This document shows, piece after piece, positions 1 through 64,000 of a DNA stretch of 64,000 nt. The notes below the pieces were generated by a model. The model was not told where the DNA came from. It searched no databases and was given only the letters and a program-made list of their open reading frames with translations. Origin of the DNA: Bigelowiella natans CCMP2755 (lineage: Eukaryota > Protista > Cercozoa); contig ADNK01000140.1 of NCBI GenBank assembly GCA_000320545.1, positions 248,001 through 312,000 on the forward strand. Reading direction: 5' to 3'. The position numbers and the translations under genes are program-made. The number at the start of each line of letters is the position of its first letter. Position 1 is the first letter of the stretch.

Positions 1-126
1 GAGACGTTTTTGAGGCCTTGGCAAGAAAGTATGTTTAGAGTCCTCGTATAGTAGCATAAGGATTCACAACTGGATTGTGATAGGAAGAGAGTGGGAGATC
101 ATCATTGTCGCAATTCTTACTGCTAT

Positions 127-161
<35 letters not shown>

Positions 162-253
162 GTTTTTCTAATAAATTCTTTAAAGATACCTATCAGCGTA
201 CGCTGAGTGGACCACACCCAGCGCAGGGATGTTCGTGTGGTAAATATAAATAA

Positions 254-298
<45 letters not shown>

Positions 299-1107
299 CA
301 TATTTATACCGTCGTATTGTTGTTGTCGTCATCATACAAGCAGTGTAGGAGCGGGAAGGGCTAGTAGGAGAAACACTTATTCTCAACACGCTTTGATCTA
401 TACATTATTCAGTTTTATACTCGTTCATTTTAGTTTTTCGTTTCTAGCACTGGTGCTAGCGTAACATTTCCTGTCTTTTTGCGTCATTACTCGTAGGTTC
501 AAACTTCACGGTATCGACGACACACAGCAATTGATCCAAGAGAAAGTAGAAAAATAATTTAATATACATGCAGCAGGCGTAAGAAAACGCGCCACTAATT
601 CTAATCGTATCATTTCAATCGTCTTAGGCTCGAGGAGCTAACGTCCTACTTCTCCCTGGGCAGGTATATTTACATGACTGTTGTGAATATTTTATCTTAT
701 TCCGATGCCCCCTCCTTTCGTCAATAGAAACAGTCCAATAATTTTGAGCGACCAATCAAGTGGGAGAGGGGGCCAGGGGTGTGGCATTCGATATAAATAT
801 ATGAATGTAAAGTTATAGAGATTATTTTTCTTCCTTTCGTCCGATTTCACATTCTTTCCACATTGAATCCACGTTAGGCTTTCAGTCCCACTAACTCGAA
901 ATCTGAATACGTACGCGCTGCATTTTCGACGGCCTCTGCAGAAGATATGGAAGAGGTAGTAGCGGTGTTGTTTGCATTTCATCTTTTCATCAACTCGCAT
1001 GATGAATGCAGCCATATCATTTGTCCCTATGTGCCGGGCATGAAAAGCTAAATTGACTCATTCAATAGGCGCTTTCAAGATTTAGCAAGTTGCTGGAAGC
1101 ATCTTAA
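1..1107 (+). CDS. AADAT: 3' part of kynurenine/2-aminoadipate aminotransferase (class I PLP aminotransferase); 5' end outside window
   Basis: Six short GT-AG exons splice to RDVFEALARKYLSAYAEWTTPSAGMFVWFKLHGIDDTQQLIQEKARGANVLLLPGQAFSPTNSKSEYVRAAFSTASAEDMEEALSRFSKLLEAS*. This matches the AADAT/KAT-II C-terminus (EW..P.AGMF.W, VL.LPG, YVRA.FS). Stop TAA at 1105-1107. Confidence 0.85.
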
Positions 1108-1728
1108 CTTGCAGCTCTGTTTCTACCCAACGTCTTTGTTGATGTGGCAAAGTCACACATGCGCTGTGCTGCAAGATGTCATCTCGTGGACAGGAATACA
1201 TTCGGCATTTGTGGGCCAATGAAAGCGCAATTTGCATTCTCTCACATGTCATTCTAGAATCGAATGCATTGCTCCTGCACTCCAAATGAATTGAGACAAG
1301 GTGTCGACTTGTCTTCTTGCTCACGCAATGCAAGCAAGCAAGCTGAACTGACCGCTCATGCACGCACAGAACGTTGATCAAGTTTCATTCTCAGCTGAGT
1401 CGTGTGCACACCAGCTCGATTGACCCCATGCACGTTCGTTGCCAGTGCCGCACCCGCTCGCTGCCATCAGAGTCCAACTCTGTGTGACATGCGTGATCTA
1501 GCAATCACCATTGTCGCAGTGTGCAATTGATTCACGCAAGCCTGCGGCTGTGAACATGCACGTGGAAGTTCTCCGAACTTCCGAGAAGTTTCGAGAAGCT
1601 TCCTTTGCGACAAACAATGAAACAATGAAACAATGATGATGAACTGCGATTCCAAAACGTTGCAAGGGGTTGCAGTGTGCAAAACGCAGTGCCTCGAAGT
1701 GGCTTTGGTGAGGTTCAATCTGATCAGG

Positions 1729-2146
1729 AACTTCCTGAAGGCCACATCCACTTGACGGAAGGTGGTCAGTCTCGGCCCCGGTCGCGATCTCTGTCCCTGT
1801 GCTCTCGATCGCGATCGCGATCCCTGTCCCCATCCCGTGCACGATTCCATTCGGAACATCCTCGGCCATCTTTTCTCCAGATGCATCCTCCATTCCTGGT
1901 TTCACTTTCTGAAGTCTGAGTGGGCATGAACTTCCTGAAGGCTGCGTCCGTTCGACGGAAGACGATCACGGTTCAATTGTCACGGTCTCAGGTCGCGATC
2001 TCCATCCCTGTGCTCTCGGTCGCGATCGCGATCTCTATCCTTGTGCTCTCGGTCGCGATCGCGAACCCCATCCCTGTCCCGTGCGCGATTCCGTTCGGAC
2101 CTCATCCATCTTTTTTTCCAGATGCATCCTCCATTCCTTGTTTCAT
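1729..2146. repeat. Degenerate tandem duplication (~200 bp unit) rich in GATCGC, followed by poly-T
   Basis: aacttcctgaaggc at ~1729 and ~1929. The block gtgctctcg.tcgcgatcgcga...ccagatgcatcctccattcct.gtttca occurs at ~1799-1905 and ~2043-2146. Confidence 0.75.
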
Positions 2147-2261
2147 TTTTTTTTTTTTTTTTTTTCTTTCTTCCATGCTCTTGACAATCAACAATGCCGG
2201 GATTAATACGATTAACACCGGGATTAATCATGCCAAGGAGCTGCCCTGTCCTCATGGCACG

Positions 2262-4444
2262 ATGGAGACAGTAGCCCTCCGACGGATTGCAGCTGCGGCT
2301 GCCTTGATGGTAGGCGCGCCTGCGGCCGCCACCGTGATCCAGAATGCATACTGTGAGGAGATGGGCAGAAGATTTACTGTTAGTACATCTCTAGGGGAAC
2401 AGCAGCAGTGCTCTGAGAGGAGGCTTGGAGGCATTGACACTTGTGAGGATGATGATGATGATGATGATGATGATGGTGAGAAGGGGCAACACCCATTCAG
2501 CAGCTTCTTTCAAGAGTCCAAGCTGAAAATACAAAGAATCGTGGAGGCTTCGGTGGGTGGGAGCCAGGAGCTGTCTGACATTCGAAAGGCCGTGGCGAAG
2601 CTCGAGGGCCCACTGGGAGGCATCTTAGGCAGAATGATTTCACCATATGCTTTCTTCTTCCTCTGGCGGCAAAAGTATCAGTATCGCAATGGCTGTAGCA
2701 AGTTAGCAGAAAGCGATCTAGCAGGACACAAGCCGCTGTTCAATTCCAATGAGTTGTCTGATCTTCGCTGGCTTGCGAGATTCACACAGCTCTCTTATGA
2801 TTCATGTGACTCTGAGCAGCAGCTTCAGGAAGCCCTGAGTCACTTCGAGGAGGACATACCTGCACGGTTCGCTGGGGCGGATTCTTTAGGCCATCTAGCT
2901 TTCTTGGCGGGTCGAAACATTGTTCAGGATTACCTGGGTTCGTCGGCATCTTTTGAAATAGCCAATAAAAGGAGACGGGCGTTATGGAAAGAGTTTCGAG
3001 GCGAGGATGAGGCTGCAGCAAAGAGCAGAAGAACGGGTAAATGGAAAGTATTACATATAGAACCCATCTCTCGGAGTGGGGCTCCATGTCACTTTGTGGC
3101 TGTCAATCACGAAACCCGGAGCGCAGTGCTTTGCGTGAGAGCAACCAAAACCTTCGCCGATGCGATTACCGATATGCACTATGACGCTCAGTTAGTGGAG
3201 TATAAGAAAGAGAGGGCAACCATGTTTTCCAAGGCGATGCATTTCTGGTTTCATTCGGACAAGGACGCAGCGCATAGTGGAATGATGAGGTCTGCTAAGG
3301 TCGGCTTTTTGAAAATATCTGTGAATATTAGTTTGGTGAAAAATACGTTTTTTTTACCCCTGTCAGGTGCTCAAAGACCAACACTCGAGAACACTGGAAG
3401 AGCTTGCTAAGAAAGGATACCGAATCACTTTCACTGGGCATTCCCTCGGAGCAGGAACAGCTGCAATTTTAGCCACTCAAATGAAGGTACCCACATGAAC
3501 AATATTTAAACACCATTTCACCCTACTTCTTCTCCAGGAATCTCTTCCATTCTCTAGGGCGTATTGCTATGCCACCCCAGCGTGTATGACCGAACGACTG
3601 GCTAGGAAGGCTGCTCCGTTTGTAACAACAGTTATTTTTGATGACGATGTGATCCCTCGAGCTAGCACGCACACACTTCTAGCTCTTCACAACGAGCTCC
3701 TGGAAGTCGAGACACAGCTCCCGGCTCATTTCGACCAATTCTTTGCAGAGAAAATGTGCATGACTCCCCCCCCTCTCTCACATACATACACGCGCAAACT
3801 ACTTTCTTAATGATTGTGTATTAGTGCATACAAAAATATCTTTTTTAGAATGTGATTATTACATAATATGCATAATTATTCTCTTGTGTATTGCAGTGTA
3901 CATGCACACTTGATATGTGTCTTTTTCCCAAACACATTAAACATTCCCTAACGACCCGTGATGAACATGTTACAAACAAACATGAATTCTTTGTCGCCAA
4001 CATAAGCATTCTCAATTTTTCTTGTTCTGACCCTCTTCTCCTGCCCACCTTCTATTTGTTAGGGGTAATAGAGGAGCTGGATACAGTAATAACACCAAGA
4101 ATTCATTGCATCTTGCCCAAATCAATTCGCAAGGAAGCCGAGATCTCGACGAAAACATAGAGAATAATACTCCTGATACAATAGTACCGCTTCCTGATGT
4201 AGACACGCAAATGTTTCCTCCAGGTCGAATCATCTTCATGCACAGACTTGATGAGGAAGGCGGGATGAGAGCAGTAGTGGCAAAACCAAGCTATTTCGAT
4301 TGTATCCAGCTGTCTCCGACCATGATTTCTGATCACTTACTAGCCTCGTCATATGTGCAAGCACTAGAATCAGCTACTCAGAACATTCACAAACCTAGAA
4401 ACCTGGACAATAATGCTAGAATGCCAAGAAATGAGAATGATTAA
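2262..4444 (+). CDS. Class-3 lipase (DAG-lipase-like), 4 exons
   Basis: HFVAVNHETRSAVLCVRATKTFADAITD and AHSGMMRSAK in exon 1; GYRITFTGHSLGAGTAA nucleophile motif at ~3415-3465; DDDVIPR; final exon FPPGRIIFM...MISDHL. The start could be 2175 or 2262. Confidence 0.85.
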
Positions 4445-4981
4445 CATTTGGGGGGAACAATGCATAGTGAATTCACCAGCTGCAGTTTTCATGAATCTGA
4501 CTGCTGCATGTGATGTGCATGCATATATTATTCTAGCATTGTGCATTGAATGACAAGTTGATGGGCGATACACACATGGAAGCTTACATGTACATCCCCA
4601 CTCTTACACTGCGATCTACACTAGTACACACTAGCACAAGGCATCATAAATCTAAAGTCTAGGTTTGTCTATGGCACACTTACACATAAGTTGCTGCTGA
4701 AGTCAGCATGTAGGCGTGCATGCACAAGCTAGCAAGGTATGATGCGCGGGCGCACGCATTGCTTGCTAGACCTATTCTGTGCCTGGCGTTACCTAGCATA
4801 TATAGTATCATCCTTACATGTCTAGAGATATATAGATTGATACGGATATCTTTAGACCTAGACACTATGATTCATTCAACCATACATAGCATACGTATTT
4901 AAACATGAACATAAACGTTTGCAAGTGACTATCTCGTTTGATTCACATTATATTATGAGATGCCATAGGTTGACCACGTAA

Positions 4982-6167
4982 TTAACACTCTGGGATGTCG
5001 AGATCGGACTTCCCATGAATGGATTTGGCCCCAGTTACTTCATCGTTTGGATTCTGGTCGAAGATTCTAGGTACTGTAGAGAAATATTTGAAACTGCCAT
5101 CATTCACAAGGTCCACTCTAATTTTATCCTCCGATTGATGAATTGGGACATTCGCTTCCAACTCAATTTCAGCTGCACGCCTGGTGTACATGTATGCATG
5201 TGTGCAATATGGTTGAGGAGCTTGGATGAGCTTGATGCCTCCAGGAAGCATCGCCATGGTATCACCACAATAAGGGCTGCAAATTCCAAGATTAATTCCA
5301 TCCCATTTTGGCTCCTTGCTCGAAGATTTTGCCAAATCATGGATGTATTGGAGGATGTTTATCTTCCCTGATTGTAATTATTTATTTATATTATAAGAGA
5401 GAGGATGTACAGAATATGACAAAGAGTCCACCTTGATCTTTCCCCTGTGCCTTTGCTATTCTTTCTCGGATACCCTCTTGAAGAATGATGTCGTCTTCAA
5501 ACACGACGGCATGGGTTAGTGTTTTGTCCTTTAGAAACATTTTTAGCGCTTTTTGGTGAGAAAGGGCGCAAGCGATGATTCCTTTGCGACGGAAATCCCA
5601 CAGCTTCTTCGAGAAACCTCTTTGGAGCTGAGGATGAAGTTATAAATGACTTTGTTCGTACACATATACTATCTCTATACCTGTCCAGATTTGACGAGGT
5701 TTGCCTCGTTAAAGGAGTTTCTGTCAATGGCATCCACAACTCTAGTCGAGTTCTGTAATCCAATTTGTTCCAAGATGGAGGTGGCATATTCTTTCCTGTC
5801 TTCCATAGCGATTACGTAGAATCCCAAACTTCCATGATTCTGCGACACCCTGAAGGTAAGCTAGTTTATTTTTGATGCAAGAAGATAAAAATACAAGGAT
5901 TCACTTACACACTCATTCCCGCCTGGCTTCTCATAAATGTCCCTACAATCGGGGAAATGGGCTCTTTGAATTGTATCTAAAGACAATATAATCACAAACC
6001 ATACTGATATTCGACCAACTAAAATCATACTTCAACGAGGAACCACAAGATAACAGAAATGGAATGAAATGGTATACTATGTTATTCATGGAGGAGTTCA
6101 AGGGCTGATGTGGATCACGCCACACCGCCAAGCAGCATGAAACAAACAGTGCCAGAATCCAGAGCAT
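4982..6167 (-). CDS. Glycosyltransferase family 25 protein with N-terminal hydrophobic anchor, multi-exon
   Basis: Spliced motifs FYVIAMEDRK, VVDAID, GIIACALSH, AVVFEDD, WDGINLG and CTHAYMYTRRAA; N-terminus MLWILALFVSCCLAVW. Confidence 0.8.
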
Positions 6168-6898
6168 TGTGATTGTGATTTCTAGGAAGTACCAAGTGCG
6201 AAGTTTCCAAAGAACATGTTTTTAGTGGAAACGGGTTGATGCACAATGAGAGACGGGCATTCGAGGCATTCGAGGCATTCAAGCAAACGTATTTTGAAAA
6301 CCCCCTACGTTTATTCTCCTCGACAAAAATCTATGAGTACCTACCTATTTGCTTGTAATTCCATGTGTAAGAATTCATGGATGTCTTCACGATGAAATAG
6401 CCTTTGCTTTTCAATTTTGAAATTTCTCTCGTATGCTCGTATCCATTACACACCGAGGTTTTTTGGGTATTTTGTACCGGTACATAAAACAATACCTTTA
6501 TTGGAAAAAAAGGGCATTCTTATGGTACGTCATCCGTTCTTTTTTGTCTTTCGTCATGATATTAAGCTTTGTTGTAAGTTTGCCTTTGCTTGACTCCCGC
6601 CTTTTCTGGAGAGATGAGACAACAGCAACACCTCAGATTTCTACTCTGCGTCAAGACATATACCTTGGCGCACACCCCACTTTATTGGTGTTCGCTGCCG
6701 CACTTCCTTCTTCTCGCAAGCAATCAGAAACCAGAAGCCTCTTCCAGAGGTAGCCCTTCATAACGGTGGAAGGAAGGAAGGAAGGAGAGCTGTTCGGAGC
6801 TTCTGCGTTTTCAACACATATATTAATCTCTTTTCTTCTGTACCATGACTTGCAGGAGACCAAATTCGTGCACCACTAGGAATCATTCTTTGGAAAAT

Positions 6899-8992
6899 AT
6901 GTCGACCAGAAAAGTGACAGTTAAATGGGGCAAAAAGGTGTTCGAAATCGAGGTTGGAGAAAGCCTTGGGGAGGTTCAGGCGCAGCTGTACTCCCTGACT
7001 CAAGTACCAGTTGAAAGACAGAAAATTCTTGCTCGAGGCCGTCAGCTTAAGGTAGGAGATTCTGATTCTCCGGAGTATTCCATACCTGCCTTACGTACAA
7101 AATTTTTACAGAAGGATAAAGACCTGACAAAAATCAAGCCGGTAAGAAGCTCATATCACCCTTGTTTGATTATTTTTTAATTAAAAGACAATATAGGGAG
7201 CGAAACTTATGATGATGGGTACTGCGGAAGTCCTCGCGGTTCCAACGAAAGAATATGTGTTTGAGGAGGATCTAACAGCGAAGCAGAAAGCTGAGTTGAC
7301 AAAAGAGGTCACTCTATCATGAAGAGATTCTTTTTTCGGACAACTGAAATTTGTATGTGTTCATCAGGATGTGGCAGGACTGAACAACCTGGGGAATACC
7401 TGTTACATGAATTCCACTGTGCAATGTTTAAGACGTATTGGCGAGCTCAAGGGAGCTATTAACAAGTGAGTTTTTTTATTTGTTTACTACCTTTGTTGGT
7501 TGCACCGTTATTATGCTGAATATGTTTTAGGTTCCGAGATGATTCCTCAGCATCCAACGATGCCCATTCCACGATGGTCAAATTAATGGGAGATATGTTT
7601 AACAAGTTAGACGTGGCAGCGGAGCCTTTTACCCCCGTTGCTTTCGTCAACATTTTCCGGACACTTTTCCCACAGTTCGCTCAAAGGGGTGATAGCGGAC
7701 ATTACATGCAGCAAGATGCGGATGACTGCTTAATGACATTCTTGCAAGTGGTTGGCTCGAAGCTAACGTCCCCAAAGTACAGTCTTTCGGATAACTCTCA
7801 AGGGAAGAACTTAACTCAGCAGCTTTTCGGATTCCGTGTTCGAGAAACGTAAGTGTGAATAATTCCCATGAAAGTTTGTTATTGAAGACAACAAGATTAG
7901 AATATTATGTTGTGACTCAACACATGTGCTACAGGCTCAAACTTATGGAAGGAGAGGAGGAGGAGAAGGTTAAAGAACTATCTATGCAAAAGCTTCGCTG
8001 TCATATCGACGAGAAAATCAACTTTCTCGTACAAGGAGTTGAGAAATCTCTTGATGAAGTAGTCGAAGTCAAGTCAAGTAGCTTGGGTCGTAACGCAAAT
8101 TACAAACAGACCACGCGTTTGTTGTCACTTCCAAACTATCTTGTCGTTCAATTTGTCCGTTTCTTCTGGAAAAAGTCCCAGGGCAAAAAATGCAAGATGC
8201 TTCGGGTGATAAATCTAGGATAGAATACAGCTCCCAAAGCAACATAATTAATATTGTATTTACTGAATTGGCAGAAAGTGAAGTTTCCTCTCAAGTTGGA
8301 TGTCGAGAGTTTCTGTGAATCAAACCTTCGCAAGTCTATAGGGGCGAGACGTATGGCAGATAAGGCAAAACGTGATGAAGAGCTCGGATTGGATTCTCTG
8401 AAGGTTGAGAAGAAGGCAAAGACTGAATCGACAACCTCAAAGGATGACCAAGCTATGGAAATCGACTCCTCCATTCAGCCGGCTGGTAGTAATTATCCTT
8501 GATATAATCTAGCATATGCGTAATGATTCTGAATCTTTACTATCAGATACTACGGGTTTCTACCAGTTGTTCGGGGTGGTTACGCACAAGGTATCAATTT
8601 GAATATGGATTTATCTTTTGTTGGAAAATGATTATCTCCTGTGTGTTAGGGTCGGGATGCAGATGCCGGCCATTACATCGGCTGGGTGCACCAGAAAGAC
8701 GGTATGTAAATATTTTCAATGTGCGTTTTGTCGGTGGATATTGTAGTCCCCTTGACATTGTATTTTTTAGACGACTGGTCCAAGTACGATGACGAGAAAG
8801 TGAGCCCATGCAAGGAGGAAGACATCGTTAATCTTTGCGGAGGAGGTTGTTCAACATGTCCTTTCTGAAGTGTTCGAGATCATAACATGTATACTGTTTT
8901 GAATAGGGGACTGGCACACAGCATACATGTGTTACTACAAGCGAATAGATACCATGCCAGTTGAAAGGCCGAAGAAAAAGGGCAAGAAGTAA
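6899..8992 (+). CDS. USP14: Proteasome-associated deubiquitinase USP14/Ubp6, many short introns
   Basis: Ubl domain (VTVKWGK...QLYSLTQVPVERQKIL), Cys box GLNNLGNTCYMNSTVQCL, QQDADDC, LPNYLVVQFVRFFWK, His box VVTHKGRDADAGHYIGWV, and GGGDWHTAY. Stop at 8990-8992. Confidence 0.95.
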
Positions 8993-9299
8993 GGGTTATG
9001 AGCCGATACCCTTTGATTTAATGCAAGAAGCACGTAGACTGGTGAGCGTGTAGCTTTATTGTTCCCAGGATGGATCAAGATGCTTGTGGTTGGAGACAAA
9101 CCTTTTTCTAGGAAAGTATGTAATATCATTGATTACAACATTTGGCATTGTAAAATCTAGAAATTCATACCTTGAGTTTCTGCTGCGTTAACCTTATCCA
9201 TAGTCCTTGGACAAATTTGCATTGTGTGTCTCCACCGTCGCGCAAGATAAGTAGAAAACTTAGCCAAAATTTTGCGCAACGTATATCTCTAGATCTAGA

Positions 9300-9540
9300 A
9301 GACGATATGAAACGGATATGTAATATGACAGCAATTGCATTTTTTCAATGGTCATCCCAATGTCTAGACATGTAGCTATCTAGCTATGCAATATTTCCGG
9401 CGGCTACAGCGAGATGTATGAGACCTAGAGACGGATGTGATGAAAAAGATTACATTTTGTCAATGGTCATCCTTGTAGTCTAGTTGTGTGGCTATCTAGC
9501 TGTGCAAAGCAGCGACTACAGCTATATAGACAGCGCTAAT
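9300..9540 (+). repeat. Two tandem copies of a dispersed ~100-120 bp repeat family
   Basis: acggat.tg.aat...cattttttcaatggtcatcc...gctatctagct occurs twice; related copies at ~24143 (+) and ~38930-39310 (-). Confidence 0.6.
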
Positions 9541-10140
9541 ACCTTGCCATTTTGGCATCATCTACTGCTAGTCTAGATCATGTATGCTGTATGCTAACAC
9601 TCGCGCATGCACAATGTCTACTAGTAGTCTACTAGAATGTACAATGCTTGTCAATCTGGACGACCTAGCTTGTGCATAGCTAGCTAGCTAGCTAGACTTG
9701 CAACGCTTATGTACATTGATGTCAAGACATATTATACTAGTATATCTAGGTATGTCAGCCAAGCGATGATGCAGATTAGCTTATTTGACTTCGTTTATTC
9801 TTTTGTCGACGCATATTCGATCGAACATACTCTGCGATAGCCATGCGCATCGTCGCTGATTTGCGAACCCTTATAGCTTGCTGCTACGCTGCGACACGTT
9901 ATTTCAGTTAGCAGCATAGCCACTCGTTCAACTAACCCTCCATGCACATATGCGACCGCACTTTCTCTCATAAGTATTAGGAAGCTGTTTCAGTAGAAAG
10001 ACACGCACACACAATCATATTGGTCGCTGTACTGTAGCAAGCACGAATTTGCCGTCTACACCTTGAGCTGCCACGATTATCATGTTTTTGTGCATGGCTA
10101 CATCAGCTTGCGAATAATCTGCAAAAGCTTCTCTATGGAT

Positions 10141-10462
10141 TCAGTCGAATCTGCTCCATCTGGGGTCATGCCAATCGTTGTCTTTTGGATTTTTTCCAAG
10201 GAGGTGGCTGATAGGTCCTGCAATAATTTATATGTGAGTAGAGGTCAATATTTGAAGTGCCTGAGTATCATAATTACCATATGTTCCTAATTCTGTAGGT
10301 TCCCCTCCGGATGGAGTTCTCATAATCTGGTGTGTACATCAAACATTCGTGATCCTTTATTATTGAACCGAATAACTGCCGCTTACTTTTCCTCGGTGGA
10401 TGAATTTTTCGTGGAAACGAGTCCACCAATTGTCATACATTGGAGGCCGTCTGTTATAATTA

Positions 10463-10493
<31 letters not shown>

Positions 10494-12408
10494 TAGTTTT
10501 ATCTTGGAGCACAATGTGAAATTTGACTTAAAATGAATTAACACTAGAGAGGGAGAATAGAGAACAAGAGCTGTGATTATGGTTATTACTCTTCCCCCAA
10601 TGGCACTTTGATATGAGCCCAGGTGCCGTTTTCAAGCTCCACCCGAAAGCTGATATCTTGAACCTTTACAAAGGGATTTGTCATTTAGCTCCAGACATGA
10701 GAAACGCCATAAATCAAAAAATGAAGAAAAAGAAGATGTTTCTTGCTTTATTTTGGAGTCCGATTCCAAATTGCTCTCGATTGGTGTTTACTATTTCGAT
10801 ACTGTGATCTGCATACTACTTTGTCAACAGGAACAAACTCCTTCGTGCCATTCGCGTGCGTAATGTTATAGCCAAGGTAATGTGTATCGCCTGAGAGCAA
10901 ACATTTCATAAGCCTGGAACCTACATTTCTAGGCATGTGTTGTCGTTCAATTTCGTCGTTGAGTTAGTTCAGTGTTCGATGTGGTGGTTATCCATGTATT
11001 GTCGGTTGTATGTTTTTCCGTTGTTATTGCAAATGAGCACCAGGCCCGTTTCCATTTTCATCCTCCATCGGATACATTCTAAAGTCGTCGGACCCCTAGT
11101 TTTTAACAAAGTCGAAGCATCGTGAAAGAAGTAGCACAACCTAAAGCACACCGAGCACGCACATGCCCAATGCAATACGCAATTCTACCCTTTATTTATC
11201 TCGTATTCTACCCTTCATCATCCATTTGCATGCTGTTATAACGGGTTTTAGTTCCTACCTCTCCTCCTGGTCTTAAATGATGCACACTATAGTCGTGAGT
11301 ATCCTTGGGTTTCCAAAACATGAGCGTATCTTTTATCGATTCCCAAAATCCTTTCTGCACGATGCATACCACCCGGAATAATTAGAATAAGATCAAAATC
11401 AAAGTCCCCCTTTATTATGAATGTGAATACTTGCAATAATCACCCACCAACATCGCGACTCGTGTCTTATATTGTTTATTATACCTACCTCTGCTGGCCT
11501 TGGAATACCTAGCATGTGATCTGCTGCATCCTCATCTAGCCCCAATAACCAGTTTTTCGGATCCAAAGGGTTCCACTATTAGTATTATTGTGTCATAATA
11601 TATTTATTTGCGTTCTTACAAAGAAGAGGTAGGAATTGTCCATTATGCAGTCATATCATATATTAATCGCATAATCTCGACTTCATCAATACCTTGCCGT
11701 AGTGCTCGAGTTTTTCACCCCAAGGCCCGATGCTGACATCAAAGTCGGGATGACCACCTCCTGTTGCGGGATCCCATGGTTTACCCCCCAGCTCGTACTG
11801 CTTCCCGGCTGTACCCGGTAAAAAGCCGTCTGGTTTTCTCCAAGAATCTAAGTGGAAGAAAGCAATGAGGAGGAGGATAAGAATAAGAGTAATAGAATAC
11901 TATCTCAATGGGGACCAAAAACCAAACAGACACGAAGCTATGCTCTTCATTACCCCACATTCTCTGAATATCGGGATGGACTGGCCCCGCTGGATATTGT
12001 ATTCCCCCAGCTTCGTTAGGGGTGTAAGCATGTGGAGTGGGCCGTTTGAGATCACGCGACCTCGCGGAAAATCGTGGAAACCTTCGAAGTAGATGCTTCT
12101 CCATGCTATACGATGGTGGTGTCTAAACAGCGGAAAAGGTTCGAACAGTAAGACATCGTATGTGTAGAATGTTCTGAAGCAAAATAGTGTATGACCTGCC
12201 CTCTCACTAATCTTCTATCAGTGAACCGTCGGAAGGAAGGCGCTTCCTGTGTAAATTAATGAAACATGAATCCTATATAAACAAGAATGGATTGAGGTTG
12301 AATATTTTAATTGGTTACCTTCAATGCCATTTGTCGTGTCTTTGTCGAAAGAAGCACAATGCATAGCGAGGCAACCACCATCGTGAAAGTACCACAATCA
12401 TGTCCCAT
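10141..12408 (-). CDS. Hypothetical protein with bipartite (signal + transit-like) leader, ~12 exons
   Basis: Phase-consistent exons give MGHDCGTFTMVVASLCIVLLSTKTRQMALK|EAPSFRRFTDRRLVRGQ|TPPSYSMEKHLLRRFPRFSARS...WDSWRKPDGFLPG...HPDFDVSIGPWGEKLEHYGK|WNPLDPKNWLLG...|...DWHDPRWSRFD*. No family recognised. Confidence 0.65.
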
Positions 12409-12758
12409 GGCAATCTGTTGTCGAGGGCTAAGGCAGTCACTTATTTTTGTTGTTGCATTTTCCTATCTAAATGCTCCTGATGTGATCGGCTCCCTCCTCA
12501 AGTTCAACTATCAGTTCTTTTTTTCTTTCCCCTCCCGGGTTAAGTGGGGTAGGTGGGTGTACGAGGAGTCAGCCAGCCGCTTTTTTCATAATGCTTCTGC
12601 ATTATTAAAATTTCGCTTTTCCGATGTTTTCTGACATATCTAATTGTCGCAGTCTGATTTTGCAATCCATTTGAGTACAGAACGCACTAACAAACTCACT
12701 TCGGGGAAATATCGTAGAATTACTGGCGAGAATTTAGGTATCTGATGCTCTGACAGTC

Positions 12759-14556
12759 ATGCCTACGACCCCCCTCCCCATCCCCTTCCTACTTCTTCTG
12801 CTCGCCACGTGGCCGTGTTTGTCCCACTCTGCAACACCAAAAGTATATTCTGGAAATAAATGGAAGTTATCCAAGATATCCGGCCTGGTAAAACGTACTT
12901 AAGGAGAGAGCGGGTGTTCCTTGAGGTTACATAGAAGAGGGGTACTATCTTCCTTGTGGCTAACATAGTTTATTGGTTGTTCCTTTGCCTACATACAGCG
13001 GTCGCCGACTTTCCGTCATTTACAAAGGTTAAATATATGAGGAGCCCGCGCGCATGTGTATGCCGCAGTAATCAATAGAGAAGATGCTAAATGCATCCAT
13101 ATACTCGTATTATTCATCATCCCATCCAAATATAGGCATAAAACAGCTCAATCAAATGAGAGATTGCAAAGCAAAGTTCAAGCTAAAATGATCACACAAA
13201 GCTCATACGAAGAATGGGTGGAAGAGGAGAAGGCTCGAGGTGACAACAGCTCTATTTTTCCTCCGCACTTCCAACGTGACGATATTTTTACTGAGTATCC
13301 TCGGCACATTCAGGTTTGGAGCAGTACAATAAGCTCAAGAAAAAGCTTATTGTAGACACAGGTTAGTATATCATCACGTTTTATAGTTATGCATGTAGCA
13401 CTGTCCATCAATTATGTTAAAAGTTGAAATGAAATATAATTAGTGCTCAAATGCTAACACCAACAAATAGAACAACTATGACTGTAGCAGCAAAGATAAC
13501 CGTAATCGTACCGCATCATTATGACGATAGCTTCAACTCATAAGGTATCTTCGGAGTACTGATACCGGTCTACTTTTTCTTCAACGGTGTTGCGCTGATC
13601 GATGTCTTAACTGCATTTGGAGGATCTGCGGCTAGGTCATCTTGATATTGTTGTGGCTGATCATGCTGCTACTCCCAGTCTAGTGTAATACTTATTTGAC
13701 AAATTATGTAACCATCAATGTGTCTTCAATTACTACAGTTTGCTCTATATGCTGGCATTATTTAGAGATGTGGATAAAGTCAAAGGTAATTAAACCTATT
13801 TATATTTGAAATGGGAAATGGAAGGTAAATAATAAAGCAAAAGTGGTACCCCCTTGGTGTTGAGAACTTTTGAAAATAATCCACCATGATATGATAAGGG
13901 ACGGATCCGACACCGATGCTCGAAATTAAGGACGCCACAGGCCCACTGAGGTAATAGAAGTAGTTATTGTGAGGGTTTGTAATTTTGTCTTGATTTTGTT
14001 CCAAGTTATCTGATGTTACAACCTCATTCGCACTGATATTTGTCTTTATCAGCTGGCCCGTGCGTATATTGGCTGGCTATGCGTATGCATTTAGACCACG
14101 GCTTGCTATTCCAATCTTGTAGTATTTGTGAACACGCACACACGAGCGTAGATTGTTCCAAACACTGATAATGTATGCAATCTCCATGCACACCTACATA
14201 AAGTAATCAATGCCCTCTAACGATCCCTCAACTCCATCACCACAGGCTAGCAGTAACTTTGGTTATCCTTGATTCTAGGTTTGTACTCCTCTTCATATCG
14301 TAAAATCCTAAACGATAACTTATTCCCTTCTTTCTATCGAATAGGGGTATCACAATCCCATTGAGCGCGCGTGGGACTGCAGCAGCTTCGTTCCTGGCGA
14401 ACCATGTATACAATCTAGTATTTTCCTCCCTTCTTGCGTGTCTTGATATCAGTAATCCAAAAGGTGGCATTGTATGGAGTAGTAGCAGATTCGCTGCTTA
14501 AAGATGGCTCGATAACCGTAAAATCTCAGCCTTTTCAAGCTACGGATCGACTGTGA
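12759..14556 (+). CDS. CGL160/Atp1-like plastid ATP synthase assembly membrane protein
   Basis: Signal peptide MPTTPLPIPFLLLLLATWPCLSHSA. Spliced core GLEQYNKLKKKLIVDTGIFGVLIPVYFFF...GGSAASLLYMLALFRDVDKV...AFRPRLAIPILLAVTL...SFLANHVALYG resembles the four-helix Atp1-like domain of CGL160. Confidence 0.6.
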
Positions 14557-15787
14557 TGATTGTGCCATCTGAATGCGTTCAGTACAACCTTTGCGACTAC
14601 AAGGCTTTAAGATGTAATATTATAGGGTAAGATAAACGCGTTGTATCGTCATGCAACACGGATTGTGCAAGCTTTACCTATGAGGAGGTTGTCTCTAGGA
14701 CATTGGTCGAGTATAGAAAGGTCATTTCGTGGTGAAACGAGTCGGCGAATGAAATAATTTAGTTTATGCACATCCATCGATCATATTATCTAGATCATAT
14801 CTACATGGTAGCTCTATCCCAACTGCGTGCACATCGTTGCGCTTGCTTGCGCCGGCTAATCATCTTTCCTGAGCGCAACCGAGAAGTGGGTTGGATGATC
14901 GCAAGCGTGATGTTTCATGGCATAATATAATAATAATGTGTTATGTTACGTAGTTAGCAAAATGTGCGATGTACAGACGTATTGTAGCTTCAGCCTTGTG
15001 CCTCTACTAGTCTAGCCTAGTAGCCTCTGTGTGTTTGGCGCGCATGTGCATCGCAAAGTCTTTGGTAAGTGGGAAGTCAAGCACTATAGCACGCAGCGAC
15101 GCATGCAGCTGCATGTACACAACGCTTCACAATAGTGTTCCTTGCACATTATTGTATTATTGGAGCAAGCCTTATATATAGCCTTTGCTAGTGTGGGCTG
15201 GCCGAATTGTACTGCTAGGATGCGTGGCGCTGTGCATGCAGTGCCCATATGAGGGCCGTTATTATTTAGCCTCATGCGTAACAGCAAGCTGTGGCTTTAT
15301 TGTTGTGTTATGCGTGAAAAAAATGCTGTTTGTACGTTACATCTCAGCGAGCAGCTCATCAGCGAGCTACAGTCTATTGATGAAAATGCTGATCTTATCA
15401 CATGGCATCGTAGCGCTGCTGGACGCGCTGGACCGGAGTATTCCACAATTAAGAACAAACGCTACAAAAATCTAGCGTTTCTGGGCATCGGATGAAGTCT
15501 GCGCTATAGTGCAAGCATGCATGGTTTCCGATGTTCTGAGCAGGTGCCACCTTCTCAAAAGCAAGAGTGCTGTTGCTGCTGTTGCTGCTACGCTGTTGCC
15601 GTTGTTTCAACTTGGGCCAGTTTTAAAACATGATGTTATTTTCGCATGCAACCAACTACATGTGAACTTGCGCACTTTTTCTGATTTAGAAAATGTGTTG
15701 TCCTTTACAGTTGAAACGTTGTAGTGGTTTCAAGAAGCTAATTTGTGCAGATATTGCTGCAAATTTAAGCTCTGTCAGTCTAAGAAC

Positions 15788-17841
15788 TCAATATCGTCCT
15801 TTGTTTTGTTGGAAAAATCCCATCACTTTGTCTCTAGATTCTCCTTTCACGTTGAAAGTGTCCAACAAACCTCCCCACACTTCGTCCCACTAATAAATGT
15901 TTTCGCATTAAAGAACAGATTCGTGAACAAATACGTAAGACGATCGTAATATTTCATTGATCACATGTGTTTAAAGTTTGATTCAAACCTTCTGCTGCTT
16001 CGTCACATCGAACACTGCTGCCACAACTTCATCCGTACTTGGCTAAAAATACATCGCAATAAATTATTTTCTTCTGAAAAATTAAATGTGAACATGTACA
16101 CATGCTCAGAATACCTCTGCGTCTTGTGTTAGTAGCAAAGAATAATCGCCGCCAGTGGGGCTGAGAAAAAATAATCACAATTGTTTGTTGTTGTCCTCGA
16201 CATCATCATTAGTAGCAGCACGACCTCCATATAATATTCCAAGCTTGCCAAATGCCTAAAATGATACACCAAGTAGATTGAGCGTATACTTAGCTGGCAG
16301 AGAGTGACTAGATTATTGCATACCATCGCCCATATTAGTCACCATCACAGTTCCTGTTTCTTTGTCCAGACCCTTCAAATAGAAAGACATATGTCGATGA
16401 CTCGTCTCCTCCCTACAAGCTCTCATCCTCCCCCTCCTCCACCACCATCCCCCTCCCCCCCATACTACAAAAAAAACAACTTCCACCGCCAACTACCTGC
16501 TCCATGAAAAAGGCTGTCTCGGTGCTGGCCCGCTCGAATAGCTTGCTATCGCTGCTACGCCATGGAACGCTAAAAATAATGGAAGGTAAACACGCCTCAG
16601 AAGGTTTGACTAAGAAGGGGTGATCAGGTATTATTACGATGGATTTGCCACAACGATTGGGATTTTCATGCCGTTTCCTTGTACTATCTTTGCAGCCAAC
16701 TTTGCTGGCCTACAACATCAAATTTAGCTAGGTGAACATGCCTGAAATGGAGAAATCGCACCTTGAAGTGAATTCGTCCAGAGTTGCGAATATGAGTGCT
16801 GATTGCCGCGAATATTTTTGTAAAAGATTAAACTTATGGCTATCAAAGCATTTTGGATACATATTTACCTCCAATATTTTCATCCTTGCACCATAAATCG
16901 GAACTCAAATCAACGACTGCATGCGAAACATTAAATGAGACGAATCGGGTTTGATACTGTTCTGATTGGGACAAATCTACTTTCTAGCTCTGGAACTTCC
17001 CTGACAGCACCTCGGAGGAAATCAGCAATTTCCTAAAAGCAACAGCCAATGTTTAATAAACATAGAAGTTCAATCTGACCACGATGCCATCTTCCTTCAA
17101 ACATCTCGGCTGAGCAGGAGGAGGAGAGATGGACGACCACGGGCCAAGAGCGAGGGATTAAGCTCAATTTTTTATGATAAGTACCGGTTTCGTGACGACG
17201 AGACGTGCGTTCTTGATGTTCGCTTTCTCAACAAAATTTGCAGAGATTTCATGAATGACCTGGAAAACAAGCTAGATTTACGTGCCATACTTACCAAAAT
17301 ATTAATGGGAATCTTAATGGCGATAGCATACTTTGAGTTCCTCTTTTGGAGAATCCAACATCGGTCCTCGTTTCAATACGACCTTGCGAGAGGAGAAGGA
17401 ATGATTGCATCGAATAGATTGACATGCTGCATTTTTTCGTATCTACATATCCACTTGAGAGATTCGGATTTGATAAAACATTACTCGAAGAACATTGTCC
17501 GTATCTTTCATTTTGGCGAGATTGTCGGTGGAGATCTGGATAGCATCCTTCAAGCCCTTCGGTAGTTTCTGTGAAGGATCCACAGATGCGAATGATCGTA
17601 TCCCTAAATGTAGAATTGTTATATGATTGCATGGCGGGCATATCTTCACGACACCAGAACCTGAGGAGCCTCGTAATGAGGTAGGCGAGTGCCTCCTATG
17701 AAATGTCGTCTGCCTCGGCTGCCCCACGACGTTACGACATCGAGACATAAACGACGAAGGCACAGATCTTCGAGCTGAAGAACTCACAGCCCATGAGAAG
17801 ATTAGGAAGATGGCAAGAGAGGACGACGAGGACGACTGCAT
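15788..17841 (-). CDS. Hypothetical protein with bipartite leader, multi-exon
   Basis: MQSSSSSSLAIFLIFSWAVSSSA followed by an R/S-rich segment. Exons VVLKRGPMLDSPKEELK, VIHEISANFVEK, EIADFLRGAVREVPELE, LSIRSIYLVYHFRHLASLEYYME, and WDEVWGGLLDTF...NKGRY*. The middle exon phasing is not fully resolved. Confidence 0.55.
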
Positions 17842-18006
17842 ACTTCTGCCTGGACGCGGACTAGAGCTGGCCAGTTTCCCGCGACGACCGCTCGCGACAA
17901 CAAATCGAGCACCGACAAATAGACCAAGGGTAAATCCGTTACATTTTCGTCCTACGTCAAAGTACTTACGCCGTAAACATCAACTGTGTCTCAAACGAAG
18001 AAAATC

Positions 18007-18837
18007 ATGCAATTCATGTCGGCCGACCACAAGAAATACGACCCGTACTCTTAGCCAGTCGTCAATGCCCGTGATTATGTGCAGGGATTGTAAAGACTCT
18101 GGGGAACGTATCAACATTAAGCCAAACCAAGATCTTCTGGCATTTTCAGCCATATTTCAGCTTGAAAACTTCCTTTACATGTGTACTGGTCCTTATATTT
18201 ATGATTACGACATACTCCAAAAGCTGCTTTTGTGTTTAAACAGATATCAACATTCTTGAGTATTGTGGCAGAGTGGAATTTTGCTCGCATAAGAGCTGCT
18301 TAACTAAAAGAGCGGACTGGGGGTTTGGGGCCGAGAGATAATTTCGCCCAAAAATATCCAAATTGTATTCAGATTTACTTCAGAAACACCCTTGTTCAAT
18401 CGCCGTAGAAAGACTTTTCTTTTTGATCTAATGTAACTTGCCTTCTCAAATGAATACAGGTCATTCAATATTATTAGAGTAAGCCTCAAGCAGGATCGGA
18501 TCTCAAAGAAGCTATGTGGCCGTGGGAGGATTTGGAATATAAACGTAAAAATGCAGGGGTTTGGAGTATTTTTTTGGCAATGAAGTTGCCGCAGAAAGTA
18601 TGAATGGCCTGTGTTCTGGAGTGATGTAAAGTGGATTTGCGCTTGGGGGTTTTGCTCGATTCAACCAGCGATTTTGCATGACAGAGATAAGAATGCAAAA
18701 GATGTGCTTAAAGACATCGATCAAATTATGACGTATGTCACAAATCCTATCCTTTTAAGAAATAGATCCGTATTTACTCCCATTTCCAATCTGAAATTTT
18801 TCTGCGTGACTGCAGACTCCAAACCTCGTCTACGTAG
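18007..18837 (+). CDS. Possible small hypothetical spliced gene
   Basis: Several GT/AG-bounded segments (e.g. GSDLKEAMWPWEDLEYK and KNAKDVLKDIDQIMT) lie head-to-head with the 17841 gene. The reading frame could not be fully assembled. Confidence 0.3.
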
Positions 18838-19145
18838 AGACCCCCACCTCCCTCTCCTATCCTTCTCACAGCCTATCTCTGTTTGTGATTGAATGAACAA
18901 AGAACATACTGCATGTGCACTATGAGCTTCATGTATTCGAAATTTGAGTTGAATAGGCTACTACCATGTATGTGTTGGATACGCCAATGCAAATACGCGC
19001 AATGTTCACTCGCTCTATATTTACCTCATCACGTACTAAGATTCTGAATGCTGATCAAACAAAACAATGAAAGATATACAAAACATCGAATTATTGACAG
19101 AACTTTAAGGTTGAGCTGACCTCTCATGTCTTCCAAATAGGCACC

Positions 19146-20230
19146 ATGAATAAGGAACTCGTCGGAAAGATCTCGCTTGGATCCACTGTTGGCCTTAGCG
19201 CCGTCCTCTGCGGAATGCTTGTCTTTGGCAACAACGGACACGTTGGAGCACCTGTCTCCCGTGGAGTTTCCCGTCCTGCTATGACTCGCATTGCTCGCAA
19301 CACATTGGTCAATGCAGCAAGGAAGGTGATTCGAACAACCTTCCCGAAATTCTTTTTCTAGGAAATAATCATGTTTCATAACATTTAATGAACGCGCTAC
19401 AATAGGCACCTCCTCCACCAAAGAATAACGAGGATCCTCTTTGGCTTCCTAACACCGAACGCCCTGGCTGGCTTGATGGATCCCTCCCTGGAGACCGTGG
19501 ATTCGATCCTCTTGGACTATCAAAGCCTGCTGAATACTTGCAGTTCGACGTTGATCAGCTTGATCAAAACGCTGCTGTGAACAGGGCAGGAAGGGTCATT
19601 GGTCAGTACGACGGAGGAATCGATGAAGTAAACACCGAAAACTCCCTTTCTCCTTATTCTGACATTTTCGGTCTTCGCCGATTCCGTGAGTGCGAACTCA
19701 TCCACGGACGTTGGGCTATGCTTGCCACTCTCGGTGCTATCGTTGCTGAGCTTTCCACTGGAGTTCCATGGTAATAGAAAGGAAAAAATATTGATGGATA
19801 TGTAAAGTTGGATAACATAAATTTATACTGTAACGGGATGGGAATCATTAGAATAGTTTACGTATGGGTGCTAATTAATTTTCATTTTTAATTTTACAGG
19901 GACCAAGCTGGAAAGGTTGAGCTTGATGGAGCTCGCTACCTGAACTTTGACCTTCCTTTTACCGTCTCCCAGCTTACCCTTTTGGAGGTTCTCCTCGTCG
20001 GTGGTGCTGAGATCTACCGTAACACCGAGACTGACCTCGACAAGAGACTGTACCCTGGCGGAACATTCGATCCCCTTGGATTTACTACCAAATCCGATGA
20101 ACAGACTATGCGCCTCCGCGAAGCTGAGATCAAGCACGGCCGATTGGCTATGGTAGCAGCATTCGGATGCGGTGTTCAGGCATTCACCACTGGTGAGGGT
20201 CTTATTGAGAACCTTTCCTTCCTTAACTAG
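19146..20230 (+). CDS. LHCB4: Chlorophyll a/b-binding protein CP29 with bipartite leader, 3 exons
   Basis: [44 protein letters not shown] (CP29-specific long N-terminus), [27 protein letters not shown] and [15 protein letters not shown]. Introns at ~19326-19405 and ~19771-19899. Confidence 0.95.
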
Positions 20231-21227
20231 AAGGAGTCCAGTTGGATTAGTTCTAAAATTACGTCTATCGTAGTTTAGTAAGTTGGTTGATACCCTACGC
20301 TAGACATTCCCCGTTGAAATAATGTTGGCAATGTAATCTCAAAACATAGAAGTGAGCATATTCCCTTGGGTGCTGGACGAATGTATGTATTTATTCAGAT
20401 ACTTGAGGTCATAAACCAAGTGATTTTCATTTATAACCCCGGCTGCCGTTTGCAAGCTGCATCGCACGTTCAAATGCGGTTGGTCATGCAACATCAGAGC
20501 ACGTCTAGATGTGCAGACAACTACAAAATATGCGATGTAAGCAATTCACATCCACTACATGTATCGTCATCTTTTTGGTCATGTGAATGGAGGAAAAACA
20601 TGCAAGCATATGCTGCGCGCACGCGCCTCGCTTTTCAATGGATGCAATAGACATACGCATGTGTCATACATGTCATGTGCACTGTAGACATGCGCATGCA
20701 TTGTACACATTGTGTGCATCTTATGTGTACTGTGTCCATAGTGGATTCATTGTCTGGGCATGTGACATGTGCAGTCATTGCGTCATTGCTAGCTAGATTG
20801 CATGAGGGCTTGCTAGCTTGCATGCACATGCACGCAAACTGATGCGATTGCACAGCTAGCTGTTGGCTAACAGACGACAGAAGGACAATGATCGCATCGC
20901 CACATCGCATGCCAGCACACATGCGAACGTTCGTAGCTCTAGAGCTAGCGATCAATTCGAAGTCGGCACAATTGCACATCATCATTGGCTTCGCTAGCTT
21001 CGTGCCATCAGCATTCCAGCACAATTGCGCAATGTCACAGTCACCTTTGTCTTTGTTTTCCAGTCATCCTCCTCGCAGTGCTGCAGACTTGTCTTCATTT
21101 TGGATTTGCTGTGAAGCACGAGGTGGTTTCTAGGAAAGTGCAAGCGAGCAAGCAAACACAAGGAAGCATCGCACTGCTTGCGTGTGTGTGCAATGCAAGG
21201 CAGGAAGAAAAGAAAGAATCAAGAAGC

Positions 21228-21755
21228 GAACAATGAAAAATGAACAACAATGAAAAATGAAACAATGAACAATGAACAATGAACAATGAACAAAGCGTTG
21301 ATCAAATCTACATGCGCCAGAACCACTTGGGAGACAGGCGTTTGCATGCAGCAGAGCCTCAACAACACTCGTTGCAAGGACTTGTCAGCACCCTGTTGGT
21401 GATCAATGGCTCTAATTGCAACTGGATCGTGGAAACACGTTGCAATTGCTACAACTGGGCCTGCAAATTGTGTAGCCGTCAATTGGTCCGTTGGAGTGGA
21501 GTCAATCAGCAAGAACAGCTGCCTCGAACTTGATTCTCAAAGGTGCTGTTTCATGTGCCCCAAAGCGCACATTGTTGCAATGCATCGATTTTTTCATGTC
21601 AGATGTTGCTTCTCCTTCCGACTTTGCAAACGGTGAAGGTCAGTTTTTCCACCGGGATGCCATGGGCAAGAGGAGATGTGCAACAATGAAACAATGATGA
21701 ACAATGAACAATGAACAATGATGATGAACTACTGCATTTCCAAAATGTTGCAAGT
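21228..21755. repeat. (AACAATG)n arrays flanking a ~390 bp unique segment; right end shared with 1612-1665
   Basis: Arrays at ~21228-21292 and ~21682-21720, followed by gatgatgaact...ccaaaatgttgcaa. The same junction (aacaatgaaacaatgatgatgaactgcgattccaaaacgttgcaa) is at ~1612-1665. Confidence 0.6.
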
Positions 21756-21940
21756 TCTGAATCATTTTGAAGTTGTCATCATTAAGTACAATAATTCCGT
21801 GACATTTTCATCCTGCGACAAGTAAAATATAACGCCCTTTTCTTGCAACATCTCTATCTATCCGACGGAACGGAACGCTCAACAAGAACCATGCCGCATG
21901 CCCCCTAGACAGCAATAGAACTTCAGACCCATCTTAGCCG

Positions 21941-23188
21941 ATGCAGTTGCATCCTATTGTCGCTCGTACACGATGCGTTCTTGTGCATCAACATCGTAAG
22001 AACTGCCGACATTCCATCAACTCGAGGCTGTTGCCAGTTGTGTTTGCAATGACGATCGTCAATTCAGCCCCCCCTAGGAGAATGCTTAGGTAGCTAAACA
22101 AAGAAGAAGGGGAATGCATACCTTTACCAGAACTCGAACATCGGAAAATCTTACGTGAACATATCTTCCATTTTGTGCTCCTATCCGTTGGTTTCAGCAT
22201 TAGAGAATGTATCAAAGTAAGGAGCGGGCATCATACCAACGGAGATGAGGGTTACATGAACACCTTAGGGATTCTAGGCAGATGCTGATAACAACTCAAC
22301 TATCGTCATTTACACATAAACTAGCACAAATTCCGTGGGATAAGGATACGCCCTTACTCGTCGTTGTATCGAGGTACGGGGAGGACGTCGACTGGATTAA
22401 CGGGGTGCTCGGTCATTTCTCTCTTCTGTAATCGTGCGTTCATCACCGTCCTGCGCTATATGTCCCGCCTTCACTCCCATACTCTCTCATTCCTAAACAA
22501 GGTTAAGCATCCTTGCATCGTCTACGAGAAGGAAACGGAATCTGCTCGGTTTAATACTCCAAAGAACAAAGCTAAAGAAGCCTCCAGCTACCTGCAATTC
22601 CTGAGTGATCATTACCATAAGTAGTTTCCAATACAAACTACCTCTTTCAATGAATGCAAATGGTCATATCTCAACGACTGAAGTACCATTGCCCTTAATG
22701 TTATCAGCTTACCGCAGCATGTCGCTTTCACCCATGGAAGTAACACAAGCTGGTATTTATTTGTCTCCTTATTTGTCATGTACAACCAATGGCTCTCCTA
22801 TACAGTATAAAGCTAACAACGTGAATATACACATACACATTTTATATGTAAATTGTTTAAAGTGGGCGTGTGTCGAGTCTACTTGATATACACGACAAAC
22901 ATTCTGCTCAGTGGTAGGTCTCCTCATCTCCGACTGCTACATATATAGGCATCATAGAGGCTATTTACGCAACAAGCTCAACATGGCGTCATTGCCGATG
23001 ACAGAATCATATCGCAGCTTGAACCGCAATCGGTTGAATAGGTAGAGCGGATAAAACCCAACATCACAACCAAAATGACAATGTGGTGGAACAATCTTGG
23101 AATGGTTATGACCGAGGTTTTTGTTGTGGTACCATTTATTCCGTTAAAGTTGTCTATCACGCAATAAGTGTCCTCTATAATAGAGTGA

Positions 23189-23237
<49 letters not shown>

Positions 23238-23990
23238 GAAGCAGTTCATTATCAATCACACCTTCTTCTTCCCCCTAACCTTCAGCATCGTGAAACATCC
23301 ACAGCATTTCATGCCACATCTACCAATGTACTGGTCTGAGGTCGGAAGTAAAAGAGCATAACGAGCTTGTTCTCTACTGCTGTGTGAATTTTGTCCCCAT
23401 CGTTGTTGCTGTAGTCTACCCTATCACTAACTTGATTGGGTGATGATAGGTGCTGGAGAAGTACTTTGGTCCTCTGGAGACACACGGTGACTTCACCATA
23501 GGCTACCGCGGCTCTGCCCAGGTAATGTAAAACAACAACACGTCGAGTGAAACGTCCTAGACGATATGCTTATTATAATCATAAGAAACAATCATGCGAA
23601 CGCTGTCGATCCTCCCCCTCCTTTACGCCATTATCAGTTTCTCGTTCCACGTTCCGTGATTCAGTCAAGGCCTCGTCGTCTTTACGAGGAGCTGTACAAT
23701 TGGACGATGACGACCCCTATGGAAGACTTCTGGTAACTTTCCATCATCGCATCCCCCGCCAGGCACTCCATTGTACAATTAGAGGGTGTCAAAGAGGGAG
23801 AAAAACATTTTAATAGTTTTGTTTCTTGGCTTCTAGTACCGTGATATACCAATCCCCAAGGATTTCTAACCTTTTTTTGTACTCTGTGCATCACGTTCGG
23901 TTCTGTAGGTCCTCACGGATGTTGGAATACACTTGGCACGTTCTTTTTGACATTGACAAATTTCCTCTTCTTCCAACCGCTCCAAAATAG
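21941..23990 (+). CDS. DUF3431 family protein, multi-exon
   Basis: VVSRYGEDVDWING, NKAKEASSYLQFLSDHY.LPQHVAFTHG, SAQFLVPRSVIQSRPRRLYEELY and SSRMLEYTWHVLF. Stop at 23988-23990; start uncertain. Confidence 0.8.
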
Positions 23991-24142
23991 AAGTGCGGCG
24001 ACGTCTGCGTTTGGTGCATGTAGCTAGTGTTTCGGCTATGTACATGAAACATGATGAACATTCCACAGAAAGAGACAAGATACATGCATGTCAACGTGTG
24101 AACAGTCACCCACAGATATATGCATGGCGCAGTGCGTAGCAT

Positions 24143-24230
24143 ATATGAGACAGATGTTATGAATGAGTTAAATGTGTTCAACTTTCATCCTAATGTAGCT
24201 GCAAAGCTAGAAAGCCACAGCGCTTAAATG
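24143..24230 (+). repeat. Copy of dispersed repeat family
   Basis: gagacagatgttatgaatgagttaaatgtgttcaactttcatcctaatgtagctg...cagcgctta aligns with 9428-9540 and with the reverse complement of 38930-39020. Confidence 0.5.
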
Positions 24231-24639
24231 GCATATGGATTTTTACATAGTCAAGCAATATAATTGTAATTGCACACGAACAACAGCACAATGAAACACT
24301 AGATGTAGTGGCCGGGGGTTACATGAAGCAAATAATGCTTCTTATTTTTTACTTGAGCTATTATTCATCCTCGCTCATGCATGTGCAGAGCATTGCGCTA
24401 CTACATTAGGCCATGCTAGCATGCGTGCCACTGCAAGAAAGCAGCTTCCACCAACAAGCCACAATTTATTTTACTTTTGTTACTCAGGAGGATAACTATT
24501 CTTCGTACTTTCTATGTATGCATGCTACTACCAAAGCGGGTGAAAAAAATCATTTAGATCTTAATGCATAGCTCTAACTACAGACGGATAATCGATGACT
24601 GACGATGCAAGGTAAACATGCATGAGAGGCCTATTGTTA

Positions 24640-25463
24640 CTACTTATTTTGGGAGGAAGATACAAATTCATGTATCAGTGGATTGACCAGCTGGGGAGCC
24701 TCGTCCATCGGACAATGCCCGACGCCAGGAAGCGTTATAAACTTTTCGATGTTCTTTAGACCCCCAAACGTGCGACGGCCCATCTGTTGAATATATCATG
24801 TTATGAGCTGTATTTTGCCATAACAACGAGTGTAACCAAAATGCTAAAATAGGGAAGACTAGAAATCATGCCCATAGGAACGTGCTAAAAGAATATATCC
24901 CTGAATAGATCTAGCTGGATCATACTGAATACAACCAGCTGCAACTCGAAGAAGCAAAATTTCAATGTTACTATGATTATCGCTCAGCCATACGACCTCA
25001 AGAGGCTCCCAGGGGTCTTCCTCTCCCCAAACGATTTGAACTGGGCATTTGAGCTGTGGTATGAGCTCCTCTGGAAGCGGCCCTCCCGAATACGAAATAA
25101 AGTCAAGAAAGACGTCAACTGCTCCTGGCAGCAGGCCCTACATGTTTTTATTCGTTTTGATAAGTTATCAAGTGGAGAAGGAGGAGTAGGAGGAAGGGGA
25201 GACGTAATGCCGTGGTTGGATGAATGCGTAATTATCGTAGCAAGGCAGATAGAAGAAAGAGTATGAGGCCCCTCACCATGCTTATTGTTCAACAACAATA
25301 GGAGCTATTATGCACTACCGGATTGAGGATAAAGTTTACAAGCTCGTCTGTAACTTGGGCTTTATCATGGTAGGCCTGCTCCAATACGCTGCGTACACCC
25401 TTAGGAGTTGCAACTTGACCGAAAAACCATCGTCCCTTTCAGGATTGCCATTCGTAAGAGATG

Positions 25464-25504
<41 letters not shown>

Positions 25505-25723
25505 CATATAATATGTTAATATGTATATGTTTTTATACGGACAGAAGACGCGATAAGTATGGCAGTATCCTTCCATAAAAGTCACGATCGCGTACACAGT
25601 TTACTTTTCTCTGTTGTCGTGGGGGATGTATTATTATACACACCACCAGCACGATCACCACCACCAAGCCTATCTACTGCTACTTCCATCACTACTGATA
25701 CTTACAGCGACTAAATACTACTA

Positions 25724-25756
<33 letters not shown>

Positions 25757-27056
25757 ATACTAATACTACTACTACTGCTGCTACCAGCTGTGTTTCCCTG
25801 AGTGTTGTCTGCAGCAAAGAAGTGAGTGGGCGTTGCAAGAACGGTTGCTTCGACCAATGAAGGAGCCTTAAGCTGGGATCGAGCAGCATCACTCCAGCGG
25901 TAGAATCAGGTTCTAGTACAGCGGCCTAATGTAAGGAATAGGAGAAAATGAGAGAAATAGTGAGAGAGAGAGAGAGAGAAGAGAGAGAGAGGGAGGGAGA
26001 GAGAGAGAGCACATGCGAGTAGAGTAACAACATTTATTGATGGTCGGAGTCAGAGGGATCTTCTATAATGCACAAAACCTGAAGGCCTGCGACGCTGCCA
26101 ACACTGTTACAAATGTAGTAGACCTAATCAATAGTACATTAACGGTAGTAGTTGTAGTAGCTATGTATGAGCTGAGTAAAGGTAATCAGAGAGAGAAGTA
26201 ATATTACCTTCCGCCCTTCGCCTACTCCAGCAACCTCCTTGGAAAAGGCGCGTAGTTGCTCGCCCCACGTCTCGAATGTATAGCTAAGCAAAGATTGAAA
26301 AATATCTTGCGGTGATTGATTGCAATGACATTGATCTTTGAGAGGGAGAGGGAGAGAGAGGAGTACGGATTTCAGTGTGAGGTTAGCGAATATAAATTAG
26401 TTTCGAATAGCGTTATACATTTGCTCAGGGCTGGGGTACGCAGCTGGAGGTGTTGGCTTGGCAGAAAAACCGTATCCAAGCAAATCTATCGCGTATGTAT
26501 CAGCGTATTTGCTGACCTGAATTACATCATTATCATTATTAACATCATTTGATCATTTCAGTGGCGACGGTGTTCGTAATGATTCAGATTCTTTGAATTG
26601 AATTTTTGCAATATTTAAAAGAATGAGGATATTGACCTCTGGAATGTTTTTCCTCCAATGGTCTGCATTTCCACCAAATCCATGCACGAGAATCACAACT
26701 GGATCGTCCTTAGAGACCAGGGAGCTGGGTGCTTTCGCTTCCTGGTACCGAATGGAGTGCCCTCGCCAATCCCAGAACTTCCCCTCCATTCCTGGCTGTT
26801 GTAGGGTTTGGGTCGGCTCCAAGAGATCTTTCGAGGATCCCGTTTCGGCCTTTGCACGCCGTACCAAGGATGATGATGATGATGAACCAGTGTTATGGCG
26901 AAGAAGCGTACGCTCCCTTGCCCGCTTGAGAAACCTGGTATTACCACCACGGCGGATCTGTAGTAGTCGAGATGAAGTGGACGCACCGTTTACTTCGCCT
27001 AGAAGGACAGCAAATACCAACGCTGTCGCAGCAGTAGGCATGACATCTCTCATCAT
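24640..27056 (-). CDS. Plastid-targeted alpha/beta hydrolase (pheophytinase-like family)
   Basis: Signal peptide plus R/S-rich transit peptide; WDWRGHSIRYQ, VILVHGFGGNADHWRKNIPE, YAIDLLGYGFS, CNSVG nucleophile, DFISYSGGPLPEEL, WGEEDPWEP and GVGHCPMDEAP. Confidence 0.9.
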
Positions 27057-27332
27057 TGATTAGGGGGAGGAGCACAGCGGAAGTGTATTGTTTGTGGTGC
27101 AGGAGACGTCGACAGCTGTCGGGCAAGCTGGTACATTTATGTCGCACATTGAAAATGGCCTATGTTACTCGATAATATCCTTGTTGCGAATAGATGGTAT
27201 AAAATAAAGGGGTTTTTGCAGCTGCGACATGCTTGTATTGCTTGTCGCAATGAGGAGCATGTCTCAGAGACAGAACCAAAAACAAGGACCGCCGGAGGAG
27301 GAGGAACCTATCCCCGCCCCGTCTGCTTCAGC

Positions 27333-28137
27333 ATGAACGTGATAAGGGAAATTCAGCGCATCAACGAACGGGAGTTGGAAGAAGGAATACAAGAGGAGGG
27401 CTCATGGCACCAAAAGTATAGAGATTCTGCATACGTGTTCGTTGGCGGCTTGGATTACGATCTCACGGAGGGGGATGTGATCACAATCATGTCCCAGTAC
27501 GGGGAAGTCGTCGATTGCAACTTGGTGAGAGACAAAGAAAAGGGAACATCGCGTGGATTTGCTTTTATTGCGTATGAGGATCAGCGCAGCACTATTCTTG
27601 CTGTGGACAACATGAATGGCGCAAAGCTGTTTGACCGGACTCTTCGGTGTGATCACGTCCTCGAATACCGCAGGCCAAAGAAGAAGAAGAAGGAAGGAGA
27701 AAATTTAGACGAGAAGGATCAGGGTGGCGATGAATCCGATGAGACGTACGAGGAACGACGAAAAAGAATATGGGACTATGAAAAGTACAACGCACAGGCT
27801 GTTACGGCTCGTCCTGTGCAGGCTTCAAAAGCTAGAGAGGAAAGCCAGCAAGAACAAAATCGGAAGAGTAAGATCATGGCAATTCTAGAGAGTAAAAAAC
27901 GAATGTGGAAGGCTAGGCGGATGGCTCAAGCAGCTGAAGAGGAATGTGGGGGGGGCAAGAAAATTTGGGGAGGGGAAGACATGCGGCGTCAAAGAGAGCA
28001 AGGACGTAGTAAACGGGAAGAAGGCAGAATGGACAGAGGTAGAGGAAGAGATCGGAATAGAGATAGAGACGAAATTAGAGGAGGAGGAGATCGCCGCGAC
28101 AGGTCGAATAAGAAACATAAGAAAAAAAAAGAGAAGA

Positions 28138-28169
<32 letters not shown>

Positions 28170-28241
28170 CACAGTCGAGGCGACTCTCGGGACCGCTTAG
28201 AATCGAGACGTAAAAGACGAAGACGATCTGACAGCAGATGA
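27333..28241 (+). CDS. RBMX2: RES-complex RRM protein RBMX2/Snu17 (intronless)
   Basis: MNVIREIQRINERELEEG...SWHQKYRDSAYVFVGGL...GFAFIAYEDQRSTILAVDNMNG...LRCDHV with a K/R-rich tail. Confidence 0.95.
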
Positions 28242-29165
28242 TCATTATGATTTTATTTCATAAGACATGCTTATCTATTACCTTTCAAACACAGTGGTGG
28301 TAGAAGTAAACACAAATCTAGAAACATATGTGTGCGCATTCGCTCAATATGGCATTGTATGTCACCCTGCTGTCCCTGCTAGTTTAGCTACGCACTCGTA
28401 TGGCATGTTTGATGAGTGCAACCGAGGTTGAGTGTGCCCACACATACATATGTGAATTGTTAGATTCACTGCTGGGTGGCATGTGTTAAAAGGTATGTTG
28501 CTTGCTATGCGGCGTGGACACATATCATGTGGAGCGCTCAAACTAGATCATGCATGCATGCTAACATTGCCCAAACACATATAGCCCCATCGCATGTTAT
28601 AGTAGCAATAGTCATCATTATGCGTACGTTCGTTGCTGCCACAGCTAGCACAGCACGAGCGACTTGCTAGCTTGCTGGTTTCACCAGTCGATCAGCTTGA
28701 TCAGATTTCGCAGTCATGCGATATTATAGCTAGCTAGATCGGCTCGGCATCATCAGATTTCGTCGCCGCAATTAGATTACGGCGGCACAATCCGATTGTG
28801 CAAGAACACACAACGCTGGCGTGATCAGATTGCAGATTGCGGCGGACAACATTAAATTGGACGTAATCTGATTACCCAACGATGATTGCCGCCATGCGCT
28901 CGTTGCGTCTGACATGCAATGGCGGCACGCAAACACTCCGAGCCTGCCATGAGCCAACACAATGCACTAAATGCAGCGCAGTAGTCTAAGCCTCTCAGAC
29001 TCATTTGTGCGCAGAAGGCCCCAATGTGTGCAACAATATATTTGCCTAAGTACACATAAGATATTATGACTAGCTAGGTGGCATGCACTGATGGCGACTG
29101 CGTGGCTCTGCTTTCGATTCAAGCTGTCATGGGCTGTTTTCACAGACTTATGTAACAGCATGTAT

Positions 29166-31756
29166 TTAGGGCATTAGAAGTTTCTGCAAAGCCGTGTCTT
29201 CAACTAGGTCACTGAGAAGATCCTCGAGTTGGCTGGAAGCTCTTTGCGGGGGTTGTTGCTGTTGTGCACCGGTCGCTTGTGCACGCATGTCGGGCGCTCG
29301 TCCTGGGAAATGGTCATTGACGCGTTGGGTTGGAGGAAATCTGTTATGTCCAGTAGAGTGTGTACGCATGTTTGCTGGCCGTTGAAGAAATTTGTTATGG
29401 CGATTGTGGGGTGGTTTTGGTGGGGGGGCATACCGCATAGGTGGTTGTTGTCCATGTATATGTGGCGGTCGTCCACCATGAAAGTTGTGATGTGTACGCT
29501 GCGAGCCAGGAAACCTCCCACGAATCGGGGGTCGTTTTGGGGCCATGCTCGATGGAGTATTCGGTATGCGTCTGCTACCACGGAAATTTTGAGATGCGAG
29601 TTGCGAAGATGAGGGAGCAAACGGGGAATGCTGTTGTTGGGCTACACCTGGCGTGTTCGGTGGCCGCCGCCTCCTCACATTGTTGTTATTATTATGAGCA
29701 GCATTTTCAGGAAGGACGCTGCGCCCACTACCAAACCCATCAACTTTGGTATTTTCACCACCTACAATTTTGATCAGAATTTTTGACCGCTTTCTCTTCC
29801 TTCTTCCCCCCGCATCAATTTTCTGCGAGGATGAAAATCGATTACTGGGTGGTGGTGTTGCTGCTGTGATAGCTGTTTCAGAATGAAGGTTGGCAGTACT
29901 AGAGGAGGTTGCAGTGCCAGCAGTACTTAAGGTAGTAGTATCAGTAATACTAGCGTTGGTACCACCAATTCCACCTGCTGCTGATGAACTTAGGGGGTTA
30001 GTAGGATCAACCTTGCGTTGAAATAAAGGAGGAGGAGGAAGAGGAGGAGGGCCTGATGAATATCGCTTTGTGAATAACCCGTCGTCGCTTTCGTTATGGT
30101 TGGTAGCACTAGCACCTCTAACCCTCGAGGTAGCATCAGCACTGCTGCGTGCATATCGACTCGTGAGGTCGTCATCGCTACCATTGTCTTTGGCAGCAGC
30201 AGAGGTAACAGCTACTTCTGTATCACTACGACGCGCATATCGACTCGATAAGGCGTCATCATCGCTACCGTCGTCGTTGGCAGCCTTGGCATCAGTACCT
30301 CTTTTAGTACCAGAACTGCGGCGTGCATATCGGCTTGTTAGGTCGTCATCATCGCTACCATCGTCTTTGGAGGCAGCAGCTGCAGCACCAGCTCTAGAAG
30401 TAGCATCAACACTGCGGCGTGTATATCGGCTTGTTAGATCATCATCACTATCAGTTTTGTTGGAAGTAGTAGCAGTGGCAGTAGCACCACTGCGGCCTGC
30501 ATATCGATCCATAAGGGCACCATCGCTACCGTCGTTGTCATCATCATCATCACCACCATCGTCGTCTTTAGCAGCACTTTCTCCCACGCTGGCACTGCTG
30601 CCATTGGCAGCATACCGACTCGCGAGGGCGTCATCGCTGTCATCGTCGATTGTGCTAGCTTTTGCACCAGGATTACCTGTACTGCGGCTTGTATATCGGC
30701 TCGTGAAGACGTCATCGCTACTATCATCATTGGCAGCATTAGCATCAGGACCTTTTCTTTTAGTAGCAGCACCACTGCGTGCATATCGACTCGTGAGGTC
30801 GTCATCGCTACCATTGTCTTTGGCAGCAGCAGAGGTAACAGCTACTTCTGTATCACTACGACGCGCATATCGACTCGATAAGGCGTCATCATCGCTACCG
30901 TCGTCGTTGGCAGCCTTGGCATCAGTACCTCTTTTAGCACCAGAACTGCTGCGTGCATATCGGCTTGTTAGGTCGTCATCATCGCTACCATCGTCTTTGG
31001 AGGCAGCAGCTGCAGCACCAGCTCTAGAAGTAGCATCAACACTGCGGCGTGTATATCGGCTTGTTAGATCATCATCGCCTCCATTGTCGTTGGCAGCACC
31101 AGCTTCTGTACCACGACTAGCATTAGCACTGTGGCCTGAATATCGACTTGTGAGATCGTCATCGGTATCATTGTTGTTTGCGGCCGGTGCTCCTCCTCTA
31201 GTAGCATCAACTCTATTGTTGCGAGGACGCTTAAAGCTGCCATCCTCATCGTTTGCAGTTTTGCGGTCAGAATAGCGACGACTAATGACGGCGTCGTCGT
31301 CGATATCGCCACTGTTTGCATTGACAGCATGATCATCAACAGCAGCTCCTACCACATTGGCAGCAGCCCCAGTACTACTACTACTACCACCGGTACCACG
31401 ACGACTTGGGAGAAGATATCGGTTAAACAACTCATCATCGTCACTGCCGTCGCCGACGATATCCCCCCCCATAGTTCCTCCTTTCTTCCATCTCCTCGAC
31501 TGATTAGCTTGGTTGTCTTCGTAGTTGCTTCTTCCGTTGGTCATAGTCGTTTTCTGGGCGAGATTCCTTCCTCCTCCTCCTCCTCCTCCTCCTCCTCCTC
31601 CTCCTCCTCTAACGAGGTCCCACTGAGCATCAGAGTGGGGTCTGCTGCTGCGGTTGGTGGTGCTACCCCTTTGATGGGATTGGTTGAGACCAGGCAAGTT
31701 ATTATTTTGCTGGTGGTTTTGATGGCGGTAGGAGGAAGGAGGATGGGGAGGGTAGC

Positions 31757-31792
<36 letters not shown>

Positions 31793-32345
31793 ATTGATGA
31801 CGATGATTATCTTGCCGCAGGTGACGATCCTGACGGCGGTATTGTTCATTATTCCATTGGTCTTGGCCCTGCTTGTGATAATTCTGACGTTGTTGATGAT
31901 GCTGATATCGACGGTCTTGCTGCTGCTGGATTTCATGTGAAAATGGGCACGAGTCCCCGTACTTACAGATCCCATTTCTGAAGAAAACACACCTCACCGT
32001 CTGCTTGATGCTTGGTTCCACCGACAATGACGATGGCGCTGGCAACGACGACGACGAGGAGGAGGGGATGGGTATATCGCTGCTTCGCCTACGGATAAGC
32101 TCCCGCAGCTTTCTTCTCTTCATCCTCTTCTTCATCTTCTTACGTCTTTTTCTAGTGTCCCTATCTGCCTCCCAATCTGCCAGCCCCTTCTGCCAAGCAG
32201 CAGCAGAAGTAGAAGCCTCCTCAACTCCTTCCTTAGTCTTCATCACTAGCATATTGTCCTCTTGCATCATGATTTTCCGTCTCTATACAAATAAATATCA
32301 ATATAAATAATTATATATAATTATATATAATTATATAATTATATA

Positions 32346-32379
<34 letters not shown>

Positions 32380-32690
32380 GTGAGATATATATATCTATAT
32401 ATATATATATATATATATCTGTGATATGTGTTGAACAATGCTATATTGATATATCTAGAAATGAGTACGAGACCGGCACACGGCGCCTTTTTTTCTTTTT
32501 CTTCTTGATCTTCTTCTTCATCATCAGTATCTCCATCTCTGCACTTTCAGCAGTTGCCGTCATACTTGTCGTAGTCGCCTCCTTATTCATCTTCTTCTTT
32601 TCCCTTCTATCACCACCACCATCACCCTCCCTCTCCTCACCCTCCGTATCGTCATCATCATCCACAATGGCGGTTGCGGCAGCAGCAGCG

Positions 32691-32722
<32 letters not shown>

Positions 32723-33576
32723 TCGTCCCTCCCTCTTCTTGCTTCTTCCGGCTGCTGCTGCACTTAACCACTGCTCCTCCTCCTCATCATCAAAGAAGTC
32801 CTTATTTCTTTGCTTGTTCATCATCTGGTTTTGCCGGGGGGGCTTCTCCTCTCGACCCGTTACGTTCGTCGTCGTCGTTGCGCTCATACGGTTGAATTCT
32901 TTCCATATATGGCAGCTTAATTTGTGGTTTTTGATTGAGGGATAAGATCTTCTATGATAAATCTGCCCACAACCGCATATCCACCTATTTGCAGGGGAGG
33001 ACACTATTCTCGTATTGTTTCTGGGTCGTCGTCGTCGTCGTCGATTTCCCTGTGATGCTGCAAGTGGAACTGGGTTGCTGCTACTGCTACGCTGACCTTC
33101 CTTCCACATATGGCAGCTTAATTTGTGGTTTTTGATTGAGGGATATGATCTTCTATGATATGTCTTCCCACAACCGCATATCCACCTATTCTCCTTGGGA
33201 GGAAAAACCTTTGATCCACTTGTTATTAGTCTGTCCTTCGATACTACTGATCTCCTTGCCCTTGAGGAGGAGGGTGACGAAGATGATGAGCTACTACCTC
33301 TATAAATGGAGTCGTCGTCTCCTGTCTCGTCGCTGCTCTCCTCCCCCATCTCTTCTGGATGTTTCATTTATCAAATTATCAGAGAAGAGGATGGACGAGA
33401 TATAACATACTCCGAAAATGACCTACAGTTTCTCACCACAGTAGTAGTAGTGTGTGCGTCCCCCCCCCCTCTCTTCTTCTTTTTAATATTGTTCTTCGTC
33501 TCGTTATCATGTCTATAACACCCTTATTCTTCAACTTTCTAATCTTTCTTCTCGCACTGTATGAATCTGTCGTTTA

Positions 33577-33612
<36 letters not shown>

Positions 33613-34997
33613 CACTATTACGTATGAATGCTGTTTCGTCATAATATTCGGAGTGACTGCTCTCGCCGGAGGATGATGAATCCTAGGTGCGAACAAAGGA
33701 TCATACCCAACAAATACAAACAACAAATAACAACACAAGTATTTCTCTCTGAGCCTTCACAACATACATGTATAAGATTCAAATGCTGATGCTTTGTGTA
33801 CCGTGATGTATTGGCTTTCTCCAGAGCTCTCCTCCTCTTCGCTACTCTCTTCATATTCCAAAAAACTTCTGGTGTCCTGTAACAACGCAGCATGAAATTC
33901 AATTTGCTGTAAAATCATTGGTTCGAAACCCGGTGAGTGCCATTCTCGAAATCAATAAAATGAATCAATGGCTCTCTAGTTGGCTCTGTGACGGGCATGC
34001 ATATTCTCGGATATCTCACCAGTACCTCTGCTCCTTCGTGCGAATTTTGCACGGTAGCTCTACATACTTGCTCCACCTGTTGTTCAAACATAATTAATCA
34101 TTGACACCATACCTATAGAACTAAGACTGAAAATGGTATCATTATTACAAATGTGTAAAAAATGTTCGCACATCTCTCCTCGGCTATCATGGACACTTAA
34201 TCAGACAATCTTACCATTCACACATAATACACTACGTAAGAGTATGATCTCGCATAACAGTTACCTCAGACGGGACATCAATGCGCGATGTGAATGATGG
34301 AGACTCAAAGGCCGTGATCTGATGATATTATTGGAGCTTATTGTACATGGATAAGTCTGTACGGTGCGAGGATGAGAGGATAAGAGGAAAGTTATTAATC
34401 ACATCAAATTGGCTAATCTGCTCAGTCTCTGCCTTCTTCCAGTCAAGAAATGTTAGCATATCACAATCACTACACCTGCAACGACAAAGAGACGTCATTA
34501 AGACTACGGTGGTGTCAGGTCAAATAGTGAAACCTACAATGTTCTTTCACTTTTTGGTGCAGAAAGAGGGTACTGTCTCTTCGGAAGGCAGCTTAGATGA
34601 AAAAGCTCCGAGCATATCTCACAAGACAAGAGAGGGCCCGTCTGTGACCTCATTTGCCTACACACCTGTGGATCAAAGTATGTATTTTTAATACACCTGG
34701 AGAAAGGAGGAGGGGGGGTGGACTTACATAGCAGCTTCGAACAAATACGATATTGGTTGGCTCTGGACTGTCCAACGAGTCTAGCTCCTCGATTTTCAGG
34801 CTGGTCCGGAACTCGGAAGAATACCCATGCTGCTTCTGCGAGGAGGGAGGGAGAAAACAACAGCCTCTTTACAAAAACCTTTCTTGCCGTTCAGTTTCTC
34901 TTTTCCCCCTTTTCTCTCCATCTTCTCTTTTATCCCTCTCCCAAAATTGTGTGACCTTTGAAGCCTTGCTGTTGCGGCCTCTGCCTTTGGGCGGCAT
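29166..34997 (-). CDS. Large low-complexity protein with PHD finger, two C2HC-like repeats, a CCCH finger and DDDLxSRY repeats
   Basis: Start MPPKGRGRNSKASK at 34997; PHD CY|VCRQ...CEICSELFHLSC...CSDC; phase-consistent links to the 32441-33367 ORF (2x WICGCG..YHRRSYPSIKNHKLSCH) and the 1034-aa terminal ORF (CVFFRNGICKYGDSCPFSH). Joining these into one gene is inferred. Confidence 0.65.
30145..31076. repeat. ~300 bp near-identical intragenic direct repeat (30145-30446 and 30775-31076)
   Basis: Copies are offset by 630 bp; only a couple of mismatches seen (agtac/agcac, ctgcg/ctgct). Confidence 0.9.
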
Positions 34998-36111
34998 GGG
35001 GTTCCTGTTCACCACCTCGGAATCAGCTACTCATGATGGACGACGTTTGCCTGCTACCCGTCGAGATTTTTGACGAGGATTTTAGGGTATTTAGGGGGAA
35101 TTAGTCATGTCGCAGGCAGAAAATGGGATACCATGAAGGCCATTCACGAACTGCTTTCTTGTTCCACCGGGATCAAAAGGCGTTTGCCCAACCTCGTGTG
35201 TTGGAGTCCCCGTGGGCCGACCTGTGTGATGTGCGCACTCGATGCGCTCCCCTTGTCGACCTCATTGAGGTGCATCTAGCTTGTTAGCAGTGCTTGCAGC
35301 ACACCTTGTTGGAATGTCGAATGAACACGAACCTTGAACGTTGAGTCTTGTTCCGTGATCCGATCCCAAACCTGTCAATTTCGCATTGTGTCGACGAGGC
35401 AGTCGTGACTGTCGTGACCAACAAGTGTCACGTGCTCCACAAGCGTGCTGAATGAATGAACAGTGTGATTCTAACGTCGCAGCTAGAAGAAGAAGTGAAT
35501 GAACGAATGAACGAATGAATGAAGAGACCCAGAGATCTGGAGCGATTGCTAGGTTGCCCAAACGATGGGGCGCCGCGTCTCGACCAAATCGATCAATGAT
35601 CGATTCGGAGTTCATCTAGCTTGATTCACCGTTTTCACTTTGAAAAAAGGGGAAATCACTTCGTGCGCACTGTTGACAAGCTCATTGCAGAGTGATCTGA
35701 TCAATGATGCCGCCGGCCTGCGCGCGCGCCATGCCACGCTAGCACGACAGCCAGATCGCATTGTTGCATGGAGTTGTTGCATTCTAGCATTGCTGCATGC
35801 GTCAACTCCAGAACTGCGGTGCACGCACTACATCCATCATCATGTCTAATCATGTGTGCCACGTGTCTAGATGTCTATAGGTAGGTACGTGCCATAGCGT
35901 GTGCACTCACAACGTGCTGTGTGTGTGCACGCATGCGCGCGCTGCTGCCACGATCTAGCGATGCCTCACAGCACTAGAGCAGGAGTACGTTCCGATTGTC
36001 ATTGTGTTTGCTGCAAGTATAACACAGCGGTGCGCTAGCTCACATGAGAGCTAAAGTGCAAATCTTGACATCTGTCGGAATGGGTTCACATGTGAACACT
36101 CACACACACAC

Positions 36112-36151
<40 letters not shown>

Positions 36152-36240
36152 ACAGAAAGTGAGATGGGAATGTGTGTGTGTGTGTGTGTAATGATTAGTA
36201 CTTCGTAAATAATGAGACATGCACTCACGTAAGGGAGAGA

Positions 36241-36284
<44 letters not shown>

Positions 36285-36564
36285 TAGAGAGAGGGAGAAA
36301 ATCAGGTGAAAAGAGTAGACATGCGAGACTACAGAGAAATATTATTTTTCTATCTTGAAAGAATTTGCACTTCAATCTCCTGCCTATAGAAATTTCATTC
36401 TCCATTGTGAATCTCACGTGAAATTTTGAAACAAGTTCAGTTAACTGTGTAACATGTTGAAAACATTTTCATGTTGAAGTATTTAAATTTTACAATCTTG
36501 AACACTGACATCTGTAATCCACTTCATTAAAAAGCTGTGGACTCGATGGGATTCTGAAGCTATG

Positions 36565-37913
36565 TCATGAAGGGTCTTCTTTATTACTACATTTCACTGC
36601 ATCCTGTGTGCACGCTGTATTCTTTGTACAGGTGCTGGTACTAGTAGTGGTGACAATTTCGTTCGTGCTTCTATGGATGTTGCCAAATGGGAATGGCTCA
36701 AATGGTCTTGTACTTGTTTGGGAAAGATAAAACCCGTTTGTCCGAGTTAAGTTTGGACGGAATTGCGGAAGGGTTGGCGGGAACACCTCTTCATCATCAG
36801 ACTGTTCGCTAGTCACTATCGTATTTGACTTATGCTGGGAACTATTATTACTCGTAGACGTCTCATCTTTAATGTTACTTCCCTCCAGTGCCTCCGTTGC
36901 GGAACGTTTCATCCCTCTCACGGGGCTATTCTGGGGGGGGATGGTCTGTGAATGAACCTTCTTTGTCGTGGATGGCGTCTTTCGAACTATGAAGGGTCCA
37001 AGGTTGACTGATCTTTCACGTTGCGACGAGAAAGATGTGTTGTCGCACCCTTGCCTTATCATGCAATCTATCTCGGGCGGCTCCGGTGAAAGCAGGAGCG
37101 ACGAAACGGTATGTGCATTCATAGCTTCTTGCTGCGCAGACCGCACGAAAAACAGACCGTGCGACACAATTTTTAACATTATTTTAAGGGAAAAAGGGAG
37201 TTTTGCACAGCGGAATCGAAGGAAATACGGAACCCTAAGGGCTTTCTCAGCATGCGACAACGATCGGTGGTGAGAAAAAGGAGAAGAAACCATTTCTGTG
37301 GTATACAGCCAGGCTTAGATCGATCGACGGTGACAATTCCCATCCTTAAAGCCGAAAGGGAAGAAGCCCGTGCTCGACTGGAATCGCAAAGATGGGGGGA
37401 CTCGTCAGCCGGTCCCCAATCCAAGGTGGGTAGTCGTCATTGAGGGCTGGCATGGGATGGGAACGACCGATATAGAAGGAGTTTTCTTTCACCGTCAGAT
37501 GAGAAATTGTTCCTAATTGGACTTGCATGTACCTTCAGAATTCGAAAATGTGATGGACGAATTCGACGAGGTGGGTGATCATTCGTCAATGGCTGTCCTG
37601 CTGCCCCATAAAACATGACGCCTCTCTTCAACGATAAACGGCCACAAGATTCACGTTTTTTGGTGCAAATGGTCAGATTCTGGATCGCTGCAACCCAGAG
37701 ACGGTGGCCTACACACGGTGCATAAATAGCCACAAGGTACACCGCCTTTTTCCTCGAATCGGGAATTTCAAGGGAAAACTCCATTTGCTTTGCAGAAGAA
37801 CTGTTCGGGGTGACTGGTTTGTTTTCAGGTTGGTGATGTTGCTGGAATCTTCCAGCCTGGAATACGCCCGGGGAAACTACCGAGCGACATAGCTGACGGT
37901 ACATGTGGCTCAC
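36565..37913 (-). CDS. Hypothetical protein, at least 2 coding segments; 5' end uncertain
   Basis: Long microsatellite-free ORFs at 37437-37913 and 36565-37293 with a disordered S/T-rich tail. Splicing not resolved. Confidence 0.45.
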
Positions 37914-38862
37914 AAGCGGTACTCATTATTTCAAGGCTTCTTTGATATCTCAGCACTGTTTTAGTTACCAACTTTCCACAGGGAGATCTTGCTGGATGTT
38001 TCGCTCGTAGAGAATCGAGGTATTAGATAAAATCAGCTCGATAACAAAACAAAAATGCCAGGAAGAAATTGCGCACACGAAAACATTGAGGCTTTGACAC
38101 TTCTCCCCTTCCCTCTTTACTTTTAGGTATTCCCTGGTTCGTAAGCACTGTGGCAACCTTAACCAAGCATATGAAGTGTGCATGATGGAAAACGCCAGGG
38201 TGAGTTGTCTCATCCACCCCTCCCCGTATTCCCACACATAGTGTATGATGAGATGTGTGACATTTTTATTCTTTCAATAGCAATCACAGAATTGCTTGCC
38301 ACAAGTGAAGACGCTGCTCCAATGCACCAAAAACGCAATTCGCAAGCATTTGCCGAGTCTCGAGAGGACTCAAGGGTAGGAGCAACTCATCAGCACATGC
38401 TCATAAAATAAGCAATTATGTCGTTGGAGAAGCTTTTAATGTAGCTTTTGCCTAGTCCTAGTGTACCCCATTGTATTAGCATCCCAGGTCCGCCACAGGT
38501 ATTCCTGTCAGCACACATTCTTGATGATTATCTTGGTGTGGGCAATCGACCCATCATAGCATGCAATACGAATTTACTTTCTGCAAGCATAGTCACATGT
38601 ATCATGTGAATGCGTACCACGCGCAGCAATATCGCTGTGGCGCTATACTTACGCAATGTACATGTGACCGATTTTTGAACTAAAATAATAAATAGTGATG
38701 AGACAGCGGTCGCTGATTTATTACGGATGAGGCCCTAGTGTACCTAGCTTCGTAGCGTATAATTACATCAGCTTGTCACTGACTATTGCTTTATTCGGAC
38801 AGCATGCCCCTGCGTTGTCGTATGCATTGTAGCAGTAAAAGCCTAGGCACTAAAATTGCGCT

Positions 38863-38896
<34 letters not shown>

Positions 38897-38929
38897 TGTT
38901 GTAGAAACGAATATATAACAAGCGCAAGA

Positions 38930-39229
38930 CTAAGCGCCGCAGCCGCTGCTCTATCTGTACGTGTAGCTACATTAGGATGTGACTAAAGAAAAAATGTAAT
39001 CATTTCATTACATCCGTCTTATAGCTACATATTTGCTGTGTATTTGCATATATGCATGTGCATAATGAGCTTGATGACCTCAATTTAAATGTGTTAGTCG
39101 TAAATATGTCTAAATATATACATATATACATATGTGTACATACATACATAAGCGCTATAAGCCGCAGCGTTGCATGGCTACATTAGGATGACAATTGAAA
39201 AATTTAACATATGCATTACATCTGTCTCA

Positions 39230-39273
<44 letters not shown>

Positions 39274-39310
39274 ATTGAAAAGAGATAATCACTTCATCAC
39301 ATTCGTCTCA
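38930..39310 (-). repeat. Two to three copies of the dispersed repeat family, interrupted by (TA)n
   Basis: gctacattaggatg...aaaa..t.a....cattacatc.gtct occurs at ~38965 and ~39177, with a partial copy at ~39275; reverse complement of the 9428 copy. Confidence 0.6.
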
Positions 39311-39325
39311 TATATGCATGAATAC

Positions 39326-39363
<38 letters not shown>

Positions 39364-39496
39364 TATATACAAGACGATAGCTTAGCTGACCACTTCTGCA
39401 TATCATGGTTAGAAATGTGCATGCATAGCATGCAGAGTAGCGTGTGTAATTGATCATCTCTGACCCAACACTATTGTACATTGTACAATAATATTT

Positions 39497-40104
39497 TCAC
39501 TGTTCTGTCTTCCTCCCCACCCCCCCTCCCTTTTTGTTTGTCGATGATGATGATGCTGCACAAACCGCAGTATCATCACCATCACCATCATCACCTCTAT
39601 TATTGCACGTGGGATTAACGTCGCCGCCCTGAGCGGAAGTACTACTAACGTCGTTGGACGATTGCGACGAATCAAATGATAACTTGCTGGCCTTCGCTCT
39701 TTCTTCCTGCTGCTTTCTATTCTCGGTTGCTTTATTACTCGTCGGTCCAACGCCGCACACACCACTGACACCGTAGCCTGGGAGCAAACAACAAACATTC
39801 TGAGCTGAAAATATTACATCTCGATATCTCCACTGCCTGTTAACACCCATATGCACATTATTACATGAAAACTCTTGGGTATACTCCAGTATGCATTGTT
39901 TTGCCTCGGGGGTCAGCCTAGGGGCCATGCCTGTATCATCCAATTCGTGGAACTATCAGATACGATGCACCGCCTTCGATGAAAGGATGCACAACGAAAA
40001 CATCCTTCATTTTTCACAGCCATACGGCTGAGCATGCTAGTCAAACGTTGATATTTTCGTACAGAAATTGGAATTCTTTGAAACAGTCAGAAGATATCTT
40101 GTCC

Positions 40105-40146
<42 letters not shown>

Positions 40147-41176
40147 ATGATATTTATATTGAACTATACAATTTTAGATAAAATAAATGATTCTTCATTT
40201 TTACCACGAAGACTTTTAGTTCTTTCGAAATGACTCCTGAGCAATGTAGGTAAAGCACACACGCACACATGCTCAGGCATTGGTACTTCACCGCTTATAA
40301 TGTGATCAAGTAGTATTTGACCAGGTATCCCTCCTTCTTCTTGCTCCTTTTCTTCTTTATCATACATTTTTTCTACCTCAGCCCCTCTTCAAAGGTGAGA
40401 ATGTCTTGGCGATCTTTGCCATAGGAGCCATGAAGACCCAGTCCAATGTTCGTCAGCAAATGAACCTAAATCGAAACAAGTCAAAACACGTTACGTGTGT
40501 GTTTCTCTGTGTGCGTGCGTGCGCGCGCGTGTGTGTGTTAATGTGAAGAAACGTAGAGCCAGTGCCAGTGCGTAAGAACAAAAAGGGAGAGGTAAGGAAG
40601 GGGGGGAGAGAGAGGGGGGGGGGTTGGCACAGCTTGTTGGATATCGATTTTTGCAAGATTCTCCAAGCACAACCAGCGTAAAATTGCTCTCGCGCTTTCC
40701 CCCAGTTATCGTTTCCATCAACTCATCATGCCCCTAAAAATTAAAAACACATTCGATACTTACTCCTCAAAGCAGAGAAGGAAGGAGAAGGAGGCCACGG
40801 CTCAAAATAAGAATAGTCTTCATTATTTTGTACGAGGAGTACGACTACTAGGTCGCCTCCTAGTCCCAGCTATTTTGCATGCGGATAAACAATATTAGCA
40901 GTGTGTGTGTGTGTGTGTGTGTGTGTTGTGATTATCTACGCAATGAATGGTTGGCAAACCACACAACTAATTACACAACACATCATCAAACAACACCTTA
41001 TAGTGAAGCATCTTAGCGATGCAATCTTTGCCTTAGAATAACAGTATATATTTATGTCACCATAGAGTCAGTCATCAATAGGAGTCGTCAAGAGGGTGCG
41101 ACGACTCACGATCGACGTTTACTACAGCTTGGATGATATGACTGGGCACAATCTCACCAGCAGCTGTTGTGCTACA

Positions 41177-41209
<33 letters not shown>

Positions 41210-41575
41210 GTGTCATTATTATTTAACTGAGAACTCTACTACTTTTGAGAATGCTGCGGTAGCGAAGTTGGAAGTGCTCTGGCATTTCATCCATCGAATT
41301 TGATGTATATTCGTCCTTGCCTGCACCAACGGACGGAGGAGGAAAAGGGAAAAAAGGTCCCCACAAAGGGGGGGGGGAGGGGGGGCGAATTATCGACTAC
41401 ATTTTTGTTCCCAATTACTACGAAAAACAGCGTACGTTCTAAGGTACTGTGGAGGCTGTTTTTGTAAAAACAAATTTCATTCTATTTTGTGATGTATCAC
41501 TGAATATCCTGAGATCTATCGTGTAGCGTGGGCGGCTTGATTTAGGCAACGTCGAATCTCCTTGATAAGAAAGGC

Positions 41576-41608
<33 letters not shown>

Positions 41609-42692
41609 GTGATGATGACGAGCTTAAAATGTTATTGTATTTTGTTTGCTGCACTTTTGAATATTGCGTCTGCACTTTAAAAATTAATAGTCAATAGCCC
41701 TCCTCCTCCTCCTCCTCCTCCTCCTTCTCCTTACCGTGTGGCACGTAGTTATTGAAGAATAACGCTTGACTAACCACAAAATGAGCAAGAAAAGAATCGT
41801 CAAGGCAGCATTCATTAAGTGTATTCTCTCTTTCTCCTCCTCCTCCTCCTCCTCCTCCTCCTCCTCCTCCTCCTCCCCTTCCATCGTCTTCTATGTTTTT
41901 GTGTACACATCATCACCCCGACTGCAACTTCCAATACATGCCAGGAACGGGCCACGGTAATGAACAATATTTAACCTCGATGTATCTGAGAGGGGAGGAA
42001 GAAATATCGAAAACAAGGCCAGGAAGAAGATGAAGGAGGAGAGTAGGAAAATGATGAAAAGGGACTCCGTTATGAATGGAGAGTACTGTCTTCCGATAGC
42101 GTCGTATATGAGTGGGTTGATGATGTATTCATTCATGAAGATAGAGGCTTCAACTTATTTCTAGTCCGTACAGCTACAAATGAGAGTAGCATTTATGTAA
42201 AATGAGCTGATTGATCATCATCTTCATCATCTTCTCGTTGCTCCTCTTCTTATTCTAACGTGGTGAGGATGAGGAAGATACTAAGGAAACACCACCTTGC
42301 AAAGGAAAATTGAGCGGCACTGAGGAAGACACTTTCATCGACTAGAGCAGGATACAGCAGTATATACCGTGCAGCACGTAATGCCCTATCATCAGAGATT
42401 TGCATATAAATTTCACTCACACACACACGCACACACACACACACACAGACATCGCATATCGTGTATCCGACTTCTCTGTTTGTGTGTTGATGTGAAGAGC
42501 CCCTGAAAGACAAAAATATGACCCTCCTCCTCTTTGAAAATAAATCCACGGTGCTGTAGTCGATAATCATCCGTGCTGTCTTAATATGAACACTGCTACC
42601 TCAAGGTCCTCCTCCCATCTTTTTTCTTCTGCTGCCGGAAATAGTGATCCAGACGCTTATCCATGTATGCTTGCGAAGGAACCTGTTGAATA

Positions 42693-42737
<45 letters not shown>

Positions 42738-43434
42738 GTTGTGACCGCAGTGTATATGCATGTTTCTTATGCTGAGCGAATTGTTACGCATTTTGACTGA
42801 AAGGAGGAGATCGAGAAATAGGTGCAATCATCGGGCAACTCGTGAATGTGAACGACGAGAGGACAATCGACGATATCTAGGACGAGCTCAAGAACAACAA
42901 CAGTAGCGTCTCTCTCTATCTTTGCCCAGCAGCACCTCAGCGTCTGCATCTTCGTACACAATCAACGGCTGGTGATCATAAGTTACATCCTCCAACGCCG
43001 TGTGGAGACTCTGGTTGCAAATGATAGGAGGTGGGGGAAGGGTATTAAGAGGGGAGGGGAATGAGAAGAGGAAGAGAAGAAACAGATGATAATGATCGAA
43101 GGCAAATTCTGCTACGAATAAATCTGCAGTGTCATCACACGCGAGGAATTTTTCTTATCATCATCATCCACATTTTCCAACTTTAAGTTGGTATTGCAGC
43201 ATAATTTGGGAGGACTTACAACAATAACAACAACTACTACTACTCCTACTACTACTCCTACTACTACTCCTACTACCCTTTGCTGAGCGGCGAACATGCA
43301 GGTGGGAGAGGCCTCAGGTCTCGAATTACACACGGACTGTCACGAAAAAATTAATCATAATATTAGGTTTATTTCCATCTACCCCTGTATCTCGCCAGTG
43401 TGCGTCTTTCTCTCTCTCTTTCTCTTTCTCTCTC

Positions 43435-43480
<46 letters not shown>

Positions 43481-43481
43481 C

Positions 43482-43518
<37 letters not shown>

Positions 43519-44324
43519 TTTGAGTGTGCTTGTACGGCGATGTGTGCATCATACCCCAGAAAGACCAACAGCCCAAGATCGTGCATTGTGTACTCCTGTT
43601 TTATTAGAAATAAATGGGGGTAGAGTTCGTTTCGTATTTATCATCATGAGCAAGGTTTTGGATCCCCCCCCCCCCCCCGTGGTAAGTATAGAAGGATTGT
43701 CGTTGAATAATGACCGTATGAGCTCTCGTTGGCTGGAACGACGAAAGCATTTAACACTACCTGTAGTCGTCATTATGATGTATATGTATTCTTTATGATA
43801 TTATCCATATTTGGGCTCTGCCGACGACGATTTCATTCAAATCTAGCTTAACTCACGAGTATATCACAAACTTCAAATAACGTATATATATGTAATATTG
43901 TCTGTGAACTTCTGCAGGTTCCAAACCATAAATACTTCTGCAGGTTCCAAACCATAAATATATTATTGATGATAACGTACCCCCCCGAGTTCTGGCATCA
44001 GCTGTGTGATAATGCCAAGATTTTTTTGGTAAAATCTACATATAGCAGTATCATTGGAAAAAATTCTTCCAATTACATGTACGAAAAAGGGCAAGAACAA
44101 GAGGAGGAGGAGGAGGAGGAGGAGGAGGAAGAAAAAGGGAGATAATAGGGTTGTGTGTGGTTCTGACTCAAATCCTGATGGTGTGAAGAGTATAGCGTTG
44201 TTAAATTGAAGGGAAAGTGGATTGTAGTATGCACTTCCACCCGCTTCTGCAAGTACAGGTTCAAAAGCAAGATACCAGAAAAAATAGGTTCTAAAATCAG
44301 GCACACATACACACACACACGCAC

Positions 44325-44366
<42 letters not shown>

Positions 44367-44369
44367 GTA

Positions 44370-44415
<46 letters not shown>

Positions 44416-44657
44416 ATATGGAGGAAGATCATGCAAATTGGAGACTAATTTCCTCTTTCTTCTATTTTCATGTACTTTATCACCAGTCATGATTCTCATC
44501 TACCTATTGAAGACAGAAACTCATCTATCTCCCCTTCCAGTTTCTTCATCCAGTCGATCTCCCGTATTATTTGTAGTCTAAGCTTCTCCGGAAGTCTCAT
44601 CTGAACGACTCTACTCGGAAGAGGAGCGAATATAAAAAAGCATTGATAATATGAAGC

Positions 44658-44697
<40 letters not shown>

Positions 44698-45805
44698 ATC
44701 GTGTAGCATCTAGTGAGAAGTAGGATGACCTTGTCCCTCCATGGTTATCTAATTGGAATCTTAGATTCGAAACATCGTAGCCCTGTAATAGATACGACAA
44801 CCATTGGCCAGGAATAATAGTGGGGGGGGGGGGGGTGAGTCATGAAAATGGATAGCTATTGTACTATTTTGCAATGTCCTCTGCTTATATTATTCATTGT
44901 AACATGCACACCCATTGAATATCACTAAGTTTCGACTCATCACTCACATATTTTTCCTGAATTGCCCCGGCAAATTCAGCGACTCCGAAAAGCTTGGTGT
45001 TCTGATTCGATATGATCGACAAGAATATCAACTCTATCGCTTTGCTTACCTCAAATACAGAGATGGGGGAAATAAGCAAGAGCGCTATTCGATTCCTCAC
45101 CTTCAAAAAGCTTTTTTTTAAGTCCCTGTAAGCTCGAACAAAACGCGGTTCCAACTTATCTGCACATGACGCGGTTGGAACGTTAATTTCAGATCATCAT
45201 CCTTTTATTGTTGTGCGTGTAGTCTCAATGACGGTTACCGGCGTATGCTTTAGCTGCTGAGCACAAGTCTGTTCGTGAGCGCTGTCCATTGATCGGGAGA
45301 AAAGTAGCTGCTCCAGCGATATCATCGCCATTCCAAGTTTTGGTCGTCGATCTGGAGAATAACATTTGAAATATAGTGATATTAGTGTCATGACTCAAAT
45401 CCTCCTCCTCCTCATCATCATCATTATCATCACTGCTTTGAATGTGTAATTATCTCAGGAATCAAGCGACCGCCACATAGATACCGCTACAACATCCATT
45501 ACTTCAGATGCTGCTGATACTACAGCTACAATCCACAACCACTTTTCATGAGTAACAAGAAAAATTAACAGAACAATGATAAATAAAAACATTAAAATTA
45601 CATTGAAATTTTATAATAACTATTGCTCCGCTTCTGCGGCTGATATCTTACCCTGCGCCACAGCGAGCAAGACTAAAAAGAAAGAATGCTACGACTCCAT
45701 GAGCCAGTCTGTAATAACTTTGCGATCAATTCAACAAATAAGCCTATGAAGTATGTTACATCCGAAAGGGGTATATGAACTATGGTCTCACCTGCTCGTT
45801 ATCAT
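39497..45805 (-). CDS. Signal-peptide Fe(II)/2-oxoglutarate-dependent enzyme (PhyH/SyrB2-like fold) with an H-x-A motif; candidate halogenase; more than 20 small exons
   Basis: Phase-consistent splicing gives MITSRLAHGVVAFFLFSLARCGAG...LMPELGG|VVLNAFVVPANESSY|GVHNARSWAVGLSG|...|SLHTALEDVTYDHQPLIVYE...WKLQSG|QALFFNNYVPH|GDSTLPKSSRPRYTIDLRIF. Order and spacing fit the DSBH core. HNA is at 43590-43582, the distal His at 41738-41736 and the 2OG-binding Arg at ~41527. Confidence 0.7.
43908..43959. repeat. Perfect 26-bp tandem duplication in an intron
   Basis: acttctgcaggttccaaaccataaat x2. Confidence 0.9.
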
Positions 45806-46707
45806 GTGGCTTCCCTTCCGCTGCAGCAGGGCACCACAACAGTGGGCGCTGCTCTCACCGCTGTGTGTTCGTTCGAGCTCGGAAATAATGATCGTTGCTC
45901 GTGATAAAGGAAGATCGCAGAAGGCATAATTACCGAGGATTTAGTTCGTGCGACAACGAGAAATCTGACATGATAAAAACTTTCACAGAAGAGAGATAAT
46001 GTGGTTTTCAGGAGAATGTTGTCTCTGTTGTAGTCGTAGTTTGTACGAATTTCGGAATTCGTACGAGCGTTAAGATAATCAGAAAGAATGTTAGTCTGTC
46101 GCACACTAAGACTATGAAAATCACTTCGGTGAAAAAACATAGGGGAAGTCAAGGACGCGAACAGAATACATGTAACTAACAAGATACGAAGAACAAATTC
46201 GGGTTATTTCCCATTGCAAAACTCCGAGAGAAGAAAATACTGCTGAATTTTGCCTCCGACTGTCAAGAAAAACCGTTATCATGTAGCAGATCTACTTAAT
46301 ACGACTTAATACAGTTAATTGTCGTTTATGATTAGATAGCATATTTATGCTGTACGCGGTTCGAAGGTCAGGCTCGTAGCATTCGAAAGGACATTGGGAC
46401 TTTACGACTTGTAGATATGATCGGTATCTGGGTAAAAATGCAAGGATGAGCTTTACATGCTCGAAGCTGCTGAGATTCTATTTCGGGATAGTATGTTTAG
46501 CGACATGCTCAAAGTCGGTTTGAAAGTAGAAAATGATTTGGGTATTTGCCGGTGATCGGGTTTCTTGATGGTGGATTTAAATCTGAAAAAGTTGATCTTC
46601 TTATTCACAAACCCTAAGCTTACCAAAGGGAGGAGTGGAGTTCTAACACACCCCTCTGAGGCCAACGACTCCAACGCCACCGTTGGACTCAAGCTGGTGC
46701 ACCCACA

Positions 46708-49700
46708 ATGTCGCTCTTCAATCTCCCTACGATGAAGAGCAATGGCATACGCATGGAGGGAACACTGTAAGTAACGAAGCTGTGCGATACACCAGCGAGA
46801 CACATAAACTTCCAAGTATCAGTGATTTGAATGCTTCTTAGGATTAGGCACAGTACGATTAGACAAAATAAAGAGCGGTATTTCAGGTAACCACCCAGTA
46901 GTATTTCCATAATTCTTTAGTATGGCGGAAGGGAGGGGGAGAGGGTCGCTTTACATTTAGTCCTGCGTATGATGGGCTGCGCCATAAAATCCGACTTTAC
47001 ATTGAACAAGGCTGAAATTTCTGGAGAATAAGGCTGTCCTAGAGAAATTCAAAGACGAGGTGGGCAACTAAACGTGAAACTTACCCATTAAAAATATTAG
47101 AAGTAGGAGAGGAATCGGAAGTGATGGGTACTGGGAAAATAGTACAACGTGATAGTTAGATTCCTCCTGTATTAATTCTATCTACACCCGTCAAATCAGA
47201 GAGACGAGACCCGCCGAGATAAGTATGAGATTCACGATAACTCGACAGTGAAGTTCAGCGAAAGGACCGGCGCATACTGGTTTACGGTAAGAAGTAAGGA
47301 GGGGAAGTCCTCGCTAACATGCTTTTCTCACTTTCATAGTTCAGAAAACAAAGGCTAATGAAAATCCTAGTTAAACGATAAAGTGCGACTTCTATCACAT
47401 AACCTATTTTTGGGAGAACAGAAGAGTATATGATGTGACTTTCAATCTCATTGTTTAGTTAAAGACAAATGGAAGGGAGCACAGGTTTGGCGCTCAAAAT
47501 CCATTGGCACGGGTCACTTGGATCAAGGCCATTGAGAAGTGAGTGTTATCGTCGGCGTCTCTTTGTTTTCATTGTCCCTCAAAGTGTATGTACGTTTGTG
47601 AGAATATACGGCGTGCTTCCCTTTGGATCTAATACCTTACAACTACATTTAAAGATGTGTCCATGAGTTGCGAGCTCGAAGTCGGGGTATAGAGTACGGA
47701 GATAAGGTGCGTTCTGGACTACTTACTATGAATTACTCTTTGGTTGAGTACACATGTTGAATAATATTGTGACTTCTTCTTTTACTTTGCAGGAGGAAAC
47801 GACGGAGGTGGACAGCGATGGCTCTTGCGACACTAAGGCTGCCACCGTGAAGTAATAACAACGATCACTGCAAGCACTAATGTTATCCACAGCCACCACT
47901 GCCGCCACTATCAAGGGACATCTCAGGCGTCCTTGGTTTTCTTGCATTGTACATGCGCTTATGAATATGTTTATTATGTTCAGACTCGAAATAGAAACCC
48001 TCGCTCAGGAGCTGCGGGGAAAAAGAGGGATCCGAAAAAAAACGGTATGTATTGAGGAAGGATAGGAACACGGCTTCAGAGCAATTGGAAAATAGGAGGA
48101 GGAAGAGGGGCCTGGAAGTGACAAATGACTAGCCTAAATTATGATTTGTGTGTGGTGCCCCATCCATCGTCAAGAGACAATTAGTTCTATTTTGACTAAT
48201 GTTTCCTTGGTTCACTATTGACAGCACTATTTTGAGTACCAAAATGTGAAGAACAGCTTCAAAGGGTTGCATGTCGTTGCATGGCTACTTAAGGTTGATG
48301 CTGTTTCTTCTTTATATAGATGGTGATAATAGGCAACGACTTTTTTTGAGCGTTCCAACTGATGATTCTTTGTTGGTCTCAACCTCCCTCCCAGAACCGA
48401 TTCTCACCAGATCGCAACCGTGCTCTAGATGTAGGGGCTGAACTGCTCACAGCGTATGTTCCAAAAATACTCTCTTCATTTCCTCTTCTCTAACCAACCT
48501 CACCCTGAGCAACTATACTAACTATCAACATCATCATCATCATCATCACCATCATCATCCGCTGTCCCTCCCCTTCTTCTTGCACTTGCCTGGATCTAAC
48601 CTGCCGTTTCCCCCCTCTTGATCTTCCTCTTGTTAATGTTTTAGGGGGAAACTGACCCGAGTCGATGGGGGAAGGCAGTTTAAGGGTGAGGATGAGCTGT
48701 ATGTGTTCACTAAGAGCGTAGGCATTACCCCTTCAGTCTTGGTCAAGGATATTGACAGGCTGCAGAAGCAAGTCAACGGCCTCTCAGTAGAAATTCATCA
48801 GGTGTGCATACTACTGGTAGCTAGTTTGATGAGAAAAGAGCTGTAGCACTGGAGCTATTGCTGTCACTGTCACTGTTGCTGCTACTTTCATCTGCAGCAT
48901 GGTTCTTATTTATAACCTTTCCAACCGTCCTTCCTCCTCCCCTAGGTCGAAAACTCCTCCGAAGAGCTCTACAATTTGCTGCAAGATCAGATATCTCAAT
49001 TGAAAAGCGGTATGTGTTTTTTGGGGTGGTGTTGTTCACTATTTATAGGGCAGGGAAGGGGTGTGGAGGAGGGGAAGGGAAGGGGTGGGAACATTAAGTT
49101 TCCCGGCGTACGTGGCCCTTACTAGACGCTTTTCAAGACAATATTGTCTTCCCTTCTCCTCCTCGATCGTTATTCGAGCTCCTACTTAGCTATCTCTCAT
49201 ATTATCCACGTTGGTCTGTCTTCCTCACCGCCAATTCGATCATAACATGTGGTGTTGTTTATAATGATGATACTAATAGAAATCCGTTCTTCTTTTCGTG
49301 ACGAACAGAGACCCAGAAAATGAGACAGCATGTAGATTGGCTAGCCGGGATTTCGTTGTCTGTATCATGCGGTAAGTGTCAGAATCACTGCTTTCATTTC
49401 TCCCTTCTCTACGCAAACTATTCCGCTTTTCTCCCCATCCTCTTCCACCTCATTACCATCATTATCATCATCATCATTCTATCCCCCCCCCCTGCGTATT
49501 CATACGATCGGCCTTTGTCGTTGTTGTGCGCTTCTCCTCCTCTGTTGGTGTCATCCATTGATAATCGCATCATTTAGGAATAGTGATCATGGGCCTCTGG
49601 GGCAATTTTAGCGAGGTTTTTAATTTAAAAAAAATAGCCCACGTCCCCCTCCTCCCCTTTCATAGGTGAAGGGATGGAGGATGGGCAGGGGAGAGGTAGG

Positions 49701-50105
49701 GCAATAGAAGAGGGGAAGCTCTTCGTAAATCGACAACGCCAACCTCCCATGATTACTCATTAATGATCAAAGATATCATCGGATAATGTAGCGCTGCTAT
49801 GCTGCTGCTACTGAAACCTCTCCCCTTCCACCACCATACAACAACACTAGGTGCCATTTTACATTCGAGCGTTCCTTTTAGTACTGATTGTATCAGTAAC
49901 AACGATGGGTTTTATGATTCTCAACTCCAACATTTCGAAGAAGATAATAGTGAAGGTAGAAGCACGCTACGTGCCAAGCATGTATATATATACTACGTCG
50001 TGCAGCATTAATTGTTGCACGCATGTTCGATGTTTCCAACAAACACGCATCGAGAGCTATTTATCCACTTTCTCTTGTCTCCCCTCTCTCTATCTCTCTT
50101 TGTGT

Positions 50106-50142
<37 letters not shown>

Positions 50143-50482
50143 GGTACCAATAATCACATCGAGGCAAAATATGACCCCCTTTTTTACTTCAGGGGTTATC
50201 CACTGCGAAACAGTATAGGGGGGGGCTCGATAAAGTAAGGCGAGGTTCTCATTCCGCCTTTTCTAGTACTGCTACTTTTCCCAGAGGGTCTGTGATGAAA
50301 CAGGGGCGACAACAGAAGGTGCCCCCCCACAAAGTTATGATGATGATATTAAAATGTGGGTGGGATCCCTTGTGAAGGGGAAAGCAAATATGAGGATGGG
50401 TCATGGGGGTTAGGAGGGAGAGCAGAGTGAAACTAGCGTAGAAGATATCATTTTCTCTCTATATCATTTTCATATACATTTG

Positions 50483-50542
<60 letters not shown>

Positions 50543-52224
50543 TGGAGAAAGGGAGAGAGAGAAGAGGGGGTGCGTATGATGTGTGTCCATTTGCTAAGTA
50601 GTACATTCTGGACCGTTTCCTCTTTTCTGCTGTCACAAACAACATGCCACTGCCTAAGCAGAGTAACATAGTTTTTATACTATCTGGAAATCTCTTCTTG
50701 TGGTTTGGCACATCTGTTGTCGTCGTCATCATCATCATTTTGATTTACCTCCTACTATATTTTGGGGTGGGCGGATGGATGTTTTTTTTTTTTTTTTTTT
50801 TTTTTTTTCCCGTGCATTGTATGTTCGCACGATAAATTAAGGCCTTTTCTGATGGCAACCCTTTGAGTGTGTGGGTTGGCAGTGGTGACGGACGTGCGAT
50901 GAACGTCGTCGGATCCACTTCTTCCACCCCTGCTACTTCTCCTACTGGAGTGTCATCATCATCATCACCATTCCGTGGGAGAAGAAAGAAAGCCCAGAGT
51001 CACGAGCACTTAGGGGCTAGCCCCTCACATCAGCCAGCAGCAGCTATCAGCTCTCCAGCTACGTCTCTAATATCTCCTCCCTCGCCATCTTCATTGCTAT
51101 CGTCGCCTAGGAAGAGAGCTCCCTTGCCGCCCCTCAGCAAACGGAGTAGTGCCAACGCCTCCGCACCTAACCTGTTCTCTCCTCGAATGCTCGTCCGTGA
51201 TGATGGGGACGCTGATGGGAATAAGATAAAGCAACACCAATTCCCCCCCCGTGTATCGCCTCAAAGGAGGGTTGACATTACAGTTTTATAGTAGTTGAGA
51301 ATGTAGCACATTGTTGGTAGGATGATGCGAAAGTCCTCCTGTCTTTTTTTTTTGGAAGAAGATAGTTGCAGTAATACTAGCGTGCTTTATTTTTTCGATG
51401 ATACATTCGCTCATAGATACTGAATGTACAGTTAGAGCACCCATCAACATCATCATCATCAGTTTTTTTACTATCATCAGTATCATCAGTATCATCAGTA
51501 TGATCATCATCATCTTCTATCTTTTTCTTCTTCTTTTATTCTTACGTTCTTTGTCTTCTCCTTACTCAACCACGAGGAGAGTATTGTTGGTTCATATGGG
51601 AATAACAAGAGGGTAGGGGGGATAGGAATATAGTGTTGTTGCTATTATTGTTCTTCTTCTTATTATTATTATTATTATTATTCGTGATGGAGTGTTGTCT
51701 TCTCTCTAAGCTACCTCCCTTCCTCCCTCCCCGCTCCCTTTCCCCATCATCTTCAGCACGAGAAATTGACTGGTATCAGCGATCGACACGGTGGAGGCCC
51801 GTCAAGGCGTCTACATCCTACATCTTCAAGAAATGACGATGCAACGTCAACAACACTGTCGGGAAGTAGCGATGGAAAACACTCAAAGCCTACTGGGCGA
51901 AAGGTGCAGACACACAGCTGCGTCCCCCCTCCCCTCCCCTTTCCTCCCTCTTTGTGTTGGTTGGTGAGATGGGTTGTTAGAGGTGTATTGAAGTCTGCCA
52001 ATACATGAAAATGTTGGAAGGCGTGCTAATGATGTACCCCATGCTCTTTTCTTTCATCTTCATTATTTTTCTTGTTGTTATTGTTGCTGTGCTACTTGTT
52101 CTCTTCTTACTCTTGTTAGGATTGGAAAAGAGGTGGTGAAGGAATGCTATATCGGCACTTTACAACGTGCGTCTTCTTCTTCTTGTCGTTGTCTCCCCCC
52201 CCCCCCCTTCTCCCTCTCTCTACT

Positions 52225-52259
<35 letters not shown>

Positions 52260-53158
52260 TATCGTATCATTTACAAATGCATTGCCGCTAAATGTAATAA
52301 GTTGTTGTATGTCCAATAATAATAACTAAAATACACTACCATGCAGAGATCAACCAAAGGATTGCTGGAGTCAACCTAAGGCAGACGAATTTAAGGTTTC
52401 CCCCCTTCCCCCCTCCCTCCTCCACCATACTACCAAATGGCAACGATGATTACTAATAAAAACGCCAATGAATGAATGAGCAGCACATGTTTTTGGCAAA
52501 TAACACCATGATTTAATATGATGTCTTCTTGCAATGCCAATGGTTTGCAATGATATATGCACGCAAAAATTTGGTTGAGATTTAGTTGTTTGTTTATTTG
52601 TTTGTATACTCTCTCTCTCTTCTTGTCGCCTTGCCGTTCATTCGCTCGTTCGTGCGATCTTCTTCTTCTTCCTCTCTTCCTCCTCTTCTTCCTCTCTTCC
52701 TCCTCTTCCTCCTCCTCCCTCCTTGTGTTTTAATGCTGCTGGGTGTTTATTGTTTATTGGTTCCTTCTCAGGTACGAGGAGCTCGCTACCTCGTTGATGG
52801 GATCAAAAACGTATCGAAAGTCTCACGGTAATAGTGCTCGAGGAAGAAAGTGTTTGCGTGGCCATTATCTATAGATAATCAAAGAATCACCACATCATCA
52901 CACACCATCATCATCATCTTCTTCATCGTCATCACCATCATTTATTATTATCATCTAACGTCACTGTAGATTTGAGGTTGCTTGCTGCGAGATGTGCGCT
53001 GTCGGTGAAAAGGTAACACTGGTCAATTTTTTCATCCCTCACCCCAATCAGTAGTCCACCTTTGCACGCTGCTGCTGCTGGTGGTGGTGGTGGTTTAGAA
53101 ATATGTCTTGCTTATGATATGCTCCCTTCGTTGGGTCTTTGTTCTGCCGTATATCATT

Positions 53159-53190
<32 letters not shown>

Positions 53191-53589
53191 TACCATCGAT
53201 ATTGTAGATCTCTTCCTTCGTACTTTTATTATCCGTTATTTCTCTATGCTCCCGATCTTGCAGATTGATCATATTGCTAGCTTGAAGCATAGTGCCCTTC
53301 ATCGTCTCCGAAATGAGGTAGTTCACTCGGCAATATCAATCAATCAAACAATCAATCACAGAAATGTTTGCTCATGCTTGTCTCTGCCTGTCTCTGCTTT
53401 TCTCTACACGTCATTGTTGTTGTCGTTGTTACTTATGTCAAGTGCGGAAGTGATTATAGTGATGATGATGATGATGATGATGATGATGGTAATTACGTCG
53501 ATTATGGTATTGCAGAGTCGATATGCTGAGGGTTCGCATCCGTTTTCTGTCAACTTCTTACTTATCCAATTCCAAGTAATAATCCAATA

Positions 53590-53630
<41 letters not shown>

Positions 53631-54183
53631 GTGTGTGTGTGTGGGGGGAGGGGTATCAAATGAAGATCCGACTTTCAAATATCGGTTATGATTGTGGGTA
53701 GGGGAATGAGGGGGGGGAGGGTGTTAGGATTGCGTTTACTACGCGAAGAATGATGGTAGTCATTATCACTGGCCAACTGCATCATCATCTCTGTCATCAG
53801 TATCCATAAAATAATTTGCTAATCTCCTGTTATTCTTAATTTATACGTTGTTGTTGTTGTTGTTGTTGTTGTTGTTATCAATTGCTACTGTAGCTTCCTG
53901 GAATCTCGTTCACAATGTATATGCGAGCTAGGTATGAGAATAGTAATAGTACTAACCATGCGATAAATAATAGTATCTGATGATGTATTGTTATTGTTAT
54001 TGTTGTTGGTGGTGGTGGATCGTTGTTATTTCTTAGACAAAATCAGAATCCCAACCAGGAGGTGTGCCCAGGGTTCTCCGAAATGATGAATCAATTTATT
54101 AATGGAACGGACGACTACCGGAATGACAGGTACTACTACTACCTGCATTGTTATTTCTATTAGTAGCAGTAATAGTAGGCGAA

Positions 54184-54221
<38 letters not shown>

Positions 54222-55455
54222 AACGGATGATATCATGTAAAGACCCCGTCACGGTATGAAGAGAGAGAGAGCACCGTTATTCTGTTGTATTTGTTCTAAT
54301 CTCCTCCCCCCCCCCCTTGTTAATATTGATCATTTATTGAAAACGAATGTAATTAACAACACCATGACAGGTTCAAAATTCTTCCAACTGTACGCGAGGG
54401 CAGCTGGGTATCATGACATAATTTATAAATTAAGAGAGAAAGGGTCACCGACCTCACTCTGTGAGCGATAATCATCATTTATTCATGTGCTCTATGTGTA
54501 CATATAGATGGTCCGAAAAATGGTAGGGGCGAAACCTGCTCTTCTAGGTAATATGCATTCTTCGTTCAATTTCGTAAGATTTACTGCTAGAAGTAGTAAC
54601 AATTTTCGTCATCACCATCATCATCATCATCATCATGACGACCATTGTTTGCATCATCATCCTCTATATCCTCTGACTAGGCAAGAAGATATCTTGCACT
54701 TACAGCAAAGGTGGTCATACATATTTACCAGCAACAAGCAGAACGTTTGCCGTTGTCGTCGTCATAGTTGTTGGAGAAGAGGGAATACGAGTGAATCTTC
54801 ACTGATGACTGAACGTCTACAAAACCGCTCTCTGTTATTGTTTATCTCCCTCCCTGTTGCTGCCTTGTGCGTACTCTGTATCTTCACCAAATACCCATAC
54901 CAATTATTAAATGAATGATCGATCATCACAGGAGTGGACTACTTAGAGATCGACGTCGACATTGCCACGTCGTACGTCGCACAGAAGATATTAGGAGTCG
55001 TCCAAGGCTACGCCAAAAACCTTATCGTAATAATTGATTAAATCTATGGATAATGGTGTCTTACCATCTGCAATCGTTCAAAATCCTGCCTTTTTTTGAA
55101 AAATATGTTTCGATAGCATGCTGATGCGCAGCAAATACGTGTTTAGCATTTGCCTCCTTTCTGCATGGCCATGTAGTAGACATTGACCTTTCTTGAAATG
55201 AACCTGCAGGTGGACCTAGGATTCCTCATAGAAGGCAGGGAAGAGAAGGAATTGCCCGAGGTGAGAACTCTCAGTATGCTGAGGCTTTTCGATTCGGATC
55301 GGTGAGCGACTTTTTATGGTATTATCACTCAGGTAATGCTTGGCGCAGTGCGTTTCCATAACGTTGATCTGGGAACGATACCAAAGCTAGAAATGGAGCC
55401 TACCGTGAGCTCTCCACGGATGGCTGATCGAAATTCTGATAGCAAGAGCCTTTGA
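46708..55455 (+). CDS. PH + DEP + coiled-coil + 2 TM + EDR2 C-terminal (DUF1336) protein, ~30 exons
   Basis: PH: RMEGTLIRHSTIRQNKERYFRL...REHRFGAQNPLARVTWIKAIEK. DEP: LAQELRGKRGIRKKTHYFEYQNVKNSFKGLHVVAWLLK...RNRALDVGAELLTAG. EDR2_C: CWSQPKADEFKVRGARYL, FINGTDDYRNDRFKILP, GAKPALLGKK, YLEIDVDI, DLGFLIEGREEKELPEVMLGAVRF. The start may lie slightly upstream. Confidence 0.8.
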
Positions 55456-56043
55456 TGATGAGGAAGAGCTAGAGCTACATTTCAAGGATATAAAAACTTT
55501 ACTTACACAGCTAAAAATGAATCGAAAGGATATTACACATGGTTAGATGGGTCCAGTTCGACCTTGCTAGCTTGACTAGATGTGACTTGTGCTGCCGATG
55601 CGGACAAATGTATGATGCCTAGTTCATGCCTAACTAGCATGCTAGCATGGCTAGATGGTTACCACCTCAGAGCGTCTAATGCAATGTGCGCATCTCACAT
55701 GCACAGTCTAGTAGAGCACAGCATGCCTCGATCATCTAGTCATGCTAGAATGCAGCATGTGTGAAAAGTGCATCCATCACACCGCAGCACCATTGCTAGA
55801 TTGTGTGCTTATTGCTAGCTTAATTGCCACAACGCCGAAGCTGCTCTAGCGCTGGCTGTGCCCACGCTAGCACGGTGCCGCCCGATCTAGGATCTCACAT
55901 CATGCAGCGAAATGCGTTTTTGATGAGACAGATAAATGGGCAGACAGACAGATAGAACGAACATATTTTTTCTAACATACAAACTGTACATTCTAGCATT
56001 ATTAAAATAAAATTAGGACACAATGTCACATGTAAAGCTAGCT

Positions 56044-57755
56044 CTAGAGATCCAAATATTCGGATGACTTTCTTTTTCTTTCAGCACATCTCGAGTCTTT
56101 AGTTTCCCCCGTCTCAAAAGCATCTGAGGATGACATGTTCTCGATCTTCTGGTTACCTTCGGAATAATAGTGCTTGAACGATAATTCGCCTGCATCCATT
56201 GAGTGTGATGGCCTAGTTTTCATAGATTGTGACTGACTTATCTCATCCTCAATGTTTGTGTCAGATACATGCTCGCACTGTTCTGATTTCATCCTATTTT
56301 CGTATTCTTGAAGCTGAGCCCAGAAACCAGGATTAGGTTGTACAATTGGCCTAAGTTTCTTCAAAAAACTGTATGCAGCTTCTAAAGTCCAATTCTTGTG
56401 TTTCATCAGGAAAGCCAGAACTATAGTCGCAGAGCGAGAAACACCTTGGTAGCAATGCACTAAAATTCTGTTATTTTCACTGCGTACCTACCGGGGAATG
56501 TGTTCAAGCAAGATAGTTATTATAGTTTTATGTGTTGATTTTCGAGGAAATATGTTTTATCTATTGTACCTTCTCGATAAAAGTTATTGTCTCTGAGAAA
56601 TACTTGTCCAATCTTGTTGTGCTCATATCAGGAACATCAACATGGAGGTACTCAAATCTTATCGTAATATATCAAATTTTAGCATTCTTTTTTAAGAATA
56701 GAGAATTTAATCAAATTTGGACCTATTAGGATATAAGTTTCCAACTTCCGCAGAAAGGTTCAAAATATGGGTTATCTAGCAAGGTAAATTATAGCACTCA
56801 AAATTCATTTCAAAAAGTTCATGGAGTAATTGTAATATTGTAATTACTCTTAAATCGTCCAGATGTTTAAGAAGCCTAGCATCAGCTTCACATCCGAGGT
56901 AAAGGAAGTCCTCGATGACAATAGTTGGATACCTAGGGGAAAACAGCTATTTAAGAAAGACCCTACAACATAAAATCAAAAGTTTACCAAGGTATCAGCT
57001 TGGATTCCTGAACAAATGGGAACCTTATAAATACCATCATGGCGAATGAGTCAGGTGATTAAAGCAAAATCTCATTCAAATTTAGTTCTCACCTTCTCAT
57101 AAAGCCATCCACTCCATCCTGAAGGACACGGATTGATCGACAATTTGTCAGTATTGAAGCGAAAGCCCATGCCGGGTCATAGACTTCGCCACTACCTTTC
57201 TCACTTACAACTACGACTTCCATCATGCGTCTACGTCGGAAAGCAAGCCGATCTTTCATTGGGAGTTTTGATTCAATCTCAGTCAAAATTTCTCTTGAAG
57301 AATATACGGTATCGATATCATTCATTGCATATTTCTTGCCCGATACATCAATCGCAACAGAGCCTTTACGGTCACGAATAATACTTGAATCACGTTTCTC
57401 AAGCTGCCCAGCTTTTGATTGCAAACATTGCTGTACAACAGCGTCCAGTAGTTCTATGTTGATAGATCTTGGAAGATGTGCTTTAGAGAATGAAGATCCT
57501 ACCAAAGTCAAAGCTCCATTGTACTCATACTTAATCTAGATGAAAATGAATTATCTTTCTACCTTCTCGTACGTCCAGAATCATTAACGAACCAGCTGTT
57601 AAAATATTGAAGAGCTCGGCGCAGGTAATCCATTCAATAGCAGCCTCGGAAGGCTTCAATGATACCGATGAAGAAAGCAACCCAGATGTAGCTGAAGATT
57701 CTGCGCTTTCTTCAATAGATGAAATCGGTGCTAAACTCAGCTTGCATTTTTTCAT
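56044..57755 (-). CDS. Dual-specificity (MAPK-phosphatase-like) phosphatase with N-terminal rhodanese domain
   Basis: ITCAELFNIL...LMILDVRE, SFSKAHLPRSINI, VLQDGVDGF, PTIVIEDFLYLG, catalytic VHCYQGVSRSATIVLAFLM, and RPIVQPNPGFWAQL. Confidence 0.9.
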
Positions 57756-58594
57756 GCCTTATTGTATTAATTTTAGAAAGTAAATAACTAAAACAGATAG
57801 AAAAGGTGAATAATACAGAAAGAACAAACGCGTTGGAGTCCAGTATAGCCTTTCACTGGCGCTCTAGCCGTCGAACACAGAGCACACACAAGGTATCCAC
57901 ATTCCCTACCTTATCACACAAACAATGTCACTTTGAAGACAACTAATGATACAATACTGTCTCTTCATAATACAGTGGTGGCGACGGAAAAGTAACGTGA
58001 ACTCCTCCATACAGCGCCTGAATATTTAAAATTATGAGCATGTGAGCTAATTATGGAATTATGAATGATGGCAGAAAAGAAATGTCATTGGAAATAGAAA
58101 ATTATTGCATCGTTAGTAAAGTCAAAGACATTGATGAAGCTAGCATCGTTCTACACACATGCAAGCTGAAGAGGCCGAGTCGGGAACCCAGTTGTCGGCA
58201 ACCATGAAGCATTGTGCGAAGGACATGAGCGAATTGGAATCTGGTCTTATCTTCGCCTTGCCTATCTATGTTTTTTAAGTGATAGCAAGAGGCATCCTGC
58301 CAGGAAAAACACTCAAATTACAAGACGTTATCATCCTTACGACAACAGTCTCTGCGAACAATCAATCATAAACCGGTGGTTGGCGAACTGTTGGGCGGTC
58401 GAATGAAAGGATTTCGGTTTTTTGAGATTGTGCTGGTGGAGTAATTTTGAAAGGTAGATAGGGATTTTTATTGACGACAAGTGCGAACCTCCAAATATGA
58501 TGTGATTTTAGCAGACTGACTTTGGTAGAGTTAAGACATTAAATAGAACCACTCGTGAACTGCCGACTTTTTTTTTTTGAAGTTTAAGTCAACA

Positions 58595-60442
58595 ATGGAG
58601 CCTGATGGGGACAAGCTTCTCGAACAAGCTGTCTCGGAATTCTTGAAACGAGTTCGAACCCTTGAAGAAAACCTACCACTTTTGGAATCTGAGAAGACGT
58701 CAGACACCTCTGGTGAGAATCCAGAAAGTGGAAATTATGATAACGATGGTGATTCCGAAGAAGAGGAAGGAAATTCAGCCAAAATCGCTGACGGAAAAAG
58801 CATAAAAAATGCAGGAGATCTTCTGAGAATTGTTCGGCAGGAAGTATGCTTAGAAGATGAGGAAAAACGCCAAGGTAATGATAGTATTGTTTGGTTTATC
58901 ACCAAAAGGTTGTTTACTTTGATATTTATCAGTTGAAAAACTGAAATTGCTAATCAAAACACCATTTCTCAAAAGTGCTCTATATCACATTCCTCGGTTA
59001 CTTCCTGATGTAAAGCATACAATTTTTACTGATATGCTTTGGATAGTGAAACGAAGATAATTACTAGGCTATAGATCATATTGAAAAAATATGGAACACG
59101 GCCCTAAAGAGTTTGAAGTTCATGAAACACATAGCAGAGTATTTTAGGATGAATCCTGAAATCGTCGTGCTGCTTCTTAAGAGGTCACCACATTGCATTG
59201 TTACAATAATATGAAATATGAATACCAACATAAACTACAATACTATCAGATTAAAGAACCCGAGAATAGGTATTTGGAAGAAAGAGATTTACGATAGCTT
59301 CTGACTACGAAATATGTTTCTTGGTGCAGCTTTATCTCATGGTCGAATACTAATGGAAGCTGTTAAGCACAAAACAGTGCTTTTTTTCATTCTTAACAGC
59401 TCATTGGTACGTGCAACGTTCGAATATAATAATATAATGTGACAACATTTTATTTACTCACAAATTAATGCAGGTATGGAGAATTTTCGAAATAATCCAA
59501 AATAAGGGAACAGTGTATACAACGCAACAACAGCTGTTTGAGATATTTAGGGTAATGTTAACAAGGGAATCTACTGGGAATAAGAAGGTGGTCGCCAGAT
59601 TCTTGAAGAAAAAGTATACACAGGTTCAGTCGAAGATTTGATCGATTCAGTTTAAAGATTTGTTGAATGTCATATGATCATCTAGTTTTTCCATAAATTT
59701 AACGAGCTCCTGAATAGTTCTTATGTTGTGAAGCGCCAGTCGTTCAAGGTTTGAAGACAATTTTCAAATCGTTATGATGTGAATATATTTTGTAACATAC
59801 TTAGCTACTGTCTGAAATATTGCAAGAGACATTGAATTTCAAAGTTATGCTGGTAATAAGAAATAGAATTTACACTTCCATCCCCTCTCTCATAATTTAT
59901 CTGGATCGATTGAATCCGCATGTGGCGTTGAGTTGACCGCAGTGCATAATCGCCAATATTTATATTAATAGTGATTCTTTATGCTACGTAGAAATACATA
60001 GGGATTCCTGGAAACCTCCAAATCTGCATTAATAGTATGCTCCAAAAAGATCCAAAAGCAAAAGGAATTCGATTCGAGGCATTTCATGGTTCCGTAACCT
60101 TTATGATATATACGGTTCAGACTGAAAAATAGTTTTCCATCCGCATATAGTGTTCAAATTCTATGTTGCAAACCCCAATAAGGTGACTTTCGGAAATAAT
60201 TTCTGTATTAATGTACATAGTCTAATTCCACTCCCGTCAGCCACCAAAAATTGTGGATCTTCTCTTAAAGAATCGGGATCCATTATTGGAGGCTCTAGAT
60301 CACATGGCAACAAATGGTAATTTTTATCTGAAAAATAATTTCTTCTTCTGAAGTTCTATGCATAATGTGGTCGTGTGCACCAGATGGGATTGACTATGGG
60401 AAAGAACTTCCATTGCTGAGACGAAAACTGATGAAATTATGA
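58595..60442 (+). CDS. Mo25/CAB39-like armadillo scaffold (divergent), many short introns
   Basis: [73 protein letters not shown]. Stop at 60440-60442. Confidence 0.85.
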
Positions 60443-61274
60443 GTACCAAACAATGGTACTGCGGCTAAATTTCGCATTCAGATCTAGAGATTACCTGGTG
60501 CCCTTTCATTGTTTGCCTTCGCATTGAAAGGCTGCTGTTTCTTTCTTTCCTAGTTTCTCCCATGCGCACATGCGCATGCAATGTGCCTCCTAGTTGTGCA
60601 CAGCCTGCTATACTGCTAGCCTGTCTAGTGTCTTGCGACGGCGCAAAGCCTGTTACGTCTCTTTGATTCGTTTTTCTACATTTCACGCTTGCATTGCTAG
60701 ATTGCATGCAAGCGCTTGCTACACAGCGCACCTTGACAACCCTGCTAGCCTGCCTGCAGGTCTTCCCGTGCGAGACCTACCCATCAGCACTAGAGCATGC
60801 ACAGGCCCGTGCCGACACCATGCATCTAGACCATGGCAACATTGCACTTCCACAATGGTGCAGAGTACAAGAACTGTTTCAATCGTGCTCATGACATGTG
60901 TGTGGCTACACTTGCTGTCTAACTGTGCTGCAGCTCACCTCACAGTCTAGCAGTCTAGCAGTGCTTGTGGAACAATCACTGCAAGTGCTAGTGCTTTTGT
61001 TTTATTCGTACCTTCCTCATGACTTGCCGGAACTGTGTCGTTTCGTAGCATGGTCTAGATGCATGGTCGTCATGCAGCAAGCTGGGTAAGTACACTGTCC
61101 TAGCACATCTCTAGAACATGACATCTAGACATGCTTCATTGAGCTCACGCAACAATTCGAAGCCAACATGTTTTTAATCCATCATGGAGGAAAAAATTGC
61201 AAAGCATCTAGCAACAAAATCAGAGAACGGAAACCGTTCCGTCATTGGAAGTTTTTGCTGCCCCCATTAGCCCG

Positions 61275-61997
61275 TTATGGTGGTTTCATCTCCTCGATGT
61301 TATTCAAATAACGGCGCAATTTTGCTGCGTGACCAGGTTTTAGCCCCACACTGTCACGTAGCTCCTTCCATTCCAGTTTTTTATTCAGCTTCTTCCTTAT
61401 AAAATTTAGACCTATTTTCAGTTTCTCGAATTTAGAGTAGTAATGTTCAAGTTTCAGCTTGATTAAAATTTCCTGCAGGATGAGAACATCTTTCTTTTCC
61501 TCCTCCCTTAATTCCTTCTGGGTCTTTGACGCTATCATGCCTTTCATTCGTCTGTCTTTCATTATTCTACAATTTTTGCCTTTGTGGGAAGGCCAGTCCT
61601 GCTTTTGGCATTTCTGATCGCAATAGTACACTGACTTGCACAGAGAGCAAGCCAAGGTCTTATTTTTTTTGCCACAGAAATTACATCTTTGTCGATACCC
61701 TACTACAGCCTGCAGTTTAAAATACTCGAGGTTTAGCACTAATCGCTCAAAGATGTCAGGTTTTTCAAGTCCCTTCACAAACGAATGGAATTGGTCCCTT
61801 GACACTCTGCCTCTCCAATGGTCAGGGATCTTCAATGAGTTCAGTTCGTCGTTCAACTCTGGTATAAAACTTTGGATCTGGGTTTTTGTTAGGATCTTGT
61901 CCTCTTCAAAGTACTGTAAACAGTAGTCGTACAGAGTCTCTGCAATTTGTATTACCCCCAGCTTGAACCAGGGAAGGTCCGGTTGCCTTGCCAGCAT
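61275..61997 (-). CDS. MYND zinc finger + SAM-like domain protein (single exon)
   Basis: CNFC...CSLCKSVYYCDQKCQKQDWPSHKGKNC; C-terminal LQEILIKLKLEHYYSKF...ELRDSVGLKPGHAAKL is SAM-like. Confidence 0.8.
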   Translation of the reverse strand: MLARQPDLPWFKLGVIQIAETLYDYCLQYFEEDKILTKTQIQSFIPELNDELNSLKIPDHWRGRVSRDQFHSFVKGLEKPDIFERLVLNLEYFKLQAVVGYRQRCNFCGKKNKTLACSLCKSVYYCDQKCQKQDWPSHKGKNCRIMKDRRMKGMIASKTQKELREEEKKDVLILQEILIKLKLEHYYSKFEKLKIGLNFIRKKLNKKLEWKELRDSVGLKPGHAAKLRRYLNNIEEMKPP

Positions 61998-62215
61998 TTA
62001 TTTTTCCCATGAATTCTGTGTCTTCCTTTGGAAGTCGCACGATAAGAATTACCTATGTTCTTGTCCGTTTTTAGACAATCATCCATGACGTAAAATGAAA
62101 TGGATCTCCTCGTAGGATCTCCTGACATATGTGCATGTACATATCTCAGAGATATCTCAGAGACATCTCTTGGAGTTGGTTGGTAGGACCGACTGCCAAC
62201 CACACCACTTCTCCA

Positions 62216-63958
62216 ATGCTGCCACGATGCCGACCACCGCTGCTCGACCGACTTCACGTTTCGCAGAGCATGGCTCCACGAAGACTACATAGATTCCTCA
62301 TCCACTGCAGTGCTACGGAGAAGAAAGACTTGGAACGCTCGGTGCCCGTCGTGATCATTGGGTGAGACAATCGATCGCTTGTCTTCGAACGAGCAAATCG
62401 CACTCATTGCTTTCTGCATGTACAAATAAATTTAGCGGCGGAACAGTTGGAAAATGCCTGTCAGTTATGCTCTCTCGGCTAGGAGTAGACACGTTACTTG
62501 TCGAACAGCAGTCACGAACTAAGGGGGAGAATGGCAAAGAGCCTCCGCACTCTCATCCAAGGGCCCACGTCCTGCACACGCGTACCATGGAGATTCTCAG
62601 AGAGCTGGGTGAGTCGCAAGGAGGGGGAGAGAAATCTCTTGCCTTTGCATTGAATCAACGGAATAGATTATAGCGAGTGGGATGTGTCGCCTTTGCATAA
62701 AATGAACGAGGACCAAAGGGATCCTATGTTATCTGGAAAAATGATGACTGAATGCGGTGTGTATCTGCCGTTCTGATAGGACTGGAACAGAATGTACACC
62801 ACCGAGCTCCACCGCTATCTCAGTGGCGGCATTTCCGGTCGCAAATTCGTTCATCACACTTTCACTTGACACAGACTCAAATGCACATACGCAGACGCAT
62901 TTTTACTACAACCATGATTGTGCAAGCTCGAGTTTGCGAAGAAGAGCGTAACATTCCCCCTCATAAACGATGTAACCCTGCTGACAGATATGGAGAGTCG
63001 ATTCTTGGTGAGGAATTTGGAGCTGTGGATTTTTACAAAGGTTGTCGTTGGCTATGGGAAGAAAATCGAACGCACAGGAATGGAAATGACGATGATGATA
63101 TAGACGATCATATCGACGACAACAGCATCACGTGTGATGGATGTCAGTCGCCATGATTATTTACTTCACGTCTATCTCCCGTCAAGTTGGGGCTGCTCAC
63201 TGTCCGAAACAACTACTCCTTACACATTCATCTTGCTTTTTCCAAAAAAAGGGCACACTGCTAAATGGTTACGAGCTGCGAGTCCTGCGACTCTTTCGCA
63301 CCTGTCTCAGCCCATGTAAGTTGTCTAGTAATAATCGTATTTCATTCACTCACAAATACGTTGGGTGGGTATCATCGGGATGTTACCATTTCCTCATTCT
63401 TTTTCCTTCGAAACTAAAGTCTCGACGAGATCTTGGGAGAAGTTATTGACGACGAGAGCCGATTTCCTGGGGAGATACGGAGACTCGAGGGATATCGTGG
63501 GACGAGGTTGATCACACTTATGCTATTTTGCGTAGTTTCATCATTATAGTCCGTCATCAAACAAGAACCAACAATATCAAGGTTTGAGTTCATAAACGAA
63601 GAAGACGGCGAGGAGAAGCAAGATCAATGCCTCGACGATGATGGAGCTTTAAGCTGTGGTCGAGAGGGACTACAACCAGCACCTGCAGCATCAGCAGTAT
63701 CAGCTTCAAAGGTAGGAATACGAGGGGGGAGAAAACGGGTGGCTGTGACCCTGACACCATCCTCATCCTCATCGTCATCGTCAAAATTAACAACTTCCGA
63801 GACAACAACAATTTCGTGCGACTTCTTGGTCGCTGCTGACGGGGCAAACAGCGCCTTCAGGACTCAATTAGGCATCAACTTAGAAGGTAGCAGAACAAAT
63901 GGATGCAACTATAGTTTATCATCGTTGGCAAAGAATTTTCAATCATTCCTCACCTCAT

Positions 63959-63997
<39 letters not shown>

Positions 63998-64000
63998 CAT
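62216..64000 (+). CDS. FAD-dependent monooxygenase (FAD_binding_3, 2,4-dichlorophenol hydroxylase-like); 3' end outside window
   Basis: VPVVIIG|GGTVG Rossmann motif, HPRAHVLHTRTMEILRELG, HLSQP and CDFLVAADGANSAFRTQLGI; Arg-rich N-terminal presequence. Confidence 0.85.

What the first reader, a model, noticed from the sequence alone, without database searches (positions are those of the whole stretch)
39497..45805. Candidate secretory-pathway Fe(II)/2OG radical halogenase hidden in more than 20 small exons
Seen in sequence: phase-consistent exons give a signal peptide and a DSBH core NAFVVPANESSYGV-H-N-A...SLHTALEDV...PLIVY...GQALFFNNYVP-H-G...RYTIDLR. Established: Fe(II)/2OG hydroxylases bind iron with H-x-D/E...H, while halogenases (SyrB2, CytC3, WelO5, BesD) replace the carboxylate with Ala or Gly to open a halide site. 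The spacing here parallels SyrB2 as I recall it (FFPK...WHQA...VWTAF.D...GQFIIF...H...R). Inference: a stand-alone eukaryotic algal halogenase acting in the ER or extracellular space, with no NRPS carrier protein nearby. That would be an unusual route to marine organohalogens. A catalytically dead pseudoenzyme is the alternative.
Basis: partly seen in the sequence, partly recalled or inferred. Interest (0 to 1): 0.88.

Follow-up and report, generated by a model that had tools for sequence, protein, structure and literature searches.

The report
Algal candidate iron halogenase gene
A transcribed 25-exon gene of the alga Bigelowiella natans encodes a signal-peptide-bearing member of an undescribed enzyme family that has the fold and two-histidine-plus-alanine iron site typical of radical halogenases; whether it adds halogens is untested.

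Summary
On the minus strand, 45805-39497, lies one gene of 25 GT..AG-bounded exons (596 codons). Spliced transcript contigs from three studies support it, including the 43336/43555 joint. Exon-by-exon homology to an Amorphochlora orthologue also supports it.

The genome is Bigelowiella natans. The JGI model 67156 (P0001) is mis-spliced and skips the exon holding the Arg motif.

The protein matches no Pfam, NCBIfam or PDB sequence. AlphaFold models of the orthologue hit only PhyH-type Fe/2OG oxygenases, SyrB2 and CurA Hal among them (Foldseek E down to 6e-6, VIA Z about 10).

All 16 relatives found carry H-x-Ala/Gly (never Asp/Glu), a second His in an H-[GA]-D motif (H-G-D in all but the Streptomyces copy, H-A-D), and an Arg 12 residues later. 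They come from chlorarachniophytes, low-GC bacteria and a Streptomyces plasmid.

The bacterial copies sit directly beside NRPS or PKS megasynthases, the usual setting of SyrB2-type halogenases. The algal copies have signal peptides instead, and no carrier gene lies nearby.

Verdict: a real, new PhyH-fold family and a credible candidate radical halogenase. Halogenation, iron-site geometry and localisation remain unproven. An invariant Asp two residues after the second His is an open caveat.

The parts
39497..45805 (-). Whole coding span of the gene, from ATG (45805-45803) to the stop (39499-39497): 25 exons, 596 codons
45792..45805 (-). Exon 1, coding part. The 5' UTR reaches to about 45880 in the X1 contig. 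It holds the start of the signal peptide
45652..45708 (-). Exon 2: hydrophobic core of the signal peptide (residues about 9-20, likely cleavage after residue 24)
45239..45351 (-). Exon 3
   Evidence: joints 45159/45239 and 45351/45652
45101..45159 (-). Exon 4
44948..45001 (-). Exon 5
44730..44782 (-). Exon 6
44504..44610 (-). Exon 7: the 35-residue query that retrieved P0001
44168..44246 (-). Exon 8: family motif SLQFNNAILF
43981..44035 (-). Exon 9, placed by the 55-base remainder of the X7 contig plus homology
43715..43760 (-). Exon 10: beta strand VVLNAFVVPANESSYG that leads to the first His
43555..43595 (-). Exon 11: VHNARSWAVGLSG. His215 codon 43590-43588; Ala217 codon 43584-43582
   Evidence: joint 43336/43555
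43277..43336 (-). Exon 12
42936..43010 (-). Exon 13: SLHTALEDV... motif. His249 stands where the bacterial relatives, and the PhyH-type 'W-x-x-L-x-D' strand, have Trp
42600..42682 (-). Exon 14
42296..42385 (-). Exon 15
41917..41985 (-). Exon 16
41735..41769 (-). Exon 17: GQALFFNNYVPHG. His363 codon 41738-41736
41501..41560 (-). Exon 18: Asp365 (41558-41556), Arg375 (41528-41526), Arg381. The JGI model P0001 skips this exon
41243..41320 (-). Exon 19
40997..41031 (-). Exon 20
40674..40733 (-). Exon 21
40377..40465 (-). Exon 22: conserved C-terminal region of the family
40205..40236 (-). Exon 23
39865..39930 (-). Exon 24
   Evidence: joint 39929/40204 and loose end at 39864
39497..39777 (-). Exon 25, coding part with the stop codon: a low-complexity Ser/Asp/Gly-rich tail of about 90 residues found only in this species
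   Evidence: loose-end consensus matches 39776 onward

Best explanation
The locus is a single-copy, expressed nuclear gene of Bigelowiella natans. It encodes a 596-residue protein made of four parts:
- an N-terminal signal peptide;
- a PhyH-like double-stranded beta-helix catalytic domain;
- a conserved, mostly helical C-terminal region, part of which aligns with the C-terminal parts of the PhyH-type structures;
- a species-specific low-complexity tail.

It belongs to a small family with no Pfam, NCBIfam or PDB sequence match. In this family the metal site is built from two invariant histidines (His215, His363), with Ala or Gly where Fe(II)/2-oxoglutarate hydroxylases have the Asp/Glu ligand. 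An Arg (Arg375) sits where PhyH enzymes bind the distal carboxylate of 2-oxoglutarate.

Inferred mechanism. Fe(II) is held by the two His. 2-oxoglutarate chelates the iron, and O2 gives an Fe(IV)-oxo that abstracts a hydrogen atom. The coordination site left open by Ala217 carries an anion, most likely chloride or bromide, which rebounds onto the substrate radical. That would make it a radical halogenase.

In bacteria the family works beside NRPS or PKS carrier proteins. The algal copies appear to have entered the secretory pathway and to act without a linked carrier.

Shown here: gene structure, expression, fold class, motif conservation and genomic contexts. Inferred: metal and cosubstrate binding, halide transfer, localisation and substrate.
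For: Gene and expression:
- Spliced contigs in three studies, and raw RNA reads whose first mates lie mostly on the + strand.
- One open frame through 25 GT..AG exons.
- A single locus in the genome.

Identity: P0001 is Bigelowiella natans JGI model 67156.

Fold:
- The AF2 model of orthologue P0002:100-508 has pLDDT 70 and pTM 0.75.
- The Foldseek top hits are all PhyH-type Fe/2OG enzymes: TlxI 6e-6, SptF, proline hydroxylase H11, SyrB2 2fct 7e-4, CurA Hal 1e-3.
- VIA gives Z 9-10.4 over 180-220 residues.
- Language-model neighbours are PhyH clusters at 0.93.
- hhalign against a profile of B. natans PhyH paralogues aligns GQALFFNN..H..R with GD..H..N..R, matching His to His and Arg to Arg (pairwise E 5e-4, probability about 30%).

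Motif:
- H-x-A in 14 relatives and H-x-G in 2, with Asp/Glu in none.
- In the 14-sequence alignment the only invariant His residues are those matching His215 and His363, plus one in the C-terminal region.
- In the model, the first His ends a strand, the second His ends a strand, and the Arg opens the next strand.

Context of bacterial relatives:
- They lie directly upstream of an NRPS with hydrolase, adenylation domain with embedded methyltransferase, carrier domain and thioesterase.
- In a Streptomyces plasmid the relative overlaps the end of a PKS gene.

Field criterion: Kipouros and Chang 2026 (PMC13489965) state that all previously reported radical halogenases have the 2His-1Gly/Ala motif. 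They use it as the marker for radical halogenases.
Against: - No activity data exist.
- The structure models are of the Amorphochlora orthologue (46-50% identical), not of this protein.
- Confidence is low exactly around the first His (pLDDT about 48-62).
- Model coordinates could not be inspected, so a carboxylate reaching the iron from elsewhere is not excluded.
- An Asp two residues after the second His (Asp365) is invariant. In PhyH enzymes that position is usually Ser or Gly and faces the 2OG distal carboxylate (from my recollection of the human PHYH structure). An Asp there may alter cosubstrate binding.
- hhalign did not align the H-x-A motif to H-x-D with confidence.
- Halogenases are not the closest structural matches.
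- A two-His site does not guarantee halogenation: aspartyl beta-hydroxylase is a two-His hydroxylase (my own knowledge).
- No halogenated metabolite of Bigelowiella turned up in the literature search.
Confidence: 0.5

Rival explanations
1. It is an active PhyH-fold Fe/2OG-type oxygenase whose two-His site performs hydroxylation, desaturation, cyclisation or another non-halogenating reaction. The site vacated by Ala would be filled by water, by a substrate group, or by a relocated carboxylate such as the invariant Asp365.
For: - The fold and the His/His/Arg pattern are shared with many non-halogenating PhyH-type enzymes, which are the best structural matches.
- The Asp in the second-His motif (H-G-D; H-A-D in Streptomyces) is invariant across the family.
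- Two-His hydroxylases exist, for example AspH (my own knowledge).
Against: - Ala or Gly at the ligand position is kept in all 16 relatives, at 26-31% identity across bacteria and algae.
- Kipouros and Chang (PMC13489965) state that all previously reported radical halogenases carry this pattern.
- The megasynthase-adjacent context matches SyrB2- and CurA-Hal-type halogenases.
Confidence: 0.28
2. It is a catalytically inactive PhyH-fold protein (pseudoenzyme) that serves as a binding or scaffolding protein in the secretory pathway.
For: - The carboxylate ligand is missing.
- There is no Pfam match.
- A PhyH-fold non-enzyme, the trypanosome RESC subunit 8fni_14, is among the structural matches.
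Against: - Both His, the Arg and the surrounding motifs are invariant from Streptomyces to algae, which drift in a dead site would not preserve.
- Bacterial copies are translationally linked to biosynthetic megasynthases.
Confidence: 0.08
3. The family's role is tied to mercury or metal handling rather than natural-product tailoring. The two His and the conserved Cys residues would bind a metal or a metal-thiol compound, as suggested by the mer-operon setting of the low-GC bacterial copies.
For: - In L012, L014 and L015 the gene lies with MerR, a bona fide MerA, MerT, an HMA protein and a MerB-MerA fusion, on mobile DNA.
- MerA there carries a C-terminal extension whose last roughly 30 residues resemble the tail of the family protein.
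Against: - The Streptomyces copy has no mer genes and follows a PKS.
- The algal gene has no such neighbours.
- The NRPS neighbour is the constant partner in the low-GC copies.
- The mer linkage may simply reflect one mobile element seen several times, since the copies are 60-92% identical.
Confidence: 0.06

Closest known systems
Carrier-protein-dependent Fe(II)/2OG radical halogenases of the PhyH-like group (SyrB2, CytC3, CmaB, CurA Hal, HctB)
   Same: - PhyH-type double-stranded beta-helix fold. 2fct and 3nnj/3nnf are among the Foldseek matches.
- H-x-Ala/Gly in place of H-x-Asp/Glu, a distal His, and an Arg 12 residues after it.
- Bacterial relatives lie next to NRPS or PKS carrier-containing genes.
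   Different: - No detectable sequence similarity to them or to Pfam PhyH.
- About 130 additional conserved residues at the C-terminus.
- An invariant Asp two residues after the distal His.
- The algal members carry a signal peptide and have no linked carrier gene.
- Halogenases are not the nearest structures.
PhyH-family hydroxylases and related oxygenases (PHYHD1, GriE, proline hydroxylase H11, TlxI, SptF, FtmOx1, EvdO1, ThoJ, SnoN)
   Same: - Best structural matches: Foldseek E down to 6e-6, VIA Z 9-10.4 over 180-220 residues.
- Shared G-x-x-x-F...H...R motif, and a 'W/H-x-x-L' strand after the first His.
   Different: - As far as I recall, those enzymes have the H-x-D/E carboxylate ligand. 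This family never does.
- The Pfam PF05721 model does not detect this family.
Free-standing radical halogenases (WelO5, BesD, AdeV, plant DAH, and the AspX and BtnX of PMC13489965)
   Same: The algal protein, if active, would likewise act without a linked carrier protein. It would be another eukaryotic case alongside DAH.
   Different: - These were not compared here by sequence or structure. From general knowledge they arose in other 2OG-oxygenase subfamilies.

Membership tests
Fe(II)/2OG radical halogenase (2His-1Ala/Gly type) | Double-stranded beta-helix (cupin) fold of the 2OG-oxygenase type | tested here: met
   AF2 models of orthologue P0002. Foldseek and VIA matches are all PhyH-type Fe/2OG enzymes. 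Tested on the orthologue, not on the window's own protein.
Fe(II)/2OG radical halogenase (2His-1Ala/Gly type) | Proximal His followed at +2 by Ala or Gly instead of Asp/Glu | tested here: met
   H-N-A at residues 215-217 (codons 43590-43582). Ala in 14 and Gly in 2 of 16 relatives, never Asp/Glu. This is the only invariant His in the N-terminal half of the barrel. Its structural equivalence to the H-x-D position rests on strand position. hhalign did not confirm it.
Fe(II)/2OG radical halogenase (2His-1Ala/Gly type) | Distal His on the seventh barrel strand, and an Arg 10-13 residues later for the 2OG distal carboxylate | tested here: met
   His363 and Arg375. hhalign pairs them with the His and Arg of B. 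natans PhyH paralogues. They are invariant in the family.
Fe(II)/2OG radical halogenase (2His-1Ala/Gly type) | No other carboxylate within coordinating distance of the iron | not testable with these tools
The invariant Asp365 (H-G-D) and conserved Glu residues are unplaced.
Fe(II)/2OG radical halogenase (2His-1Ala/Gly type) | Halide- and 2OG-dependent C-H halogenation | not testable with these tools
   Needs biochemistry.
SyrB2-type carrier-dependent halogenases | Substrate presented on an adjacent NRPS or PKS carrier protein | tested here: inconclusive
   Bacterial relatives lie next to an NRPS with adenylation (methyltransferase-embedded), carrier and thioesterase domains, or next to a PKS. 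In the alga, none of the eight long ORFs scanned in the window gave a megasynthase domain, and no PP-binding match lies on contig C3597, although megasynthases exist elsewhere in the genome.
Pfam PF05721 (PhyH) | Score over the family's gathering threshold | tested here: not met
   No PF05721 match at E up to 10 for P0001-P0005 or single exons; the only row was a sub-threshold Cupin_2 hit for P0004. The six-frame PF05721 scan of the genome hits 37 other places but not this gene. The relation is at fold level only.

The most novel reading that the evidence does not exclude
Chlorarachniophyte algae took a megasynthase-associated radical halogenase from bacteria, added a signal peptide and about 24 introns, and now use it as a free-standing halogenase in the ER lumen or outside the cell. 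It would act on a substrate that is not carrier-bound. That would be the first radical Fe/2OG halogenase of an alga and the first in a secretory pathway, from a family that no Pfam or NCBIfam model recognises.
Probability: 0.3. Interest if true: 0.8.

Novelty: new variant of a known kind. Interest (0 to 1): 0.62.

Why it matters
Radical Fe/2OG halogenases are rare and are sought after as C-H functionalisation catalysts. Almost all known ones are bacterial, and the plant enzyme DAH is described as a rare eukaryotic case (PMC13489965).

This family has no Pfam, NCBIfam or PDB sequence match. That paper's atlas was mined from proteins with an InterPro cupin annotation, so the family may be missing from it. 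This could not be checked.

If active, the algal enzyme would give a genetic handle on organohalogen formation by a marine phytoplankter. It would also be an example of a halogenase working in the secretory pathway without a carrier protein.

The bacterial relatives next to one-module NRPS genes offer a tractable route to the substrate. The work also corrects the public gene model of this locus.

Tried and rejected
Searches that found nothing:
- Pfam on ten single exons, on P0001, and on P0002-P0005 except a sub-threshold Cupin_2 hit.
- NCBIfam.
- PDB sequence searches with the protein and with two profiles: only chance antibody hits or nothing.
- A PF05721 six-frame scan of the genome: 37 places, none in this gene.
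- Paralogue searches in the genome: self only.
- Viral contigs and the GTDB species genomes: no relatives.
- A second word-indexed profile search: no new proteins.

Partial results:
- hhalign against PhyH paralogue profiles aligned only the C-terminal motif with meaning. The extended alignment did not place H-x-A on H-x-D.
- DNA for the P0005 contig was not retrievable.
- Supplementary data of PMC13489965 are not held, so I could not check whether this family is in their halogenase atlas.
- Literature searches linking Bigelowiella to halogenation, or mer operons to NRPS, found nothing relevant.

Readings rejected:
- The alternative frame EYTMHDLG is contradicted by the homologues.
- Plastid targeting is unlikely. 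Only about 10-25 non-conserved residues follow the signal peptide before the conserved domain starts, they carry no net positive charge, and that leaves no room for a transit-peptide-like segment (inference).

Left out on instruction: the joined 596-residue spliced model was assembled only inside a script, to check frame continuity. It was not sent to any search, fold or family tool. Exons were searched singly by reference, and database proteins P0001 and P0002 served as proxies.

Full report
**Observation**

The region 39300-46000 was read on the minus strand. It has the look of a eukaryotic, microsatellite-rich locus. The window is contig C3597:248001-312000 of a 91.4-Mb assembly in 3736 contigs.

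A sequencing-run search found about 20 runs of one organism, each holding roughly a fifth of the sampled words. That is the share expected for exons only.

I laid three such runs from three studies, plus one raw RNA-seq run, on 39860-45850.
- Fifteen joints were listed, all CT..AC on the + strand, which is GT..AG for a minus-strand gene. They include 43336->43555.
- One 1755-base contig (X7) crosses almost the whole message.
- The few raw reads (18) have their first mates mostly on the + strand. That fits a minus-strand RNA in a standard stranded library.

After resolving the ambiguous cut positions, all 24 introns are GT..AG. The 25 exons then keep one open frame of 596 codons from ATG 45805 to stop 39497-39499.

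Two joints were not among those listed: 43595/43715 and 43760/43981. They follow from three things:
- contig arithmetic (202 bases = 60+41+46+55);
- the independent JGI model;
- tblastn of the Amorphochlora orthologue against the window, which hits exon 10 (P0002 residues 190-208), exon 11 (205-221, 65% identity) and exon 18 (350-371, 77% identity) in order.

**Identity of the gene**

Exon 7 (35 residues) was searched against 1.84 billion representative proteins. It returned one protein, P0001. P0001 is EukProt EP00466 Bigelowiella natans, JGI Bigna1 model 67156.

That ab initio model differs from the transcript-supported structure:
- it carries three insertions not seen in the transcripts;
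- it has a different 3' end;
- it skips exon 18 (41560-41501), which holds the Asp and Arg motif that every relative has.

The gene is single-copy in the genome.

**The family**

Word-indexed searches, a metagenome scan and a plasmid search gave 16 members in all:
- P0001, the window's own gene;
- P0002, from Amorphochlora amoebiformis;
- P0003 and P0004, from run assemblies;
- L013, an intron-containing genomic contig at 47% identity;
- P0005, a distant member at 26% identity;
- L011, two tandem copies in L012, and P0006-P0011, all of a low-GC bacterial type at about 30% identity;
- a Streptomyces plasmid protein at about 29-31% identity.

A shape search of the ESM Atlas adds two unnamed bacterial clusters at TM 0.65 over about 335 residues: 78 members in Pseudomonadota and 52 in Actinomycetota.

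None of these proteins matches a Pfam or NCBIfam model above threshold. Neither the proteins nor the profiles built from them match any PDB sequence.

**Fold**

Two AlphaFold models were made of the Amorphochlora orthologue.
- Full length: pLDDT 58, pTM 0.62.
- Residues 100-508 with 13 sequences: pLDDT 70, pTM 0.75.

Both models match only PhyH-type Fe/2OG oxygenases.
- Foldseek: TlxI 6e-6, SptF, proline hydroxylase H11, SyrB2 (2fct) 7e-4, CurA Hal 1e-3, AndA, AsqJ, FtmOx1.
- VIA-align: Z 9-10.4 over 180-220 residues for EvdO1, ThoJ, TlxI, SnoN, GriE, PHYHD1, MysH and others.

Language-model neighbours are PhyH clusters.

A profile of ten PhyH paralogues taken from the same genome aligns with the family's GQALFFNN..H-G-D...R block. 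His pairs with His and Arg with Arg (pairwise E about 5e-4, probability about 30%).

The fold assignment is therefore solid at the level of 'PhyH-like barrel'. It does not make the protein a member of Pfam PhyH.

**Active-site reading**

In the 14-sequence alignment the invariant His residues correspond to His215, His363 and one in the C-terminal region.

The residue two after the first His is Ala in 14 sequences and Gly in 2. It is never Asp or Glu. One bacterial contig carries tandem copies with Ala and with Gly.

In the better model the first His ends a short strand that follows the long VVLNAF-type strand. The second His ends another strand, and the Arg opens the next one. That is the canonical layout as I know it for this fold.

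A Trp (bacteria) or His (algae) lies 27-34 residues after the first His, in a 'W-x-x-L-T/E' strand that resembles the PhyH 'W-x-A-L-D-D' strand.

Kipouros and Chang (PMC13489965) state that all previously reported radical halogenases have the 2His-1Gly/Ala motif. They used exactly this feature, plus the absence of a nearby carboxylate, to mine AlphaFold models. Their set started from InterPro cupin annotations, which this family may lack. I could not check their atlas.

**Caveats on the active site**

- Confidence of the model is lowest around the first His.
- Coordinates could not be inspected.
- hhalign did not place H-x-A on H-x-D.
- An Asp two residues after the second His is invariant, giving H-G-D (H-A-D in Streptomyces). 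From my recollection of the human PHYH structure, this position is a Ser that touches the distal carboxylate of 2OG rather than the iron. An Asp there is more likely to reshape the cosubstrate pocket than to bind the metal. This is inference only, and it is the main open point.

**Context**

In the alga, none of the eight long ORFs scanned in the window gave a megasynthase domain; the only match was a CCCH zinc-finger protein. No phosphopantetheine-binding match lies on this contig, although large carrier-containing ORFs exist on other contigs.

In the low-GC bacterial loci the gene is followed at once by a 2500-2600-residue NRPS. Its domains are an alpha/beta hydrolase, an amino-acid adenylation domain with an embedded methyltransferase, a carrier domain and a thioesterase.

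In L012 and L015 the gene is preceded by MerR and a true mercury(II) reductase that carries an extra C-terminal domain. In L014 the mer genes (MerT, an HMA protein, MerA, a MerB-MerA fusion) lie just upstream, mostly on the other strand. The loci sit on mobile DNA: a Tn3-type transposase and resolvases in L015, a phage-type integrase in L014.

In the Streptomyces plasmid the gene overlaps the stop of a giant polyketide synthase and is followed by two hydrolases.

Two unrelated megasynthase contexts argue for a tailoring enzyme that acts on carrier-bound intermediates in bacteria, as SyrB2 and CurA Hal do. The mer linkage is unexplained. It may reflect one mobile element sampled repeatedly.

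**Targeting**

The corrected protein and its algal relatives begin with a short charged segment and an 11-12-residue hydrophobic core (Kyte-Doolittle about 2.4-2.8), followed by small residues. Two of the three bacterial N-termini examined lack this feature, while P0010 has a moderately hydrophobic N-terminal segment (about 1.9).

The conserved domain starts only 10-25 residues after the predicted cleavage site, and the intervening residues are not basic. A chlorarachniophyte plastid transit-like segment therefore seems unlikely. Entry into the ER is the best inference. No dedicated predictor was available. There is no KDEL-type ending.

**Verdict**

The gene, its splicing and the motifs are real. 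The protein founds, or joins, an unannotated PhyH-fold family. Its conserved two-His/Ala-or-Gly/Arg pattern and bacterial neighbourhoods make a radical halogenase the single most likely function (about 0.5). A non-halogenating two-His oxygenase is the main rival (about 0.28). A pseudoenzyme (0.08) and a metal-handling role (0.06) are minor ones.

It is best classed as a new variant of a known kind of enzyme.

Noticed in passing
window 39497-45805 compared with P0001: The public JGI gene model 67156 for this locus is mis-spliced. It skips exon 18 (41560-41501), carries three insertions that the transcripts lack, and ends at a different 3' exon. It is 521 residues against the transcript-supported 596.
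   Followed up: yes
L012:946-6635; L015:7056-19579; L014:3827-19158: In low-GC bacterial contigs the family gene sits within or next to mer genes and directly upstream of a one-module NRPS. In L012 and L015 the order is MerR, MerA, family gene, NRPS; in L014 MerT, an HMA protein, MerA and a MerB-MerA fusion lie just upstream. L015 carries a Tn3-type transposase and resolvases, L014 a phage-type integrase. MerA there has a roughly 330-residue C-terminal extension.
   Followed up: partly
L012:2299-3342 and L012:3362-4930: The MerA extension and the upstream family paralogue end in nearly the same acidic tail of about 20-30 residues (...FGSNE-x-NEEHQEL). It could be a shared docking or sorting tag. 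It is unexplained.
   Followed up: no
L012:3362-4930 and L012:4956-6632: Tandem paralogues of the family sit on one bacterial contig, one with H-N-G and one with H-N-A at the ligand position.
   Followed up: partly
L024:11782-13125 (Streptomyces sp. Caat 7-52 plasmid NZ_CP098484.1): A family member annotated as a hypothetical protein (H-A-A motif) overlaps the end of a giant polyketide synthase gene. Two alpha/beta hydrolase genes follow it.
   Followed up: partly
window 43060-43459: Contig word-depth spikes to the hundreds or thousands, with many loose ends that have different flanks. This is the GTA/GGA-type microsatellite in the intron between exons 12 and 13, shared with unrelated transcripts. 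It is not expression of this gene.
   Followed up: partly
G000, 37 places, e.g. L005, L007, L008, L016-L023: Bigelowiella natans carries a large set of canonical PhyH-type genes with H-x-D. Several lie inside very long open frames, one of them a 754-residue frame in L008.
   Followed up: partly
window 29169-32270, minus strand: A 1034-codon open frame with a CCCH zinc finger lies about 7 kb downstream of the gene's 3' end.
   Followed up: no
P0005 (ENA ERZ24794637, 3681-base contig): The most divergent member (H-H-A motif, Cys-rich N-terminal extension) is encoded without introns between two same-strand genes on a short contig of unknown organism. The DNA was not retrievable.
   Followed up: partly
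window 45694: Nine raw RNA reads of run X21 end at the same place inside exon 2. They may be copies of one molecule.
   Followed up: no
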